The notes under the pieces: model-generated | The model's input: the letters and a program-made list of their open reading frames with translations, nothing else | Databases searched by the model: none | What the model was told of the DNA's origin: nothing | Position numbers and translations under genes: made by a program | Shown here: piece by piece, positions 1 to 64,000 of the stretch | Position numbering within the stretch: the stretch's first letter is position 1 | Layout: the number at the start of each line of letters is the position of its first letter | Origin: a virus | DNA length: 64,000 nt | Virus record (IMG/VR): IMGVR_UViG_3300006793_000013 | Direction: 5' to 3' (one strand)

Positions 1-115
1 ACCTAGTTCCGCTCGGTAGAGCAATGTGATCCTCAGTCTCTCAACCTTGAACCTGGGTACCACCCCTAACTAGTCAAGTTCGACCCTTCTGGTAAAGGCC
101 TCTTCCTTGCACTAT
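1..115 (-). ncRNA. Candidate structured RNA, truncated by the window edge
   Basis: No ORF; lies downstream of a sigma70 promoter. Hairpins at 85-98, 55-65 and 11-22; crossing pairs 74-78/46-50 and 68-73/3-8. Family not identified. Confidence 0.4.
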
Positions 116-152
116 AAACAAAAGTCAATTACTCTTTTGTTGCTATATTATT

Positions 153-180
153 AATATAACACAAAATAAGTATTTGTCAA
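153..180 (-). promoter_or_regulatory. Sigma70-type (early) promoter
   Basis: Minus strand TTGACA (180-175), 16-nt spacer, extended -10 TG-T-TATATT (161-153). Confidence 0.65.
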
Positions 181-201
181 CCTATTTCATTTTGGACAAA
201 A

Positions 202-396
202 CTATATGTTATTACTTGAAGTAACAGATATATGTTTTAGTACTTTGCCAGTATTTTCGCCACTTTTTACAGTATATCCACTAGTACCGCTGCCATTAAT
301 GTTTGGCTCAGAACGTGACATCATTAAGATGCGTTCCTTACGAGCTCTCATTTTTGCCTCGCGGTATGTTTTGTGTAAATGATCGAATCTGTTCAT
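202..396 (-). CDS. Small basic hypothetical protein (64 aa) downstream of a glutamine riboswitch
   Basis: Start reassigned from 435 to ATG 396, which follows AAGGAG; ATG 435 lies inside the riboswitch P3 stem. Confidence 0.7.
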   Translation of the reverse strand: MNRFDHLHKTYREAKMRARKERILMMSRSEPNINGSGTSGYTVKSGENTGKVLKHISVTSSNNI

Positions 397-420
397 AACA
401 CCCTCCTTTTTAAAGTTAGG

Positions 421-468
421 TGCGTTCCTTCGCATAATGCTACTTCCGTCCCGATTGGGATGAACGAT
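421..468 (-). promoter_or_regulatory. Glutamine riboswitch (glnA-type three-way junction with E-loop)
   Basis: Minus strand ATCGTTC-A-TCCC-AATC-GGGA-CGGAAGTA-GCA-TTA-TGC-GAAG-GAACG-CA: P1 CGTTC/GAACG, P2, P3 and the CGGAAGTA/GAAG junction strands match the glnA motif as recalled. Confidence 0.85.
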
Positions 469-473
469 ACTAT

Positions 474-479
474 TATTTA
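474..479 (-). promoter_or_regulatory. T4-type late promoter (TAAATA)
   Basis: TAAATA ends 5 nt before the riboswitch 5' end and follows the capsid-gene terminator. Confidence 0.65.
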
Positions 480-484
480 GTCAT

Positions 485-516
485 AAAAAAAGGGCGATAT
501 AAAAATACCGCCCTTT
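485..516 (-). terminator. Rho-independent terminator of the head operon
   Basis: Minus strand GGGCGGTAT-TTTT-ATATCGCCC followed by a T run, ~30 nt after the capsid stop. Confidence 0.8.
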
Positions 517-542
517 AGTAGATTTAAAAAATCTAAACTTGC

Positions 543-1715
543 TTACGCAAATCTTAGGTTTGCAGATGTTACTGCAACTTTGCCTAAGTAGTCAGCCGCA
601 TTACCAAGAGATGATGCAGTGTTTGTTAACTCTACATAACCATATCTTGTCATGAAACTTACAACTGGCTCAAATGTACCTGGATCAAGTACAACACCGC
701 TTGACATCAAAGGAATGTATGGGCAGTAGAACGCAGGTGCGTCTGATTCCGAAGAACCTTTGTAACCGATCAACACATCGTCGTCAGTTGCATAACCGTT
801 TACGTACACACGCATTGCACTGTTTAAAGTTCCTACAAACTTAGTGTTTGTTGGTGCTTCAAAAGTACCTTCAGTTGTTCTTGCGAACGCTGAAGTTGTA
901 GCAGATTGTAACAACGTTAATACTGTTGGTGAAACAACAGCGTAGTTACCTGCGCCACGTCTTGTACGCTGTGCAATTAAGTTTGCAACTCTGTTGATTT
1001 GAACAGCTAAAGCAGCATGTTCGTCACCAACGAAAGTAGCAGTACCTGATACTGCACCTTGGTCATAAGTTAAAGCAGCCGTACCAGCAAGTGTTTTCAA
1101 TGATTGAATAACTTCTTGGTCAATTTCAGCTGTTATTTCTTGTGCTAAAGCAGCCATTACTTCTGCTTCGATGTCAATGCCCTGTTGAGCTTGTGCATCT
1201 TGAGCAGCTTCAAACGTCCAACGAGCACTCAACTTACGAGTTTTCGCTTCAACAGTTTGTTTCAAGATTTGAATGCTTAATCTGTTTCCAGCTACACCTT
1301 CTAAAGCTGCTGTAGAAGCTGCTTTATCATTAGTAGCACCAGAATAACCTTCTGCAATCTTGAATGGTGATAGTGCTTCGTCACCTGCTGTAGTGTCAGT
1401 TCCACTTGCAGAGTTGAATGCATCAGCATAACGTACTCTTAATGTGTGGATTTGACCAACAGGTCCAGTCATTGGCTGTACACCAACCAATTCGTTTGCG
1501 ATGACAGTTGGCATCACACGTCTGATCACTGGAAGGATCACACGGTTTAGTGTTGCAACGTTACCGGCAGAAGTAGCACCTGCAGTGGCAGACTCGTTCA
1601 AATACGTGCGGGTATTCTCTAGAGTTGTTGCCATAACAGTACGCTTGTTACCTTGAAGTCCTTCTAAAAGGGCATCTTTGGTTTCTGACCAGCGACTTTC
1701 TAGTAGTTGTGACAT
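543..1715 (-). CDS. gp23: Major capsid protein (T4 gp23 family)
   Basis: ANELVGVQPMTGPVGQI, KTRKLSARWTFEAAQD, EITAEID and FYCPYIPL...TRYG motifs; AAGGAG RBS. Confidence 0.97.
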   Translation of the reverse strand: MSQLLESRWSETKDALLEGLQGNKRTVMATTLENTRTYLNESATAGATSAGNVATLNRVILPVIRRVMPTVIANELVGVQPMTGPVGQIHTLRVRYADAFNSASGTDTTAGDEALSPFKIAEGYSGATNDKAASTAALEGVAGNRLSIQILKQTVEAKTRKLSARWTFEAAQDAQAQQGIDIEAEVMAALAQEITAEIDQEVIQSLKTLAGTAALTYDQGAVSGTATFVGDEHAALAVQINRVANLIAQRTRRGAGNYAVVSPTVLTLLQSATTSAFARTTEGTFEAPTNTKFVGTLNSAMRVYVNGYATDDDVLIGYKGSSESDAPAFYCPYIPLMSSGVVLDPGTFEPVVSFMTRYGYVELTNTASSLGNAADYLGKVAVTSANLRFA

Positions 1716-1726
1716 TGTTTTTCTCC

Positions 1727-2821
1727 TTAAACTTTTAAGCCCGCAAGCCTGCGGATGTCAAATATCTCAGCAGTTTTTTCTCCACTGCTAATTTGATTGC
1801 CTTGTGCTTTATCGCCTGTTATTTCTTTTGCCTCTGTCAACGCCACTTTAGTTGGAGCACTTCCTTCCATTACGGAATTAATGTACTTGTCAAAAGCTGC
1901 GTGTAATTTATTAGTCTGTACAGATTCTAGTAACTCACCCATTACCTCACGCTTCTCTGCTGACAATGGTCCTAGCAATTCTGCCATTACTTCTTGTCTA
2001 GCTGCGCTATCTTTGATACGAGCAATCTCTGCATCTCGACTTTCTACTAACTCTTTAGACTCTGCAACAACTTTCGCTGCTTCTGCTACTTCTGCTTCTT
2101 TCTGTTTTACAACTTTAAGAAGTTTTGAAGTTTCAGATTTTTCATTTAAATGGCTAGTAGCATATTCACTTGCGAATGATTCAAAAAGTCTGCGACCGAA
2201 GTCGTTTTCTCTCGCTGCCTGAATATCTTCTTTCAATTGTACCATTTCAGATTTAATACCTTTCGATACTGTACCTTCAACGATTTTCGATGCTTTATTG
2301 ATAAAGTCTTTCTTAACTTCTTCAAATTTAGCCTTGCTATCTCTAACAAGTTTAACTTTGGTTTCTGCTAAGTCTTTCTTATCAGCATGGAATTCTGCAA
2401 TTTCTTTCGAAAGTGCATCAACAATAAAAGATTCAAGTTTAGCAACATTACCTGCAACTGCTTTACGATCTTCACGAAGTTCTGCTAATTCATTCTTAAG
2501 ATTTTTAAGAACAAATGCTTCCATAGCTTTAGAATCTTTTACGATTTTTTCAGCATATTTTGCTTTAGCTTCAATAAGTCCTTGGCGGTCTTCAGCAAAC
2601 TCAGAAAGCTCTGCTGTAATTCTGTCAGCCAGCATTTTCTCAACTGCTTCAACCATTGCGGTCTTATCGTGTTCGTACTTCTGTGCATATTCTTCACGCA
2701 ATTGTGTAGTAACATTATCACGGTTATCTTGAACGGTTTTTTCCCAAGCGGTCTCAATTTCCGACTTGACTTCTTCGGAAATCACATTGTTTTCAAATAG
2801 TTGTTTTACAAACTCTAGCAT
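1727..2821 (-). CDS. gp22: Prohead core scaffold (gp22-like)
   Basis: Charged coiled-coil protein between protease and capsid, the T4 21-22-23 order. Confidence 0.8.
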   Translation of the reverse strand: MLEFVKQLFENNVISEEVKSEIETAWEKTVQDNRDNVTTQLREEYAQKYEHDKTAMVEAVEKMLADRITAELSEFAEDRQGLIEAKAKYAEKIVKDSKAMEAFVLKNLKNELAELREDRKAVAGNVAKLESFIVDALSKEIAEFHADKKDLAETKVKLVRDSKAKFEEVKKDFINKASKIVEGTVSKGIKSEMVQLKEDIQAARENDFGRRLFESFASEYATSHLNEKSETSKLLKVVKQKEAEVAEAAKVVAESKELVESRDAEIARIKDSAARQEVMAELLGPLSAEKREVMGELLESVQTNKLHAAFDKYINSVMEGSAPTKVALTEAKEITGDKAQGNQISSGEKTAEIFDIRRLAGLKV

Positions 2822-2831
2822 TGTGATTCTC

Positions 2832-3464
2832 CTACGTTTTATTAAGACTTGAAATGAAGTTTTTCAAGCTCTCTGCTATATATCTTTGTGCCTGTGTGTC
2901 GCCTTGGACTTCTTGTGCCACTTGAAATGCCTTGTAGCCACCTTGTGCATTCATAAGGTGTTCGTAAACTGGTGTTGGATATGCTCCCGGGGCAGATGGT
3001 TGAGCTACAACATCAACAGTAATAATTTCAAATCCTTGAACATTACCATCTCCGTCAACTTCCCCTGAACCTCTGCTTGAGACTCCCAACTTGACTCCTG
3101 ATTCCAACATCGATGAAACAATTTGTCCCATCGGCGTTGGTAACATTTTAAGTTTTCCGTAGCCATTTGGACCATCCATCCACATTTTTGTAATCATGTG
3201 ACTGACCCTGTCCAAATTGATGCGTAAATCTTGTGGGTGATCAACTTCACCTAGCACTGAATACCCCCCAGAAATCTGTTCGTTGAGCGTCTTGACAGCC
3301 CTATCAATTTCTTTAGAAGAATAAACACGCTGATTAGCGTTACGAATGTCACCTTGAATACAGATTCCACTCAAATGTAACGACTTACCGTCCGCCTGCT
3401 CATCACGCTCAATTACGATTTTAGCCTGATCGAAGCTCAGATGTTCTGCTAGTGTAGTTTTCAC
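2832..3464 (-). CDS. gp21: Prohead core protease (gp21 family)
   Basis: GEVDHP, VSH, LGVSSRGSG and DVVAQPSAPGA motifs. Confidence 0.95.
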   Translation of the reverse strand: MKTTLAEHLSFDQAKIVIERDEQADGKSLHLSGICIQGDIRNANQRVYSSKEIDRAVKTLNEQISGGYSVLGEVDHPQDLRINLDRVSHMITKMWMDGPNGYGKLKMLPTPMGQIVSSMLESGVKLGVSSRGSGEVDGDGNVQGFEIITVDVVAQPSAPGAYPTPVYEHLMNAQGGYKAFQVAQEVQGDTQAQRYIAESLKNFISSLNKT

Positions 3465-3482
3465 TTATAGTCTTCCTTTTTA

Positions 3483-4421
3483 CTATCGTTTGCTACGGAA
3501 AATCGATTGCTTGTTATCAGCTGATTCGCCTGCACCTTTCTTTTCAGCACCATGTCCTTTTGTGCTGTCCATTTTAGTTGCATTCTTTGAACCAGGTGTG
3601 TTAACGTTTCCTGCATTCTCTTCTTTAGGTGTAATATCAGCTAGGCCACCGTCATTTTTACCTGACTCTTCGCCGCCTTTTACGATATTAGCTGTAGTTC
3701 CGCCCATGTCGTTTTTCATATTGTCAACAACTGACTTCTTGTTGTCTGCGCCTTCAGCAGCACCTTTTGTTTCAGCACCGTGTCCGCCAGCAACTTTTTC
3801 TACGTACTCTCTAAAAGTATCTAATTCGTCAACTTCTGGAGCAGCTTCTGGAGCAGCTTCTGGAGCAAAAGCTTCTTCTTCTGAATCCATGTCGCCTTCT
3901 TCTCCGTCTTCACCTTTGATTTCGTCAAATTTTGCTTGTAACTCATCAACGATTGAATCTAGATCTTGGAATAACTCTTCTGGCTCTTTATCGCCTTCTT
4001 CTGAGTCTGCATCAACTTCTGATTCTAAATCGTCTGTAGCGTCGCCACCCATATCAGGCATATCGTCTTCGCCTTCAATTGCAACGTCTTCAAACTCTTC
4101 GTCGACTTCTTCGTCTTTTGAGTCTTCTTTAACTTCGTCTTCGTCAGTAGCTTCGTCAACTTTGTCTTCTGCGTCATCGTCTGATGCTTCATCAACTTTG
4201 TCTTCTGCTGCATCATCATCTTTAGATGCTTCGTCAACTGCTTCGTCTTCGTTATCTGAAGTTTCGTCTACTTCCTCATCTTTCATTTCTTCTTCAATAA
4301 GGTTTTCGTAGATTTCACGTGATTTAGAAACCACGTACTCGTGAAATAATTCTTCTGCTTTCTCTTGGTTATCGTTAACCAAGTTCTCAAGCATTTGTTC
4401 TAATGTAGATTTATCTGCCAT
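3483..4421 (-). CDS. Highly acidic prohead core/scaffold-like protein
   Basis: Asp/Glu-rich and low complexity with repeated VDEA; sits just upstream of the protease with its own late promoter. Confidence 0.6.
   Translation of the reverse strand: MADKSTLEQMLENLVNDNQEKAEELFHEYVVSKSREIYENLIEEEMKDEEVDETSDNEDEAVDEASKDDDAAEDKVDEASDDDAEDKVDEATDEDEVKEDSKDEEVDEEFEDVAIEGEDDMPDMGGDATDDLESEVDADSEEGDKEPEELFQDLDSIVDELQAKFDEIKGEDGEEGDMDSEEEAFAPEAAPEAAPEVDELDTFREYVEKVAGGHGAETKGAAEGADNKKSVVDNMKNDMGGTTANIVKGGEESGKNDGGLADITPKEENAGNVNTPGSKNATKMDSTKGHGAEKKGAGESADNKQSIFRSKR
3833..3867. repeat. 12-bp coding tandem repeat (~2.9 copies, APEA repeat)
   Basis: CTTCTGGAGCAG twice plus an 11-nt partial copy. Confidence 0.85.
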
Positions 4422-4462
4422 TTTTGTTCTCCTTGAAATTATCGGTAAGGCTGTTTGTTATA

Positions 4463-4468
4463 TATTTA
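4463..4468 (-). promoter_or_regulatory. Late promoter TAAATA for scaffold-protease-capsid operon
   Basis: TAAATA ~40 nt upstream of the 4421 start. Confidence 0.65.
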
Positions 4469-4490
4469 CATAATTGTTGTAAAAATAGGG

Positions 4491-5138
4491 TTAAATGGTA
4501 TTATTTTGACTCATTTTGTGTTGATATATAGTTCCTTCGAAGGTATTCTCAAAATCACGCATACTAATGTGTTTTAAATTTGTATGCTGTGGACCTAGTT
4601 TATCGGGTATAAATGCGCCATCATCAATGATTCTATAAAAGGTTACCTTGGTAAATTCCTTAATTACCTTTTCTGTTTGGCTTAGCCAATTGCCAAAAAA
4701 CGTTGCAGAATCAGTAGTTTTCTTGTAATTAAAGGTGTCTGCGTATACATTATTAAACTTTCCTTTAAGTCCTTGATAGTCAAATCCAGCAATATAAATG
4801 TGTCTATGGCCGTTTTGTGCTGCAAACCATAGTGCAGTAGGACCGCTACTCCATCCTTTGTGTGGACTAAAATAGTTAATATTACTATTAGTTTTAATCC
4901 CTTTGTTAGGATTAGTCCATACTGTACCCTTTTGATGGTAGTTTGCTTCAATCATCTCATTAACCATTTTAACATCTACTGCTACAACGTAATGAGGATC
5001 AAACTCTCTGTATTGTGCATTACAACCATATACTGTTCCAATGTTTAAAAGTTTTTCACAGTTAATGGTGCCGCGGCTCATGCCGTTGCCTAATACGAAT
5101 GCTATATCTTTGTGGTGTTTTTTATTCTTCTTGCTCAA
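4491..5138 (-). CDS. Putative nucleotide-sugar transferase-like protein (GT29/MptE-like fold)
   Basis: AFVLGNGMSR...VYGCNA...VAVD...WSSGPTA...IYIAGFDY motif order; TTG start. Confidence 0.45.
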   Translation of the reverse strand: MSKKNKKHHKDIAFVLGNGMSRGTINCEKLLNIGTVYGCNAQYREFDPHYVVAVDVKMVNEMIEANYHQKGTVWTNPNKGIKTNSNINYFSPHKGWSSGPTALWFAAQNGHRHIYIAGFDYQGLKGKFNNVYADTFNYKKTTDSATFFGNWLSQTEKVIKEFTKVTFYRIIDDGAFIPDKLGPQHTNLKHISMRDFENTFEGTIYQHKMSQNNTI

Positions 5139-5361
5139 GCTTCGCCCCGTACATTTGTCTAATAAAATCTAGCTCTGATTCTTTTTCAGCAACATGAGCT
5201 TCGGATTGTAATCTTAATTGATTAATCTGACGTAATGTAAGGCGTACTTTTCTAGTGTCATCTTTTGAAAGGACATCGTCATCTTTCTTGTTGTCGTAAC
5301 GACGGTCGACGGAAAAGTCGTTAACGTCATCATTAAAATATAAAAATTCTCTCAAAAGCAT
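5122..5361 (-). CDS. Hypothetical protein (79 aa), possibly head-associated
   Basis: Follows portal with its own TAAATA; MLLRE N-terminus. Confidence 0.6.
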   Translation of the reverse strand: MLLREFLYFNDDVNDFSVDRRYDNKKDDDVLSKDDTRKVRLTLRQINQLRLQSEAHVAEKESELDFIRQMYGAKLEQEE

Positions 5362-5366
5362 ACTAG

Positions 5367-5372
5367 TATTTA
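5367..5372 (-). promoter_or_regulatory. Late promoter TAAATA
   Basis: Abuts the portal stop, 5 nt before ATG 5361 (near-leaderless transcript). Confidence 0.5.
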
Positions 5373-7067
5373 TTAAACTGCAGGTGTTTCTGCTGTTTCT
5401 CCGCCACTTACATCATCAGCAGGAGGTGCTTCAGTTGGTGCTTCTGTTTCTTCAGCTGCGCCGTCTGCTGCCATTCCTGTAGGTGTAACACCCACCGATC
5501 TTAATTCACCGCCTGCGTCTCCAGGCTCTTGTAAATTACCTGCATTTTCTTCTCTCCACAATTTTTCATTTTCTACAATTTCTTCTTGCGTTAATCCTAA
5601 GTAACGCTTCATTGCAAAACGTTTACTTAAATGTGGAATTGCGTCTACAACACTAAAGATGTTCGCTCTAGTAGTATCAAGTTCTGCTTGTCTGTATGCC
5701 GCAAAGTTTTGTGGTGGTTGGAAGTTAATATTAAACAGTGATGCATCAATGTTATAGCCGTTACCGTCTAACCAAAGTTTAAACTCTTTGTCAAACGCTT
5801 CACACATAATGCTTTGAAGTCTTTCACAGTATTTGTTAAATCTTAATTCTTGGATATATGCTGTTCCTACTTTACCGTCTGAAACAGTGTTTGCTTGTTC
5901 ATCAATTGATGTTGGCAAATAACTTGCAGGAATACGTAATGCTCTAAACAGTTTATTTGTAAAATATTTTAAGTCTGTAATTTCACCTAGGTTAGTACCA
6001 CCTGGTAATGTTTCAACTTTAGATCCTCTTCCTTCTGCTGTTTGTGGAAAGAAGTAATCTTCATTGGTTGATAGTGGATTATAACTTGCGTCAATAACAC
6101 TAGTTCCACCGCCTGTCGAACTAGGAATACGTCTTTGTTGGATTTCATTTTTAACTTTTTCAACAAAGCTCATTGCCATGTGTGCAGGCATGTTACCTAC
6201 ATCAACATAAAAAATTCTTCTTTCTGGAGCACGTTGAATTCTATAAATGATAATTGCATCTTCTAGCAATTCTTTTTGCTTGTAAACTTTAAACACACTT
6301 TCGAGTAATGAGTTACCAAAAGGATAATTGTTATCTAATCCTTCTGATAACGAAATGTGTACAATATGTTTTGCGTCTACTGTAATTTCGTTTTGTCCGT
6401 TTTGAAAACGTGTGCCTGTTGGCTGTGCTGCATCACCTACCATGCCACGTGCAAATCCGCCACCGCTTGTATATGAACTTGTTCCGCTTGGTGATGTATT
6501 TGTTGTGCCGTGTGGTGTAGTTGCAACTAAATCTTTAAAATTAAAATTAATATCTTTAATTACATACTGCTCTGGAATCTTTCCTAAAGATTCGTTAACA
6601 ATAATTTTAGAAACTTTTGCGTTATCAATATAAAGTAATTTTTTAGTTTCTGGATCTCTTAAAAAGAATGCATCACCGTACTTGAAAGTGTTACGCACAA
6701 TACGAAACATACGTGTTTCAAACTGTTGCGACTTGCTCCACTTCTGCATTGCTTCTTTAAGAAGTTTAGTTTCAGTGCCGGAAGGTTGTCCTCTAAAGTT
6801 AAAGTTAAAATTACTTAAATTCCCGCTGTCTTTTCCTGTACAAAATTCTGCAAGAATATCTAGTGCTGCGTTTACTTCTGAATCCATATCCATGGTGTCG
6901 TACTGCATGTATTTTTCAATACGGTTTGGACTACCAGCATATACGTCTGGAAGATACGAACTGTAGTTTGAACGTGCAGGACCAGGACGGCCTCCTCCAC
7001 TTATTGGGCTGTAACTACCCGAGTTATTATCAACTGCTACAGGTGTAAAATATTTTTTCCAACTCAT
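5373..7067 (-). CDS. gp20: Portal protein (gp20 family)
   Basis: LLEDAIIIYRIQRAPERRIFYVDVGNMP and EDYFFPQTAEGRGSKVETLPGG motifs. Confidence 0.97.
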   Translation of the reverse strand: MSWKKYFTPVAVDNNSGSYSPISGGGRPGPARSNYSSYLPDVYAGSPNRIEKYMQYDTMDMDSEVNAALDILAEFCTGKDSGNLSNFNFNFRGQPSGTETKLLKEAMQKWSKSQQFETRMFRIVRNTFKYGDAFFLRDPETKKLLYIDNAKVSKIIVNESLGKIPEQYVIKDINFNFKDLVATTPHGTTNTSPSGTSSYTSGGGFARGMVGDAAQPTGTRFQNGQNEITVDAKHIVHISLSEGLDNNYPFGNSLLESVFKVYKQKELLEDAIIIYRIQRAPERRIFYVDVGNMPAHMAMSFVEKVKNEIQQRRIPSSTGGGTSVIDASYNPLSTNEDYFFPQTAEGRGSKVETLPGGTNLGEITDLKYFTNKLFRALRIPASYLPTSIDEQANTVSDGKVGTAYIQELRFNKYCERLQSIMCEAFDKEFKLWLDGNGYNIDASLFNINFQPPQNFAAYRQAELDTTRANIFSVVDAIPHLSKRFAMKRYLGLTQEEIVENEKLWREENAGNLQEPGDAGGELRSVGVTPTGMAADGAAEETEAPTEAPPADDVSGGETAETPAV

Positions 7068-7074
7068 ATACTTT

Positions 7075-9831
7075 TTATGCCCTTGTCATGTTTATTTCTT
7101 CTAATGCATCCAATATTCGATATTGGACTTTTAATGTCTCAGATTGCATCTGCAGACTTGCTTGTGTATTTAGTGCAGCCGCATCTGCCGCTTCTTTTTC
7201 TGACTTTCCAGGAACGTAGTCTGGATTGTCCATTTTCTTTTGGCGAAGGTTCTGTTCAGAAATAACATCCAAAGCATTAGTTTCGTCACCTGCTTTAATA
7301 AGGCCTCTTACGCCATTATCTCTAGCACTACTGTACTGTCCAACCGGTACACTTGCTCTAGTATCTTTAATTACTGTACCATCCGGTGATACCAAAAAGC
7401 TATCTTCGTTTTGGGCAAAATCTTTTAAGACATCTGTTGCATTGCTCAAACTTTGGTTAAGTTCTAATTCTGCTTCTTTTTGCTTATTAAGGAGAGCATC
7501 AGCAGCGATTTGGTCTTCTGTTTTTTGCAATTCACCTTTAAGAGCTCTGGCTAAATTTTCTTTGGCTATTGCTAGTTTCTTATCAAGTTCTTTATCACGC
7601 TCACCGCGTTCTGCTAATTTTGCTTGTTTAATTGCTAATGCTTCTTGTTCAGATTCGTAACGGTTTATAGCAAATCTATTAGCAAGTGCTATTTTGTCTG
7701 CATCATTTTTTTCTCGCATGATTTTGATGTTTTCACGCATCGCATCTTGCTCGGCTTGTTCTTCATCACTTGTACCAAATGTTAATGAATCACCCCATGA
7801 CTTTAATTGCAGACCTAGCTCATAAAATGATATTCTCATATCTGCTATTGCTAATTTGAAACTGTCAAATACATCACCTAATGTTCTAAAGCTATTAAAG
7901 AAATCAGTAAAATACTTTCCAATTGCATCAATCTTTTCTCCTAACCAACCGAATGCATCTGCAATTGGCTTTATTACAGGTTCAAACGTATCACCAAACC
8001 AATTTAAACCGTCTGTTACCCAATTCAATGCATTTTTGAAACTTCCCATAAAGAAGTCACTAACACCTTCAATTGCAGGATATAAATTTTTATCTATCAT
8101 ATTACCTACATCGTCTGCCATTCTACCAACAAATTCTATTGGTGGTGCAAAAGTACGTTCTAAAAGATCTTTAGTTGAGTTAAATGCACCCATTAATTTT
8201 ATTCCAACTACTTCTGCTAATGGTTTGAATATTCCAGTTACATATTGTATACCGTCTGCTAACGCTCTAAAAGGAGTCATTACAAACTCAACATACTGAC
8301 CAAATAAACCTAAAGCATAACCTGTAGCTTCAAGCACTGGATTAAGAACTCCACTAATAATTTCAATTATAGGCATAAAGATAGAGTTTAATATTCTTAA
8401 TGTAGGGAATAAAAAGTTTTCCGAAAATGATGCTACAGTTTCAAATGCCATCATTAAGGTATCCATAATTCCTGTTGATGCTAACATTCTAGTAAATGAT
8501 TGACTTATTTCATTAACACGTCTGCGCATTGCTTCCATTGATGCCTGTACTTTATCAGTAGCTATTCTGTTTACGTCTTGTGCTTCGGCAGCTTTTTTGA
8601 CTGCATCTTCTCCCATAGCAGCACCGTCAACTAGCTTTTTAAAATGATCAGCCATTGCAGCATCGTATTTTGCAACATCTTTAAACTGATCTTTTTTCAG
8701 AGTACTTTCATGCGCTATTAAATTGTTCAACTCGTTTCTTTGTTTTTGACTAATTACTCCGCCTGCTTCTGTAATATTGGCAAATTCAACTAGCTTTGCA
8801 AATGTATCTGGCATTGTTGCTGCATACAGCTGAGCTTCTTCAGTTGTTGCGTTTCCTGTAGCAAGAATATCTTTCGCAACACCTTGTAAAGAAGGTCTTA
8901 ACCCTAGAATTGTATTTTGTAAACTTTCTCCAGCTTCTCTGCTTAGTCCTGTAATTTTTGCTTGGAACTGACCGTCTGCTAATAGTTGTTGAGCTCTTTC
9001 TTCAACTGCACTTCTTTCTTCACCTGTTACTTTTGCAAGTAGGTCAATTTCTTTCATGTAGTTGGCTGATGCTTTTGTTAAATCTCTTGTTGACATACCT
9101 TGCAGTTTATTAGTTCTACCGAGTATACTAGTATAACGTGCCATGCTTTCATTTACTTGTAAAGATGTGAACCCCATGTTGTTAAGTTCACGCATGAATC
9201 CACTCTTACGTAAATCTTTAGATAAACTATCAAAACGTTTACGTCCTGTTTCAACATCTCCGCCTAGCAGCCTAAATGCTTCACCACTCTTTCTAACAAA
9301 ATTACCGTATTCGTTTATTGTCATACCAGCTCTACTTGCAGCATTTGACATTTCCATAACACTACCGCCGAACGTTGCTCCGCTGTTTGAAGCATTTTGA
9401 GTTGCGTTAACTAGTTTTTCTGTTGCTGCTGCTGCCGCTTGGAATGTTCCACTAAAGAAAGGAATTTTACTTGCTGCACCAGTAACGCTGTTGTCTAAAT
9501 CTGAAAAACCAGCCAAATTAGCTGAAATAGCATTACTAAAATCAACAGCAACTTTTGCAGCAAAAGCAACACCTCCGGCAAATTTGGCAACTGTGCCCAT
9601 TGCTGTACCTAATGCTTTGCCCATTTTGCTTGAGTTTGATGCAGCTTTTGAATTACCTTTTGCTAGAGCATCGGCTGATTTTGCTGCTGCGGCATTGGCT
9701 GCATTGCCTTTAGCACCGGGGCTATTACCTTTACCCCCAAGTTGCTTCAGTATTGCCTGTAGAGTAGCTTCAGAAGCCGCGTTTTCCGCTTCTACTTGCC
9801 CAACTCCGGGTATGTCGATCATTACTGCCAT
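7075..9831 (-). CDS. Tape measure-like protein
   Basis: 918 aa, Ala-rich helical with an aromatic-periodic middle segment; divergent from the gp26-like chaperone gene. Confidence 0.7.
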   Translation of the reverse strand: MAVMIDIPGVGQVEAENAASEATLQAILKQLGGKGNSPGAKGNAANAAAAKSADALAKGNSKAASNSSKMGKALGTAMGTVAKFAGGVAFAAKVAVDFSNAISANLAGFSDLDNSVTGAASKIPFFSGTFQAAAAATEKLVNATQNASNSGATFGGSVMEMSNAASRAGMTINEYGNFVRKSGEAFRLLGGDVETGRKRFDSLSKDLRKSGFMRELNNMGFTSLQVNESMARYTSILGRTNKLQGMSTRDLTKASANYMKEIDLLAKVTGEERSAVEERAQQLLADGQFQAKITGLSREAGESLQNTILGLRPSLQGVAKDILATGNATTEEAQLYAATMPDTFAKLVEFANITEAGGVISQKQRNELNNLIAHESTLKKDQFKDVAKYDAAMADHFKKLVDGAAMGEDAVKKAAEAQDVNRIATDKVQASMEAMRRRVNEISQSFTRMLASTGIMDTLMMAFETVASFSENFLFPTLRILNSIFMPIIEIISGVLNPVLEATGYALGLFGQYVEFVMTPFRALADGIQYVTGIFKPLAEVVGIKLMGAFNSTKDLLERTFAPPIEFVGRMADDVGNMIDKNLYPAIEGVSDFFMGSFKNALNWVTDGLNWFGDTFEPVIKPIADAFGWLGEKIDAIGKYFTDFFNSFRTLGDVFDSFKLAIADMRISFYELGLQLKSWGDSLTFGTSDEEQAEQDAMRENIKIMREKNDADKIALANRFAINRYESEQEALAIKQAKLAERGERDKELDKKLAIAKENLARALKGELQKTEDQIAADALLNKQKEAELELNQSLSNATDVLKDFAQNEDSFLVSPDGTVIKDTRASVPVGQYSSARDNGVRGLIKAGDETNALDVISEQNLRQKKMDNPDYVPGKSEKEAADAAALNTQASLQMQSETLKVQYRILDALEEINMTRA

Positions 9832-9859
9832 AATTTATTTTTGTCCAGTTAACTGCGCA

Positions 9860-9867
9860 TATAAATA
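9860..9867 (+). promoter_or_regulatory. Late promoter TATAAATA
   Basis: Exact T4 late consensus upstream of ATG 9915. Confidence 0.75.
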
Positions 9868-9894
9868 GTTATACTAAGTATGCAATATATAATG

Positions 9895-9900
9895 TATTTA
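9895..9900 (-). promoter_or_regulatory. Late promoter TAAATA for the tape measure-portal unit
   Basis: TAAATA on the minus strand ~60 nt upstream of ATG 9831. Confidence 0.55.
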
Positions 9901-9914
9901 CCGGAGATAAAACC

Positions 9915-10826
9915 ATGGCAGAACAAAATGTATCAAATGATGCAAAAAAAGATGAGCAAGTTGATATTGCTCCAACAGTAACAGTTACACAGGCGCCTGC
10001 AAATCCACTAAGTGGGTATTATAGACAGCCTAAAATTTATATTAGATTACCATCACAAGGAAATTACTATCCTGAAGGTTCATTAGACGTTAGTGAAAAC
10101 GGAGACTATCCTGTTTTTGCAATGACTGCAAAAGACGAACTAATGTTAAAAACACCAGATGCTTTACTATCAGGAGAAAGCACAGTATCGGTTATTAAGA
10201 GTTGTATACCTGCCATTAGACAACCTTGGAAAATGCCTACTATTGATGTTGACTCAGCATTGCTCGGTATTAGAATTGCTACTTACGGTGAAGACATGGA
10301 TGTATTTGCTAACTGTCCAAGTTGTAAAGAAGAAAACAAATACACAATACCTTTAACACCATATGTTAACCAAGGTCCGGCTGCATGGAAGGATCAAATT
10401 ACAGTAGGTGATTTAATTTTTAATCTTGTACCTTACGATTATAAACAAATGACAAAGGCTAATATTAAAACACTCGAGGAACAAAGAGTGTTTAGTATTG
10501 TTAATGACGAAGAAATGTCAGATACAGAAAAGATGGAAAAGTTTCAAGAGAGTTTTGTTAAACTAACAAACATGACTGTTGATACTATCGCTGATGTAGT
10601 TACTGCTATTGAAACTCCTCAAGGTAAAACAGACAATAAGGACCAAATAAGAGATTTCCTTAACAACTGTGATAAGGAAATTTTCCAAGGTCTTACTGAT
10701 CACTTGTCAGATATTAAGGGAAGACAGGGTATTCCAGATCAGAAGGTTAAATGTGAAAAATGTAGTCACGAATGGGATTTACCTGTAACAATGGATCAAG
10801 CAAATTTTTTCGCAGACAGATCCTGA
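9915..10826 (+). CDS. gp26: Baseplate hub assembly protein/tail chaperone (gp26-like)
   Basis: NPL..YYRQPKIYIRLPSQG..YP and MTAKDEL motifs; two CxxC pairs (CPSC, CEKC). Confidence 0.7.
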   Translation: MAEQNVSNDAKKDEQVDIAPTVTVTQAPANPLSGYYRQPKIYIRLPSQGNYYPEGSLDVSENGDYPVFAMTAKDELMLKTPDALLSGESTVSVIKSCIPAIRQPWKMPTIDVDSALLGIRIATYGEDMDVFANCPSCKEENKYTIPLTPYVNQGPAAWKDQITVGDLIFNLVPYDYKQMTKANIKTLEEQRVFSIVNDEEMSDTEKMEKFQESFVKLTNMTVDTIADVVTAIETPQGKTDNKDQIRDFLNNCDKEIFQGLTDHLSDIKGRQGIPDQKVKCEKCSHEWDLPVTMDQANFFADRS

Positions 10827-10846
10827 CCCTGCCCGTATCAGAGATC
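10802..10846 (+). other. Putative programmed -1 ribosomal frameshift signal
   Basis: In-frame slippery heptamers A-AAT-TTT and T-TTT-TTC, 7-nt spacer, then stem GATCCTGA (10819-26)/TCAGAGATC (10838-46). Confidence 0.65.
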
Positions 10847-11038
10847 GTTGAACTATCCAATAATTTAGATAAGGATGCAAGGGCACTTAAAAAAGACATT
10901 CTACAAATCTGCTGGTATATGAGAGGAATGGATTATACTGCCGCTATGCATCTATCGTTTGAAGAACGTAAAATTATTGGTGATATTATTAAGAGTAATT
11001 TAGAAACCACTAAAACAAGTGGTTTGCCTTTCTTCTAA
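10808..11038 (+). CDS. -1 frame extension of the gp26-like protein (gp51/GT-like segment)
   Basis: Open -1 frame from the slippery site; the upstream ATG 10772 has no evident RBS. Confidence 0.6.
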   Translation, partial: FRRQILTLPVSEIVELSNNLDKDARALKKDILQICWYMRGMDYTAAMHLSFEERKIIGDIIKSNLETTKTSGLPFF

Positions 11039-13485
11039 ACAGCAACTAATTGTTGCTTAATCTTATCTTTTACAGGTTGTTGTAATTTAGAAATTTCAGT
11101 TGCTAATGCTTTCAGGTCAACTGGCTTAGCTGGTGTTGCTGGTTGTTCACCACCTGCTGCTGGTTGTTCTCCATCTTTACTAACTGGCATCGGTTCACCA
11201 GTTGCATCATTCTTTCCATCGTTGTTAGCATCGACAGGTGCTTCTGGTTCTTGACCTGCTGCTGCCGGCTGTTGTGCTGTTGCCGCTGCTGTTGCTGGTG
11301 CTTTAATTTTCATAGAATCATATGTACCTTTGATTACATCATCATTAACACCTAAGCCTTTAATTATATTATATACTTCATCTGAATCTGTAGGACTTCC
11401 TGCTTTTTTCCAAGCAGTCATTAATTTTTCTGCTGTTACTGCTGTTGTAACTTGTTTAGCAGCGCCTGCAATACCTGCGCCTGCTTTTCTTGCACCTTTG
11501 CCTATAGCGGCTCCTGCAATTTTAGCACCTTTTGCTGCTTTTGCTCCTACTGCTCTAGCACCTTTAGCAACTGCACCGCCTACACCTTTCGCTGCTGCGC
11601 CTACTTTTGCTGCTGCTCCGGCAAGTGCGCCTAGTGGATTCTCTTCAAGTTCTTGTCTATTGTAATGACGTACAGCATCAAATGCACTTTCAAACATAAG
11701 TTTGTTTTCAAGCATATGTGTGTTAACATTTTCTAGTCTATTAAACAGTAGGTATACTTGTCCTTCTGATAATTTTTGACCTTTACTAATTTTACTTTCT
11801 TCTTTAGCAACTGCGCCTTCGCCAACAACAGTTTTATCTTGCATTGCTGTACCCATTGCAACCGCAGTTGCAGCAGCACCAATGCTTTTAGCAATATCTT
11901 GTTTAAGTGTATCAACGAGTGTAGCAACATCTGCTTTAGAATCTGCCGCAACACCTGAATACTGGTCCATAAAATCCATTAACTGTTTAAAGTCATCGTC
12001 TGATAAGTTTGCTTTATCAATGTTGTCCCATAAAGGGTGTGTTGGATTTGTAAACACTTCCTTAATCATCATTACAGGATTACCATCAGCATCAACACCT
12101 TCAACACTAACCGTACTTGAGAATGTAAGTGGTGGTTCAATATCTCCAACCGTTGAAGTAATTTCTGATTTAAACATGTCACCAACTTTAATTTCGTTAC
12201 CATCAGGTAATGTAGTTGATGTTAGTGTTGGAGTATCTCCTGTCCAACTTGTAGCAAGTTCTTTGTTAGCAGAAATTTCAGTTCCCATAAACTTAGCATC
12301 TTGTAGTCCTTTTTCCATTTGAAATATTTTTTGTACATCATCTGGATCAAGTCCTTTACTTTCTGCCCATGCTTTTACTTCTGGAGAAATATTTGGTTCG
12401 GTATCAAAATTAATACCTGCTTCTTTTAATCGATCAGCCGTAACTGTTTCTGCGTCTACTGTTTTAACATCAAATGAACTATCTGTACCACTGCTGCCTG
12501 CATCTTGATCACCATACTGGCCGTCATCGCCTGGTAGATCAGTTTTTTGTGAGTCAACTGATGTAGTAGTGGTTGTATCTCTTGCTAGATCCTGTCCTTC
12601 TAGTCCAGCATAATCAGCAAGTGCATCTCTACCACCTAGCTCACCGATTTTCTTTGATGTCTCAGAAAACTGTTGCATTACAAGATCTTGTTCTTCGCCG
12701 GAAAGATTCTTTGCTGCTGTTTCTAGTGCGTTTTGTGTTTTAAGTAAATCTTCAATTGCTTCTGGTGAAACGTCTTCAAGGCTAGTTGCACTCATCGCTT
12801 CTAGTCCGTTAACGTCAATCGTTTGTCCATCAGTAGCAATAATAGCCTGTGAAATGTCTGGATCGATAAGATCGCCAACTGCTTGTATCGCAGCACCAGC
12901 AGCAAAACCAACTGCACCAGTTTTAACTGATTTACCAATTGATGTTGAAAGTTCTTTACCTTGTAAAATGTCTTTTGTTGCTCTTGCTAAGAAACCTGCT
13001 ACAGCACCGCCTAGTGGTCCGCCTGCTAGTGCAGCAGCCGAAGTTAAAATAGCAACCGCTACAGTTGCTTTTCCTGGATTTTCTTTTGCCCAGTCACTAA
13101 CCGCTTTTACGCCTTGTACTACTTTAGAATCTTTGTCGCCAATTTTTTGTTTAAGTTCATTGAACTTGGCATCCATGTTTTGTACAGGACCTGCCTTTTG
13201 AATAGCACCGCCAAGATCGTCAATTTTTTTGTTGATTGCACTTGCAAACTTACCTACAGCATCAGTACCTTTACCTATTGCTGTTCTATTACCGCCTGCG
13301 GCAGTAGCACCTTGTTCAATGCTTGTGAATAGATTGTTAATTTGATCTGGTGTAAGTGTTGCTTCAGCAACCATACGCTCAAGATCTGCTACCCAAGGCT
13401 GAATAACCTTTTGCTCCAATAGGAGCATTTCAGGATCATTCCAAGATTCGGTAATATATTTTTGTTCTAGTTGTGCTAATCTCAT
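11035..13485 (-). CDS. Ala/Gly-rich putative internal head (ejection) protein, 816 aa
   Basis: Glycine-zipper hydrophobic stretch, AAK/GAK repeats, (I/L)xE motifs; ATGA-coupled to the upstream gene. Confidence 0.5.
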   Translation of the reverse strand: MRLAQLEQKYITESWNDPEMLLLEQKVIQPWVADLERMVAEATLTPDQINNLFTSIEQGATAAGGNRTAIGKGTDAVGKFASAINKKIDDLGGAIQKAGPVQNMDAKFNELKQKIGDKDSKVVQGVKAVSDWAKENPGKATVAVAILTSAAALAGGPLGGAVAGFLARATKDILQGKELSTSIGKSVKTGAVGFAAGAAIQAVGDLIDPDISQAIIATDGQTIDVNGLEAMSATSLEDVSPEAIEDLLKTQNALETAAKNLSGEEQDLVMQQFSETSKKIGELGGRDALADYAGLEGQDLARDTTTTTSVDSQKTDLPGDDGQYGDQDAGSSGTDSSFDVKTVDAETVTADRLKEAGINFDTEPNISPEVKAWAESKGLDPDDVQKIFQMEKGLQDAKFMGTEISANKELATSWTGDTPTLTSTTLPDGNEIKVGDMFKSEITSTVGDIEPPLTFSSTVSVEGVDADGNPVMMIKEVFTNPTHPLWDNIDKANLSDDDFKQLMDFMDQYSGVAADSKADVATLVDTLKQDIAKSIGAAATAVAMGTAMQDKTVVGEGAVAKEESKISKGQKLSEGQVYLLFNRLENVNTHMLENKLMFESAFDAVRHYNRQELEENPLGALAGAAAKVGAAAKGVGGAVAKGARAVGAKAAKGAKIAGAAIGKGARKAGAGIAGAAKQVTTAVTAEKLMTAWKKAGSPTDSDEVYNIIKGLGVNDDVIKGTYDSMKIKAPATAAATAQQPAAAGQEPEAPVDANNDGKNDATGEPMPVSKDGEQPAAGGEQPATPAKPVDLKALATEISKLQQPVKDKIKQQLVAV

Positions 13486-14342
13486 ATCATCATCGCCAAT
13501 TGTTTTTTGTCCGCAGGATTTAGCTCGTCAATTTGCTTCTGTATTTCCGCTGGAATTTCACCTGGGGCTGCTGTTGCTTGTGCTGCGGGTTGATCGCCTG
13601 CTGTTGACGCTGTATTCGCGTCTGTGGCACCATCTGTGCCTGTTTTAGCTTTGTTATATGCTTGTTTAAAACTTGAAGCAAAGCCACCTGCACCTGGCTT
13701 ACCTGCATCAGCCGGATCTACTTTGCCTGCACTAGGTGCTGCAATGCCACCTTCGTCTGATGCAATCTTGTCTTTGGCTGCTGCCATAAAAATTTTGTCT
13801 AGTTGTGCACCACTAAAGCCTTCTGCAATAGTTGTCATGCTTGAACGATCAATACTTGCTGCTAAATTTGTGTTACCTGCTTTTGCTTGTGCTTGATCTG
13901 TTTGTGTTGGAATCGGCGCAGGCTTATCGCCTACCTTTGCGGCCGCATTTTTTGCTCCCTGTGCAACGTTAGTTGCGGCGCCAGCCGCCGCGGAAGCTGC
14001 TTTTTTAACACCTTTTGCCGCTGCTCCTACTGCTGCACCAGCTTTTTGTGCCATAGTAGGATCTTTCATTGCTGCTTCTGCACCTTTAGTAGGGTATCCG
14101 TTTTTTCTTAGAAAGGAAATTACAAGTTCTGGAGTTGCACCTTCAGCGCCACCCACTTTACCTAGAAATAAATCGAACTTATCTGATATCTCGTTAGCCA
14201 TAGCACCAACTTCAAGTTTACCTTTAGCCCTACGTCCAGTTCTACCAGGTACAAATGTCTGTGCTTTAGCACCGAGCTTACCTAATACGCCCATAGGACG
14301 TTCATCTAATTGTTGTTCGCTAATTATCTCATTAAGTTTCAT
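13482..14342 (-). CDS. Ala-rich putative internal head protein, 286 aa
   Basis: MKLNEIISEQQLDE N-terminus, Ala/Lys/Gly repeats, own late promoter. Confidence 0.5.
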   Translation of the reverse strand: MKLNEIISEQQLDERPMGVLGKLGAKAQTFVPGRTGRRAKGKLEVGAMANEISDKFDLFLGKVGGAEGATPELVISFLRKNGYPTKGAEAAMKDPTMAQKAGAAVGAAAKGVKKAASAAAGAATNVAQGAKNAAAKVGDKPAPIPTQTDQAQAKAGNTNLAASIDRSSMTTIAEGFSGAQLDKIFMAAAKDKIASDEGGIAAPSAGKVDPADAGKPGAGGFASSFKQAYNKAKTGTDGATDANTASTAGDQPAAQATAAPGEIPAEIQKQIDELNPADKKQLAMMI

Positions 14343-14370
14343 GCCGATAGTTCCATGTAATCCATATATG

Positions 14371-14380
14371 TATTTATTTA
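14371..14380 (-). promoter_or_regulatory. Late promoter (overlapping TAAATA pair)
   Basis: Minus strand TAAATAAATA ~30 nt upstream of ATG 14342. Confidence 0.65.
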
Positions 14381-14401
14381 AAGAACAGCTAAAGCTGTTC
14401 T
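14379..14401 (-). terminator. Perfect 8-bp hairpin with short T tail; possible 3' end of the upstream transcript
   Basis: AGAACAGC-TTTA-GCTGTTCT followed by only two further T, so a weak terminator signature. Confidence 0.4.
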
Positions 14402-14983
14402 GCGTTTTCGCTATCGCTCAACGCACTTGCTTCGCTATTACTTATGTGAAAGTGATTCAGTGTTAAAATTATTTTAACTATTAACTGCGAAGCAGTTTTA
14501 GCATTATCTAGATTGTATGGTCACAATTAGCCCGTTGTCGGGGCCAAAGGTGTGTTTTGAACATTATCTGAGTTCGCACAGTCACAATAGCGTTAGATCT
14601 ACAATGCATTTAATTTTACATAGCGTAGGCGGTTATCCGTTACCTACTCAATCCGTCTTAGTATCTTATGTACAACGGCAGTTTACTATACAAACGCTAA
14701 CTTATATAATAAACCTGCGAGAATTACTCGCTCATTTAGCCTATTTAAATTACTTCTATTAATATACAGCAAACCGGTTCTACGTAGGCGTATCCGATCA
14801 GCGTCCTGTTAAGGATAGTGCTGTTATACCTCTGCCGTTAACCAGAATTCCTTACCGTCACACATCAGAACGGGCTTAGGGCCACATAATTGCGCCGTGG
14901 CGGGCTTATTTAACGGTGTTTGAGCTGTTTTGTTAGCCTTGGGATATATTGTGTATTAGTTGTGGTTCTGTATAAAATGCAAA
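14402..14983 (-). ncRNA. Candidate large structured non-coding RNA (or origin) 3' of the GIY-YIG gene
   Basis: Only large gap in a densely coded window. Nested inverted repeats 14529-36/14869-76, 14674-81/14832-39 and 14766-71/14819-24, plus internal direct repeats. Strand inferred from operon context. Confidence 0.55.
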
Positions 14984-15424
14984 TTAAGAGTCATTTAATC
15001 GTTTAATTTCTTCTTTTAATAGTTTAGAACTGCCTACTCTTACATTGATTATTCCATTGTAATATTCGTCTGATTCTAATACTCTACGATCAAATTGTTC
15101 CTTTGCCTCTATGTAACTAAGTACGCCTCTGCTTGGACAGTAGTGTAATATTTCTCTGGTAAATTTTTCTTTGCCTAACTTCTCTACATCTGCTAGTAGA
15201 TGTTCACTAGATCCCCAATAGTCTCTCCAGTCACTTTCTACTTTTGAACGTCTTTTATTTTTTTTGCCCTTGAGTGGTGGGCGTGTTTTTTTGAATTTTG
15301 CTAGTTTTTTGCCTATGTATTTTCTGTCGTTAGTAAGATTTGTAATCAGATAGACAAACCCTTCACAGTCTTCTGGAAGTTCTTTAATCTTCTTCTTTTG
15401 GTAAGTCCATTCTGACGTCATCAT
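14984..15424 (-). CDS. Minimal GIY-YIG endonuclease (146 aa)
   Basis: GFVYLITN...KYIG, YWGSS, KEQF and EYYNG motifs; basic insert; no appended C-terminal DNA-binding module. Confidence 0.8.
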   Translation of the reverse strand: MMTSEWTYQKKKIKELPEDCEGFVYLITNLTNDRKYIGKKLAKFKKTRPPLKGKKNKRRSKVESDWRDYWGSSEHLLADVEKLGKEKFTREILHYCPSRGVLSYIEAKEQFDRRVLESDEYYNGIINVRVGSSKLLKEEIKRLNDS

Positions 15425-15653
15425 TAGTAGTTACTTTCTTGGGACGTCCGACCTGGCCTTTTCTGGCTAACTTTCTCTCTGATCGTTTCTCTTGTACTTC
15501 TAGCCTTCGTTGACTTGCATGTTTTCTAATTTCACTCAGCCAAAATCTTGCCTTAATTCCTGCTTCATCACTACCATGATACTCAAAGCGATCCTGCCAC
15601 TTAAAGTATTTCTGAAATGCTTCAATCATCTGGTCATGTGAATCTGTTGCCAT
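15384..15653 (-). CDS. Small basic protein, possibly histone H1-like (Hc1 family)
   Basis: G.DEAGIKAR..LSEIRK.A..RR.EVQ resembles the Hc1 core; basic tail. Confidence 0.4.
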   Translation of the reverse strand: MATDSHDQMIEAFQKYFKWQDRFEYHGSDEAGIKARFWLSEIRKHASQRRLEVQEKRSERKLARKGQVGRPKKVTTNDDVRMDLPKEED

Positions 15654-15655
15654 AC

Positions 15656-17431
15656 CTATTCCACAATTTCAACATCATTACTATAAGATGTAAAACCGTT
15701 TTCTTTGATTACTTTTAGTACGTGATTAACACGACTTGTTAAATCATCTCTATGACTGATTAAGAACACATTTTTCTGTCTTTCTCTAGTCATTTTCTTA
15801 AGGATACCAATACTAGATTCTACTCCAGCACTATCCATACCACTATCTACAAGCTCATCTATGAATAATAAGTTAATGCTGTGATATAAACTTTCCCATA
15901 CATCACGGAATGCCCAACTCATAGATAAAATAAGTCTGTTACGTTCACCTCTACTTAAATTGTCAAAGTCTAAATCTTGTCCTAGCTGTGTAATTACAAC
16001 GCTAAGGTCATTTTGAAACTCAACAATATGCGGCAAACCAATTTTTGCCAAGTAATATGTAATACGCTGATTTAGATATGCAAGATTTTGCTCAATAATT
16101 TTCTTACGAACAAAACTGTCTTTGTTTGTTAACAGTTTGTACAAAAAGTCCTGATGATCTTTTACTTTTGTTAATTCATTAAGTAGATCAAAACTTACTT
16201 CCTGTATTGCAGTATCTTTTAATTCTGTAATTTGCTCGCTATAAGGATTAATATCATCTTTCTTTGCTTGTAAATCTTTTTCTAATCCTTCAACTGTGCT
16301 TCTATGTTGCAATGCTTGTTCAAGTGTGTCATATTGTGTAGGTGGACAACCTTCTAGCTCACCAATGTCTGCAATAACAGTTTGATGTTCTTCTAGTTGT
16401 GTACTATTAGCAAGAATTTGCTCAGCCGCTTCTTGCTTTTGTTCTTCTTTAGCACCGAGAATTTCTTCTTGCTTTTTATCATGTAATTCTTGTCCACAAG
16501 TATGACACTTGTGTTCTTTAAGCAATACAATTTCATTATCTAATTTTTCAATTAGTTTTTCTTGTTTAGAATCATCAGCTTCAATGTTAGCAATCCAACG
16601 TTTTGCTTCTGCAATCGCTGACTGCTTTTTATTAAAATCGTCTAAACATTTGTGTGCTTCAATTTCTGCATCAATATCAATTTCTTGTAAAATTTTAATA
16701 CTTGACTCAAGTTCGTCAATTGCAGATACCTTTTGATCTTCCCACATACGCTGTTTGCGTTCTAACGATTCGATGTTTTGTTGAATTTTTTCGTTAGATA
16801 TTTTAACAGTTTCAATTCTTGTATTCTCAGAGCTCATCTTGTCTCTGTTAATTTTCATTTCTTCTTTAAGACACTCAGCTTTTTCAGATAACAATGTAAT
16901 ACCTAGCAACTGTTCAATAATTGCCCGCTGATCATTATTTTTTAATGCAAGGAAAGGTTCAGTGTATGTGTTTAGTGCAATGAGATGCTTAAACATATCA
17001 TGCGACATACCAAATAGTTCTTCAATTACTTTTTGTGTTTCTCTACTATCGCCTTGACTTTCATCAGAATCTTCTTCAAAGTCTTTACCGTTAATAGTAA
17101 ACTTTGTAATATTAGGCTTTCTACCACGCTCAATCTTATAGTCAACTCCATCTTTTTCAAAGTTGATTGTAACAAGCATTCCTTTGCCGTTGATCTTATT
17201 AATAAGATTATCACGCTTAATGTTTGTTAATGCATTACCATAGATTGCGTAACTAAGTGCGTTGACGATAGTAGTTTTACCAGTGCCGTTTCTAGAACCG
17301 CTATCGTCACCACCTAGGTCTAGGTTCTCACCTAGTACAAGCGTTAATTCACCTTTGTCAAAATTAATTGCTTGAGTCTGGTTGCCCACACTCATAAAAT
17401 TCTTTACTGTTAGGTCTTTAATTTTTATCAT
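15656..17431 (-). CDS. gp46: Recombination ATPase (gp46/SbcC/Rad50)
   Basis: Walker A NGTGKTT, CHTC zinc hook, LSRGE signature, IDE Walker B, ISH. Confidence 0.96.
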   Translation of the reverse strand: MIKIKDLTVKNFMSVGNQTQAINFDKGELTLVLGENLDLGGDDSGSRNGTGKTTIVNALSYAIYGNALTNIKRDNLINKINGKGMLVTINFEKDGVDYKIERGRKPNITKFTINGKDFEEDSDESQGDSRETQKVIEELFGMSHDMFKHLIALNTYTEPFLALKNNDQRAIIEQLLGITLLSEKAECLKEEMKINRDKMSSENTRIETVKISNEKIQQNIESLERKQRMWEDQKVSAIDELESSIKILQEIDIDAEIEAHKCLDDFNKKQSAIAEAKRWIANIEADDSKQEKLIEKLDNEIVLLKEHKCHTCGQELHDKKQEEILGAKEEQKQEAAEQILANSTQLEEHQTVIADIGELEGCPPTQYDTLEQALQHRSTVEGLEKDLQAKKDDINPYSEQITELKDTAIQEVSFDLLNELTKVKDHQDFLYKLLTNKDSFVRKKIIEQNLAYLNQRITYYLAKIGLPHIVEFQNDLSVVITQLGQDLDFDNLSRGERNRLILSMSWAFRDVWESLYHSINLLFIDELVDSGMDSAGVESSIGILKKMTRERQKNVFLISHRDDLTSRVNHVLKVIKENGFTSYSNDVEIVE

Positions 17432-18450
17432 TGATTACGTCCAAGGTCCCTATATATCTCTACCAGCATACGTTTGTCAACAGTATCACTATCAATTGCT
17501 TCGATTTGATTCATAACAATAGTGTCAACACTTTCAAACGTAAGATCAATAGGATCAACGTTTGATTCTACTTCTACCTTTTCTGGTATAAGACTTAGTT
17601 CTCTAAGTTTGTATTGTGGAATAAAAGTTTCTCTAATAAAGTTTGCTTCTTCAAAACTAATAGGCACATCAATTGTAACTCGACAGTGCATATTTTCACC
17701 TAAGTTAGAATCCGGATCTTCAAGAAGCTGACTTAATTTGTATGTTCTAAACACAGGTTGCTTTGGCCATGTTTTATATTCAGGAGTTCCTCCCCAATCT
17801 AAAAACATCATGCCACGTTCATCATCCCATGCATCTGCATAGTTGTGTGGAAATGCATTACCGATGTATGTTACATTACCTTTAGTTTGTCTTTTATGAA
17901 AGTGTCCGCTAAACACATATTCTTGATTTACAAAATGATCTGCCTGAAGTGTTCCATGGTCAGGCATCTGTACCATAGCATTCATATAAAACAGAGGAAG
18001 TTCAAAGTGTCCAAATACATACCTACTTTTAATTTTAGGCACCATCTTCCATTCTTCACCTACTAACCAAGGAAGTAATGTTACTTCGCCTTCTGTAAAA
18101 ATATCTGTAATAGGAATGATGTTTGGAAACAATCGCATAAACTCAATAGAGTTAATTTCACGTTTGTCTTTGTAAAATAAATCATGGTTACCTACCATGA
18201 AGTAAGTCTTCTCGAATGTTTCGTTAATTCTTTCTAAATTAGAAACTGTGTAGTTCATTGTGCTAACATCTGTAGTAGCACGATTATGATGCCAGTCTCC
18301 TAAAAATATGCAAGTTTCTGCACCAGCGGCTTTTGCTTCATCACAAAACCACTTTACGAATTCCTCGCAGTCCATGTTATGCGTTCTGCTGCCACCTTTC
18401 ATACCAAAGTGTATATCAGTGAAGCAGGCTGCTTTCTTAAATAACGGCAT
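17428..18450 (-). CDS. gp47: Recombination nuclease (gp47/SbcD/Mre11)
   Basis: DIHFG, GDWHH, GNHD and GHFH metallophosphoesterase motifs. Confidence 0.96.
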   Translation of the reverse strand: MPLFKKAACFTDIHFGMKGGSRTHNMDCEEFVKWFCDEAKAAGAETCIFLGDWHHNRATTDVSTMNYTVSNLERINETFEKTYFMVGNHDLFYKDKREINSIEFMRLFPNIIPITDIFTEGEVTLLPWLVGEEWKMVPKIKSRYVFGHFELPLFYMNAMVQMPDHGTLQADHFVNQEYVFSGHFHKRQTKGNVTYIGNAFPHNYADAWDDERGMMFLDWGGTPEYKTWPKQPVFRTYKLSQLLEDPDSNLGENMHCRVTIDVPISFEEANFIRETFIPQYKLRELSLIPEKVEVESNVDPIDLTFESVDTIVMNQIEAIDSDTVDKRMLVEIYRDLGRNQ

Positions 18451-18491
18451 TTTTACTCCTTATGTTATTGTAACTAACTTTAAGCAGTTTG

Positions 18492-19337
18492 TCAAGTCTT
18501 TTTCTTTGCTTTGGAATCTTTATGTTTGTTAGGGTGTGCATCAGCATTTTGTCTAGTCCAACTAGGATTCATGCCGTTCATCTCTAAAATATCATCTCTG
18601 ATATTTTGGTTGCGTTTTTCAATATTAATAATACGAACAAAACTATTTGTTACAGCCGCAGTGTAATAAGCAAATGGGTTATTACTTTTTGACTCGTCAA
18701 ATTGTAAACCTATCTGTGCTAATTGCAAAATTGCCTGACCTTTCATTTCGTCGTTATATGTATATCCTCTAACATTACCTCTTGTTGCGTACCTATCACA
18801 CAATTTCATAAACATTCTTGCAAGGTCGTTAGTCATCTGTCCACACTTCTTATCGAAGTATCCGTTTTCCATACCACCAACCCAATGGCTTTTGCCTACA
18901 CAAATCAAATTTCCTTTGTCATCAAACTTCCAATGCTGGAAAGGAGGAAAGTTTACTTTTTCGTGCTTGTCTGCAACAGTCTTAATTGTTTTCTTGCGAC
19001 CAGGTTCTTCTGGAACATGATCAAATGTCATAATTCTAAAAATTAAATCTTCTTTTTGCATTTTACGGTAGTCTATATCAAACCCTTTTGCAGGCATCTT
19101 TTTACCTGCGGCTTCAACTGCTTCAGCATGTGCAAGTTTAGATAGTCTAGCAGCACGGTTGCGTTTTGCTTCTGCTACGGTTCTAATGTTAATTTTTTCT
19201 AATGATGGCAGTATAATATCGTACTGTGCATAGCTATCGTCAGTAAAAGAACAGAAAGTAGACTTACTGCGGTGTATTTCCGCTAATAAATCCTTATTTG
19301 TTAGATATTTTATCTTTTTTGGTTGCCCAATTGTCAT
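18492..19337 (-). CDS. gp55: Late-transcription sigma factor (gp55 family)
   Basis: YLTNKDLL N-terminus and YTYNDEM...FDESKSNNPFAYYT...NSF.R.I..EK core. Confidence 0.9.
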   Translation of the reverse strand: MTIGQPKKIKYLTNKDLLAEIHRSKSTFCSFTDDSYAQYDIILPSLEKINIRTVAEAKRNRAARLSKLAHAEAVEAAGKKMPAKGFDIDYRKMQKEDLIFRIMTFDHVPEEPGRKKTIKTVADKHEKVNFPPFQHWKFDDKGNLICVGKSHWVGGMENGYFDKKCGQMTNDLARMFMKLCDRYATRGNVRGYTYNDEMKGQAILQLAQIGLQFDESKSNNPFAYYTAAVTNSFVRIINIEKRNQNIRDDILEMNGMNPSWTRQNADAHPNKHKDSKAKKKT

Positions 19338-19365
19338 ACGTAATTTCTCCGGTTATATAAGTAAT

Positions 19366-19376
19366 ATAATAGCACA
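19366..19376 (-). promoter_or_regulatory. Extended -10 promoter for the gp55-gp47-gp46 operon
   Basis: Minus strand TGTGCTATTAT ~30 nt upstream of ATG 19337; no clear -35. Confidence 0.45.
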
Positions 19377-19388
19377 TTATTACAGAAA

Positions 19389-19394
19389 TAAATA
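19389..19394 (+). promoter_or_regulatory. Late promoter TAAATA for the baseplate operon
   Basis: TAAATA 27 nt upstream of ATG 19422. Confidence 0.65.
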
Positions 19395-19421
19395 GTATTA
19401 TTAAAAGGAAATTTTACCAAA

Positions 19422-20588
19422 ATGAGTTTACCAAAAATAGCACCTTTAGCCGTACTTGTAGCTGGCGTTGCGGTCGCCGTTGACCAGCAACAGAAGAACC
19501 AAGCCAATCTCAAACAGGTTTCGGACCAAGCCAAAGCCGATTTGGACAAGTTAACTAGCGACCTAGGCGGTGATATTGGCTCAGCATTAAACCAAGCGTC
19601 AGGCGATTTAAACAGTGCCTTGGCGGCAGCAGATGCTGCATTTAATGTTGACGGTGTAGTTGGTGCTGCTGGTGCTCCGTTATCTACAATAACATCTAAA
19701 GTTGGTAGTGGTTCATTAAGTAATATAGCTGATAATGTTGGAACAGCATTTGGTGCTGCACAAGATGGACTTAATGCAGTAGCCGGAACCACAGCTGAAA
19801 TATCATCTGCAATATCTAAATTAGGTATTGGAGGCAACTTAGCATCTGGTTTCCAAGACTTTGCATCAAATGTTGGCAAAGCAGCTGGTGTTTTAAATAA
19901 TTTATTAAGTCTCAAAAGAGGCGTAAATCTCCCTGCTGGTGGCGAACTTTTCGAATTCGAAGAAGGCGCCGGTGTTAAACTAGATCCTCAGAATCCAAAT
20001 GATTGGCGGGTAAAAATTAATGCTAACTTTGCACACTTTGGTGCAAATCCGTTATTTAAAATTCTAGAACAGACTGGTGGAGTAGTTTTTCCATACTTGC
20101 CAGAAATAACATTTTCAACAACCGCAAACTATACACAAATAGATCCTGTACATAATAATTATCCCTTCCAGGCTTACAAGAACTCACAAGTGGACGAGAT
20201 ATCGATTTCAGGAGACTTTACAGCAGAGTCAAGTAAAGATGCTGCGTACTGGATTGCAGCAACAACATTCTTTAAAGCATCAACAAAAATGTTCTTTGGA
20301 ACAGGTAACCTAGCAGGTAATCCACCTATCATATGTAGACTGTATGGATATGGTGCAAACGTCTTTGAAGGAGTTCCGGTTGTAGTTAAAAACTTCTCAG
20401 TTACACTACCTACTGATGTTGACTATATTAGATGTACAGAAGCAACTCAAGGTCCTAAACCAACTTGGGTACCAAGAAAAAGTAACATTACTGTTTCAGT
20501 ACAGCCGATCTACAACAGAGAAAGTTTACGCAAGTTTTCATTGGAGCAATATGCTAAAGGCTCAATGGGCGGAGGAGGATTTTTATAA
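19422..20588 (+). CDS. Tail tube initiator/baseplate protein (gp48/gp54-like) with long N-terminal extension
   Basis: C-terminal VFPYLPEI...ISISGDF...GNPPII.RLYGYG...PVVV..FSV.LP pattern of tube-like proteins. Confidence 0.6.
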   Translation: MSLPKIAPLAVLVAGVAVAVDQQQKNQANLKQVSDQAKADLDKLTSDLGGDIGSALNQASGDLNSALAAADAAFNVDGVVGAAGAPLSTITSKVGSGSLSNIADNVGTAFGAAQDGLNAVAGTTAEISSAISKLGIGGNLASGFQDFASNVGKAAGVLNNLLSLKRGVNLPAGGELFEFEEGAGVKLDPQNPNDWRVKINANFAHFGANPLFKILEQTGGVVFPYLPEITFSTTANYTQIDPVHNNYPFQAYKNSQVDEISISGDFTAESSKDAAYWIAATTFFKASTKMFFGTGNLAGNPPIICRLYGYGANVFEGVPVVVKNFSVTLPTDVDYIRCTEATQGPKPTWVPRKSNITVSVQPIYNRESLRKFSLEQYAKGSMGGGGFL

Positions 20589-20887
20589 TGGCCATATACA
20601 AAAACAATTCTCCATATAGAGATACACCTCAAAATTCTTTGTATTTAGAATTAATGAATATTAGAGCTGTACCAGCATCAGCAAGTGATGTATTATATAC
20701 AATCGAACCACACTATAATAATAGACCCGATTTGTTAGCATTTGATTTATACGAAGATCCAAAACTTTGGTGGGTGTTTGTACAAAGAAACATGGATACA
20801 ATCAAAGATCCTATATACGATTTCAAAGCAGGAAATTCAATTTACATTCCTAAACTATCAAATCTAAAAAAGTTCTTAGGAATATAG
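20588..20887 (+). CDS. Baseplate wedge protein (gp53/LysM-like)
   Basis: RPDLLAFDLYEDPKLWWVF...N...DPIYDF..G..IYIP motif. Confidence 0.75.
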   Translation: MAIYKNNSPYRDTPQNSLYLELMNIRAVPASASDVLYTIEPHYNNRPDLLAFDLYEDPKLWWVFVQRNMDTIKDPIYDFKAGNSIYIPKLSNLKKFLGI

Positions 20888-20888
20888 C

Positions 20889-23765
20889 ATGAGTGCGTTT
20901 AATAGACCTCCAAGCATACCAGATAATAAGTTAAAGCCTTTCAAAGGAACTTTGAGGTCTGGTGAAAAAATTAGAAACATAAACGGAAAAAGTTTTGTTG
21001 TTCCAGCAGAAATAAAAAAGCCGGACGGCTCACCAACGATTAATGCATCTAATACTTTTCAAGCATCAAATATTCCTGTAGGAAGTGCAGAACTAAGAGA
21101 GAAAATAAAAGTTTTCAGTCTTGATGCTCAGTTAGAAACAATAGAACTTGCAGAAAACGCAATAGCACAAGTAATAAATGACAAAACAAAAACAGTTGAT
21201 GCTGCAATTTCTAATGTAGATGATTTTGCTGATAAGAAAAATGATGCACCAGTAGGACCAGGAACACCAAGTCCTAGAAGAGATTCAGAAACACCAAATC
21301 TAATTCAAAATCCGTTAGAAAAATTTTCAACAGTTAGTTCGTTATGGACGATGGCTGTGCTAACACCAATGCAGTATAATGATCCAAGTTCATATAGGAC
21401 AGGAGATCTAGGATTTGCAGGACAAGATTTTGAAGGTGGTGGTATAACAGTTAAATCCGGAATTGTTTTTTCTGCCGCAGGGCGTGGCGACAAATATAGA
21501 ACAAAAATTCAAGGTGGCAAATCACCTGAATATTTTGTTGACAACTTTAAAATGACTACAGTAATGTCAGCAACAAAAAACACAGGTAATACAAATGCAA
21601 TTAACTTTGACTTTGATATATTTGAACCATACAGCATGGGATTGTTATTAGAGTCGTTGCAAGTTTCTGCACTTAAAGCAGGGTATCCTAACTACTTAGA
21701 TGCTCCGTTTGTATTGCGTTTAGACTTTGTAGGATTTAGTGCAGATGGTACAGAAGAAAAAACCATAGGTACCCAAGGGCTGAATCCAAAATACTTTGTA
21801 ATGAAATTAAAGAGAGTTACCTTTGATACAAACGAATCAGGAACTACGTACAAGGTTCAAGCGTTTCCTTACAACCATTCTGCTTACTTGGACACAGTTA
21901 ATATGCTGTTCAATGACATTTCAATTACTGCTCCGGAAAAAGGTACAGTTGAAGAAATGTTAAAAACAGGACCTAAGAGCTTAGAGAAAGTACTTAACGA
22001 TAATGAAAAATTGTTAGTAGAATCAGGAGCATATTCAATTCCAGATGTTTACATCATTGATTTTCCTGAGAAATCGACAGACTTTATAACAGGTGCTAGA
22101 AAAACATCTGACACATTTACTGACGGAGATCCCGGAGCAATAGTTGACGCAGACACTCCACCGCCGGAAAGTTCTAAGGCATTTGGAAAAAATGCTGCTG
22201 CTCCTTCTCAAATAACCAAGACGTCTTTTGAATCTAACCACATAGGAAAATCAACGTTTGGTTTTGATTCAACATCAGGTGGTAACTTTAACTGGGAAAG
22301 TTCTTCAATGTATAGAGCAGGAGATTCTAAGTACAATGAAGAAACAGGTCGTATTGATCGTTATAAAATGCAATTAGATCCTAAACAGCGTGAATTTTTC
22401 TTTACACAGAAACAGCCCTTAACTGATGTTATTACACAGACTATATTAAGTTCAAGATATGCAAAAGACGCTATTAGCGGAACTCCTGATAACCATAACC
22501 TTACACCAGAAGGATATATTAAGTGGTTTAAAATTGATGTTCAAGTAGCGTTCTTAGATTACGATCCACAGATAGGAGACTTTGCTAAACAATATACATT
22601 TAGAATTGTTCCATATTTTGTGCATCACAGTATTTTTAAAGCGCCTGGCGAAGGAGTTGACACAGCAGCATTACAAAAAACAATTGCTAAAAGATACGAC
22701 TACATATATTCAGGACAAAACGTTGACGTACTTAAATTTGATATCAAGATTAATAATTTATTCTTTGCAGGTTCTCGACCAACCCCTGAAGCTAATACTT
22801 CAAGTGAATTTAACAAAAATATTAACGGTACAGGTACTAACAAAACATTAACTACAAACACTCCAGAAGGTACAGCAGAAGCAAAAGCACCTAACCTAGG
22901 TAAGAAAAAACTAAAACGTGATGTATCTATATTACACGAAAGTCAGAAAGGTGGTAGCGGATTCAAAGATGTTGAACAATTAGTTGCTGAAAATTTCCAG
23001 AAAGCATTTGTTGACAACAGCGCAGGTGACTTGATTACAATTGATTTAGATATACTCGGCGATACGTACTGGATGGTTGAAAGCGGCCAAGGAAATCACA
23101 TAGACGGAGCAGCACCACGTTCGCAGACAACTGATGGCGGAGAAGCTAATTACACAGGAGGCGAAATTTATATCTTTATTAGTTTTAGAACTCCGATTGA
23201 TACAAATACTGACACTGGACTTTACGAATTTGCAAATGAAAATCCAAGTCCTTTTAGCGGAATTTATAAAGTATTGAAATGTGATAGTGAATTTAAAGGC
23301 GGGCAGTTTACACAAAAACTTAGATGTATTAGAATGTCAGGTCAACCAATTGATTACGGTGGTAAAATTCCAGATGGTTCTAAAGAAGGATTCCAAACAG
23401 AAATTGGTTCCGCACAAAAAGAAAAAACAGAAGTTGGAGAAACTCCTCCACCAGTAAAAGTTGATAGGACAATAACAATCGAAGAAGTAGAAAAAGCAGG
23501 AGAGCAATTTGCTAATAATTTCCTTGCTAACTTTGGCTTGAGTGTAGATGGTATAGAAAAATGGGCCGCAAAATTACCTAAAGGTGATGGCGAGTTTAAA
23601 TCTAAGCCTAAGAAACCTGTCTTAAAAGAATACAGAAGACAAGCCAACGGTTCGTTAGTTAACTTTAATATTGACAGAAAACAACCATTTGAAGAAAGCA
23701 AAGATAGAGAAGGAAACACTATTAGAGTTTATGATCCTAAACTACTTGACGGAGTTAAAACTTAA
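20889..23765 (+). CDS. Baseplate hub protein (gp27-like), 958 aa
   Basis: Position between gp53-like and gp5; C-terminal ILGD...F..P....SG.YKV....SEF.GG.FTQ.L pattern. Confidence 0.55.
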   Translation: MSAFNRPPSIPDNKLKPFKGTLRSGEKIRNINGKSFVVPAEIKKPDGSPTINASNTFQASNIPVGSAELREKIKVFSLDAQLETIELAENAIAQVINDKTKTVDAAISNVDDFADKKNDAPVGPGTPSPRRDSETPNLIQNPLEKFSTVSSLWTMAVLTPMQYNDPSSYRTGDLGFAGQDFEGGGITVKSGIVFSAAGRGDKYRTKIQGGKSPEYFVDNFKMTTVMSATKNTGNTNAINFDFDIFEPYSMGLLLESLQVSALKAGYPNYLDAPFVLRLDFVGFSADGTEEKTIGTQGLNPKYFVMKLKRVTFDTNESGTTYKVQAFPYNHSAYLDTVNMLFNDISITAPEKGTVEEMLKTGPKSLEKVLNDNEKLLVESGAYSIPDVYIIDFPEKSTDFITGARKTSDTFTDGDPGAIVDADTPPPESSKAFGKNAAAPSQITKTSFESNHIGKSTFGFDSTSGGNFNWESSSMYRAGDSKYNEETGRIDRYKMQLDPKQREFFFTQKQPLTDVITQTILSSRYAKDAISGTPDNHNLTPEGYIKWFKIDVQVAFLDYDPQIGDFAKQYTFRIVPYFVHHSIFKAPGEGVDTAALQKTIAKRYDYIYSGQNVDVLKFDIKINNLFFAGSRPTPEANTSSEFNKNINGTGTNKTLTTNTPEGTAEAKAPNLGKKKLKRDVSILHESQKGGSGFKDVEQLVAENFQKAFVDNSAGDLITIDLDILGDTYWMVESGQGNHIDGAAPRSQTTDGGEANYTGGEIYIFISFRTPIDTNTDTGLYEFANENPSPFSGIYKVLKCDSEFKGGQFTQKLRCIRMSGQPIDYGGKIPDGSKEGFQTEIGSAQKEKTEVGETPPPVKVDRTITIEEVEKAGEQFANNFLANFGLSVDGIEKWAAKLPKGDGEFKSKPKKPVLKEYRRQANGSLVNFNIDRKQPFEESKDREGNTIRVYDPKLLDGVKT

Positions 23766-25546
23766 TGCCAGTTGAAAAGAGAACCAGATATAATACTCAG
23801 GCAGGAGCATTAGGCTCGGGTGCTTATCTTGCTACAGTAATTGATGTACTTGATCCTACATTCAATGGTAGACTAAAAGTTTCGCTACTCAGAGAATCTG
23901 GTAACGCAGGTAACGTTGACGGACAAACATATCTTGTAAATTATGCATCTCCATTCTTCGGACACACACCATACGAAGCATTAGGAATGAACCAAGACGA
24001 CTTTAAAGATACACAACAAAGTTATGGTATGTGGGCAGTTCCACCAGATGTTGGTGTAACTGTTATGGTAATGTTCATAGAAGGTAATCCATCATCGGGT
24101 TATTGGTTTGCTTGTGTTCCTCCAAGGTTTGCTAATCATATGGTTCCTGCAATAGGTGCAGCAGATACAGATCCAACAGGTGCTAGGGGTGAAGATCAAA
24201 CAAGCAATAGAGCGTCATTGGCTGCATTATCAGAAGATGACAAGAAAAAATTCAATACAAAAATGCCTTTGCCAGTTGGAGAAATTAACAAACGATTTAA
24301 TGGTCAAGGAGATCAAGAAATTGACGCTGAAAAGATTCCAAAGCCTGTACATCCTATAACAGATAGATTCTTCCTTCAAGGATTATTAGAAGATGATGCA
24401 AGAGGGGTTACTACTACAACTAGTAGGCGTAACAATCCTAATGCAGTATTTGGTATTAGTACTCCTGGACCTTTAGACTACGGTCCAAACGGTAAACGTA
24501 TGAGACGTGGTACAAAAGAAAATCTAAGTGTTGAGATTCCTGTTACAAGATTAGGTGGAACACAGTTTGTTATGGACGATGGTGATGATCGCTATATTAG
24601 AAAAACTTCTCCGCAAGAAGGTCCAGTAGAATATGTTGAAGCGTCAGATGCAAATACTAGTGCAGGATTACTTGACTTACCATATAACGAATACACAAGA
24701 CTTAGAACAAGAACAGGACATCAACTTCTTTTACATAATTCAGAAGATTTAATTTACATAGGTAATTCAAAAGGAACTTCGTGGGTTGAGTTAACATCTA
24801 ATGGTAAAGTAGATGTGTTTGCAAACGACAGTGTAAGTGTTCACTCAATGAATGATATTAATATTAAAGCAGATAGAGATATCAACATGGAAGCCGGTCG
24901 TAATGTAAACATTAAAGCAACTGCTGAATATCAAGCACCTGACAGTTTACATCAAGATGCAAAAATTGAAGATGCTCTTAAACAAGAAAATGGTAGAGTA
25001 CAAATAGAAAGTGCATTTAATACTAATATACTAATTGGCGCCAACGGAAAAATTGAAACAAGAATGTATACAAATGCAGAAGATCTTCCTCTTGCTGGAG
25101 ATTTAGATATTTCAGTTGCTGGCAACCACAGACACTTTGTTGGCGGAACTACAGATATTCAAACAATTGGTGACAGATCAGATACACAAGCAAATTGGGA
25201 CATACTTACAGGTGGTTACAATTACTTAACATCAGGCGCCAATACAGAAGTTGCATCAGGTGGAGACATTATTATGTCAGCAAGTCCTAACATACACTTT
25301 AACGGTCCAGCTGCAACAGGAGCAGCACAAGCTGACACAGCACTAACAATTACAGATTTAATTAAATACGATAACCCATTAGTAAACCCATTAAAAGACT
25401 GGGCTACTACGAAATGGCAAGACGGAACAATAACATCTATCATGAGGCGTATTCCTATGCACGAGCCGTGGTTACTGCATGAAAACCAAGCACCTCAGTT
25501 TGTTACAGCACTAGCAACAGATAGAGAGGAGAAACAAGATGGCTAA
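23765..25546 (+). CDS. gp5: Central spike/hub protein (gp5/VgrG-like), no lysozyme domain seen
   Basis: DP...GRLKV OB-fold start, PPDVG..V.V.F, RTRTGHQL and beta-helix repeats. Confidence 0.75.
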   Translation: MPVEKRTRYNTQAGALGSGAYLATVIDVLDPTFNGRLKVSLLRESGNAGNVDGQTYLVNYASPFFGHTPYEALGMNQDDFKDTQQSYGMWAVPPDVGVTVMVMFIEGNPSSGYWFACVPPRFANHMVPAIGAADTDPTGARGEDQTSNRASLAALSEDDKKKFNTKMPLPVGEINKRFNGQGDQEIDAEKIPKPVHPITDRFFLQGLLEDDARGVTTTTSRRNNPNAVFGISTPGPLDYGPNGKRMRRGTKENLSVEIPVTRLGGTQFVMDDGDDRYIRKTSPQEGPVEYVEASDANTSAGLLDLPYNEYTRLRTRTGHQLLLHNSEDLIYIGNSKGTSWVELTSNGKVDVFANDSVSVHSMNDINIKADRDINMEAGRNVNIKATAEYQAPDSLHQDAKIEDALKQENGRVQIESAFNTNILIGANGKIETRMYTNAEDLPLAGDLDISVAGNHRHFVGGTTDIQTIGDRSDTQANWDILTGGYNYLTSGANTEVASGGDIIMSASPNIHFNGPAATGAAQADTALTITDLIKYDNPLVNPLKDWATTKWQDGTITSIMRRIPMHEPWLLHENQAPQFVTALATDREEKQDG

Positions 25547-25976
25547 GTTATACAATCAGAAAACAGTAGCAGTCGATCAAGCATCAATAGGAGCATCAGG
25601 CGCAACAACTTATGCTTACAAAGGATTTAGTTCAGCGAATTCAGTTGATAACTTCAAGCTCTATGACATAGATTTAGTTAAGCAGGATATTATCAATCAT
25701 TTTTACATTAGAAAAGGCGAAAAATTAGAAAATCCAAACTTTGGAACAATTATCTGGGATATGATCTTTGAGCAATTTACACCGCAAGTTAAAGAAATGA
25801 TTGCTAAAGATGTACAGGATATTATTAATTACGACCCAAGAATACAAGTTAATGCTGTAGGAATTGACAGCACTGAGCAGGGAATTAGAATCGAAGCCGA
25901 TGTAACATACATACCGTTCAATGTTAAGGAGAGAATGAAGTTTAATTTTGATAGAGATAACTCCGTTATAAACTGA
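25539..25976 (+). CDS. gp25: Baseplate wedge subunit gp25
   Basis: RKGEKLENPNFG...FE...I..DPR motifs. Confidence 0.9.
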   Translation: MAKLYNQKTVAVDQASIGASGATTYAYKGFSSANSVDNFKLYDIDLVKQDIINHFYIRKGEKLENPNFGTIIWDMIFEQFTPQVKEMIAKDVQDIINYDPRIQVNAVGIDSTEQGIRIEADVTYIPFNVKERMKFNFDRDNSVIN

Positions 25977-25994
25977 GCATATTATAAACATTGG

Positions 25995-26000
25995 TAAATA
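25995..26000 (+). promoter_or_regulatory. Late promoter TAAATA
   Basis: 17 nt upstream of ATG 26018. Confidence 0.6.
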
Positions 26001-26017
26001 CAGCATAGGAACTAATA

Positions 26018-29000
26018 ATGAGCACAACGTCAAGACAAAACAATTTATTACTTAACGAAGACTGGACAAGAATCTACCAGACTTTCGCTAATGCTGATTT
26101 CAAATCTTACGATTTTGAAAATCTAAGACGTGTGATCATCACTTACCTAAGAGAAAACTATCCAGAAGATTTTAACGATTACATTGAAAGCTCAGAGTAT
26201 CTTGCACTAATTGATGCTATTGCGTTTTTAGGGCAAAGTTTATCTTTCCGTATTGATTTAGCAAGTAGAGAAAACTTTATTGAACTTGCTGAACGTAAAG
26301 AAAGTGTACTACGTATTGCTAAAATGCTTAGTTATAATGCAAAGCGTAACTTACCATCAAAAGGTTTACTTAAATTTACATCAGTTTCAACTACAGAACA
26401 ATTAGTTGATAGTAATGGGCGTAATTTAGCAAGTCAAACAGTTAAATGGAATGACCCAACTAATACAAACTGGGCAGAACAGTTTATTTTGCTTCTTGAT
26501 GCTGCTATGTCTGATAACACAAAATTTGGCAGAAGCCAAGGTACAGATGTTATTCAAGGTATCCCAACAGAACAGTACAGATTTAGAACTGCTAGTACTG
26601 ATGTGCCAATGTTTACTTTTAATAAAAACGTTGCAGGCAGACAAATGGTGTTTGAAATCTTAAGCACAACTTTTAAAGGTGCAGAAGAGATTTACGAGGA
26701 AGCACCTACACCTGGTAACCAGCTAGGATTTCTTTACAGACAAGATAACAAAGGTCCAGCAAGTCCTAATACAGGATTTTTCATGCACTTCAAACAAGGT
26801 TCTTTGGAGTTAGCTGACTTCACAATTGATGCACCATCAACAAATGAAAAAGTTGCAGTTGATGCAAAAGGAATTAACAACGATGATGTTTGGTTGTTTG
26901 AATTACTTGCAAATGGAAGCCAAGCTCAAGAGTGGACAAAAGTATCAAGCCTTACAGGAAACAATATTGCTTACAACAGTTTGTCAGGAGACATTAGAAA
27001 TATTTACGGTGTTGAAACTAAACAGAATGATATGATTGATTTAGTTTTTGCTGACGGTGTATATGGTAACTTACCTAAAGGATCTTTTAGAACTTACTAT
27101 AGAATTAGTAATGGATTAAGTTATACAATTTCACCTAATGAAATGAAAAATGTTAATATCTCAGTTGACTATGTTAACCAAGCAGGTATTGCACACACAT
27201 TAACAATTGGAATGGCTTTACAGTCTACAGTTTCAACATCAACACCTACAGAATCAGTTGCATCGATTAAAAGGAATGCACCAGCAAACTATTATACACA
27301 AAATAGAATGATTACAGGTGAGGACTATAACCTTGCACCTTTAGCAACATCACAAAATATTTTAAAAGTAAAAGCATCAAACAGAACATCAAGTGGATTG
27401 TCACGTAACTTTGATCTTATTGATGCAAGTGGAAAGTACAGTTCAGTTAACGTATTTGGTACAGACGGATATATGTATAAAGAAGAAGATGAACAATCTC
27501 TTTCTTTTAAATTCTCAAATAGATCAGATATTATTAATTTTATTAAACAAAAAGTAGAAGGTATATTTACAGAAACAGATGTTTATAATTTCTACTTTAC
27601 AAAATATGACAAAATTTTATTTACAAGTGACAACATTGTGTGGAATGCATCAACTAACAACATTAATGAAGGCACAGGATACTTTACAAACAAAGTTGAT
27701 CTGTCGTTGCTTAAAGTAGGAACATATTCTACCAATAACTTAAAATATATTACTCCAGGAGCAAATGTTAAATTTACTGCTCCGACAGGACAATCATTTA
27801 AAGACGGATTACTAGTAACAACAGACGATACAGATTCTTCACAAAAAAGTGTTATATGGACAAAAGTTATTAGTGTTGCAGGTGATGGTACAAACGCAGG
27901 TACTGGTGCTAACGCAAAAGGCATTGGTCCTATTGTGTTTAACGATAATGTTCCTTCAGGCGCAGTTGCTTCTAGAATTGTTCCTAAGTTTGTAACAGAT
28001 CTTTCAGACGCACTTGAGTCTTCAATGGTTAACCAAGCATTTGCAAATTTAAACTTTGGCCTAAGATATGATGATAAAGAATCAAGTTGGAAAATTATTC
28101 AAAATCAAAACTTAGATTTAACGTCAGCATTTAGTTTAGGTAAATCCGGTGATGTAACTAATAATAATTTAGATAGTTCATGGATTATGGCATTTGTAAA
28201 GGATAATGATCAATACATTGTACGAACACGTACACTTAACTATGTGTTTGGTAGTAAAAAACAAAACAGATTTTATTTTGATAAAAGCGAAAAAGCATAC
28301 AACAGTCTAACTGGTAAAGTTGAAAAAGACGTTGTAAATGTTTTAGGTATTAATAGTAAAAATGTTGGCACAGGATCGTTGATACAAGATTACCCATTTG
28401 AAGTTGCAGATGTAATTAAATTTGATGACGGATATGAAAGTACTAAAGAAATTAGATTAGGCTTTAGGGATTCTGACGCAGACGGTGTTATTGACAACCC
28501 AGAGTCGTTTGTTAATGTAGTTGGCGAAGACCTTGATTTAAAATATCTTTTCTTCAAAGCAGAAAAAGACGATTATGGTACAACTGTTTATAACCTAGTT
28601 GACACAACAGTAACTCCTATTTTGGTTATTGAAAAAGAATCACTAGTTAACGTTAATAACTATAGCGACGGACAATTAATTTATTTTTACGATAGTGCAG
28701 AAAATAGAGTTAAAAGAGTTGACAGAACAACAAATACACTTGTACTAGAAAGCACATACAGAGCAAATATTGGTAGAGACAATATTAAGTTCCAATACAC
28801 ACATTCAGCAAGTGAAGATAGAAGACTTGATCCTAGTGTAACAAACATTATTGATCTTTATCTTTTAACTAGATCTTATGATACAGAATTTAGAAATTAT
28901 CTAGCAGGTGCACGTACAACAGAACCAACTGCACCAACAAATGACGAACTTAGAGTAACGTTTGGAACAGGACTAAACTCTATTAAGTCAATTAGCGATG

Positions 29001-29419
29001 AAGTAGTTTATCATCCTGTGAAGTATAAAGTTTTATTTGGCAGTAATGCTGACACTAAATTACAAGCTCAGTTTAAGGTTGTTAAGAATCCTAATAAAAC
29101 TGTTAACAATAACGATTTAAAAGTAAGAATTGTAAATGCAATGAATCAATTCTTTGATGTAAACAACTGGGACTTTGGAGATAGATTCTATCTAAGCGAA
29201 CTTACAACTTATATATTAAATGTAGTTTCGCCTGATATATCAAACATTGTTATATTGCCAAGACAGACATCACAGGCATTCGGAAGCCTGTTTGAAATAC
29301 AAAGTAAACCAGACGAAATTTTTGTTAGTGGTGCCACTGTTGATGACATAGAGATTGTATCTTCTATTACGGCTGCTGAAATTAACTCAGCAAATAATTC
29401 AATAGTGAGTGACACATAA
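26018..29419 (+). CDS. gp6: Baseplate wedge subunit (gp6-like), 1133 aa
   Basis: DF.SYDF..LR, ENFIELAER.ESV.R.A.ML.Y, F.DGVYG..P and QNRM.T.EDY motifs. Confidence 0.85.
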   Translation: MSTTSRQNNLLLNEDWTRIYQTFANADFKSYDFENLRRVIITYLRENYPEDFNDYIESSEYLALIDAIAFLGQSLSFRIDLASRENFIELAERKESVLRIAKMLSYNAKRNLPSKGLLKFTSVSTTEQLVDSNGRNLASQTVKWNDPTNTNWAEQFILLLDAAMSDNTKFGRSQGTDVIQGIPTEQYRFRTASTDVPMFTFNKNVAGRQMVFEILSTTFKGAEEIYEEAPTPGNQLGFLYRQDNKGPASPNTGFFMHFKQGSLELADFTIDAPSTNEKVAVDAKGINNDDVWLFELLANGSQAQEWTKVSSLTGNNIAYNSLSGDIRNIYGVETKQNDMIDLVFADGVYGNLPKGSFRTYYRISNGLSYTISPNEMKNVNISVDYVNQAGIAHTLTIGMALQSTVSTSTPTESVASIKRNAPANYYTQNRMITGEDYNLAPLATSQNILKVKASNRTSSGLSRNFDLIDASGKYSSVNVFGTDGYMYKEEDEQSLSFKFSNRSDIINFIKQKVEGIFTETDVYNFYFTKYDKILFTSDNIVWNASTNNINEGTGYFTNKVDLSLLKVGTYSTNNLKYITPGANVKFTAPTGQSFKDGLLVTTDDTDSSQKSVIWTKVISVAGDGTNAGTGANAKGIGPIVFNDNVPSGAVASRIVPKFVTDLSDALESSMVNQAFANLNFGLRYDDKESSWKIIQNQNLDLTSAFSLGKSGDVTNNNLDSSWIMAFVKDNDQYIVRTRTLNYVFGSKKQNRFYFDKSEKAYNSLTGKVEKDVVNVLGINSKNVGTGSLIQDYPFEVADVIKFDDGYESTKEIRLGFRDSDADGVIDNPESFVNVVGEDLDLKYLFFKAEKDDYGTTVYNLVDTTVTPILVIEKESLVNVNNYSDGQLIYFYDSAENRVKRVDRTTNTLVLESTYRANIGRDNIKFQYTHSASEDRRLDPSVTNIIDLYLLTRSYDTEFRNYLAGARTTEPTAPTNDELRVTFGTGLNSIKSISDEVVYHPVKYKVLFGSNADTKLQAQFKVVKNPNKTVNNNDLKVRIVNAMNQFFDVNNWDFGDRFYLSELTTYILNVVSPDISNIVILPRQTSQAFGSLFEIQSKPDEIFVSGATVDDIEIVSSITAAEINSANNSIVSDT

Positions 29420-32400
29420 TGGCTGCTGATAACAAAAAGTTTCCTAATAGCGACATTCCAATTAGAAAAAGTTCAGACTTATTACCTAACGTCTTCCAAA
29501 CCCCAGTCAATGATAAATTTTTATCAGGAGTACTTGATCCTTTAATACAGCCGGGTGTTGTTGACAAGACTGTAGGTTATATTGGTAAGCGTTACGGAAA
29601 AACTTTTACAGGAAAAGATGTTTATCTTGATACAGACCAAACACTAAGAAGTCGTTATCAACTTGAGCCAGCTGTTACAGTTGAAGAAGATCAAAAGATT
29701 TTAAAATTTAAAGACTATATTGATCTTAAAAGCATGGTTGAGTTCTTTGGCAATGCCAATGAAAGAGATGATAAAACTACAGAGCAAGAACATTACAGTT
29801 GGAATCCTCCTATTGTATGGGACAAGTTTATTAACTACAGAGAATATTATTGGATTCCAGGCGGCCCACCATCAGTAGATGTATATGGACAAGCAGCAAA
29901 TATTCAAAGTACATATAAAGTAGGAACTGGTATAAACAGTTGGATACTTACACCAGACAGTGTAACTAATAATCCTGATATTACTTTATATAGAGGACAA
30001 GAATATAAGTTTGAAGTTAACTCTCCTGATGAAGGTTTCTATATTAGAAACAATTATGATACAGGATCTTTAGAATTTAATCCTAACAAATCATACTTTC
30101 CTGGAGAACTAGCAGTATTCGACAAACAACTTTGGAAGTGTGTTAACGAAACAAGTCCATTAGACGGAAGTAGTATTACAATTGATTCACAAGATTGGCA
30201 ATTGGTTGCTAACGATGCAGGATTTGCTTCTCTACTATATAGAGATGGTGTAGAAAATAATGGTGTAAAAGTAGGAACGTTAACATTTAAAATTCCACAA
30301 GACTCGCCAGATATATTATATTATCAAAGTGATGTTGAACCTAATAGGTTAGGTAGATTTATTATTTCAGACATTGATACAAATACTTTTATTGATGTTG
30401 AAAAAGAAGTTGTAGGTAAAAAAGAATACACAACCGCAGACGGAATTAGTTTTACAAACGGAATGGTTGTAGCATTTAGAGGCCAAGTGCAACCATCGAA
30501 ATATGCAGACGGACAATGGTTAGTTGAAGGTGTTGGTTCAGAGATTAGATTAATTAATTTTGCTGACTTAGTACCTCCGCCATTAGATACAGATTCGCCT
30601 GATATATTATTTGATAATCAAGGATTTGATACACAGCCTTTTGATGATGCAACACAGTATCCTGGTAATAAAGATTATATTACAATTGCTAGAAACAGTA
30701 AAGACTCTAACCCTTGGTCCAGATATAACAGATGGTTCCATAGATCTGTTTTAGAGTCTGCATATAAATTTAGAAGTCAAGACTTTGATTCATTAGAATC
30801 AGCTAGAGCTAAAAGACCTATTATTGAATTCCAACCTGATATACAATTATATAATCACGGTGGCATTGCAAAACAAACAGTTGACTACGTAGATACATTT
30901 ACAGATGATGTGTTTTCTAAAATTGAAGGGTCACAGGGTTATAATATTGACGGTGAGTTCTTGTTTGAAGGAGCAAGGATTCTAGTTATTGCAGATACAG
31001 ATAGTTTAGCAAATAACAGAATTTATGAAGTAAGGTTTGTAAAACACAATAACACTACACAAATTAATTTAAAAGAAACTGCTGATTCATTATCAGCATT
31101 TAATGAAGGTGTTCTAGTAAGACGTGGTACAACTAACGCAGGTAAGATGTATCATTATGATGGTACAGTTTGGAAATCAAGCCAAGAAAAAACTAGTGCT
31201 AACCAAGCACCTAAGTTTGAATTATACGATTCAGCTGGTGTTGCATTTTCAGACCCAACAATATATCCAGTATCAAGTTTTGTAGGTAGTAATCTTTTAA
31301 GTTATAAAGTTGGCACAGGTGTTGTAGATAAAGAATTAGGATTTGCATTAAGTTATGCAAATATTGATAATGTAGGTGACATTGTATTTGATTGGAACTT
31401 TGAAACAGAAAAATTTGTTTACACACTAACGCAAAAACAATATACCAAGAATACTAACACTGGATTCTATAAAATTAATGGAAAATATGCCAACGGTTGG
31501 ATAGCAACAGACAAAACATTTATTCAGCCAATTATTGATCAGTACACGTTTACTACAGCAGATTCTATTGCAATATTCAATACTGTTGATTGGGATGTGT
31601 TACCAGACGATGCAGTAATTAATTTTTATCTAAACGGCGAATATATTACTGACACATATACTAGAAGTACTAATCAGTTTACGTTTAATAGAACATTTAA
31701 TATTAATGATGTAGTAACTATAAAAATAGTTGCAGCAATTAAACCAGATCAAGGGTATTATCAAATACCTGCAGGGCTAGAAAAAAATCCTCTGAATGAA
31801 CAATTAAAAACATTTACGTTAGGACAAGCAACAGATCATTTAAAATCATCTCTTGAATTTGATAGAAGAGTTGTAGGAACTGTTCCGGGTGTTTCAAATC
31901 TAAGGGACTTAGATCAGTATCAAAAACACTCAACAAGGTTTATGAAACATTCAGGTTTCGCAGCAGTGTCTACTTTGTTAATTAATGACAAAGATATTAA
32001 CATTGTTAAATCTTTAAGATATGCTAAGTCAGCATATACTATTTTTAAACAAAATATTATTAAGAAAGCAACCGAAGTTGAGTTCAACGAAAATACTTCA
32101 GACTTTTTAGATAGTATTATAGAAATTATTACAAAGACTAAAACTATTGACAGTCCTTTTGCAGACTCTGATATGATTGGTGCTGGAGCGTTTACAAGAA
32201 CAGATTATGTTGTTGACGATCCGGGTATTAAAACATTTACACTTACTGAAGATTTTGATTTAGAAACATTAAGCAGAAGAGCAGTATATGTTTACCTTAA
32301 TGATGTACAACTTATTGTAAACAAAGATTACACAGTTAATGGAGCATTGGGCTTTATTACAATTACAGGTACGTTAGTTGAAGGTGATAGAATTGAGATT

Positions 32401-35400
32401 AGAGAGTATGTGTCAACAGCATTTAGCCATGTACCGCCAACTCCAACATCACTAGGACTTTACCCTAAGTACGAACCTACAAAATATTTAGATGACACTT
32501 ACAGAGTACCTAAAGATATAATACAAGGACACGATGGTAGTAAAACTACTGCCTATGGCGATTATAGAGATGACTTACTTTTAGAATTTGAAAAGCGTGT
32601 ATTTAATAACATCAAACAAGAATACGATGCTAAGATTTTTGATGTTCAAAAAGCGTTGGGTGGATATTACGGTAATAGTACATTTGTAAAAGAAGAACTA
32701 GATAGCGTAATCAATCAAGAGTTTTTATCATGGGTGCAAAATACTAACCTAGGTTATACAACAAACGATTATTTTGTAGAAACAGAACCGTTTACATATA
32801 CATATTCAAGTATGACAGATCCAACAGGCAAAGAAAACTTGCCTGGATATTGGAGAGGTGTTTACAAATATTTTTACGATACTGATAGACCGCATACACA
32901 TCCATGGGAAATGCTAGGCTTTACAATAAAGCCAACATGGTGGGAGACTGAGTACGGAGCAGCACCTTATACTAATGGTAACTTGGTGTTGTGGGAAGAT
33001 ATTGCTGCTGGTAAGATTGCTCAAGGAGATCGAGCAGGGATATATCCAAGATATGCCAGAACAACAATTCTAAATCATATTCCTTGTGATTGTGACGGTA
33101 ATTTAGTTGATCCTTTGACTTCAGGTCTTGCAGGTAATTTTCAACTTGTTAACAATAGAGGTCCTTTTAAACTAGGTGATGATAGTCCAGTTGAAAACGC
33201 ATGGAAAACTAGTTCAGAATATCCTTTTGCAATAACAACAGCACTAGCATTATTAAAACCGTTTGATTATCTAGTACTAAACTTTGACAGAGCTGTTACT
33301 AAAAGAAACATTATTGACCAGTTAGTAAATGTAACATCAGAAACATTTTTAACACCAACAGACTTAAAGTTTCCTATCGCAGGAAAGACACAGGTAGCAG
33401 GACTTGCAATTTACATTGCTTCATATATTAAGTCAGTAGGCGGAGCAGTTGCTGATGCTCAGAAAAATATTGATTGTATAAATGTTAGATTAACTTCAAG
33501 AGTAAGCGGGTTTGTTGATAAGCAGCAACAAAAATATTTACTTGATAGTAAAAATCCAAGCTCGGCAAGTGCAAGTGTGTTTATTCCACCTGAGAACTAC
33601 GATATTATCTTTAATGTAAGTTCTCCAATAGCTTCGGTTACTTACAGTGGTGTTATATTTGAAAAAACAACACAGGGTTGGGTAGTAAATGGATACGATG
33701 ATATTAATCCTTACTTTAATACGTTTGAAGCGTATCCACAACAAGCTGATCCTGTAATTTCAGTTGCAGGAACTTCAGAACCTTTTACTGAATGGGATCA
33801 AGAAAAAACATTTAACAACGGTGGTATTGTTGAGTACAGAGGAACATTCTATAGAGCAACACAGACATTTACCTCTGGAGAAACGTTTGATAAAAGTAAC
33901 TTAGTACAGCTACCCGACTTACCAGTTGAGAATGCTGTTGTTGCTCAACAACGTAGAAACTTTAATAGTTTCAAAGTTAAGAAAGTAAGTTACGGAACAG
34001 AGTTTAACAGTATACAAAGTGTAGTTGACTTCTTACTAGGATATCAAGCACACTTAAAAAGTCAAGGGTTTGACTTTGCAAACTATGACGGCACTAATCA
34101 AGTAGTACAAGATTTTACAACAGCAGCAAAAGAATTTATGTACTGGACAGTCCATAACTGGGCAGTTGGTTCTGTATTATCGATGAGTCCAGGTGCAGCA
34201 AGTATGGAAATTAATCTTGCTGTTGGAGTTGCTGATAACTTATTAGATAGTTTCTATGATTATAATGTGTTGAAAGCAGACGGCTCAGCACTTGATCCTA
34301 AATTTATAAATGTATCAAGATCTTTTCAAAAAATTCAAGTTAACACAACAAACACAACTGAAGGTATCTACTTACTAAAATTAAATTATGTTCTAAAAGA
34401 ACATGTTGTTGTATTTGATGATAAAACAGTTTTCAATGATACTATATTTGATAAAGCAACAGGTTATAGACAAGAAAGAATTAAAGCACAAGGATTTAGA
34501 ACAACAGATTGGGACGGTGATTATACTAGCCCTGGCTTCTTATTTGATAATGTATCATTTGATACTTGGATACCTTATTATGATTATAAATTAGGAGACA
34601 TTGTATCTTACAGAGCATACAAGTATACCGCAAGATTTAATCATACTAGTGATGAAGAGTTTAATGACGCTAACTGGACACAACTAGACTCAACACCTGA
34701 GAAACAACTTATTCCTAACTTTGATTATAGAATTAATCAAATGGAAGATTATTTTGATGTGTCATCAGAAGGATTAGGAAAGAGCCAAAGAGATCTTGCA
34801 AGGCATACTGTAGGATACCAAAGCAGAGAATATTTAGAAAACTTATCTGAAGATCCAACAACACAGTTTAAATTGTACCAAGGATTTATCAGAGAGAAAG
34901 GTACACCAAATGCAATTACTAAACTGTTTACAAAACTAGGTGATAATACTAGCAATGCCGCTGTTGATCTTAATGAAGAGTGGGGATTCAAGTTAGGACA
35001 AGTTGGAGGAGTTGATCAGTCAGAAAGAATTGAAATTAGATTAGATACTGACAAGTTTAAATTAAATCCTCAGCCTGTATTAGTTGAAGCGTCTGCAGAA
35101 GATAAAGTTGATAGGTATTATAGAATTGATTCGACTAATTTTGAGTTTGGTCCAAGCCCGTTTACAACAGACATCAACCCAACTAGTTATGATTCTAAGC
35201 CTGTATTAACAGCAGGATATGTATCAGTAGGTCAAACAGACTTTACAGTTACAAACAGAGATGAAATATTAAATCTTGCAATTGCTTCAGTACAAGATAA
35301 TAATCATATATGGGTTACATTTGATGGACCTTCATGGACCGTTCTTAGAGCAAACACAGTATTCGATTTAAAAATTACAAACTTAGAAAGTAATGATGAT

Positions 35401-38400
35401 AACGAAGTGATCTTTACTTTTGAAAAAGCACACTTGTTAAAAGTTGATGATGTATTTGGTATCAAAACAATAGCAGGACTAAATCAGTTTTGGAAAGTAA
35501 AAGCAGCAACAACTAATACAGTTACAGTACAGCATACAGAAAAGTATGATGCAGATCAAGGATTCGAACCTAGCACAGGCGCTTATCCAATGTTACTAAC
35601 TGAAGCACGGTTTAGTTCTTACGACACTGTTGACCCAGAGAAGGTAGCACTACTAACTGACGGATCAAAACTATTTGTAGACTCTAATGTAAACTCACAC
35701 TGGGAAGTTGTTGAAAAGAAAAAACAGTTTACAGGTAATAAAATTGTTGACTTTGGTATTACTGATCCAACAAGTGTTGGTAAGAAAACAGTTTACAGTG
35801 ATACACTTAAACAGGTTATAGTTGGCATACCTGATGCAGCAAGAGTAGGAATTTATATTCAAGGTGCAACAGGCCTATCGTCTAAGCAATTGCTTGAACC
35901 ACCGTCATGGTTAACAACAGATGTTACAGGATCATTTGGTCTTGAATTAGCACTTAGCCCAGATAGCCAGTGGTTGATGGTTGGTGCTCCAACAGCAAGT
36001 GGAATCCCTAGCAGATATCAAGGTGCATTTGATGTAAATGCAAACTACTTAATTAATGACATTGTTTTATTTGCAGGTAGACTTTATAAAGCAACTGATA
36101 ATATTAACGGTGACGGCAGCACAATTGATGTGTACAGCAATGAATGGGTTGAAGTACAGAAGATTGATGCAGAAAGCGATGGATCAAACACAGGTGGTTT
36201 TGAAACAGGTGTAATATTCATTTACAAGTACCAGTCACAACAGTGGAACTTATACGACATACAAGTAAGTCCTAGAACTTATGACAATGAAAGATTTGGT
36301 GAAAAGATTGCAGTTAGCCAAGCAACATCAACAGGCCCTTATTACATGTCAGTATCAGCACCTGGTTCACAAGATGCAAAAGGTCGTGTATATCTTTACA
36401 CGTATGATACAACAGATGGTTGGCGCTTAGACTATAATAAAAATTATAGAGGCATTTATGCTGCTGATGATTCTACTTTTTATCCTAAGGACTCAATAGT
36501 ATTTTCAAATGGAGATATGTGGAAAGCATTAGTTGATAATGTTGCGGACGGAAGTTCATTAACAATTTACTCAAACGATTGGGTTAAGATGGACGAAGTA
36601 ACAACAGGTGCTTCACTTCCGATGTCAATAGCAACTAACGATGATGGTTCAACACTTGATGCAGGAATACTTGATGACGAACAACTTGTTGAGTTAGTTA
36701 AAGTAGATGATCGTTTTGGTACTTCTTTAGCAATGAACTATGACGGTACAGTACTTGCAGTAGGCGCACCAAACAGTGACGGACAATACTTTAATAACTT
36801 TAAAGGTCAGTGGAGACCTAACTACGAATATATGCAAGGCGATACAGTTAAGTATCAAGGCAGTTATCATCAATTACAAAATTTAGGACCAAGTGCAGTA
36901 GGTGCAGATAGTACAATTAGAAGTTATAACGAAGCACCAGATGCTGGCGAGCCTTGGGTAAACGTAGGCGATAGCACAGACGTTGCTTCAGGTAAAGTTT
37001 ACATATACAAAAAGAATGCAGCTGGTGTTTATAGATTACTACAGCAAATAAATGCAGACTCTCTTCCATACCTAAGTGATCTTGATCCAAGTGAAGCAAT
37101 AAGCTCAGGTGACAAGTTTGGTTATGCTATTGGATTAGACTATTCAGGTAACACATTAGTTGTTACAAGTCCTTTAGCAGATAAAAACTTCCAGAATCAA
37201 GGTAGTGCTTATGTGTTTAAGTTTGATAGTGATTCAACAGAATTTGCTTATAGACTAAAACAAAAATTAACAAGTTACTCAGATTATCCAAATGAAATGT
37301 TTGGTCAAGATATTTCAATCTCAAGCGGTACTGAAATAATTGCAATTGGTGCAACTAATTCTCCGTTTACATTACAGACAAGATTTGATGGATCACAAAC
37401 ATCATACGACAGTAACAGAACTACGTTTAGAGATTATGACGGATTTGCTGGAGCAGTTTATGTGTTTGAGAAAAAAGGTAAGTCTGAGAGATACTTCCTA
37501 TCAGAGAAAATTGACGAAACACTTTCTTTAAACGAGTCTTTTGGTTACAGTTTATATGCTACAAGAAACGCTATTGTAGTTGGATCGCCTAACTATATTT
37601 CTCCTGCACCTCACGGAGTTGATATTGCATTTGAAGGAGACAAAACAGGTACAGCTAGATTGTTTGAAAAAACTGAAGGTCAAAATGCACTAAACGTTAT
37701 TGGCTCACAACCACAAACAGTTGACATTGATAAGTTTAAACGTATTTCACTTTATGATACTGAAGATGATATAAAAATTCTTGACATAGAAATTTTTGAT
37801 CCTGCTAAAATGAAACTGTTAGCACAAGCAGAAAGAGAACTTACATATAAAGTTCCATACGATCCTGCAATTTATACAACAGGAACAGCAGAAGGTGCTG
37901 TTGTTGATGATTCTATTTGTTGGAAAACTAAAAACGTAGGTAAACTATGGTGGGATATTTCAACAGCTAAATGGTTTGACTATGAGCAAGGCGAAGTTTC
38001 ATATAGAGTAGGTGCATGGGGAGCATTGGCTCCTGGAGCATCAATTGATGTTTATGAATGGGTACAGTCTAAATTACTTCCTTCGGAGTGGGCAGTAGTT
38101 GCAGATACTAATGAAGGTTTACCACTAGGCATATCTGGGCAACCATTGTATGCAGATGATAGTGCTTACAGTATAAAAGCAGAATTTAATCCTAATACAG
38201 GAGAACAAACAGAAGTTTATTATTACTATTGGGTAAGAAATAAAGTTACTGTTCCTGAAGGTAATACTGATAGATCTATTTCAGCAGCAGATGTGTTTAA
38301 TTTGATTAGTGATCCTTCTGCACTAGGACAAACATATGCAGCATTTATTGACAAAGACAAATTTTTATTATTCAATTACAAAGCATCAGTAGCAGAAAGC

Positions 38401-41400
38401 TCTGCTGTACTAAATGTTGAATACTTTACACAAGAAGAAAATCAAAATCAAGTACACAACGAGTATCAACTTCTAACTGAAGGTGTTGCAGATAGTTTAC
38501 CAACTACATCATTAGAAAATAAATGGATTGATAGTTTAATTGGGTACGATAGACAAGGTAATAGAATACCTGATCCTAACTTGCCAGCTAAACAACGATA
38601 TGGTATAAGTTACAGACCAAGACAAAGTATGTTTGTTGATAGAAAGTCTATCTTAAGAACTTTAATTACAAATGTTAACGCAATCATGCACAAAGAAGCA
38701 TTTGCTGATTCATTAAACTTTACAACGTTAAATTCAGTAGACAGTATTCCAAGTTCTTTATTAAACCTTTATGACACAACAGTTGATAGCTATATTGAAT
38801 TACTTGAAGTAGGTACATCTAGAATTAAACAATGTAACTTACGTGCAAATATTATTGATAATGAAGTCAACTCTATTGATATTTTAGATGCAGGGTTTGG
38901 ATATAAGATACCTCCAACTATTGAATTTGAAGGTGACGGAACAGGTGCAGAAGCAGTTACTACAATTGACAATCAAGGTAGAGTTAACAGTGTAACAATT
39001 ACTAATAAAGGTAAACTATACACATACATTTCTACTAAACCAAGACAGTTTAGTGTGCTTGTTAATAACGATTCTACTGCAAATAATTTCTGGAGCATTT
39101 ATGCTTGGGACGATGTAAGAAAATCATGGTACAGAAGTAGATCACAAGCGTACAACACACCGTTATATTGGTCATATGCTGACTGGTGGGACAATGACTT
39201 TGGTCCTACTTCAAGAATAGTAAAAGAAATAGTTAGTGTATACGAAGAACCAACTATAAATGTTGAAATTGGAGACTTGATTAGAATCAAAGAATACGGT
39301 TCAGGTGGCTGGGCAGTGTTTAAGAAAACTACTGATGTTAGTACCGAGTCTATGAACAACTACGAGATGATTGGTAGGTACCAAGGAACTATTCAATTCT
39401 CATCAGACTTATATGATACAGCAACAAGTGGTGTTGGATATGACAACGTAGACTCATTTGATATTGACTTTTATGATAAAGAAGTTTCAAATGAACTTAG
39501 ATTTATTTTACAAGCATTGAAAGAAGATGTTTTAACTGGAAATTATGCAGTTGAGTGGAACAACTTATTCTTTACATCAATTAGATATGTGTTTAAAGAA
39601 CAAACTTATGTAGATTGGGCGTTTAAATCTAGTTTCTTAAATGCAACACACAATGTTGGCACACTAAAACAAAAAACTAATTACAAAAATGACAGTCTTG
39701 AAAGTTACTTAGACTATATTAACGAAGTAAAACCTTACAGTACAACAGTAAGAGAATATATTAGTAAGTATGACACTATAGATAATACAAATTCTGCTAT
39801 TTCAGACTTTGATTTACCTCCTTACTATTCAGAAGCACAAGGAAAAATTGTTCCTGTTGAAAGTACTGACGATATATTAGCAACATATCCTTATAAATTC
39901 TGGAACGATAACAAAGGTTACCAGATTATTGAAATAAGTGTTGCTGGTAAAGGCGCAGATTACACAGAAGCACCTAAAGTATTAATTACTGGTGGAGGCG
40001 GAAGCGGTGCTAAAGCAACTGCATATGTTTCAAACGGTAAAGTTACTGGAATCAAATTAACAGAACACGGTTCAGGATACACATCAACACCAACTGTTTC
40101 CCTTGTAGGTGGTAATGGTACTTCGCCATCAGTTGCAAGAGCAGTTGCAGTGTTAGGTAATGGTAAAACACGTTCTATAAATGTTAATATGAAGTTCGAT
40201 AGAATTTCTAAAACAGGAATTTATAGTAACTTTACACAAACTGAGTCGTTTACTGCTACAGGTTCAACATCAGTGTTTAATTTAACTTATCCACCAACTA
40301 GAGATAAGTCAAATATTTCAATTATTAAAGACGGTCAAGTAGTTCTTAATAATGAATACGATATTGCTTTGTTTACATTAGAAACAGATGTGTATAAACA
40401 AATTAGAGGTAAGATTACTTTTAAAATTCCACCAGCAAAAGACGAAGTTATTAATATAACGTATGCAAAGAATGATGAAATCTTAGATAGTGTAAGCAGA
40501 ATTGAAAAATATTACAATCCATCATCAGGAATGGTAGGTAAAGAACTGAATCAGCTAATGACAGGTATTGACTTTGGTGGTGTTCAAGTACAAGGTACCA
40601 CATTTGATGTTACAGGTGGTTGGGACGCATTACCTTGGTTTACTGATAGTTGGGATAGTGTTGAGTCAGCAGCAGATTATTACTATGTTGCAGACGGAAG
40701 CACAATTAATGTAACACTTCCTTATACTCCTGTAGATGGACAAGTTCTTAATATCTACTTAAAACGTGCAGGCACAGTAGTACCTGACGATATTTTAAAT
40801 TTACAAGTTGAAGAAGGGGTTGAAGAACCTCCAACACATAGAATTGACGATCCTAATTACACTGATAACTGGGATAGCTCAGTTTCAACGAATCCACATG
40901 CACAGATGCCAACATTTATTGGTGACGGTAGCACAAACATTGTTGAAGTTGGTGCCTATGTATCAACACAGCCCGGTGATATTTTAATTTTCCGTCCTGC
41001 AGAGAGTGATGGTGCTGTAACTATTAATGATAACAACTTATTAGATACAAAGTTATCAGGTGGAACATTGTCAGCAATGGAAGGTGCTTATGCAACAGCA
41101 ACAGGATTAAATGCAGAAGACATTTCAATAGACGGTGGTGAATATACTAGCCCAGATCAAGTTCCTGCAACAGAAGAAAACATTCCTGGACAGGTTTTAG
41201 ATAGTTTAAGTATTAAAGTATTCCACTCAAACAAAGATGCAGCGGGTGCAACAGTTAAATCTAATGTTAGAATCGGTGACGGATCAACATTAGTATATCC
41301 AATAGGACAAAAAATTATTGAAAACAAATCAGTAATTGTTTATATTGACGGAATAAAATCTGCACCAGCAACTTATACTGTTAACATTACAAATAGTACA

Positions 41401-43203
41401 ATTGAATTTGCAAGTGTTCCAGCAGAAAATTCTAAAATTGAAATAGTTTCAATAGGATTAGGCGGTGTGTCAATACTTGATTACCAAGAGTTTATTGCAG
41501 ACGGTGACACAACATTATTCTTAACTAACGCAAACTACATTGATACTTCAAATATTTTTGTATCAGTCAACGGTGTACAATCTGATACAGGATTTATTGA
41601 CAGCACAGACTTATTACCTGACACGCCAAACAGAACACTTGTACAGTTTGGTACAAAGCCTGATAGATTAGCAGTGATTAGAATTGTTGCATTTGGCGCA
41701 GCAGCAGACGTTGATAGTTCATTGCAATCTTTAATTAGAGTTAACCAACAAGAATTTACATATGATGGTAGCACTAAGAGTTATGACCTAGATACATTTG
41801 TTCAGTTATCTAGAGAAAGTGCATTAGCATCAACTATTGTTGAAGTAAACAACAAAAAACTAAAAAGTGTTGACACAGTTTACAATGTTTACGATGGAGT
41901 AACTAAAAAATATGTACTAGGTGTTGATCCTATTGCATCAGCAGGTTCTATTGTTCCAAACAACATTAAAGTTTATATTAACAACGAGCTAAAAACATTT
42001 ATTACAGACTATGTTTATAATGGTACAACTAAAGAGCTTGAGGTTACTGCGGAAAATTTGACGGTCGGAGATGTTATTAAAATTGAAAATAACCTAAATG
42101 CAGAGTACTCTGTGGTAGGTAACAACATTGTTATTAATGATTCGACAGCATTAACACTAGGTGATACAATTGATGTAACTTGGTTTAGTGAATATCCTTC
42201 AATGGAAATTGTTAGTGATCAGTATACAGGTGGTAAAGCATTTTATCCTATTGCATTTAAACCATTGGGTGTAAGTTATGTATGGGTTTACAGAAACAAA
42301 ACTAAACTTATACAAGATGTTGATTATCGCTTAGATGTTGAACGAGGTGCTGTATATATTGAAGGTTCTAATAAAGATACAGATAGTTTTGAAATTGTAG
42401 CGTTTGGGTCTAATGTATTTGCATTACCAAGTGCATATCAAGTTAGTAAAGATATGTTAAACATCAATCGTTACACTAGATATGCAATTACTGATAATTT
42501 AGTATTGGCAAAAGAATTAACTTACTATGATGAAAGTATTACACTTGCAGATGCTTCTACATTGTTTGACCCTGTTGCAGGCAAAAATATACCAGGTATT
42601 ATTGAAATAGATGGTGAGAAAATTGAGTACATGAACAAGAATGGTAATGTACTAAGCAACTTGAGAAGAGGTACACAGGGTACAGCAATTAAAACACTGA
42701 ATCCTGTAGGATCATATGTAGTTGATTTGAGTACAGACCAAACAATTCCATATAAAGATACCCAATCAAGAACAGATTTTGTTAGTGATGGTAGCAGTCA
42801 ACTCATTGGACCACTACCTTTTGTTCCTAAGCTAAGTACTGTTAGTGATTGGTATGAAGGAACAATTCCAGCAATTTATGGAAGATGTGACTCAATTGAA
42901 GTATTTGTTGGCGGTAAAAGACTACGCAAAACATATATTGATCAATACAACGAAACTAAAGGTTCAACTAGCCCAGCAGGCGATGAGAAGGTTGAAGCTG
43001 AATTTAGTGTTGACGGGTCGTCAGCATATATTAGACTAACAAATGTACCTCCGGCAGGTACACGAATTAGTATTATAAAACAACAAGGACAAGTATGGTA
43101 CGATAGAGGCCAAAATACTGCTACATCAGGCGTTACGCTGCTTAAAAACAGCACTCCAATTAGTCAGTTCATTGCTGCCAATACATCGAAGTTACCTGAA
43201 TAA
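29419..43203 (+). CDS. Giant virion structural protein, 4594 aa (gp7-like position)
   Basis: Uninterrupted ORF after gp6 with FG-GAP-like propeller repeats, CBM5/12-like modules and G.GY...P....G.G.GA.A repeats. Confidence 0.7.
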   Translation: MAADNKKFPNSDIPIRKSSDLLPNVFQTPVNDKFLSGVLDPLIQPGVVDKTVGYIGKRYGKTFTGKDVYLDTDQTLRSRYQLEPAVTVEEDQKILKFKDYIDLKSMVEFFGNANERDDKTTEQEHYSWNPPIVWDKFINYREYYWIPGGPPSVDVYGQAANIQSTYKVGTGINSWILTPDSVTNNPDITLYRGQEYKFEVNSPDEGFYIRNNYDTGSLEFNPNKSYFPGELAVFDKQLWKCVNETSPLDGSSITIDSQDWQLVANDAGFASLLYRDGVENNGVKVGTLTFKIPQDSPDILYYQSDVEPNRLGRFIISDIDTNTFIDVEKEVVGKKEYTTADGISFTNGMVVAFRGQVQPSKYADGQWLVEGVGSEIRLINFADLVPPPLDTDSPDILFDNQGFDTQPFDDATQYPGNKDYITIARNSKDSNPWSRYNRWFHRSVLESAYKFRSQDFDSLESARAKRPIIEFQPDIQLYNHGGIAKQTVDYVDTFTDDVFSKIEGSQGYNIDGEFLFEGARILVIADTDSLANNRIYEVRFVKHNNTTQINLKETADSLSAFNEGVLVRRGTTNAGKMYHYDGTVWKSSQEKTSANQAPKFELYDSAGVAFSDPTIYPVSSFVGSNLLSYKVGTGVVDKELGFALSYANIDNVGDIVFDWNFETEKFVYTLTQKQYTKNTNTGFYKINGKYANGWIATDKTFIQPIIDQYTFTTADSIAIFNTVDWDVLPDDAVINFYLNGEYITDTYTRSTNQFTFNRTFNINDVVTIKIVAAIKPDQGYYQIPAGLEKNPLNEQLKTFTLGQATDHLKSSLEFDRRVVGTVPGVSNLRDLDQYQKHSTRFMKHSGFAAVSTLLINDKDINIVKSLRYAKSAYTIFKQNIIKKATEVEFNENTSDFLDSIIEIITKTKTIDSPFADSDMIGAGAFTRTDYVVDDPGIKTFTLTEDFDLETLSRRAVYVYLNDVQLIVNKDYTVNGALGFITITGTLVEGDRIEIREYVSTAFSHVPPTPTSLGLYPKYEPTKYLDDTYRVPKDIIQGHDGSKTTAYGDYRDDLLLEFEKRVFNNIKQEYDAKIFDVQKALGGYYGNSTFVKEELDSVINQEFLSWVQNTNLGYTTNDYFVETEPFTYTYSSMTDPTGKENLPGYWRGVYKYFYDTDRPHTHPWEMLGFTIKPTWWETEYGAAPYTNGNLVLWEDIAAGKIAQGDRAGIYPRYARTTILNHIPCDCDGNLVDPLTSGLAGNFQLVNNRGPFKLGDDSPVENAWKTSSEYPFAITTALALLKPFDYLVLNFDRAVTKRNIIDQLVNVTSETFLTPTDLKFPIAGKTQVAGLAIYIASYIKSVGGAVADAQKNIDCINVRLTSRVSGFVDKQQQKYLLDSKNPSSASASVFIPPENYDIIFNVSSPIASVTYSGVIFEKTTQGWVVNGYDDINPYFNTFEAYPQQADPVISVAGTSEPFTEWDQEKTFNNGGIVEYRGTFYRATQTFTSGETFDKSNLVQLPDLPVENAVVAQQRRNFNSFKVKKVSYGTEFNSIQSVVDFLLGYQAHLKSQGFDFANYDGTNQVVQDFTTAAKEFMYWTVHNWAVGSVLSMSPGAASMEINLAVGVADNLLDSFYDYNVLKADGSALDPKFINVSRSFQKIQVNTTNTTEGIYLLKLNYVLKEHVVVFDDKTVFNDTIFDKATGYRQERIKAQGFRTTDWDGDYTSPGFLFDNVSFDTWIPYYDYKLGDIVSYRAYKYTARFNHTSDEEFNDANWTQLDSTPEKQLIPNFDYRINQMEDYFDVSSEGLGKSQRDLARHTVGYQSREYLENLSEDPTTQFKLYQGFIREKGTPNAITKLFTKLGDNTSNAAVDLNEEWGFKLGQVGGVDQSERIEIRLDTDKFKLNPQPVLVEASAEDKVDRYYRIDSTNFEFGPSPFTTDINPTSYDSKPVLTAGYVSVGQTDFTVTNRDEILNLAIASVQDNNHIWVTFDGPSWTVLRANTVFDLKITNLESNDDNEVIFTFEKAHLLKVDDVFGIKTIAGLNQFWKVKAATTNTVTVQHTEKYDADQGFEPSTGAYPMLLTEARFSSYDTVDPEKVALLTDGSKLFVDSNVNSHWEVVEKKKQFTGNKIVDFGITDPTSVGKKTVYSDTLKQVIVGIPDAARVGIYIQGATGLSSKQLLEPPSWLTTDVTGSFGLELALSPDSQWLMVGAPTASGIPSRYQGAFDVNANYLINDIVLFAGRLYKATDNINGDGSTIDVYSNEWVEVQKIDAESDGSNTGGFETGVIFIYKYQSQQWNLYDIQVSPRTYDNERFGEKIAVSQATSTGPYYMSVSAPGSQDAKGRVYLYTYDTTDGWRLDYNKNYRGIYAADDSTFYPKDSIVFSNGDMWKALVDNVADGSSLTIYSNDWVKMDEVTTGASLPMSIATNDDGSTLDAGILDDEQLVELVKVDDRFGTSLAMNYDGTVLAVGAPNSDGQYFNNFKGQWRPNYEYMQGDTVKYQGSYHQLQNLGPSAVGADSTIRSYNEAPDAGEPWVNVGDSTDVASGKVYIYKKNAAGVYRLLQQINADSLPYLSDLDPSEAISSGDKFGYAIGLDYSGNTLVVTSPLADKNFQNQGSAYVFKFDSDSTEFAYRLKQKLTSYSDYPNEMFGQDISISSGTEIIAIGATNSPFTLQTRFDGSQTSYDSNRTTFRDYDGFAGAVYVFEKKGKSERYFLSEKIDETLSLNESFGYSLYATRNAIVVGSPNYISPAPHGVDIAFEGDKTGTARLFEKTEGQNALNVIGSQPQTVDIDKFKRISLYDTEDDIKILDIEIFDPAKMKLLAQAERELTYKVPYDPAIYTTGTAEGAVVDDSICWKTKNVGKLWWDISTAKWFDYEQGEVSYRVGAWGALAPGASIDVYEWVQSKLLPSEWAVVADTNEGLPLGISGQPLYADDSAYSIKAEFNPNTGEQTEVYYYYWVRNKVTVPEGNTDRSISAADVFNLISDPSALGQTYAAFIDKDKFLLFNYKASVAESSAVLNVEYFTQEENQNQVHNEYQLLTEGVADSLPTTSLENKWIDSLIGYDRQGNRIPDPNLPAKQRYGISYRPRQSMFVDRKSILRTLITNVNAIMHKEAFADSLNFTTLNSVDSIPSSLLNLYDTTVDSYIELLEVGTSRIKQCNLRANIIDNEVNSIDILDAGFGYKIPPTIEFEGDGTGAEAVTTIDNQGRVNSVTITNKGKLYTYISTKPRQFSVLVNNDSTANNFWSIYAWDDVRKSWYRSRSQAYNTPLYWSYADWWDNDFGPTSRIVKEIVSVYEEPTINVEIGDLIRIKEYGSGGWAVFKKTTDVSTESMNNYEMIGRYQGTIQFSSDLYDTATSGVGYDNVDSFDIDFYDKEVSNELRFILQALKEDVLTGNYAVEWNNLFFTSIRYVFKEQTYVDWAFKSSFLNATHNVGTLKQKTNYKNDSLESYLDYINEVKPYSTTVREYISKYDTIDNTNSAISDFDLPPYYSEAQGKIVPVESTDDILATYPYKFWNDNKGYQIIEISVAGKGADYTEAPKVLITGGGGSGAKATAYVSNGKVTGIKLTEHGSGYTSTPTVSLVGGNGTSPSVARAVAVLGNGKTRSINVNMKFDRISKTGIYSNFTQTESFTATGSTSVFNLTYPPTRDKSNISIIKDGQVVLNNEYDIALFTLETDVYKQIRGKITFKIPPAKDEVINITYAKNDEILDSVSRIEKYYNPSSGMVGKELNQLMTGIDFGGVQVQGTTFDVTGGWDALPWFTDSWDSVESAADYYYVADGSTINVTLPYTPVDGQVLNIYLKRAGTVVPDDILNLQVEEGVEEPPTHRIDDPNYTDNWDSSVSTNPHAQMPTFIGDGSTNIVEVGAYVSTQPGDILIFRPAESDGAVTINDNNLLDTKLSGGTLSAMEGAYATATGLNAEDISIDGGEYTSPDQVPATEENIPGQVLDSLSIKVFHSNKDAAGATVKSNVRIGDGSTLVYPIGQKIIENKSVIVYIDGIKSAPATYTVNITNSTIEFASVPAENSKIEIVSIGLGGVSILDYQEFIADGDTTLFLTNANYIDTSNIFVSVNGVQSDTGFIDSTDLLPDTPNRTLVQFGTKPDRLAVIRIVAFGAAADVDSSLQSLIRVNQQEFTYDGSTKSYDLDTFVQLSRESALASTIVEVNNKKLKSVDTVYNVYDGVTKKYVLGVDPIASAGSIVPNNIKVYINNELKTFITDYVYNGTTKELEVTAENLTVGDVIKIENNLNAEYSVVGNNIVINDSTALTLGDTIDVTWFSEYPSMEIVSDQYTGGKAFYPIAFKPLGVSYVWVYRNKTKLIQDVDYRLDVERGAVYIEGSNKDTDSFEIVAFGSNVFALPSAYQVSKDMLNINRYTRYAITDNLVLAKELTYYDESITLADASTLFDPVAGKNIPGIIEIDGEKIEYMNKNGNVLSNLRRGTQGTAIKTLNPVGSYVVDLSTDQTIPYKDTQSRTDFVSDGSSQLIGPLPFVPKLSTVSDWYEGTIPAIYGRCDSIEVFVGGKRLRKTYIDQYNETKGSTSPAGDEKVEAEFSVDGSSAYIRLTNVPPAGTRISIIKQQGQVWYDRGQNTATSGVTLLKNSTPISQFIAANTSKLPE

Positions 43204-43206
43204 ATA
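43201..43206 (+). promoter_or_regulatory. Late promoter TAAATA
   Basis: Overlaps the giant gene's stop codon; implies the next gene starts at 43211 or 43232, not 43172. Confidence 0.6.
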
Positions 43207-43231
43207 CACTATGAAACTGGAAGATAAAAAT

Positions 43232-43873
43232 ATGTCAAACAAAGAAAACAAAACGCCAAAAGCACCTGGATTGAATGAAACCGGCGGGTTCCATTTTGAA
43301 GGGCATATTAAGATTTTTGATCCTGAAACTGGAGAAGTTTATCAGGATAAACGCAATGCAATACACTATGAAAATATGAGTGTTGCAATAGTTAACAGTC
43401 TTTCAAATCAAGGGGAAGGTACAGTCTACGAAATGGCGTTTGGTAGCGGTGGTACCACAGTTGACCCTACAGGATTAATTACATATTTGACACCTAACAC
43501 AGTTGGGTCAAACTCCAGTCTTTACAATCAAACATACACTAAAGTTATTGATCAAAGCTCTATTGCAAACGCTGATCCAGTGCGTAACAAAATGGAAGTT
43601 AGACATATTAGTGGAGCAACATACAGTGACATTGTAATTACATGTACACTTGATTATGGTGAGCCAGATGATCAACAAGCATTTGATAATAGTGTTAATA
43701 TGGACAGTAACTTTGTTTTCGACGAGCTTGGACTTAAATGGTATAATCCTAACGGAACAGGCAAACTTTTAACACACGTGGTTTTCCACCCTGTACAAAA
43801 GTCTTTGAACAGACTCTTGCAAGTTGATTATACAATCAGAGTACAGAGTTTAACAGGCTTTACGGAGGTTTAA
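43232..43873 (+). CDS. Baseplate/fibre-associated structural protein
   Basis: GHIKIFD...NAI...FDELGL...LLTHV.F.P..K pattern; start uncertain (43211 or 43232). Confidence 0.55.
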   Translation: MSNKENKTPKAPGLNETGGFHFEGHIKIFDPETGEVYQDKRNAIHYENMSVAIVNSLSNQGEGTVYEMAFGSGGTTVDPTGLITYLTPNTVGSNSSLYNQTYTKVIDQSSIANADPVRNKMEVRHISGATYSDIVITCTLDYGEPDDQQAFDNSVNMDSNFVFDELGLKWYNPNGTGKLLTHVVFHPVQKSLNRLLQVDYTIRVQSLTGFTEV

Positions 43874-43876
43874 TAA

Positions 43877-46018
43877 ATGCCATATATTGTAAATTTTACA
43901 GATAGCGAAAACAAAACTCCGATCACAGTCTTTGATAATACATCAAGCCAAGATACAAGTTTAACATTTCCAGGACGTAACGTTACTGGATACGGACAAA
44001 TTATTGCTGAAAACTTTTTATCTGTATTAGAAAACTTTGCAAGTGCAAATGCACCTGTAAATCCAGTTGAAGGACAACTTTGGTATGACACACAAAATGG
44101 TGTGCTACAGTTGTTTGACAACACAGCATGGAAAGCAGCATCAAACATTCAAAAGAGTGTTACAGAACCTAGTGTTGAAAATTCTAAAGTTGGTGAACTT
44201 TGGGTTGATACTACAAACCAACAGTTAAGAATTTACACAGGTACAAGATGGTTACTAGTTGGACCAGCAGAAAGTTCAATTGACGGTTTACGTTATGGAC
44301 CAGCAGTAGAAAACATTGCTGACTCAGACAACCAAACAAAAAGTATTTTAATTTTATATATTGCAGACCAACCGGTTGCAATTGTTTCCAAAGACACATT
44401 TACACCTAAAGTTAATATTAAAGGATTTGCAACAGTCAAAGCAGGACTTAATGTTGCAACGCCAGCAAACGATACTGAGAAAACAGAATTTGCTTCTATA
44501 TTTTTAGGAGGCGAACTACCTAAACTTATTGGTACTGCTAAAAATGCAGATGCACTTAACGTTGGTGGAGTTGAAGTATCAGCAGGTAAGTTTTTAAGAA
44601 GTGATATTGTTAACACAACTGACCAAGGACTTAATGTAAGAAACAACGCAGGTTTAACAATTGGTGTTGACGGAAACTTCCAAGTAACAACATCAGCGAC
44701 TGCTGCGAAACTTTATAATTCATCAGCAGGTAGTTCAGTAGATTTACAAGTTAACAGAAACGGTATTCCAACTACAGTACTTAGAGTGCTTGATAACAAA
44801 GTTGGTATTAATATTGCAGCACCAGATGAAGCACTTGATGTTGATGGTAACATTGGCTTAACTGGCGCACTAAAGATTTCAAGTACATCTGAAACAACTA
44901 ACTTATCAACAGGTAGTATTGTTTCAGCAGGTGGCGCAGCGTTTTCTAAAAACATTATAATTGGTGGCGCAGCAAATGTTACAGGAACAATTACATCTTC
45001 AACTTTAAAACCTCAAGTTAATGATACACATGACTTAGGTGAACTAACAAATCGTTGGAAAACAGTTTATGCTAAATCAATTCAAGCAGATGAAATTGTT
45101 GGTACAATTAACGGTAACATTACAGGTAATGCAAATACTGCAACTAACTTAAAAAATGTTACAAGTTTTGCACTAACAGGTGACGTTGTTTCACCCGCAA
45201 TACAGTTTGACGGACAAGTAGGTAGTGCAACTAAGACATTTGCTACTACATTGACTGCTAACATTGTTAAAGATAGAGATGAACCTGCACCAAACCAATC
45301 AGACAAAAACGACTTTGTACTAGTATATAGAGCTTCAGCTGAATCAGGCGGAGCAACAGGACTTCTTAAAGAAACACGTGATACATTTGTAGGTGACTTA
45401 GGAATTCCGTTGGGAGGTATTCTTCCATATGCAGGTACAAATCCACCAACAGGATTTTTATTCTGTGATGGTGGTGAAGTTGAAAGATCTAAGTTTCCAG
45501 AATTATTTGACATTATAGGAACAACATATAACGGTTCAGCAGCACTTAATGGTGTTGGCACATTTAGATTACCAGATTTACGTGGTAGATTTGCACTAGG
45601 TAGGCACAACATGGACAACAATATCAACGTACCAAATGCAGTTGGTGGATTTGTTGATAACGGCGGAGGTGAACCATCGCCAGCAAGAGTTGAAGGTACA
45701 GAAGCTCAAACACTTGCAGGTGCAGCAGGCGCAAGTGCGGTAGCGTTAACATTAGGTAACCTACCAGACCACGAACACGATATGACAGCAAATGGAATAC
45801 AGTATTCGGCTGTTAGAGTTGATAGTGCTATTAACAGTCCAGGTACAACAGGTTTAGGACCTACTGCTCCAGGACAAGCACAGTACTTACAACAATCGGG
45901 CGGTATTAAGAAACCAAGTACAGACTTTACGTTAGGGTCATTAGTTGGTATTATGAATCCGTTCTTGACAATTAACTATATTATACGTTCGGGTCCACCA
46001 GCGTTTACAACAACGTAG
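43877..46018 (+). CDS. Tail fibre with tail-collar domain (paralog 1)
   Basis: Shared N-terminal GYG....ENF..LENFA domain; GGILPYAG..PP.G.L.CDG...F.LPDLRGRF collar motif. Confidence 0.8.
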   Translation: MPYIVNFTDSENKTPITVFDNTSSQDTSLTFPGRNVTGYGQIIAENFLSVLENFASANAPVNPVEGQLWYDTQNGVLQLFDNTAWKAASNIQKSVTEPSVENSKVGELWVDTTNQQLRIYTGTRWLLVGPAESSIDGLRYGPAVENIADSDNQTKSILILYIADQPVAIVSKDTFTPKVNIKGFATVKAGLNVATPANDTEKTEFASIFLGGELPKLIGTAKNADALNVGGVEVSAGKFLRSDIVNTTDQGLNVRNNAGLTIGVDGNFQVTTSATAAKLYNSSAGSSVDLQVNRNGIPTTVLRVLDNKVGINIAAPDEALDVDGNIGLTGALKISSTSETTNLSTGSIVSAGGAAFSKNIIIGGAANVTGTITSSTLKPQVNDTHDLGELTNRWKTVYAKSIQADEIVGTINGNITGNANTATNLKNVTSFALTGDVVSPAIQFDGQVGSATKTFATTLTANIVKDRDEPAPNQSDKNDFVLVYRASAESGGATGLLKETRDTFVGDLGIPLGGILPYAGTNPPTGFLFCDGGEVERSKFPELFDIIGTTYNGSAALNGVGTFRLPDLRGRFALGRHNMDNNINVPNAVGGFVDNGGGEPSPARVEGTEAQTLAGAAGASAVALTLGNLPDHEHDMTANGIQYSAVRVDSAINSPGTTGLGPTAPGQAQYLQQSGGIKKPSTDFTLGSLVGIMNPFLTINYIIRSGPPAFTTT

Positions 46019-46031
46019 GATGAGATATTAA

Positions 46032-47900
46032 ATGGCATATCAGATTAATAAAACAGATGGTACAATAGTTTCAACAGTAGCCGATGGTCAAATTGATAAT
46101 ATCTCTACTGACATTACACTAATTGGTAAAAACTTTAGCGGATTTGGTGAAGTACTTAATGAAAACTTTATTAAGATACTAGAAAATTTTGCTAACGTGA
46201 CTGCGCCTACGGCGCCTATTAAAGGACAGATTTGGTTTGACAGTACAGAATCAAAACTTAAAGTATACAGTGGTACAGCATTTGTTCCAGTAAGTTCTGC
46301 AACAATTGCTAACTCACAACCAACAACACTTGGTGTTGGTGACCTTTGGTTTAATGATACTGCTAAACAGTTATATTTCTTTGATGGTACTAGCACTATA
46401 TTGCTAGGTCCTGCGTATTCAGACGCACAAGGAACTAGTGGACTTATTGTTTCAAGCATACTTGATACACTAAACCAAACTCGTGTTATTACATCACTTT
46501 ACAACAACGGTATCTTGTTAGGTATATTTGCTAAAGATTCATTTACACCTAAAAATGCTATTGAAGGATTTAGTGGAGACATTGGACCAGGATTTAACCA
46601 AGGTACATTGTCAGGCATCAAGTTTGATGTAACTTGTACAAACTCAGAAAAACTAGCAAACATTGATTCTACAAACTACGTTAGAAAAGATACTGCTAAC
46701 TCTTTAACAAACACACTTAGAATTGAAAGTGATCTAGGACTTGTTGTTGGTTCTGCTTCGCAGGCTAACTTGTCAGTTGATAACGGTAACGTTAAATTAT
46801 CAAACGCTGCTGAAGATAAACTTTTAATCTTAGATGTTAGAAAAGGTATCTCGCAGGAGATTGCAGTTAAGATTAGTCCTGATATAAGACAAATTGATTT
46901 ATATGAAGGCGCACCAGATAGTATAGTTAAGACTGGTGGTAGCATGGAACTAGCAGGCGACCTTACTATTAGAGGTAACCTTGTTATTAATGACGGTGAC
47001 CTTGCTACAATTAGACAAACAGAATTAGTTGTTGAGGACAAATACATTGTTCTTGCACAAACAGGCGACAGTGGATCTAACTCAGATGAAATTGCAGATG
47101 GCGGTGGACTAGTAATTAAAGGTACTACTGACAAAGCAATTTTATATAGTAAAGACGGCTTAGGCGCAACAGCAGAATATCCTGCACTTGCTTCACAAGC
47201 GTTTACAAGTTCAGAACACATTAACCTAGCAACAGGTAAAGAATTTAAGATTAACGGAGTAACAGTACTAAGTGGAACTTCGTTAGGTACAGGTATTACA
47301 AGTATTCCAGGTGTTACAGCCTTTGGTGCTCAGAACGTTGTTAATATTGGTCCTGGATTACCTCCAGTAGCACAATTAAGACTTGAGAATCAAAAGATTT
47401 CAACGCTTGATAACAATGATGATATTCAATTAGAAGCACACGGTTCAGGTAACATTGCATTAATAGGTAGTCCAAAAATTACAGGACTTGCTGATCCTAC
47501 AACAGCACAAGATGCTGCAACAAAAGAATACGTTGATGATATTGCACAAACTAGATCATTAGCATTTAGCATGGACTTATCAGATGGTAAACCAAACAGT
47601 TATATTGCATCAGAGATTTTAGCCAAGTTGGCTCCACCGGCTGAATACAGATCCGGTACTTTTGCAAGAATTCTTGTTACACTATTAAGTAACTCAACAG
47701 TTAACTTTAATTTAGCACCTGAAATTAGTATTTCAACAGACACATTTAATACACCTTCAGGAACAGCACCTGCTGTTACAGCAGTAAACGGAGCCATTGC
47801 ATCTATACCAGCAGCTGGTATTACAACATCTAGAATTATTAAAGTATTCCAGTTGTTGTCAGGTAACTGGACACACGTTTCAGATGAGGTATTACCATAA
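46032..47900 (+). CDS. Tail fibre-like protein (paralog 2)
   Basis: MAYQINKTDG...GKNF.GFGE..NENF..ILENFA; repeated G..W(F/Y)D segments. Confidence 0.7.
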   Translation: MAYQINKTDGTIVSTVADGQIDNISTDITLIGKNFSGFGEVLNENFIKILENFANVTAPTAPIKGQIWFDSTESKLKVYSGTAFVPVSSATIANSQPTTLGVGDLWFNDTAKQLYFFDGTSTILLGPAYSDAQGTSGLIVSSILDTLNQTRVITSLYNNGILLGIFAKDSFTPKNAIEGFSGDIGPGFNQGTLSGIKFDVTCTNSEKLANIDSTNYVRKDTANSLTNTLRIESDLGLVVGSASQANLSVDNGNVKLSNAAEDKLLILDVRKGISQEIAVKISPDIRQIDLYEGAPDSIVKTGGSMELAGDLTIRGNLVINDGDLATIRQTELVVEDKYIVLAQTGDSGSNSDEIADGGGLVIKGTTDKAILYSKDGLGATAEYPALASQAFTSSEHINLATGKEFKINGVTVLSGTSLGTGITSIPGVTAFGAQNVVNIGPGLPPVAQLRLENQKISTLDNNDDIQLEAHGSGNIALIGSPKITGLADPTTAQDAATKEYVDDIAQTRSLAFSMDLSDGKPNSYIASEILAKLAPPAEYRSGTFARILVTLLSNSTVNFNLAPEISISTDTFNTPSGTAPAVTAVNGAIASIPAAGITTSRIIKVFQLLSGNWTHVSDEVLP

Positions 47901-47921
47901 GATGAAAATAGGAGCGTATAA

Positions 47922-50153
47922 ATGGCTTATGTAATTAACAAAACTGACGGAACTCAACTTGTAGTATTACAAGACGCAGCAGTTGACTCAACCACTAGTT
48001 TATCTTTTGTTGGTAGAAATTATGTTGGCTATGGTGAAATTCAAAACGAAAACTTTTTATTCTTATTAGAAAACTTTGCAAATATTTCTGCACCAGGAAC
48101 TCCTATTACAGGGCAAGTTTGGTTTGATACAACAAACAGTATATTAAAAGTTTATGATGGAGAGAATTGGGTTGAAGTTGGTTCTGCAAATGTAAGTCCT
48201 ACTGCTCCAGTAACTCCAGCTCTTGGAACATTTTGGTTAAAGAATGAAACAACTGCAAACGCACCAGCTGATCCTTCACTGCATGTATATGATGGATCTA
48301 ACTGGATTAAAATTGGACCTGAAACAGCAGACGGCTACTTACCAACTAGAGCAGTAACAACAACGTTACTAGCAACTAATGGATCAACATATCCAGTAAT
48401 TGAACTTAAAGTAAATGGTGTTACAATAGGTATTGTATCTTCAAATGCATTTACTATTGATCCAAGTAATGAAGTAAGCGGATTTTCAGAATTAATTACA
48501 GGTATTAATTTAAATGCAATGGCAAAAGTAATGGGAACATTACAGGGTGTTGCAGATAAAGCAATAAGACTTAATTCACCTATATTAGTTAACGGTGTTG
48601 CATTTGACGGTTCAGAAAATCTTACAATTACAGCACAAACACCTAACAGTTTAGTTGCAGGAGAATTTTTAGTAGGAACAGATTTTGATGGTGGTAATCC
48701 TACTACATGGTCAGTTGATGCTACACATTTAAATCAAATTGGTAAAATTGTATCAAGAGATACTACAGGTAACTTTGTAGCAAATCAAATTACTTCAGAT
48801 TTAGTTGGTAATGTTACAGGTAACATTACAGGAGAGACAGGATCATTTACAGGAAGTGTAACAGCAGCAAACTTTATTGGTGCAACACTAAGTGGAACAG
48901 CAGCCGCAGCACAAAGATTATCAACACCAGCAAATATTAATGGAGTTGGGTTTGACGGCACAGCAGATATAACAGTTACAGCAGATGCTAACACACTAAC
49001 AGGTACAAACTTACATAATACTGTTACTAGTTCAGCACTAACAAGTTTAGGAACATTAACATCTTTAGGTGTTGCTGGAAATATTACAGTTGGTTCAAAC
49101 TTAACTATTGACGGAACAATTAATTCTACAGAAATAAAAGCAGCAAATCAAATTAGTTTAGCAGCAACAGAAGGTGTAGATTATCAACTTGATTTATTTG
49201 GACCTACAAGATCTCCTAGCGCAAGAGCAGGACTGCTTCCGAACACAGATGTAGTACTTGACCTTGGTTCAAGTGCGTTAAGATATAAAGATACATATTC
49301 AGAAAAATTTTACGGTGACTTAACAGGTGCAGTTACAGGTAATGCAACATCAGCAACAACAGCAACTAACATTGCAGGCGGTGCAGGTGGAACTATACCT
49401 TACCAAACTGCTTCTGGTTCAACAGCACATATACCATCGGGTACAGCAGGCAAGTTTTTAAAGTCAACTGGTGCTGGACAACCTGTATGGGATACAATAG
49501 CATTTTCAAACCTAACACCAGGCAACTACTTAACTGGTTTAGTTTATGACGGTATTACAAACACAACATTTGATGTTGATGCAACTAACTTGCCTACAGC
49601 AAATAAAGTTGTAGCAAGAGATGCTAATGGAGACTTTAGTGCAAATGTTATTCAAGCAGACTTAAATGGTAATGCTGCAACGGCTACAACAGCAAGTACA
49701 GCAACATCAGCAGTTAATGCAACACAAGCAGCAAACGCAAACAGTGCAGACAATGCAACGCATAGTATAACTAGAGCAAACGCAGACAGTTCAACGTTTA
49801 TTGCTACTACTGAGTTTGTACAAAATGTTGTTGCATCAGCAAATACAAGACAACTTGTTATTAGCTCACCTGCACCAAACACAAGTTCACCAGATGCGCA
49901 GTATATTGATTTAATTGAAGCATATCTTCCTGCAAGTCAAGCAAGTGGACTAAACTTTGAATTGATAATTAATAACATATATGCAGGTTCAAGTTCTAGT
50001 TTTAGTGCTGGTAGATGGATTTTAGCATACAGATGGGCTACTGCTAGTGTTAGTACTTCAACTACACTTTATAATAGTAATACTGGTTACAAGTTGACTT
50101 ATAGTTCAAACGGTAGTAACTGGAGTTACACTGGTACTTGGTCATATGTATAA
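47922..50153 (+). CDS. Tail fibre-like protein (paralog 3)
   Basis: Same N-terminal domain; two (V/I)NGV.FDG...T.TA repeats; Thr/Ala/Gly-rich shaft. Confidence 0.7.
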   Translation: MAYVINKTDGTQLVVLQDAAVDSTTSLSFVGRNYVGYGEIQNENFLFLLENFANISAPGTPITGQVWFDTTNSILKVYDGENWVEVGSANVSPTAPVTPALGTFWLKNETTANAPADPSLHVYDGSNWIKIGPETADGYLPTRAVTTTLLATNGSTYPVIELKVNGVTIGIVSSNAFTIDPSNEVSGFSELITGINLNAMAKVMGTLQGVADKAIRLNSPILVNGVAFDGSENLTITAQTPNSLVAGEFLVGTDFDGGNPTTWSVDATHLNQIGKIVSRDTTGNFVANQITSDLVGNVTGNITGETGSFTGSVTAANFIGATLSGTAAAAQRLSTPANINGVGFDGTADITVTADANTLTGTNLHNTVTSSALTSLGTLTSLGVAGNITVGSNLTIDGTINSTEIKAANQISLAATEGVDYQLDLFGPTRSPSARAGLLPNTDVVLDLGSSALRYKDTYSEKFYGDLTGAVTGNATSATTATNIAGGAGGTIPYQTASGSTAHIPSGTAGKFLKSTGAGQPVWDTIAFSNLTPGNYLTGLVYDGITNTTFDVDATNLPTANKVVARDANGDFSANVIQADLNGNAATATTASTATSAVNATQAANANSADNATHSITRANADSSTFIATTEFVQNVVASANTRQLVISSPAPNTSSPDAQYIDLIEAYLPASQASGLNFELIINNIYAGSSSSFSAGRWILAYRWATASVSTSTTLYNSNTGYKLTYSSNGSNWSYTGTWSYV

Positions 50154-50647
50154 TGACAGTAAAGTTAGTACCGGACTATTGTAAGAACGTTGACGAGATA
50201 GTAGAATTAGTAGAGGCAAACGAAGACAGTTTTTTTATTAGGCAGCCAGGAGAAGAATTTAATTTTGTAACTGCCTATGGTGAAAGTAAGTTAAAAAGTA
50301 TGTTCCGTTGGAACATGCCAAAAGAATTAAAGGAGTTGATTACAGAATCAATTCCAGAAGAAGATAGAACTTGTGATAGTTTTTGTATTAACAAATATGA
50401 TCCAGGTGATTATCTTAAAAGGCATAGAGATAGTGCAGGCGGGTATTGGAAGTTTAAACTAATATTTTTAAGAGCTGATGCTCCGCACTTTTGTTGGTAC
50501 GATGAACAAGGCAAAGGAAATTTAGTAGATGAAGGCCCAGGTATGTTAATTGATATGCCTGTGAACTTAGAACACGAAGTAACAGAAATTAAACAAAATG
50601 AAAGACCGAAGATAAGTCTTGCATTAAGTTGGGGAAGAACTAGATGA
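50153..50647 (+). CDS. 2OG-Fe(II) oxygenase
   Basis: KY.PGDYL.RHRD (HxD), distal H (LEHEV) and R (RPKISL); start moved to ATG 50153, overlapping the upstream TAA. Confidence 0.75.
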   Translation: MTVKLVPDYCKNVDEIVELVEANEDSFFIRQPGEEFNFVTAYGESKLKSMFRWNMPKELKELITESIPEEDRTCDSFCINKYDPGDYLKRHRDSAGGYWKFKLIFLRADAPHFCWYDEQGKGNLVDEGPGMLIDMPVNLEHEVTEIKQNERPKISLALSWGRTR

Positions 50648-51084
50648 AAAACATTATTATTTTTAGTGCTGATAGATCAAGAGTGATCTCATCCCAGGAC
50701 TATAATAGCGAGTTTGCTGAAAGACTTACTGAGCAAGGCGTACCTCATAAAGTTATTGATTTAGATGACGCAAATGAATATTGGTGGGGCGATTATGCTA
50801 GTGGAGAAGTAAGATCTCTTAATGATATACCGTTAATTGAAGAAGTAGCAATTGACGAAGTAGTAAACAAGCAGATTCTTGTTAAGTATCCCGTGCATAA
50901 GCAGCTTAATATCATTGCAGAATGCTTAGAAAACGCAGGTATTCCGCTTACAGATGACTTTGTTGCTATGCGTAACTACGTTAAGCAGAAGGTTAATAAC
51001 CATAATAATGCTGTTCAAACGTACAAAGATCAACCAGGTGTATACAGTTTTTACCCTAAACCGTTACCACCAGAAGACGAGTAA
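50644..51084 (+). CDS. Hypothetical protein (possible fibre assembly protein)
   Basis: 146 aa within the fibre cluster; I..KYP..KQLNI pattern. Confidence 0.55.
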   Translation: MKNIIIFSADRSRVISSQDYNSEFAERLTEQGVPHKVIDLDDANEYWWGDYASGEVRSLNDIPLIEEVAIDEVVNKQILVKYPVHKQLNIIAECLENAGIPLTDDFVAMRNYVKQKVNNHNNAVQTYKDQPGVYSFYPKPLPPEDE

Positions 51085-51091
51085 AGGTAGA

Positions 51092-51097
51092 TAAATA
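51092..51097 (+). promoter_or_regulatory. Late promoter TAAATA
   Basis: 27 nt upstream of ATG 51125. Confidence 0.6.
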
Positions 51098-51124
51098 CAA
51101 CAGTAAACTAGGAAGAAAACACAC

Positions 51125-52888
51125 ATGGCATACCAAGTAGATAAATTTAACGGAACATTTTTAACGTCAGTAGAAGACGGAACTATTGATACCACTACGG
51201 ATATACGTTTCGTTGGTAAAAACTACGCAGGATACGGTGAAGTACAGAATGAAAACTTCTTACATTTACTAGAAAACTTTGCAAATACTACTGCTCCTCC
51301 AAAAGCAGTTACAGGTCAACTATGGTTTGACGCATCAAACAAGAAAATTAAGTTCTATGATGGTTCACAATGGAAAACAACCAACGGTGCTGAAGTAGCA
51401 TCAGTTGCTCCGTCAGGTTTAGGAGTAGGTGAGCTTTGGTGGGACACATCTGCAAAGCAGTTATATGCATGGTCAGGTGGAGAGTTTGTACTTGTAGGAC
51501 CTGAAGCATCACCAGATCTTGGTGCTAGTGGAGCAATTGCACAAGTTGTTAAAGACACAGGTAATACAAACCATTCAATTTTAAAAATTAATGCAGGTGG
51601 TAAAACAGTTGCAGTTATTTCACAAACAGAATTTACATTAAACAGTTCATTGAACCCTATTGATGACTTTACAGTGATCAAGAAAGGTATTACAATGGCT
51701 AAAGCAGATGCCAACGGTGTTACATCAGACGATTATGTATACTGGGGAACTTCATCTAACGCATTAAAGTTAGGCGGCATTGATGCTTCAGAATATTTAC
51801 AAAAAGGAAGTATTACTTTTAACCAAGAAATTAACTTCCAAGATTCAGGATACAAAGTAGGTGACCAAAGCGACTTTAGATTAAGAGTTGAAAACGATGA
51901 CGAAATTGTTTTTGAAAGTGTTCTTGGTAATCCTATGCAGTTCATTGTTAATGATGGCGGCTCAACTAGAAAAAATATTATGGATATTACCGCAGCAGGT
52001 GTTATTCCAGGTATTGATAGTTCGTTTACTTTAGGTACAGCACAATTTGCTTGGTCGTCAGTACATGCTGATGCATTTACAGGACCTTTAACAGGTAATG
52101 TAACAGGTAATGTTACAGGTAACACACAAGGTAGTTTACTTGCTAACGATTCAACTGTAATGGTTGACGGTGCAACTAAAAACATTGGTTACGTAGGTGC
52201 AAACATTTACGGTACATTGTTTGGATCAGTACAAGGTAACTTGACTGGTACAGCATCAGACGCTAGTGCATTGAATGGTATTACACCATCTGTTTCAGTT
52301 CCTGCTTCAGGAAATAGTATTGTTGTTAGAGATTCGTCAGGTGTAATTTTTGCAAATACTTTTAACGGTACAGCAACTTTTGCAGATAGAATTAAAATTG
52401 ATGACAGTGCAACAGATAGTGATCCTAATTACAAAACTGCTAAAACAACAGCGACAGCAAATACTATTGCTGCTAGAAACTCAAGCGGTGATTTAATTGC
52501 TAACTTATTCCAAGGTACAGCAACCGCAGCTAGATATGCTGACTTAGCAGAGAAATATTTAGCAGACGCAGAATATGAGCCTGGTACAGTTGTATCAGTT
52601 GGCGGAAACGCAGAAGTTACTGCATGTAGTGAAGGCGATAGAGCGTTAGGTGTTGTTTCAGAACAGCCTGCGTTTATGATGAACTCATGGTTAGAAGGTG
52701 GAACATATATTGCACTTAAAGGGCGTGTACCAGTTAAGGTGCTCGGCGCTATTGCTAAAGGAGATAGATTAGTTGCTGCTGCGGAAGGTTATGCTACAAA
52801 AGCTGACAGTCATGCAGACGTGTTTGCAATTGCAATAGAAAGCAATTCAAATTCAGGAACAAAAGTTATTGAAGCGGTAGTATTATAA
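51125..52888 (+). CDS. Tail fibre (paralog 4) with C-terminal peptidase G2-like autocleaving chaperone
   Basis: Shared N-terminal domain; YADLAEKY...PGTVV...GVVS..PA..MN...IAL.GRVPVKV C-terminus. Confidence 0.75.
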   Translation: MAYQVDKFNGTFLTSVEDGTIDTTTDIRFVGKNYAGYGEVQNENFLHLLENFANTTAPPKAVTGQLWFDASNKKIKFYDGSQWKTTNGAEVASVAPSGLGVGELWWDTSAKQLYAWSGGEFVLVGPEASPDLGASGAIAQVVKDTGNTNHSILKINAGGKTVAVISQTEFTLNSSLNPIDDFTVIKKGITMAKADANGVTSDDYVYWGTSSNALKLGGIDASEYLQKGSITFNQEINFQDSGYKVGDQSDFRLRVENDDEIVFESVLGNPMQFIVNDGGSTRKNIMDITAAGVIPGIDSSFTLGTAQFAWSSVHADAFTGPLTGNVTGNVTGNTQGSLLANDSTVMVDGATKNIGYVGANIYGTLFGSVQGNLTGTASDASALNGITPSVSVPASGNSIVVRDSSGVIFANTFNGTATFADRIKIDDSATDSDPNYKTAKTTATANTIAARNSSGDLIANLFQGTATAARYADLAEKYLADAEYEPGTVVSVGGNAEVTACSEGDRALGVVSEQPAFMMNSWLEGGTYIALKGRVPVKVLGAIAKGDRLVAAAEGYATKADSHADVFAIAIESNSNSGTKVIEAVVL

Positions 52889-53790
52889 TGGTAACAACAG
52901 GCGCACAGATCCTATCAACAGACCTCAACAGCCTGCGAAACAAGATTGCTGAAGTCATGGGTACCGGCGTTGGAACGTTTGGATACGGACAAACAGTTAA
53001 TAGCACAACAGTTATTTCAGGTCAAACAGTATTAAAGTCACACTTTGATGCAATAAGATTTGACATTGTAAATGCTTACTTTCATCAAAACGGTGTAGTA
53101 CCAGCAGCAACTATTGCTGCTATTGGTGATCCTATTACAGCATCATCAAGTGATCCTTTTAATGGATATAACACTCTTGCTGACGAATGTCGAAATGATA
53201 GATTTGATTGTGATGCTGGATTATTAACAACATCTATTAAAGATACAAAAAGTTATACGTCTGCTTGGAGTACAAGTGCAGAATACGTGCTAACTGTAAC
53301 ATTTAGTAATGCTAACGAAGCAAGATATTTTTGGAACTCTGGAAGTAGACTAAGATTTACTACAGGAAGAAGTTTAGGTACAGCATCTCAACAGAACGGT
53401 GCATGGACAAGTTTGCTTTCAACTGTAGGAAGGCAATCAATTGGCGGCAGATTACCAGATGGGCTGAATAACATATACATGCTTACTAATACATACCAAG
53501 ATTTATACAACTTATCTGCCAGTACGCCATACTCAAACAACAATTACAAGATTCAAGCAAAGTGTGATGTGGCAAGTAATTCCGCAGGAACAGCTTCAGT
53601 GTTTAACTTTAAAGTTTTACTATCTGATAATTATGTTGATCCAGGTGCACCTGCGCCAGGAGATTCAGTCGACGGCACACTTAGTATTGATGTAGAAGAA
53701 TTAAAAGCTACAGGAACATTACAACCAAGTGGTGCTGCATTTTCTATTACGAGTCCATCGTATTCTGGAACCAGCATTAGTGCAACATAG
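52888..53790 (+). CDS. Virion structural protein (paralog pair A)
   Basis: G.G.FGYGQ N-terminus; VTF....EARYFWNSG..LR; Ser/Thr-rich. Confidence 0.55.
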   Translation: MVTTGAQILSTDLNSLRNKIAEVMGTGVGTFGYGQTVNSTTVISGQTVLKSHFDAIRFDIVNAYFHQNGVVPAATIAAIGDPITASSSDPFNGYNTLADECRNDRFDCDAGLLTTSIKDTKSYTSAWSTSAEYVLTVTFSNANEARYFWNSGSRLRFTTGRSLGTASQQNGAWTSLLSTVGRQSIGGRLPDGLNNIYMLTNTYQDLYNLSASTPYSNNNYKIQAKCDVASNSAGTASVFNFKVLLSDNYVDPGAPAPGDSVDGTLSIDVEELKATGTLQPSGAAFSITSPSYSGTSISAT

Positions 53791-53803
53791 ACACTTGTTG
53801 TAG

Positions 53804-53809
53804 TAAATA
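53804..53809 (+). promoter_or_regulatory. Late promoter TAAATA
   Basis: 19 nt upstream of ATG 53829. Confidence 0.6.
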
Positions 53810-53828
53810 CTGCTGTTAAGGATATTAT

Positions 53829-54857
53829 ATGACAACCGTACACGCAACAATTAGCAGAAACGACTACAATGCGCTATACACTCGCCTTGAGCAAGTGATG
53901 GGACCTGCTGATGGCGGTGATGCCACATATGGATGGGGACAATATATGAACTCTTCAGGTGTTGGTGTTTCGGATAAGGTGTCTGTAGAAGAATATGGTA
54001 GATTAATTACAGATATGTATAATGCTTACAGGCATATATATGGTTCAAATCCTCCTACTAATTGGGGAAGTTGGCCTAATAACATTAGTACTTCTCAAAA
54101 AATTAAAGCAAATACTGTTACTAATGACGCAACATATAATACACAGCCTTACAGAAGATGGAATGATTTAATTATTGCACTTGAGGCTGCAAAATATACT
54201 ATACCACCAGCATCAGTAGCATCAGGTACAGCACACAGTAATGCAGTATATACAGGAACATGGTCAACTTCTGCACAAGTAATAGTTACTTTTACTTGGC
54301 CAACAGCAGCAGATGCTAGACATTATTTTAATAGTGGTGGACAAATTCAACTTACAAGTAGTTTGAGCAGTATTAGCGGTTCAGATCAAGATGCTTCTTG
54401 GAGAAGTTTACTACAGACAGCAAGTACACAGTCGTTTGGAGGACAACAACCAGCAACAGGTGTTAATCCAAATGATAATGGAAACTTTTTTAGATGTACA
54501 AACGTTTACAGCACACCTTGGTACACAGCTATTGCAAGTAGTCCTTACAATGCAAACTATTATAGATTATATGCAAGAACACCTGGAGTATTAGATAATT
54601 CAAGTGGTACTGCGTATCAACTCGAAATGGCAGCAGTTTACAATGACGATCACGTTGGATTAGGTGGACCATCAACATCAGGTACTCCACAACAAGGACC
54701 AGGTACTTATGGTCCTGATTTAGTAGGCCCTGCTTCACTTTATCTTCAAACTGTTACCAGAAAAGCAGTTGGTAACATCAATCTTTATCCTTCAGGATCA
54801 CAAGGATTTGACATCCAAACTCCTTCCGTAACTGTAGGCGGATTCGTAGTCAGTTAA
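53829..54857 (+). CDS. Virion structural protein (paralog pair B)
   Basis: YGWGQ; VTF.W....DARHYFNSGG.I.L; W.SLL.T, shared with 52888-53790. Confidence 0.55.
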   Translation: MTTVHATISRNDYNALYTRLEQVMGPADGGDATYGWGQYMNSSGVGVSDKVSVEEYGRLITDMYNAYRHIYGSNPPTNWGSWPNNISTSQKIKANTVTNDATYNTQPYRRWNDLIIALEAAKYTIPPASVASGTAHSNAVYTGTWSTSAQVIVTFTWPTAADARHYFNSGGQIQLTSSLSSISGSDQDASWRSLLQTASTQSFGGQQPATGVNPNDNGNFFRCTNVYSTPWYTAIASSPYNANYYRLYARTPGVLDNSSGTAYQLEMAAVYNDDHVGLGGPSTSGTPQQGPGTYGPDLVGPASLYLQTVTRKAVGNINLYPSGSQGFDIQTPSVTVGGFVVS

Positions 54858-54859
54858 TT

Positions 54860-54912
54860 TCCTCCCCCGTAGTACAGCGCATAAATATTAAGTGCTACTA
54901 TAACTTGGAGGA
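54860..54912 (+). promoter_or_regulatory. RBS-sequestering hairpin with late promoter in the loop
   Basis: TCCTCC (54860-65)/GGAGGA (54907-12); GTAGTAC (54869-75)/GTGCTAC (54892-98); TAAATA at 54882-87. Confidence 0.65.
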
Positions 54913-54915
54913 CAT

Positions 54916-55266
54916 ATGGAAGAACAATTAAAACAAGCCTTGGATTTTAGCAAGTACAGAGAAACTTTTGCTGTACAGCGTAAAACTCTAAAGGAAAAAA
55001 TTGACGCTAGATTAACTTATGGTGTTAACGGCGGAATTTTCAAAATCAATAGAGAGCTTATTAACTTTGTTCAAATGCTACTTTCAGCAGATAGAACTGA
55101 AGGTGTAGTATTACTTGACATTAATGATAATCCTATATTGGTTGAAGATCTTGCAGAATTTAAAGATATCATACTCGATAGATACATCACATCAACATTA
55201 GAATATTACGAAGAATACCAGCAGCTCAAAAAGAGCAGATCTGTAGAAAAACTTATTGAAGTGTAG
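54916..55266 (+). CDS. Hypothetical protein (116 aa), first gene of the glycosylation cluster
   Basis: GGAGG RBS; ORF with typical composition. Confidence 0.7.
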   Translation: MEEQLKQALDFSKYRETFAVQRKTLKEKIDARLTYGVNGGIFKINRELINFVQMLLSADRTEGVVLLDINDNPILVEDLAEFKDIILDRYITSTLEYYEEYQQLKKSRSVEKLIEV

Positions 55267-55267
55267 T

Positions 55268-56116
55268 ATGAATAAAGGAATTGTAATATTTGCTCATAAC
55301 AGCCGAAGTTTAGATTATTCTAAACTAGCATTGGTAGCAGGCGGCCTTGCCAAAAAGCATCTCGGCTATCCAGTTTCATTAATCACAGATAAATCAACTG
55401 TTGATTATATGGAAGAAATCGGTACCGCAGATAAAGCAGAAGAAATCTTTGATAGTATTATTTTTGTAGAGCGTCCTCCAACACAGCAATACAGAAACCT
55501 TCATGATGGAAATGATTTTGAAGCGGTACCTTTTGATAATTCAAACAGACCAAATGTTTGGGATATTACACCTTATGAAAGAACATTATTGTTAGATTGC
55601 GATTATCTAACATTTTCAGATACACTAAACAACTATTGGGATGTTGAACAAGACTTTTTAATATCGCATGAGTATAATGATATTATGGGAACTCGAGCAG
55701 GTTACCATGACAAGTATGTTTCGGATACTGGAGTTAAACTACTTTGGGCAACAACAGTTATGTTTACCAAGAATGAACAAACAAAAGTACTTTTTGATTT
55801 AGTGCAATACATACAAAAAAATTATAAGTTCTTTGCAGACACATATAGATTTGATAGCAGAATGTATAGAAATGATATTAGTTTTGCAATTGCTAATCAT
55901 ATACTAAATGGTTTTCAAGAAGTAGATACTGAATATAAAATGCCGCCAGTGTTTTCTACAATAGATAGAGATATTTTATTTGATGTAAAAGACAATACAT
56001 TACAATTTTTATTAACTAATGAGCAGGTAGCTGCTTCATCTACAGGTAGAGATGTACATGTAATGAATAAAAAAAGCATTGAGAGAAACTTCGATAAACT
56101 AATGGAGTTGATATGA
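55268..56116 (+). CDS. GT-A glycosyltransferase (GT8-like)
   Basis: KGIVIFA start, PYERTLLLDCD (DxD), WATTVMF, RND..FAIA; start moved to ATG 55268. Confidence 0.7.
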   Translation: MNKGIVIFAHNSRSLDYSKLALVAGGLAKKHLGYPVSLITDKSTVDYMEEIGTADKAEEIFDSIIFVERPPTQQYRNLHDGNDFEAVPFDNSNRPNVWDITPYERTLLLDCDYLTFSDTLNNYWDVEQDFLISHEYNDIMGTRAGYHDKYVSDTGVKLLWATTVMFTKNEQTKVLFDLVQYIQKNYKFFADTYRFDSRMYRNDISFAIANHILNGFQEVDTEYKMPPVFSTIDRDILFDVKDNTLQFLLTNEQVAASSTGRDVHVMNKKSIERNFDKLMELI

Positions 56117-56952
56117 ACTTTGGATATCTAATAGTTGTTGCAACTTCTGAAGAATATAATTATGCACAAATGGCGTATGCACTTGCATTAAGTATTAAGA
56201 ATACACAAAAAGAAGGTTACGATAAAGTCGCATTAGTAATTGATGACAAAACCCAAATAGAAAATTTTAAATCTACATGGGTGTTTGATGAAGTTATTGA
56301 ATGGGATAAAAAAGGTTTTTGGGACGGCCGTTCTTACATGGACGAGCTTTCACCGTGGGAACATACTGTATGCTTAGATGCAGACATGTTGTTCTTTAGA
56401 GATTATAGTCATTGGATTGATTATTTTATTAAACATTCTGAATTGTATGTTGCTAACAAAGCATACACTTACAGAGGTGAAGAAGTAACTAGCGATTACT
56501 ATAGAAGAACATTTACTGCAAATGAATTACCTAACTTATATTCATTTTTTACTTTCTTCAAAAAAGATAGTAAACTAGCAAGTGAGTTCTTTGCTTTACA
56601 ACGTTCTATAATGGACAATCCAAACGAATACAGTAATTTGTTTTTAACAAAACATAGACCTAAAGTAATTGGAACAGATGAAGCATTTTCAATGGCTGCA
56701 AAAATATTAGATATTACAGATGATATTGCGTATCCTTTGAGCTTCCCAAGAGTTGTACACATGAAAGGTGCTGTACAAAATTGGCCTTGGGCTGCTGATA
56801 AGTTTTCAGATCACGTAGGCTACTACTTAAATGATAAAGGCAAATTAAAAATAGGTAGTTATCAACAAAACGACATTGTACATTATGTTGAAAAAAATAA
56901 AATGACTTTAGAAACAGTTAATGTACTGGAGGAAATAGCATGGAAGAAATAG
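56113..56952 (+). CDS. GT-A glycosyltransferase (GT8-like paralog)
   Basis: SPWEHTVCLDADM, NLYS.F.FF, GTDEAF, HMKG motifs. Confidence 0.7.
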   Translation: MNFGYLIVVATSEEYNYAQMAYALALSIKNTQKEGYDKVALVIDDKTQIENFKSTWVFDEVIEWDKKGFWDGRSYMDELSPWEHTVCLDADMLFFRDYSHWIDYFIKHSELYVANKAYTYRGEEVTSDYYRRTFTANELPNLYSFFTFFKKDSKLASEFFALQRSIMDNPNEYSNLFLTKHRPKVIGTDEAFSMAAKILDITDDIAYPLSFPRVVHMKGAVQNWPWAADKFSDHVGYYLNDKGKLKIGSYQQNDIVHYVEKNKMTLETVNVLEEIAWKK

Positions 56953-57590
56953 AAGAGTTTATGCCAGACTTCGACGAATGGCTCAAGAATTATAAAGAGC
57001 CAGAGCGTAGGTTTGGAGCAGCATTTGACGCAGACACAGGCCAGTTAATATCAGTAGGCCCGTATGCTTCGATAGAAATGGAATACAGTAAAAACATCGC
57101 TGAGGTTGAAGAGGATCTTGCTATTAAAATTATTAATGGTGAGATTCATATTAATAATTGTTTCTTTGACACTAGTGAAGGTAAGTTTGAAATCACTGAA
57201 GAAAAAACTTTAACAAAGATTGATGATGTACTGCATAGAGTTATTGATAAACGTTACTTAGATGAAGAAGTAAAGCCAGACATTTATCTTACATACAATA
57301 AAGGTAGTAGTAAACTTACTGTAGAACTAAGCGAGGAATATGGCGGCACAAAAGTTTTAGATGATCAGTGGCAACCAGCAACACCAAGAAATGTTTTTTG
57401 GCAAGGAGATACAACTTTATCTTTTACAATAGCTGATTATAACGATCCGCACTTTCCGCAAAAAACATTTGATGTTACACTTGATGAGCTAACAGGTAAT
57501 TCTGTAACAGTAGATGATGTAGACATAACAGGAAAGTTTAGTGTGTTTACTCGTAGACTGTTTAAAAACTATGTACTAGAGGAGATTTAA
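56940..57590 (+). CDS. Hypothetical acidic protein (216 aa)
   Basis: Overlap-coupled within the operon; no recognised motif. Confidence 0.65.
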   Translation: MEEIEEFMPDFDEWLKNYKEPERRFGAAFDADTGQLISVGPYASIEMEYSKNIAEVEEDLAIKIINGEIHINNCFFDTSEGKFEITEEKTLTKIDDVLHRVIDKRYLDEEVKPDIYLTYNKGSSKLTVELSEEYGGTKVLDDQWQPATPRNVFWQGDTTLSFTIADYNDPHFPQKTFDVTLDELTGNSVTVDDVDITGKFSVFTRRLFKNYVLEEI

Positions 57591-58496
57591 ATGAGAGTAG
57601 TCGAGTTCGACGTATTCTTTTTATCGTATGATGAACCGTTTGCTGATTTGCATTATGCAGATCTGTGTAATAAATTACCCTGGGCAAAACGTGTACATGG
57701 TGTAAAAGGAAGTGACCATGCACATAAAGCATGTGCAGAGCAATCTGAAACTGATTGGTTGCTTACAGTTGATGCAGACAATATAGTATATCCTGAATAT
57801 TTTAATCTTGACTTAGACATGTCAGAAGAAGAAATTAAAGTTTATAGTTGGTGTGGAAAGAATACTGTTAATGGTTTACGTTACGGTAACGGCGGATTAA
57901 AGTTATGGTCTAAAGATCATTTACTTAATATGAAAACGCATGAAAACGCAGATAGCGAAAGAGCTCAAGTTGATTTTTGTTGGGAAACAGGTTACAGAAA
58001 CTTTCCTATGACATACAGTGATACAAAAGTAAATGCAACTCCATACCATGCATGGAGAGCAGGTTTTCGAGAAGGTGTTAAAATGACACTGTCCGATGGA
58101 TTAAAACTTCCGCCTATGGAAATTAAAGAAAGAATTTGGTGGCACAATATTCACAGACTTAGAATGTGGTCAACTGTTGGCTCACATGTAGAAAACGGTA
58201 TTATGTCAATATTAGGTGCAAGGCAAGGAACATATATGACTAACTGTACAGACTGGGATCATATACAAGTTAGAGACTTTGAAATACTTGGCGATATATG
58301 GAAAGAAAAAGCAGAACACTTTTCAAAAGACAGCGAAGCATGTATTGCAGAAATTAAACGGTTAGGTAATGAAATCAATATAAACTTAGGTCTTGATTGG
58401 GTTTGGTTAGAACCTGATGCAAGTAGGTATACAATGGATTTATATGACGAAGCATTAAACCTAGGCCAAACTTATTATAGTAAAAAATATGTATGA
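57591..58496 (+). CDS. GT-A fold glycosyltransferase (GT2-like)
   Basis: DVFFLSYDEP, VKG...AH, TVDADN (DxD), YGNGGLKLW, AWRAGFREGVK. Confidence 0.7.
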   Translation: MRVVEFDVFFLSYDEPFADLHYADLCNKLPWAKRVHGVKGSDHAHKACAEQSETDWLLTVDADNIVYPEYFNLDLDMSEEEIKVYSWCGKNTVNGLRYGNGGLKLWSKDHLLNMKTHENADSERAQVDFCWETGYRNFPMTYSDTKVNATPYHAWRAGFREGVKMTLSDGLKLPPMEIKERIWWHNIHRLRMWSTVGSHVENGIMSILGARQGTYMTNCTDWDHIQVRDFEILGDIWKEKAEHFSKDSEACIAEIKRLGNEININLGLDWVWLEPDASRYTMDLYDEALNLGQTYYSKKYV

Positions 58497-60129
58497 TATC
58501 TTTTTTGTCAGTGACGGGAACGTTAATGAAATAGCATGGAGTAATTTCAAGGCAAGATTCCCACACGCACAAAAAATAGAAAATTGTGAAAGTTATGAAA
58601 CACTAAACAAAAAGTCTCTTACAAAAAACTTTTGGGTAGTATGGGACAATTTGTATCTAACACAAGATTTCGATTTAACATATAGAGTTACAGAATGGGA
58701 CGATCAGTACATTCATGTATTTAAAAATGGTGAACATTTTGATGGTGTATGTTTATTTCCTAAAAACTTAAATGTAGCAAACAAAGAATGGAAATACAGA
58801 TTTTTTACAGACAAGAAAGAGATTGATATAGTAGCAAGTACACCTAAGCCGTATGATATTGTTAAATTAGATAGTTATGAAGGACTTGTTACAGCACAAG
58901 AAATTGCACAATCAGAATTTATATTGTGTATACCTGATGACGTAATTCCAAACGATATACCTCAATACCAAGTTCCTTTTTGGGATAAAGATGTTGTACA
59001 TGTTTTTAAAAATAATAAAACGTATGATGGTATCTTTATTTGTCATAAAGATAATAAAATTGCTAAACGTGAATTTGATTATAGATTTTTTACAAATAAA
59101 AAAGAAATCAATATAGTAGCAAGTGAACCTAAGAAGTGGGAAATATTTCAATTAGCAACTTTTGAAGATTATCAAAACGCACAAGAAAAAGCAACAGGTG
59201 ATATGTTCTGGGGTGTGTATCCTGATCTAAATATTATTGATAGTTTTAAGTTTGATTATTACATTCCTAAGTATGACAGTTATCATAGAAAACTTACACA
59301 CTGTTTTCAAAACAATGGCCAGTTCTATGACGGAGTTACATTGTTTTCAAAAGAACGTCCTGTAACAGAACGTGAATTTAAATCAAGATTCTTTACTAAC
59401 AAAAAAGATGTAAAAGAAAATAGTAGTAAGCAAACACTTTATGATATTGCGTTTATAAGTTATAAAGAAAAAAATGCAGATAAGCATTTTAAAGAATTAC
59501 AAGATATTATAAGGGTACAAGATCCTAGTATAAAGTTACGTTGGATACGTGATGTAAAAGGTATTCATCAAGCACATATGGAAGCAGCAAGATTATGTGA
59601 AACAAATATGTTTTGGGTAGTTGATGGCGATGCTCAATTAATTAAACACTTTAAATTTAATCATATTGTTCCGTTTTGGGATCAAGACACTGTGCATGTA
59701 TGGAGAAGTAAAAACGCAGTAAATGATTTAGAATATGGTTACGGTGGTGTAAAATTATTACCAAGACAAGCAGTTATGGATATTACAGACTTTACTACAG
59801 ACATGACAACAAGCCTATCTACAAAGTTCAGAGCAATGAACGAAGTAAGTAACATTAGTGTGTTTGATACTGATGAATACAGTACATGGAAAAGTGCATT
59901 CAGAGAATGTGTTAAATTGGCTAGTAGATCTATTAACAGACAGGATAATATGGAAACTGAGAAACGTTTAGATATCTGGTGTAAAGAAGCAAAAGGACCT
60001 TTTGCAGAGTACGCACTAACAGGAGCAAAAGCTGGTAGAGAATACGGAGTTGCAAATAGTAACAAGCCAGAAAATCTACGTAAGATAAATGACTTTGATT
60101 GGTTAAAGGAAAAGTTTAATGCAGGATAA
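58489..60129 (+). CDS. Glycosyltransferase-like protein with three internal repeats and a C-terminal GT-A domain
   Basis: Three RFFT(D/N)KK repeats; C-terminus (VKGIHQAH, VVDGDA, YGYGGVKL, WKSAFRECVK) parallels 57591-58496. Confidence 0.65.
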   Translation: MYDIFFVSDGNVNEIAWSNFKARFPHAQKIENCESYETLNKKSLTKNFWVVWDNLYLTQDFDLTYRVTEWDDQYIHVFKNGEHFDGVCLFPKNLNVANKEWKYRFFTDKKEIDIVASTPKPYDIVKLDSYEGLVTAQEIAQSEFILCIPDDVIPNDIPQYQVPFWDKDVVHVFKNNKTYDGIFICHKDNKIAKREFDYRFFTNKKEINIVASEPKKWEIFQLATFEDYQNAQEKATGDMFWGVYPDLNIIDSFKFDYYIPKYDSYHRKLTHCFQNNGQFYDGVTLFSKERPVTEREFKSRFFTNKKDVKENSSKQTLYDIAFISYKEKNADKHFKELQDIIRVQDPSIKLRWIRDVKGIHQAHMEAARLCETNMFWVVDGDAQLIKHFKFNHIVPFWDQDTVHVWRSKNAVNDLEYGYGGVKLLPRQAVMDITDFTTDMTTSLSTKFRAMNEVSNISVFDTDEYSTWKSAFRECVKLASRSINRQDNMETEKRLDIWCKEAKGPFAEYALTGAKAGREYGVANSNKPENLRKINDFDWLKEKFNAG

Positions 60130-61486
60130 AGATAGGATAGAAAAATTTATACCTATTATGGACGAGCTAAGTCCTACATTCTGTATGGCCAAATGGCATC
60201 ATACAACGTTGTATTTAGGTACAGGAGAAACACATAGTTGTTATCACCCTGCACCACACAAAATACCTTTGCATGAAATAGAAGCAGATCCTAGTGCGTT
60301 ACATAATACACAGCAGAAAAAAGCAGAACGCCAAGAAATGATGGACGGCAAAAAGCCTAGCGGATGTCAATACTGTTGGAATGTTGAATGTATGGGTAAA
60401 GACTATATAAGCGATCGTAAAGAACGTAACGCAAGTATATACACGCCTGAAAGATTTAATGCAATTAAACAAGAACCAATGGCGAATGTAAATCCACAGT
60501 ATGTTGAAGTTTCGTTTGGTAATGAATGTAATTTTAAGTGCGGTTATTGTCACCCTAAACATTCTAGCAGTTACTACAAAGAAATTGAAAAAGAAGGTCC
60601 GTACACTATGGTTAAGAATCATAGGAATGATATTGACTGGTTTAAAATACACAAAGATGAAGAAACAAATCCGTATGTTAAAGCATGGTGGAAGTGGTGG
60701 CCTGAATTGCGTAAGACACTTACGATTTTACGTATTACAGGAGGCGAACCCTTATTACAGCAAAGCACATGGAGAGTATTTGACGAGCTTGAAAAGAATC
60801 CTTGTCCTAATTTAGAATTAAACATTAATACTAACTTAGGTGTTAAGCCTATTCTTATTGAACGGTTCACTGACAAAGTAAACAGTTTGGTTGAAAAAGG
60901 CTGTATCAAAGACTTTAAAATCTTTACTAGTATTGATACATGGGGACCACAAGCAGAGTATATTAGAACAGGCTTAGACTTAGAGCTATGGGAAAAGAAT
61001 CTAGACATGTACATGACTAGAACTAATATGCCTTTAACATTTATGGTTACATTTAATATTTTAACTGTAACTAACTTTAGCACATTATTGCAAAAGTTTT
61101 TAGACTGGCGTATAAAGTATAATAGTGATAATCAAACTAAGTGGCAGCGTATTAGATTTGATACTCCGTATTTAAAAGAGCCGCTACAATACGATATGAA
61201 CATCTTACCTAAAGATAAATTTATGCCGTACATGAAAAAGCATTTACAGTTTATTGTTGATAACATGGACGATCAAGATAGGCATAAATTTAGTGAACTA
61301 GAGTATGAAAAGTTTAGACGTGTAGTAGACTATATGGAAAGAACACAGTACGATGTTAACAGATTAACAGAAGGTCGAAAAGATTTTTATCAGTGGTTTA
61401 CTGAATACGACAAAAGAAGAAATGTTAACTTCACTAATACATTTCCAGACTTAAAGGACTTCTACTATGACTGCGAAAAGGTCTGA
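60119..61486 (+). CDS. Radical SAM protein with N-terminal SPASM/twitch-like region
   Basis: CNFKCGYC triad, ITGGEP, NTN, SID; N-terminal FC..KW...SC...CQYC. Confidence 0.9.
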   Translation: MQDKDRIEKFIPIMDELSPTFCMAKWHHTTLYLGTGETHSCYHPAPHKIPLHEIEADPSALHNTQQKKAERQEMMDGKKPSGCQYCWNVECMGKDYISDRKERNASIYTPERFNAIKQEPMANVNPQYVEVSFGNECNFKCGYCHPKHSSSYYKEIEKEGPYTMVKNHRNDIDWFKIHKDEETNPYVKAWWKWWPELRKTLTILRITGGEPLLQQSTWRVFDELEKNPCPNLELNINTNLGVKPILIERFTDKVNSLVEKGCIKDFKIFTSIDTWGPQAEYIRTGLDLELWEKNLDMYMTRTNMPLTFMVTFNILTVTNFSTLLQKFLDWRIKYNSDNQTKWQRIRFDTPYLKEPLQYDMNILPKDKFMPYMKKHLQFIVDNMDDQDRHKFSELEYEKFRRVVDYMERTQYDVNRLTEGRKDFYQWFTEYDKRRNVNFTNTFPDLKDFYYDCEKV

Positions 61487-62663
61487 TACATTTTGCATTT
61501 TACCTTGGTTGCACATGTATGTAAATCCAGACGGGTCAGTACTACCTTGTTGTGTTGGTGAATGGGACAAACCCTTAGGTAATGTAAGACAACACACAAT
61601 CAAAGAAATTTGGAATGATAAACCTTATAAGCAGATGCGTAAAAACATGCTTGAAGGAAAACGTTGTGTAGAATGCCAAGCATGTTATAACATAGAAGAT
61701 GGCGGCGCAGAAAGTTCAAGAATACATGCTAACAGCAATCCATACTTTGGTGATACCACAGGGCTAATAGCACATACAGAAGATGACGGAACATTGCCAG
61801 TAATGCATCTAAAACACTTTGATGTACGCTGGAGTAATATTTGTAACTTTAAATGCCGTAGTTGTAGTAGCACATATTCTAGCACATGGGCGCAAGAAGA
61901 TAATGCACAAGGTGAAAAGAAACCTATCTTCATTTTAGCAGATGGCAATGACAACGATAAGTTGTATAACCAATTCCTTCCACACTTTAAAGACATTGAA
62001 ACATTTTACTTTGCTGGTGGCGAACCTTTGCTTACAGATAAGCACTATGATATACTAGAACACCTTATTTCAATAGGTAAAACAAATGTGAAGTTAGAGT
62101 ATAATAGTAACTGTAGTGTGCTAAAATACAAGTCTAAGAGCGTCTTAGAGCTATGGAAACACTTTGATACTATACACATAGGTGCAAGTTTAGATCATTA
62201 TGGAAGCAGAGCAGAATATATTAGATCAGGAACAGATTGGAATTTAATTAAAAGTAATATACAAAAGATAAAGCAAGAATGTCCGCACATTAAAATGCAA
62301 AGCAATACAGTTGTTAGTGTTTTTAATTTATACACACTAACAGACTTTTTTGATTATGTGTTAAATGAGGGCTTCTTTGATATCGAAGATTATTTCCCAC
62401 AGATGTATAATATACAATATCCAGAATATTACACAGCATCAGTATTAGATGATGCATTTAAAACAGAAATTATTGAAAAGATACAAAGCAAAAAATATAA
62501 CAAGCATATTGACGATATGCTAAAAGGTGTTGTAAGTTATATAAACAATTCTAAGTTTAATGAAAAAACAAGACAGCAGTTTAAAAATCGTACACACCAC
62601 TATGACATAATTAGAAATGAAAACTTTGAGGAAACATTTCCTGAACTGAAAGGATTGATATAA
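61467..62663 (+). CDS. Radical SAM protein with N-terminal SPASM/twitch-like region
   Basis: CNFKCRSC triad, FAGGEP; N-terminal FCILPW...DG.V.PCC...CQAC. Confidence 0.9.
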   Translation: MTAKRSDTFCILPWLHMYVNPDGSVLPCCVGEWDKPLGNVRQHTIKEIWNDKPYKQMRKNMLEGKRCVECQACYNIEDGGAESSRIHANSNPYFGDTTGLIAHTEDDGTLPVMHLKHFDVRWSNICNFKCRSCSSTYSSTWAQEDNAQGEKKPIFILADGNDNDKLYNQFLPHFKDIETFYFAGGEPLLTDKHYDILEHLISIGKTNVKLEYNSNCSVLKYKSKSVLELWKHFDTIHIGASLDHYGSRAEYIRSGTDWNLIKSNIQKIKQECPHIKMQSNTVVSVFNLYTLTDFFDYVLNEGFFDIEDYFPQMYNIQYPEYYTASVLDDAFKTEIIEKIQSKKYNKHIDDMLKGVVSYINNSKFNEKTRQQFKNRTHHYDIIRNENFEETFPELKGLI

Positions 62664-63901
62664 TGAATTTTTATTTTGATACCATGGACGAATCAACAGA
62701 AAATTTAGCTCATCTTTCTACTACAGATGAAACTGATTGGTATCTAACTTCTAAAGGAACAATTATTAAAAATACATTGCGCAGTATGAAGAAGCCTGTA
62801 CAAGAATTAGTAAACTGTCAACATTCGCCTGGCATATATTATATTGATGTTAATGGAGATCCTTGTTGGTGGACTGGACTTAGTTCTGTACATAATGGTC
62901 CAACAGATATTATATCTGCACTGCCAAAGAATATTGTAAAACTAGTAAAGAAAAAAAGATTAAGACTTGTAATTGGTGCTGATAAAGAGGGAGGACCTTT
63001 TATACATAAAGCATTAGGTGATGGGTGGCAGCGTATACACGATGCTGCAATCGAAAGAGGCCTGCCGCCTCTATCTGTTTACATTATGCAAGGAAGTCAA
63101 CTAGTTGAAAAACACTACGAAGATTGGTTAGAGAAAACAGGTAATCCACGTATGTTTGAAGTTGCATATTCAAATCACTTCTTAAAGATATTTATGAATC
63201 AATCTATGCCCTACAAGCCATTAATTAAAGGTGCAATGTATAGAGAAGAAAGCAAAGCATTTAACAGTTTAAATAGGGTACATAGACCGCATAGAGCTGC
63301 ACACGTAACAGACTTAGGCATTAGTGGGCTATTAGACAAAGGGATTGTTACATGTAACGAAGTTAAAGAAGGTGAAGATCTAAATGCAGAATACTTGATT
63401 GGTAAAGAGAATTATGCAAGACATAAAGAATTTACTCCAAGATTCTTTGATGGAGACTGGAGTGTTACAAATGCTGCTAATAGTTTTAATCCAGACTTGT
63501 ATGCTAATACGCTTTTAACAGTTGTTACTGAAACTATATTCTTTGACGACAGCGTATTTTTAACAGAAAAATTGTTTAAACCTATTATGCTAGGACATCC
63601 TTTTATTACACTTGCATCAAGAGGAACACTTGCTGGTTTACGTTCATTAGGATTTAGAACAGACTTTAAATTGTTTAATAAGCCCTATGACTTAATTGTA
63701 GATCCATTAGAACGTTTTAAGACTGTGCAACAAAATTTAAAAGAGTGGATTAGTCTTGATTTTAAAACTAAACAAAGACGTTTGCTATATGCATATCCTG
63801 CTGTACAACATAACTTTGAACATGCAAGAACACAAGACTTTTATAAAGATGCAATAACTAATTGTATAAAATCAGCGGAGAAATACTTTGAAACAGTTTA
63901 A
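62663..63901 (+). CDS. Putative GT-B-like glycosyltransferase
   Basis: F.SLNR..RPHR and VVTET.F....FLTEKLFKPI..G.PF...G.L..L...GF.T motifs. Confidence 0.5.
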   Translation: MNFYFDTMDESTENLAHLSTTDETDWYLTSKGTIIKNTLRSMKKPVQELVNCQHSPGIYYIDVNGDPCWWTGLSSVHNGPTDIISALPKNIVKLVKKKRLRLVIGADKEGGPFIHKALGDGWQRIHDAAIERGLPPLSVYIMQGSQLVEKHYEDWLEKTGNPRMFEVAYSNHFLKIFMNQSMPYKPLIKGAMYREESKAFNSLNRVHRPHRAAHVTDLGISGLLDKGIVTCNEVKEGEDLNAEYLIGKENYARHKEFTPRFFDGDWSVTNAANSFNPDLYANTLLTVVTETIFFDDSVFLTEKLFKPIMLGHPFITLASRGTLAGLRSLGFRTDFKLFNKPYDLIVDPLERFKTVQQNLKEWISLDFKTKQRRLLYAYPAVQHNFEHARTQDFYKDAITNCIKSAEKYFETV

Positions 63902-64000
63902 TAACTATAAAAGATGTTTTACATTTGGTTGTAGTTTTACTAGATACAAATGGCCAACTTGGTCTGATATCATTAAACAAGAAATACCAGAAACTATAAA
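63888..64000 (+). CDS. Partial ORF, SGNH/GDSL-like N-terminus
   Basis: GGAG 7 nt before TTG 63888; translates MKQFNNYKRCFTFGCSFTRYKWPTW...; runs off the window. Confidence 0.55.
   Translation, partial: MKQFNNYKRCFTFGCSFTRYKWPTWSDIIKQEIPETI

Follow-up and report, generated by a model that had tools for sequence, protein, structure and literature searches.

The window analysed here is a 64,000-nucleotide stretch of viral DNA (IMG/VR record IMGVR_UViG_3300006793_000013). It is part of the genome of an uncultured marine jumbo phage, whose IMG/VR record is 98 kb long and 28% complete according to CheckV. Behind the major capsid gene the window carries a transcription terminator, a box resembling the late promoters of phage T4, a glutamine riboswitch aptamer and a gene for a 64-amino-acid micro-protein, followed by the candidate promoter and the RNA element of the next unit. 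All elements lie on the minus strand, and the coordinates given in an earlier, sequence-only reading of the locus were correct within 2 nt. The features are as follows.

1715 to 543, minus strand: major capsid gene, gp23-type MCP (Pfam Gp23, 335 bits)
516 to 489, minus strand: intrinsic terminator of the capsid gene (12-bp stem with 5 G-C pairs, 4-nt loop, T-run)
480 to 474, minus strand: CTAAATA, a box like that of T4 late promoters (TAAATA at 479 to 474); seen in the sequence, its use as a promoter predicted
468 to 419, minus strand: type-1 glutamine riboswitch aptamer (RF01739, 58.0 bits, gathering score 35, E = 3.5e-10)
466-462/427-423 (P1), 460-457/452-449 (P2) and 440-438/434-432 (P3), minus strand: aptamer stems, from the alignment of 70 leaders
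423 to 398, minus strand: expression-platform hairpin enclosing the Shine-Dalgarno sequence (outer helix G423-U418/G403-U398, inner stem C415-U413/A408-G406)
408 to 401, minus strand: Shine-Dalgarno sequence AAGGAGGG, 4 nt before the AUG, its GGAG block conserved in the alignment
396 to 202, minus strand: 64-aa micro-protein gene (ATG 396 to 394, stop 204 to 202), of the PHROG 32989 / SAR11 micro-protein family
180 to 153, minus strand: sigma-70-like promoter of the next unit (TTGACA, 16 nt, TATATT with TG; 11 of 12 matches)
139 to 1, minus strand: manA RNA (RF01745), 5' part only, cut off by the window edge, coordinates transferred by offset from contig L003

The sigma-70-like promoter bounds the riboswitch unit and lies outside it. 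On the near-identical contig L003, the manA RNA was found at 6213-6417 with 57.9 bits (threshold 55.2).

The phage's 98-kb record stops short of window positions 1-347. The junction at position 347 is bridged by near-identical, independent metagenome contigs, and full-length homologues of the 64-aa ORF exist at 70-95% identity, so the ORF is not a chimaera. The same micro-protein gene was also found on a 195-kb contig. The head module is of the T4 type, with portal, S77 protease, scaffold and gp23 proteins, and its closest DNA relatives are jumbo myoviruses of Gammaproteobacteria (67-70% identity). The marine habitat that had been suggested from the sequence agrees with the recovery of this stretch in the DNA sets of many marine metagenome studies. 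The capsid terminator folds at -19.9 kcal/mol (z = -4.97), and past it follow TAAATA, the aptamer, the Shine-Dalgarno sequence and ATG 396 in that order, in line with the earlier proposal that the riboswitch opens a unit of its own. We consider it quite likely that these elements form a late-gene unit complete in itself, belonging to an uncultured marine jumbo phage whose head genes are of the T4 type.

The type-1 glutamine aptamer class has reportedly been studied by Ames and Breaker in 2011 and by Ren and colleagues in 2015. The compact glnA-type aptamer recognised in the sequence-only reading was recovered by the covariance model of this class at the score listed above. The RF01739 match covers model positions 1-53 of 53 and is thus full length, its 3' end lying 2 nt beyond the earlier estimate of 421-468. 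The Glutamine-II / Downstream-peptide model (RF01704) gave 20.5 bits, below its threshold of 33, on the identical sequence in contig L003. Scanning IMG/VR with the aptamer core yielded more than 119 loci among the matches listed, from which 70 distinct leaders of the non-cyanophage type were aligned with MAFFT. Across these 70 leaders, 28 aptamer columns are invariant. P1 is likewise invariant and paired in 100% of cases, and P2 and P3 show compensatory changes. The covariation score of the whole structure (P2, P3 and the platform helix) was reached in none of 500 shuffles, and sliding the 3' partners lowered the proportion of paired cells from 92% to 37-51%. The three-stem junction bases of the type-1 class definition, ACGGAAGUA and GAAGGAAC, are both present. 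The RNA is almost certainly a genuine glutamine riboswitch and is predicted to bind this ligand. Immediately 3' of P1 lies C422, in a column that is invariant in the 70 distinct phage leaders among the matches listed. According to Ren et al. (2015), in the part quoted by Klahn et al. (2018; PMC6212724), the C at this place forms a ligand-dependent long-range G-C pair. The riboswitch class itself, its tandem copies and its marine occurrence were already known (Weinberg et al. 2010).

CTAAATA lies 9 bases past the terminator and 5 before the aptamer, and the transcription start predicted from it falls at about 468/467, on the first aptamer bases. This spacing fits the late promoter that had been proposed here, as does the recurrence of the same register elsewhere: TAAATA stands 5-8 nt upstream of the aptamer core (CGTTCA) in 43 of the 105 distinct viral leaders listed, with a peak at 6 nt. 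Among the matches listed, it occupies that position in all nine leaders that precede the family of the window's ORF (family A). Upstream of the larger ORFs in the window, TAAATA occurs more often than any other of the 15 hexamers of the same composition (9 of 39), and CTAAATA is under-represented overall (8 occurrences versus 20 expected). The box differs from the T4 consensus TATAAATA, while its TAAATA core agrees and its spacing is right. Taken together, we lean towards CTAAATA being a T4-like late promoter, from which transcription would begin at the first riboswitch base. Contigs from RNA libraries, in which transcript starts are not visible, cover the capsid gene well and the riboswitch and ORF thinly. 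The RNA contigs over the ORF and aptamer partly represent variant relatives with 1-nt deletions.

Between the aptamer and AUG 396 the sequence reads CACCUAACUUUAAAAAGGAGGGUGUU. In the minimum-free-energy fold of the 40 nt past P1 (-10.1 kcal/mol, z = -3.18), GCACC (423 to 419) pairs with GGUGU (402 to 398), and only two bases of the AAGGAGG Shine-Dalgarno sequence remain in an internal loop, the remainder being paired. The GCACC/GGTGT hairpin had been noted as a possible off state; it forms in this fold, covers the ribosome-binding site, and is conserved and covarying in the 70 leaders. Its outer helix is paired in 93.4% of cells, with four of five pairs changed on both sides (70 leaders, among the matches listed); one covarying pair, for example, is C-G 36 times and U-A 27 times. 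Perfect 6-bp pairing between the GCNNNN that follows P1 and the hexamer that stops 1 nt short of the start codon was found in 41 of the 87 distinct leaders listed; when partners were shuffled among loci (2000 shuffles), the mean was 20.6 and the highest value 30. A minimum-free-energy fold in which AUGAAC, at the start codon, pairs with the 5' side of P1 was set aside, as other leaders begin with other codons. No terminator was found 3' of the aptamer at this locus. These patterns of pairing make it very probable that the riboswitch gates translation of the 64-aa ORF.

The platform helix bases G423, C422 and A421 correspond to aptamer model positions 49-51. Because both structures need these three bases, the bound aptamer and the platform helix are predicted to be mutually exclusive. 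Such an arrangement has been proposed for the glutamine riboswitch of gifB in Synechocystis, where expression goes up as glutamine rises: on this model, the ribosome-binding site is held in a helix with the C that follows P1 and the adjoining bases, and glutamine binding melts this helix (Klahn et al. 2018; PMC6212724). As the layout is the same, we read the window element as a translational switch that is probably ON with glutamine. Without glutamine, CACCU and the last G of P1 would pair with GGGUGU between the Shine-Dalgarno sequence and the AUG, and the inner CUU/AAG stem would complete the hairpin, burying the ribosome-binding site and turning translation off. Glutamine binding would draw the conserved C beside P1 into the long-range G-C pair of the aptamer; the platform helix would then open, and the 64-aa protein would be made. 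Like the gifB leader of Synechocystis sp. PCC 6803, the window element belongs to the RF01739 class, is part of the 5' UTR of a gene for a small basic protein and uses the bases just 3' of P1 to pair with the ribosome-binding region. Unlike it, the window switch is carried by a phage, follows a T4-late-like box where gifB has an NtcA-controlled promoter, and has a SAR11-type micro-protein as its target instead of DUF4278/IF17; its polarity is assigned by analogy with gifB.

The choice of ATG 396 as the start of the ORF stands, since the N-terminus that it provides (MNRF/MDRF) is conserved even in bacterial homologues. Two other start codons were rejected: ATG 435 lies inside the P3 loop of the aptamer, and ATG 351, the choice of the gene caller, removes the conserved N-terminus. 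The protein consists of a basic N-terminal helix and a conserved C-terminal tail (NGxGTSGYxVKxGxNxGKVLxH), with R3, R28, G37, T38, G40, K44, G46, H55 and N62 invariant among 18 members at 38-89% identity. It had been described as an unknown protein. A profile search instead places it in a large family common to SAR11 bacteria and their phages: it matches phrog_32989 with E = 6e-6, and its relatives do so with values down to 3e-13. PHROG 32989 is annotated as of unknown function. A library of 1.84 billion proteins contains 130 cluster representatives of the family, nearly all of them 40-110 aa long, and this conservation marks the 64-aa ORF as a real gene. AlphaFold2, run with the family alignment, predicted a helix over residues 3-27 (pLDDT 85-89); mean pLDDT was 64.7, and the conserved tail had low confidence. 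Pfam searches with the 64-aa protein and 17 relatives returned only noise (Crass_capsid, DUF7196), as did a PDB sequence search (E = 1.7), and in the ESM Atlas only unnamed viral clusters were found (0.80-0.83).

We determined where else the family occurs in phage isolates and bacterial genomes. A tblastn search of phage isolates with the window protein itself gave no match; with a central family member as the query, 23 of 24 matches were to Pelagibacter phages. The pelagiphage carriers include all three morphotypes, represented by podoviruses, siphovirus Kolga and myovirus HTVC008M. Among GTDB loci, the best 80 all belonged to Pelagibacterales, including Ca. P. ubique HIMB058, in a scan biased toward SAR11 by its SAR11-like query subset. 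As an unbiased check, a profile derived from phage sequences matched 54 of 81 Pelagibacterales genomes sampled versus none of 150 other Alphaproteobacteria sampled. Synteny at the SAR11 locus holds in 65-69 of 71 cases, so these copies are chromosomal and not prophage. Aligned with hhalign, the phage family and the SAR11 chromosomal family match with 99.5% probability (E = 2e-22, 61 columns), and BLASTP aligned the window protein with the HIMB058 copy at 38% identity (E = 3e-14). Homology identifies the window protein as the phage version of a micro-protein that SAR11 chromosomes and Pelagibacter phages also carry.

The SAR11 copies lie behind a conserved leader of their own, about 90 nt long and containing hairpins, which matched no Rfam family even at E <= 10. 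Rfam searches found no glutamine riboswitch in 20 SAR11 loci, nor ahead of the gene in any of five cultured pelagiphages. Under stricter filters, RF01739 was not found in 41 Pelagibacterales genomes sampled. The phage thus combines a SAR11-type gene with a sensor unseen in the sampled part of that clade. A SAR11 host is plausible, and we judge it to be roughly an even call; if the host is indeed SAR11, the riboswitch sensor was not copied from it.

Three cluster representatives of the family carry an AdoMet_dc-like N-terminus, and one of them is named S-adenosylmethionine/arginine decarboxylase-like. Scanning viral contigs with a fused query retrieved 340 related stretches. The best 80 of these 340 comprised 64 continuous ORFs of about 180-210 aa that join AdoMet_dc to family A, 10 cases of adjacent genes and five of the enzyme alone, a share of fusions that is biased because the loci were retrieved with a fused query. 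Pfam locates the AdoMet_dc domain at residues 21-117 of the fusion. AlphaFold2 modelled this enzyme domain at about 80 pLDDT and the micro-protein part at 45-61. The nearest enzymes from isolates are pelagiphage proteins named 'AdoMetDC', and that of HTVC201P is a pyruvoyl-dependent arginine decarboxylase (Li et al. 2023; PMC9992855). Of the characterised enzymes, that of HTVC201P is closest to the enzyme domain of the fusion, with which it shares a SAR11 phage setting and a nitrogen-rich metabolism. It differs in being 122 aa long with no fused tail, and the text of that paper contains neither 'fusion' nor 'C-terminal extension' (PMC9992855).

The link also extends to the genomic neighbourhood of the riboswitch. 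In three loci (L069, L025 and L091), 15-45 nt separate the end of an AdoMet_dc gene from the glutamine riboswitch and micro-ORF that follow it, and the micro-ORFs at these loci belong to three different families. Six more riboswitch loci have an AdoMet_dc-like gene a few hundred bases upstream. By fusion and neighbourhood, therefore, riboswitch-gated micro-proteins are tied to polyamine-pathway decarboxylases. Unlike the fusions, the window encodes the micro-protein alone, and no AdoMet_dc gene was found in the 98-kb record of the window phage, which covers about 28% of its genome. In cultured pelagiphages the micro-protein gene is neither beside a decarboxylase nor behind a riboswitch. Polyamine synthesis is needed for DNA packaging and translation.

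How the switch works and what it serves could each be read differently. Repression by glutamine would suit glutamine synthetase and ammonium-transporter genes. Many glnA RNAs are indeed listed ahead of such genes by Weinberg et al. (2010), which would favour the opposite polarity, with glutamine stabilising the state that hides the ribosome-binding site, or acting on transcription or RNA stability, and the protein being made in nitrogen shortage. We consider this rather unlikely: the helix competes with the folded, bound aptamer for G423, C422 and A421, the only tested relative with the same layout, gifB, is an ON switch, and the transcriptional version lacks a terminator past the aptamer. A different target was proposed by Buchholz et al. 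(2022; PMC9004378), who reported a glutamine riboswitch from the genomes of pelagimyophages and Melnitz-like phages. They took it to belong to the 3' domain of ssrA, a tmRNA in two pieces, and noted that the host OM43 has no riboswitch of this class. The Melnitz element is 88% identical to that of the window over 73 nt, from the aptamer through the start codon, and at our locus no terminator separates the micro-ORF from the manA RNA, so that the riboswitch might serve a neighbouring RNA gene, either a tmRNA as in Melnitz or the downstream manA RNA, and not the ORF. Against this, no tmRNA or tRNA was found in the window or in L003, and the manA RNA has a near-consensus promoter of its own. Moreover, a Shine-Dalgarno sequence and small ORF with the covarying helix are the constant partner of the aptamer at more than 100 viral loci among the matches listed. 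Melnitz itself has an unannotated 32-codon ORF directly past the aptamer, with the same Shine-Dalgarno sequence and helix. An RNA-gene target is therefore very improbable, and the constant pairing of aptamer, helix and ORF identifies the conserved target of the riboswitch as a small ORF and not a tmRNA. The window phage and Melnitz, a Methylophilales phage, are alike in being marine heterotroph phages with T4-type genes; the switch class is reported to be missing from OM43, the host of Melnitz, and it was unseen here in the 41 SAR11 genomes sampled. They differ in that the window has a small-ORF partner with no tmRNA nearby and in the family of the peptide: hhalign of the window family against the Melnitz-type peptides of about 30 aa gave 1.7% probability, showing no homology to the 32-aa Melnitz product.

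If the small ORF is the target, its product might still act in other ways than with a decarboxylase. The ORF is very short and its structure prediction is poor outside one helix, as might be expected of a leader peptide that acts only in cis and has no function in trans. Yet the protein sequence is conserved between phages and the syntenic chromosomal genes of SAR11, with 38% identity over the full length, and the family occurs without any riboswitch and also as a domain fused to an enzyme, leaving the leader-peptide explanation with hardly any probability. The sequence-only reading had instead pointed to the small basic proteins that inactivate glutamine synthetase in cyanobacteria. This kinship found no support, as DUF4278 (PF14105) matched none of 18 family members even at E <= 1, whereas eight of eight YRG-type peptides behind other phage glutamine riboswitches, used as a positive control, matched it; the YRG motif is absent from all 18. 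A functional analogue of IF7/IF17 that shuts down host glutamine synthetase at high glutamine would share the regulatory logic of gifB, a type-1 glutamine riboswitch with a small basic protein, and in other contigs DUF4278 peptides are indeed found behind phage riboswitches of this class. A comparable case is the RF01704 system of yfr6-type short ORFs in marine picocyanobacteria, where a glutamine aptamer likewise precedes ORFs of 17-100 aa (Weinberg et al. 2010; Klahn et al. 2018), from which the window differs in that its RNA scores below the RF01704 threshold (20.5 versus 33 bits) and in that RF01704 peptides are DUF4278-like. Such an analogue is improbable given the missing DUF4278 signal and YRG motif, the retention of the family in SAR11 chromosomes behind another leader and in pelagiphages without the riboswitch, and a fusion partner that is a decarboxylase, with nothing related to glutamine synthetase.

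The reading that we prefer for the protein starts from the decarboxylase link. As the family is fused to or found beside pyruvoyl decarboxylases of the AdoMet_dc fold, our guess is that the micro-protein is a partner or modulator of arginine or ornithine decarboxylation. It may act with a polyamine-pathway decarboxylase when nitrogen is plentiful, a possibility that we put forward tentatively and with more doubt than belief. In that case, the micro-protein would aid or modulate polyamine supply only in a nitrogen-replete infected cell. A wider and still more speculative generalisation, which we consider unlikely as it stands, is that SAR11 and their phages tie polyamine synthesis to nitrogen status via tiny decarboxylase-regulating proteins, to which the phages add a glutamine riboswitch.

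The locus brings together a known riboswitch class and a known kind of expression platform, in a setting that was published but misread, with a new and unstudied target. Within a limited literature search, we found no published naming of the target family or of its decarboxylase fusion. Riboswitches are uncommon in phages, and the marine case already in print, Melnitz, had been interpreted as control of a tmRNA. A small-ORF target with its ribosome-binding site behind a covarying helix corrects that reading and suggests a simple translational ON switch. The micro-protein that is the target is unstudied, and it is found in SAR11, the most abundant bacteria of the ocean, and in their phages. The decarboxylase fusion is the first functional lead for this micro-protein family. 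If the polyamine lead is true, it would reveal a way in which polyamine supply is linked to nitrogen status in streamlined cells and their viruses, and it would also yield a marker for the hosts of uncultured giant marine phages.

In viral contigs retrieved with a fused AdoMet_dc and micro-protein query, an AdoMet_dc-fold pyruvoyl decarboxylase and the micro-protein family were joined in frame in 51 distinct ORFs of 179-212 aa (L213-L292, the best 80 of 340). Neither 'fusion' nor 'C-terminal extension' was found by a word search of the paper characterising the pelagiphage enzyme (Li et al. 2023, PMC9992855). The decarboxylase gene was also found as a separate ORF at three viral loci that repeat one operon order, in which it is followed after 15-45 nt by a glutamine riboswitch and then a micro-ORF. 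The micro-ORFs of these operons belong to three families that are unrelated to each other.

Decarboxylase fusion and operons
L214, 2042-2620: example of an AdoMet_dc/micro-protein fusion ORF
L025, 5074-5664: AdoMet_dc gene, glutamine riboswitch and micro-ORF
L091, 1985-2440: operon of the same order
L069, 212-800, minus strand: operon of the same order

Elsewhere, on five viral contigs (L059, L080, L101, L115 and L119), tandem pairs of glutamine aptamers spaced by 8-12 nt precede a single small ORF, mostly of the NPFYP-ending and YRG families. In Methylophilales phage Melnitz (MZ577097), an unannotated 32-codon ORF lies directly 3' of the glutamine riboswitch (3070-3168, plus strand), with a Shine-Dalgarno site and the same platform helix as the leader in the window. 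The Melnitz record annotates a 33-aa ORF of the opposite strand in its place, and the tmRNA feature of the record takes in the glutamine aptamer. Folding the whole leader of our phage (window 385-468, minus strand) gives a minimum-free-energy structure in which AUGAAC.GAU, at the start codon, is predicted to pair with the 5' strand of P1 (AUCGUUCAU). In our phage the pairing may contribute to the OFF state; it is not kept in leaders having different first codons.

The phage has four or more catalogued structured RNAs, counting its freshwater-2 and Polynucleobacter-1 RNAs.

Further structured RNAs (L003 is a near-identical metagenome contig)
Window 1-139, minus strand, running on past the window edge; L003 6213-6417: manA RNA (RF01745), 57.9 bits against a threshold of 55.2
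Window 14762-14906, minus strand: Polynucleobacter-1 RNA (RF01718), 67.9 bits
L003 6775-6863, about 420 nt past window position 1: freshwater-2 RNA (RF02980), 73.3 bits

The manA RNA is placed downstream of the micro-ORF and has a separate near-consensus sigma-70-type promoter (180..153); it was absent from the window-wide Rfam scan because the window edge truncates it. Since the IMG/VR record of the phage genome ends 347 nt before the window does (leaving out window positions 1-347), the 3' part of the micro-ORF fell outside whole-genome searches. A 149-aa ORF lies downstream of the freshwater-2 RNA in L003, and a TAAATA box abuts the first base of the Polynucleobacter-1 RNA. Two of these RNAs carry fresh-water names, yet the phage occurs in marine samples.

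Pelagibacter phage HTVC008M carries an unannotated copy of the micro-protein gene (L129, about 1460-1630) that seems divided over two frames, which could reflect a frameshift or a sequencing error. Chromosomal SAR11 copies are preceded by a conserved leader, about 90 nt long (2400-2500 in L159, Ca. P. ubique HIMB058, and the other SAR11 loci L133-L212). Its two hairpins show covariation, and GAUGUG/GUUGCU lies close to the SD. This leader matched no Rfam family and may represent an undescribed cis-regulatory RNA.

What the first reader, a model, noticed from the sequence alone, without database searches (positions are those of the whole stretch)
14381..15424. Minimal GIY-YIG nuclease followed by a ~600-nt structured non-coding region: candidate nuclease-RNA system
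Seen: in a window where genes abut or overlap, the only large gap follows the stop of a 146-aa GIY-YIG ORF. It has nested long-range helices: AGCCCGTT 14529-36/AACGGGCT 14869-76, AACGGCAG 14674-81/CTGCCGTT 14832-39, ACAGCA 14766-71/TGCTGT 14819-24, and local TCCT/AGGA 14804-14. No terminator is evident between the ORF and the region, and a perfect hairpin closes it at 14382-14401. Known: GIY-YIG homing endonucleases such as I-TevI and Seg proteins append DNA-binding domains for specificity. This one stops after the catalytic domain and carries a basic insert (KFKKTRPPLKGKKNKRRSK). Inference: the RNA may partner or guide the nuclease, as the 3' RNA does for TnpB, or be an independent large phage RNA co-transcribed with gp55-47-46.
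Basis: partly seen in the sequence, partly recalled or inferred. Interest (0 to 1): 0.85.

Follow-up and report, generated by a model that had tools for sequence, protein, structure and literature searches.

The report
Large phage RNA beside GIY-YIG nuclease
The gene-free stretch behind a small nuclease gene of this uncultured T4-like phage encodes a real, roughly 570-base folded RNA whose first quarter is the catalogued but unexplained Polynucleobacter-1 motif. The nuclease looks like its habitual neighbour, not an enzyme it guides.

Summary
The core observation holds. 14343-14983 is the window's one long gene-free stretch and encodes, on the gene strand (-), a structured RNA of about 570 nt.

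- **Known part:** 14906-14762 is a full-length match to Rfam RF01718, the orphan Polynucleobacter-1 motif (67.9 bits, cut-off 37).
- **Uncatalogued part:** a middle 'tail' and a 230-nt 3' domain (14605-14375). My model of that domain hit 100 of 100 sources searched, 96 of them related phage loci, with strong covariation (97% paired against 74% shuffled).
two of four are real Rfam helices. The two long-range 8-mers are not supported.
- **Linkage is real:** 96 of 103 RNA loci fetched by an RNA pattern have the GIY-YIG gene upstream.
- **Linkage is not obligate:** a nuclease 74-76% identical sits after nrdB with no RNA (phage Melnitz and others). The RNA also occurs behind a PD-(D/E)XK nuclease, upstream of the GIY-YIG gene, inside a tmRNA/tRNA array, and in 9 of 101 Polynucleobacter genomes beside a small integrase.

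Best reading: a stand-alone RNA gene flanked by a homing-type nuclease, as SegB sits among T4 tRNA genes. It is not a guide RNA. Its function, and its two identical 7-nt boxes, remain unexplained. This scan has already found this RNA in over 100 other genomes.

The parts
14984..15424 (-). GIY-YIG nuclease gene, 146 aa, catalytic domain only (SegE-type family)
   Evidence: Pfam PF19835 E 2e-35. Often mis-named 'NAD synthetase' (PHROG 447). AlphaFold model pLDDT 83, best PDB fold matches are the I-TevI catalytic domain, prob 0.96 but weak E 0.13.
14907..14945 (-). 5' leader of the RNA (conserved AAGGCU/AGGCA word, then ACCGUUAAAUA); true 5' end not determined
   Evidence: Upstream stretches of 26 RF01718 hits share AGGCA-type words and the CCGUUAA-type run. 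nhmmer alignments start about 14918.
14762..14906 (-). 5' domain = Rfam RF01718 Polynucleobacter-1 RNA, full length
   Evidence: cmscan 67.9 bits, gathering score 37, E 2.8e-12, model 1-141. The same family is found at the same place in 23 related phage loci.
14606..14761 (-). Middle domain, the 'tail' of Weinberg 2010: hairpin 14731-14717, arm GCCGUUG 14679-14673 with UAACGG 14642-14637, hairpin GUAGG 14647-43 / CCUAC 14629-25
   Evidence: Matches the tail helices and pseudoknot line of the 2010 Stockholm file by eye. Coordinates checked. Conserved in nhmmer hits at profile positions 116-300.
14375..14605 (-). 3' domain, the most widely shared part of the RNA and not in Rfam
   Evidence: Own covariance model R1 scores 137 bits here and hit 100 of 100 sources searched. 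97.1% of cells paired against 73.6% shuffled and 31-49% when slid; 451 two-sided changes against 114.
14563..14569 (-). Twin box 1 (AGAUAAU), in a loop closed by GAAC 14575-72 / GUUC 14562-59
14503..14509 (-). Twin box 2 (AGAUAAU)
   Evidence: The same 7-nt word as box 1 in 92 of 95 sequences, with 16 different words in the family.
14528..14546 (-). Hairpin Ha (UGGCCC / GGGCUA)
   Evidence: Helix 1: 98.6% paired, 3 of 5 pairs with two-sided changes, many G-U pairs that fix the strand.
14484..14496 (-). Hairpin Hb (ACUGC-UUC-GCAGU)
   Evidence: Helix 2: all 5 pairs change on both sides.
14401..14425 (-). Helix Hc (UGCGUU / AACGCA) enclosing the GAGC-GAUA-GCGA mini-hairpin with tandem G-A pairs
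   Evidence: Helices 3 and 4. The register of the outer part was read by eye.
14382..14401 (-).
   Evidence: Helix 5: all 8 pairs change on both sides. In most relatives no U run follows it, so it is not a canonical terminator.
15384..15653 (-). 89-aa basic ORF (holds GRPKK) that overlaps the nuclease start by 41 nt; a neighbour in this context only
   Evidence: Syntenic in most gp46-linked loci. Absent from the other contexts. No family.

Best explanation
The gap is a gene for a large, modular, structured non-coding RNA read from the same strand as its neighbours: the phage form of the Polynucleobacter-1 RNA. It has a leader, the catalogued 145-nt 5' domain, a middle 'tail', and an uncatalogued 230-nt 3' domain that carries two identical 7-nt boxes and ends in a conserved hairpin. 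It is a stand-alone RNA gene of aquatic phages and small bacterial integrative elements. The 146-aa GIY-YIG protein next to it is a homing-type (Seg-like) nuclease that habitually sits beside this conserved RNA gene, as SegB sits among T4 tRNA genes. By cutting rival genomes it would favour inheritance, or amplification, of the RNA locus together with itself. Shown: the RNA, its structure, its strand, its linkage and the exceptions to that linkage. Inferred: the homing role of the nuclease, and that the RNA acts in trans. I expect the looped twin boxes to dock two copies of one partner, but what the RNA does is not known.
For: RNA identity: RF01718 at 67.9 bits. 3' domain model R1 hit all 100 sources searched (96 phage loci and 4 bacterial copies), with 97% pairing, 451 two-sided changes against 114 in shuffles, and about 35% when slid. 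UUCG-type and GNRA-type loops and G-U pairs fix the strand. Not coding: median longest ORF 17 aa, peptides not conserved, stops in every frame in 98 of 100. Linkage: an RNA-only pattern fetched 116 viral loci, all confirmed as this RNA; 96 of the 103 with 900 nt or more upstream have the GIY-YIG gene upstream on the same strand. Loci sampled through gp46 show gp46-orf89-GIY-RNA down to 60% gp46 identity, even where 1-3 kb of other genes are inserted. Independence of the two: (i) GIY-YIG without RNA: Melnitz has GIY 76% but gp46 29% identical, the gene follows nrdB, and there is no significant R1 match (best E 0.015, 16 bits) and no nhmmer match; L048/050/058/064 likewise. (ii) RNA with another nuclease: PDDEXK_15 in L176 and L211. 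(iii) RNA upstream of GIY in L163 and L210 (L210 carries a podophage adaptor gene; the two share a homologous upstream ORF), and with weak R1 scores in L039/L066. (iv) RNA with no recognisable nuclease: L250 between a permuted tmRNA and at least 17 tRNAs, and L223. (v) Bacteria: RF01718 in 9 of 101 Polynucleobacter genomes; in 8 of 8 loci examined, both domains lie between DUF6641 and a 188-aa tyrosine recombinase, with no GIY-YIG. Precedent: SegB lies in the T4 tRNA cluster and drives its preferred inheritance (PMC2330249). SegB homologues co-localise with tRNA genes (p 1e-50) and amplify them (PMC13096335).
Against: The nuclease is nearly universal in this clade (about 100 of 105 RNA loci), whereas selfish homing genes are usually sporadic. 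It also lacks the DNA-binding domain that gives Seg enzymes their site specificity. Adjacency in at least three unrelated genomic contexts and in both orders is also what a functional pair would show. No cleavage site, empty site or gene-conversion tract was identified. My RNA pattern was derived from GIY-linked copies, so the 96/103 figure may overstate the linkage in the wider family. No expression data could be obtained.
Confidence: 0.62

Rival explanations
1. Nuclease-RNA system: the RNA binds the domain-poor GIY-YIG protein (or whichever DNA enzyme is encoded next door) and supplies target recognition or control, with the fast-changing twin boxes as the programmable part, in the manner of TnpB/IscB omega RNAs.
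For: The protein has only a catalytic domain. RNA and nuclease are adjacent in about 100 of 105 phage loci, in three or more contexts and both orders, always on one strand. A nuclease of another fold takes the same place, and bacterial copies sit beside a small recombinase. The twin boxes vary as a pair (16 words, 92/95 identical) with no partner inside the RNA.
Against: Proteins 74-76% identical are encoded without the RNA in Melnitz and the nrdB-context contigs. More distant family members in the cyanophage S-SRM01 and a Variovorax phage also lack it; no Rfam or R1 match in either. The RNA exists without any nuclease. The boxes are internal loops, not an end-adjacent guide. Neither the box word nor its complement is clearly enriched in flanking DNA.
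Confidence: 0.07
2. Cis-regulatory RNA: a long UTR that controls translation or stability of the nuclease mRNA or of the gene downstream. The 2010 paper's table rated it 'y' (likely) as cis-regulatory.
For: It is always on the strand of its neighbours and starts within 10-80 nt of the nuclease stop. No promoter-like or terminator-like site separates ORF and RNA in the window.
Against: It lies 3' of the nuclease gene in most loci and 5' of it in others. The genes on both sides change (orf286, orf816, a peptidase, tRNAs). In L250 it sits among tRNA and tmRNA genes. At 450-600 nt with several domains it is far larger than known phage leaders. A TAAATA-type box lies between its last hairpin and the next ORF in the window.
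Confidence: 0.08
3. Translation-linked RNA that docks tRNAs. The fixed core of each box reads like a codon followed by A (AUG/AUA-A in phages, CGA-A in bacterial copies), as in a T-box specifier loop, so the RNA would hold two tRNA anticodon loops.
For: Box 1 is in a hairpin loop. Position 6 of the box is an invariant A. L250 places the RNA inside a tmRNA/tRNA array. Large phage RNAs such as GOLLD and ROOL also lie near tRNA genes (my own knowledge).
Against: Pure pattern reading with no test made. The variable flanking positions (1, 2, 7) are not explained by anticodon-loop pairing. Only two or three 'codons' occur in the whole family.
Confidence: 0.04
4. A DNA-level element (replication origin, recombination hot spot or nuclease target array) rather than an RNA.
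For: It contains repeated words (the twin boxes) and lies next to recombination genes gp46/gp47 and a nuclease.
Against: Helices keep pairing through G-U pairs that would be A-C on the other strand. It has RNA-type tetraloops and triloops and a match to an Rfam covariance model on one strand only.
Confidence: 0.03

Closest known systems
Polynucleobacter-1 RNA motif (Rfam RF01718; Weinberg et al. 2010, Genome Biol 11:R31, PMC2864571)
   Same: The window's 14906-14762 is a full-length member (67.9 bits). The 2010 supplement already says that most copies lie downstream of genes of family GOS11034, that a 'tail' with a pseudoknot follows in some, and that one copy is in Polynucleobacter. The GOS flank text ends in the same C-terminal peptide as this GIY-YIG protein.
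   Different: Rfam holds only the first 141 positions. The gene family was not recognised as a GIY-YIG nuclease. No copy had been seen in a phage genome. The 3' domain with the twin boxes, the forms that lack the RF01718 part (L084-type and L010-type) and the alternative neighbours are not described there.
SegB and the T4 tRNA gene cluster (PMC2330249; PMC13096335)
   Same: A GIY-YIG Seg-type nuclease gene is embedded next to genes for structured stable RNAs. Such nucleases are horizontally mobile, often domesticated in myoviruses, and promote inheritance or amplification of the adjacent RNA genes.
   Different: SegB is longer and, as I recall, has its own DNA-binding part. The RNA here is one 570-nt molecule of unknown function, not tRNAs. 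Homing by this protein is inferred, not shown.
Large ornate phage-borne RNAs (GOLLD, ROOL)
   Same: Several hundred nucleotides, many helices and pseudoknots, carried by phages and prophages, sometimes beside tRNA genes, function unknown.
   Different: No sequence or structure match (cmscan of the window found only RF01718 and a glutamine riboswitch). Oligomerisation was not tested.
Omega RNAs of TnpB/IscB (HEARO RNA of the same 2010 survey)
   Different: Omega RNA and nuclease are obligate partners, and the guide lies at the RNA end next to the element border. Here each partner occurs without the other, and the variable words are internal twin loops.

Membership tests
Rfam RF01718 Polynucleobacter-1 RNA | Score at or above the curated gathering score over the whole model | tested here: met
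   67.9 bits against 37, model 1-141/141, - strand.
Rfam RF01718 Polynucleobacter-1 RNA | Family helices kept by compensatory change in relatives | tested here: met
   The closing helix is ACAGCA/UGCUGU here and GCAUCA/UGAUGC in L026. 23 related phage loci score 59-121 bits.
Rfam RF01718 Polynucleobacter-1 RNA | Position downstream of a GOS11034-family gene (2010 description) | tested here: met
   The motif starts 78 nt after the stop of the GIY-YIG ORF. The GOS upstream ORF ends with the same peptide.
Free-standing GIY-YIG homing endonuclease (Seg type) | GIY-YIG catalytic domain | tested here: met
   PF19835 2e-35. The GIY/YIG blocks are largely invariant in 14 relatives (F23 V24 Y25, Y36 G38), as are R59, E106 and N123, which I take to be catalytic by analogy with I-TevI. 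The top fold matches are I-TevI, but with weak E.
Free-standing GIY-YIG homing endonuclease (Seg type) | Separate DNA-binding domain that gives site specificity | tested here: not met
   146 aa, and the Pfam domain covers residues 6-126. Only two short C-terminal helices remain, with low confidence.
Free-standing GIY-YIG homing endonuclease (Seg type) | Mobility: the same gene at different sites in unrelated genomes, with patchy distribution | tested here: inconclusive
   Proteins 74-76% identical lie at three sites (after orf89, after nrdB, after the RNA), and in Melnitz gp46 is only 29% identical. Within the clade, however, the gene is almost always present.
Free-standing GIY-YIG homing endonuclease (Seg type) | Cleavage of the nuclease-less allele and gene conversion | not testable with these tools
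   Needs enzyme assays or mixed infections.
RNA-guided nuclease systems (TnpB/IscB type) | Nuclease gene always accompanied by its RNA | tested here: not met
   In Melnitz, R1 over the whole record gave only E 0.015 (16 bits) at an unrelated place, and nhmmer on the fetched stretches found nothing. The nrdB-context contigs have no RNA match.
RNA-guided nuclease systems (TnpB/IscB type) | RNA always accompanied by the nuclease | tested here: not met
   8 of 8 bacterial loci, plus L250 and L223, lack it. L176 and L211 have a PD-(D/E)XK enzyme instead.
RNA-guided nuclease systems (TnpB/IscB type) | Variable guide segment in a conserved scaffold that matches a target | tested here: inconclusive
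   The twin boxes vary (16 words) in a conserved scaffold, but no matching target was found within 3 kb or in about 740 kb of flanks.
GOLLD / ROOL large RNAs | Match to the Rfam models | tested here: not met
   There was no such hit at the gathering score in the window, or at E up to 10 in 14200-15100.

The most novel reading that the evidence does not exclude
The twin boxes are a programmable pair of recognition loops. The RNA docks two copies of one nucleic-acid partner and thereby steers or licenses the DNA enzyme encoded beside it: GIY-YIG or PD-(D/E)XK nuclease in phages, a 188-aa tyrosine recombinase in Polynucleobacter elements. That would be a new kind of RNA-assisted mobility or anti-defence module.
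Probability: 0.06. Interest if true: 0.85.

Novelty: new variant of a known kind. Interest (0 to 1): 0.45.

Why it matters
Polynucleobacter-1 has been an orphan entry in Rfam since 2010. Only its first 141 nt were modelled, it was labelled after a bacterium, and no function is known.

- This locus and its relatives show that it is mainly a phage RNA of 450-600 nt. It is widespread in uncultured aquatic T4-like phages with large genomes.
- It has a near-universal 3' domain, interchangeable 5' parts and a pair of co-changing 7-nt loops.
- The linkage to a mobile GIY-YIG nuclease gives a second natural example, beside SegB and tRNAs, of a Seg-type nuclease tied to a structured-RNA gene.
- It also removes an attractive but wrong candidate from the list of possible new RNA-guided nucleases.

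None of the six cultured phages whose whole records I searched with the 3' model has the RNA; I looked for the Polynucleobacter-1 motif itself over the whole records of three of them and only around the nuclease gene in the other three. Function will therefore have to be tested with synthetic constructs or a new isolate.

Tried and rejected
- **Sequence search:** blastn of the 641-nt gap against 50,697 phage records found no match.
- **Cultured phages:** R1 over the whole records of six cultured phages found no significant match. PA5oct, Phosso and Atu_ph07 gave nothing at E up to 0.1. Variovorax V45v66 gave nothing at E up to 1, Melnitz's best was E 0.015 (16 bits) and S-SRM01's best E 0.18. 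RF01718 was searched over the whole records of PA5oct, Phosso and Atu_ph07 (none). For Melnitz, S-SRM01 and V45v66, Rfam was scanned only over 6-10 kb around the GIY-YIG gene (none).
- **Alignment folding:** RNAalifold on MAFFT alignments recovered only 2-3 hairpins because the alignments slip register. I used a hand-set structure and a covariance model instead.
- **T4 endonuclease II (DenA) idea:** prompted by the size of the protein and the nrdB-adjacent site in Melnitz. It was dropped. The sequence search of PDB found no match, the best fold matches are I-TevI, and the 'Escherichia' relatives are FelixO1-like phages, not T4.
- **Small ORFs:** the 33-aa ORF 14609..14508 (-) and the 81-aa ORF 14517..14762 (+) were rejected as genes. 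There is no conserved frame, and they overlap covarying hairpins.
- **Partner for the twin boxes:** none was found inside the RNA, at a fixed place within 3 kb or enriched in flanks.
- **Upstream small proteins:** orf89 and the small protein upstream of the Melnitz nuclease are unrelated.
- **Promoter:** a late-promoter-like TAAATA sits just before the RF01718 part in the window, but it is not conserved in relatives.
Full report
**What is at the site.** The window comes from a 98-kb IMG/VR viral contig, 28% complete by CheckV. It carries T4-type genes on the minus strand: gp55 (19337..18492), gp47 (18450..17428), gp46 (17431..15656), an 89-aa basic ORF (15653..15384), a 146-aa ORF (15424..14984), a 641-nt stretch without a credible gene (14983..14343), and a 286-aa low-complexity ORF (14342..13482).

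The 146-aa protein is a GIY-YIG catalytic domain of the SegE-type family: Pfam PF19835, E 2e-35 over the whole profile. Databases often mis-name this family 'NAD synthetase' (PHROG 447). Its three best PDB fold matches are the I-TevI catalytic domain, with probability 0.96 but a weak E of 0.13. By gp46, the closest cultured phages are the jumbo phages PA5oct, Phosso and Atu_ph07, at 45-49% identity.

**The gap is a known RNA motif plus a larger uncatalogued remainder.**
- cmscan of the whole window found RF01718, Polynucleobacter-1 RNA, at 14906..14762 on the minus strand: 67.9 bits against a cut-off of 37, covering the full model.
- The only paper in the library that names it is Weinberg et al. 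2010. Its supplement says the motif occurs in environmental samples and in one Polynucleobacter genome. [quoted passage not shown] It adds that no copy was seen in any sequenced purified phage, and that some copies have a 'tail' with a pseudoknot.
- In their alignment the upstream ORF of one GOS scaffold ends with the peptide that ends this GIY-YIG protein. GOS11034 is therefore this nuclease family.
- Their unannotated flanks also align by eye with the rest of the window's gap.

**Comparative evidence for the whole RNA.**
- Relatives of the nuclease in IMG/VR (80 loci, 72-92% identical) were searched with the gap. After iteration, 60 of the 80 (plus the window's own record) had a homologous non-coding stretch directly downstream. 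Among the 20 without a hit, about half are cut by a contig end within a few hundred bases of the nuclease stop, and most of the others have the nuclease in a different context.
- The 3' part is shared by all 60. The middle part and the RF01718 part occur only in subsets.
- I built a covariance model (R1) of the 3' domain with five hand-set helices. It scored 137 bits on the window (14605..14375) and found a match in every one of 100 sources searched, 96 phage loci and 4 bacterial copies.
- On the resulting alignment, 97.1% of cells form pairs, against 73.6% in shuffles and 31-49% when the partners are slid. There are 451 two-sided changes against 114, and 20 of 22 pairs change on both sides. 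That alignment is fitted to the model, which flatters the figures. However, the same hairpins already showed two-sided changes on plain MAFFT alignments.
- Frequent G-U pairs, UUC/UUCG-type and GNNA loops, and the one-stranded Rfam hit fix the transcript to the gene strand.
- The region is not coding: the median longest ORF is 17 aa, the peptides are unrelated, and 98 of 100 sequences have stops in all frames.
- Single-sequence folding is only mildly better than shuffles (z -2.1).
- Loci without an RF01718 part have other conserved, hairpin-rich 5' parts (L084-type and L010-type). The family is therefore modular and 450-600 nt long.

- ACAGCA/TGCTGT and TCCT/AGGA are RF01718 helices, the first with a compensatory variant.
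- The 8-mers 14876-69/14536-29 each lie in a local hairpin of their own (the 5' arm in an RF01718 hairpin, the 3' arm in covarying hairpin Ha), and they lose pairs in relatives.
- 14839-32/14681-74 is kept in three relatives only by G-U pairs, and the 2010 model pairs that arm locally. I treat both as unsupported.
- The hairpin 14401-14382 is the conserved last helix of the RNA. Most relatives have no U run after it, so it is not a typical terminator.

**Is the nuclease the RNA's partner?** The physical linkage is strong.
- A pattern taken from the RNA alone fetched 116 viral loci, all confirmed as this RNA. Of the 103 with enough upstream sequence, 96 have the GIY-YIG gene upstream on the same strand.
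- Loci sampled through gp46 show the same order down to 60% gp46 identity, even where other genes are inserted between gp46 and the nuclease.
- The nuclease is more conserved (72-82%) than gp46 (55-62%) in the same loci.

Each of the two nevertheless occurs without the other.
- **Nuclease without RNA.** Methylophilales phage Melnitz has the nuclease at 76% identity directly after nrdB, as do contigs L048, L050, L058 and L064. Its gp46 is only 29% identical, and it has no significant RNA match (R1 best E 0.015, 16 bits; no nhmmer hit). The more distant family members in cyanophage S-SRM01 and a Variovorax phage also lack it.
- **RNA with another nuclease.** In L176 and L211 a PD-(D/E)XK nuclease (PF24608) takes the nuclease's place.
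- **RNA upstream of the nuclease.** In L163 and L210 the RNA lies immediately upstream of the GIY-YIG gene. L210 carries a podophage adaptor gene, and the two contigs share a homologous upstream ORF. L039 and L066, where a baseplate gene lies upstream in L039, show the same order with weak R1 scores.
- **Other arrangements.** In L271 a radical-SAM gene lies between the two. In L250 the RNA sits between a permuted tmRNA and an array of at least 17 tRNA genes with no recognisable nuclease, and L223 also has none.
- **Bacterial copies.** RF01718 is present in 9 of 101 genomes of the Polynucleobacter genus, sometimes twice. In all eight loci examined, the 5' motif is followed 300-360 nt later by a match to my 3' model. 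The RNA lies between a divergent DUF6641 gene and a 188-aa tyrosine recombinase, and no GIY-YIG gene is nearby.

**Interpretation.** The RNA is a gene in its own right, carried by mobile DNA: phages and small integrative elements. The nuclease behaves like a horizontally mobile Seg-type gene that has settled beside a conserved RNA gene.
- This is the situation of SegB in the T4 tRNA cluster, where the enzyme secures preferred inheritance of the tRNA region (PMC2330249).
- According to a 2026 study, SegB amplifies adjacent RNA genes and co-localises with tRNAs across phages (PMC13096335).
- I put this reading at about 0.6. The points against it are the near-fixation of the nuclease in this clade, its lack of a DNA-binding domain, and the absence of any identified cleavage site.
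- The guide-RNA reading is at about 0.07 because both partners stand alone.
- A UTR-type regulator is unlikely, given the RNA's changing position, neighbours and size.

**An unexplained feature.**
- The 3' domain holds two boxes, 14569-14563 and 14509-14503, both AGAUAAU here.
- They carry the same 7-nt word in 92 of 95 sequences, while the family uses 16 different words.
- Their variable positions share 0.7-1.1 bits of mutual information with each other, and at most 0.52 bits with any other column of the RNA.
- Neither the word nor its complement has a fixed place nearby or a clear enrichment in flanks.
- The identity holds whatever gene is next door.
- Both boxes probably meet the same partner in trans, or are kept alike by conversion. 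I could not tell which.

**Earlier notes of this scan.** The scan's notes describe the same 'extended Polynucleobacter-1 twin-box RNA' in over 100 other genomes, with the same verdict. I reached the RNA identity, the independence from the nuclease and the repeated units from my own calls. I then quantified the boxes after reading those notes.

**Verdict.** The finding is real and ordinary in kind: a member of a catalogued orphan RNA family, seen here in its full phage form, and not a new nuclease-RNA machine. Its function is still open.

Noticed in passing
window 419-468 (-): Full-length glutamine riboswitch aptamer (RF01739, 58 bits), as known from marine phages and cyanobacteria.
   Followed up: no
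L250:999-11187 (-): A viral contig with a permuted tmRNA (RF04321, 92.5 bits), at least 17 tRNA genes on one strand, and this RNA in the middle of the array with no recognisable nuclease beside it.
   Followed up: partly
L304-L311 (Polynucleobacter and related genomes): A conserved three-part module: a divergent DUF6641 gene, the two-domain RNA, and a 188-aa tyrosine recombinase that has only the catalytic domain. It is present in about 9% of genomes of the genus, sometimes twice, so it is probably a small integrative element.
   Followed up: partly
L176:3963-4484 and L211:1517-2071 (-): A PD-(D/E)XK nuclease (PF24608, PHROG 'RusA-like resolvase') occupies the exact place of the GIY-YIG gene between the orf89-like ORF and the RNA.
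   Followed up: partly
window 15384-15653 (-): An 89-aa basic ORF with a GRPKK (AT-hook-like) word overlaps the nuclease start by 41 nt and is syntenic in most loci. It could be a separate DNA-binding subunit of the nuclease. It has no family in Pfam or PHROGs.
   Followed up: no
window 14907-14945 (-), and upstream of RF01718 in 26 loci: AGGCA-type words recur one to three times in the leader before the RF01718 part. In several loci the nuclease's stop codon is the UAG of UAGGCA.
   Followed up: no
L002 (Melnitz) 4998-5438 and L048/L050/L058/L064: The same nuclease family inserted after nrdB and a small zinc-ribbon-like ORF, a classic neighbourhood for homing genes. The nuclease is 76% identical to the window's, although the gp46 proteins are only 29% identical.
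   Followed up: yes
window 11035-14342 (-): Two long Ala/Gly/Lys-rich low-complexity ORFs (286 and 816 aa) follow the RNA. They match no family, and parts of them are conserved in relatives.
   Followed up: no
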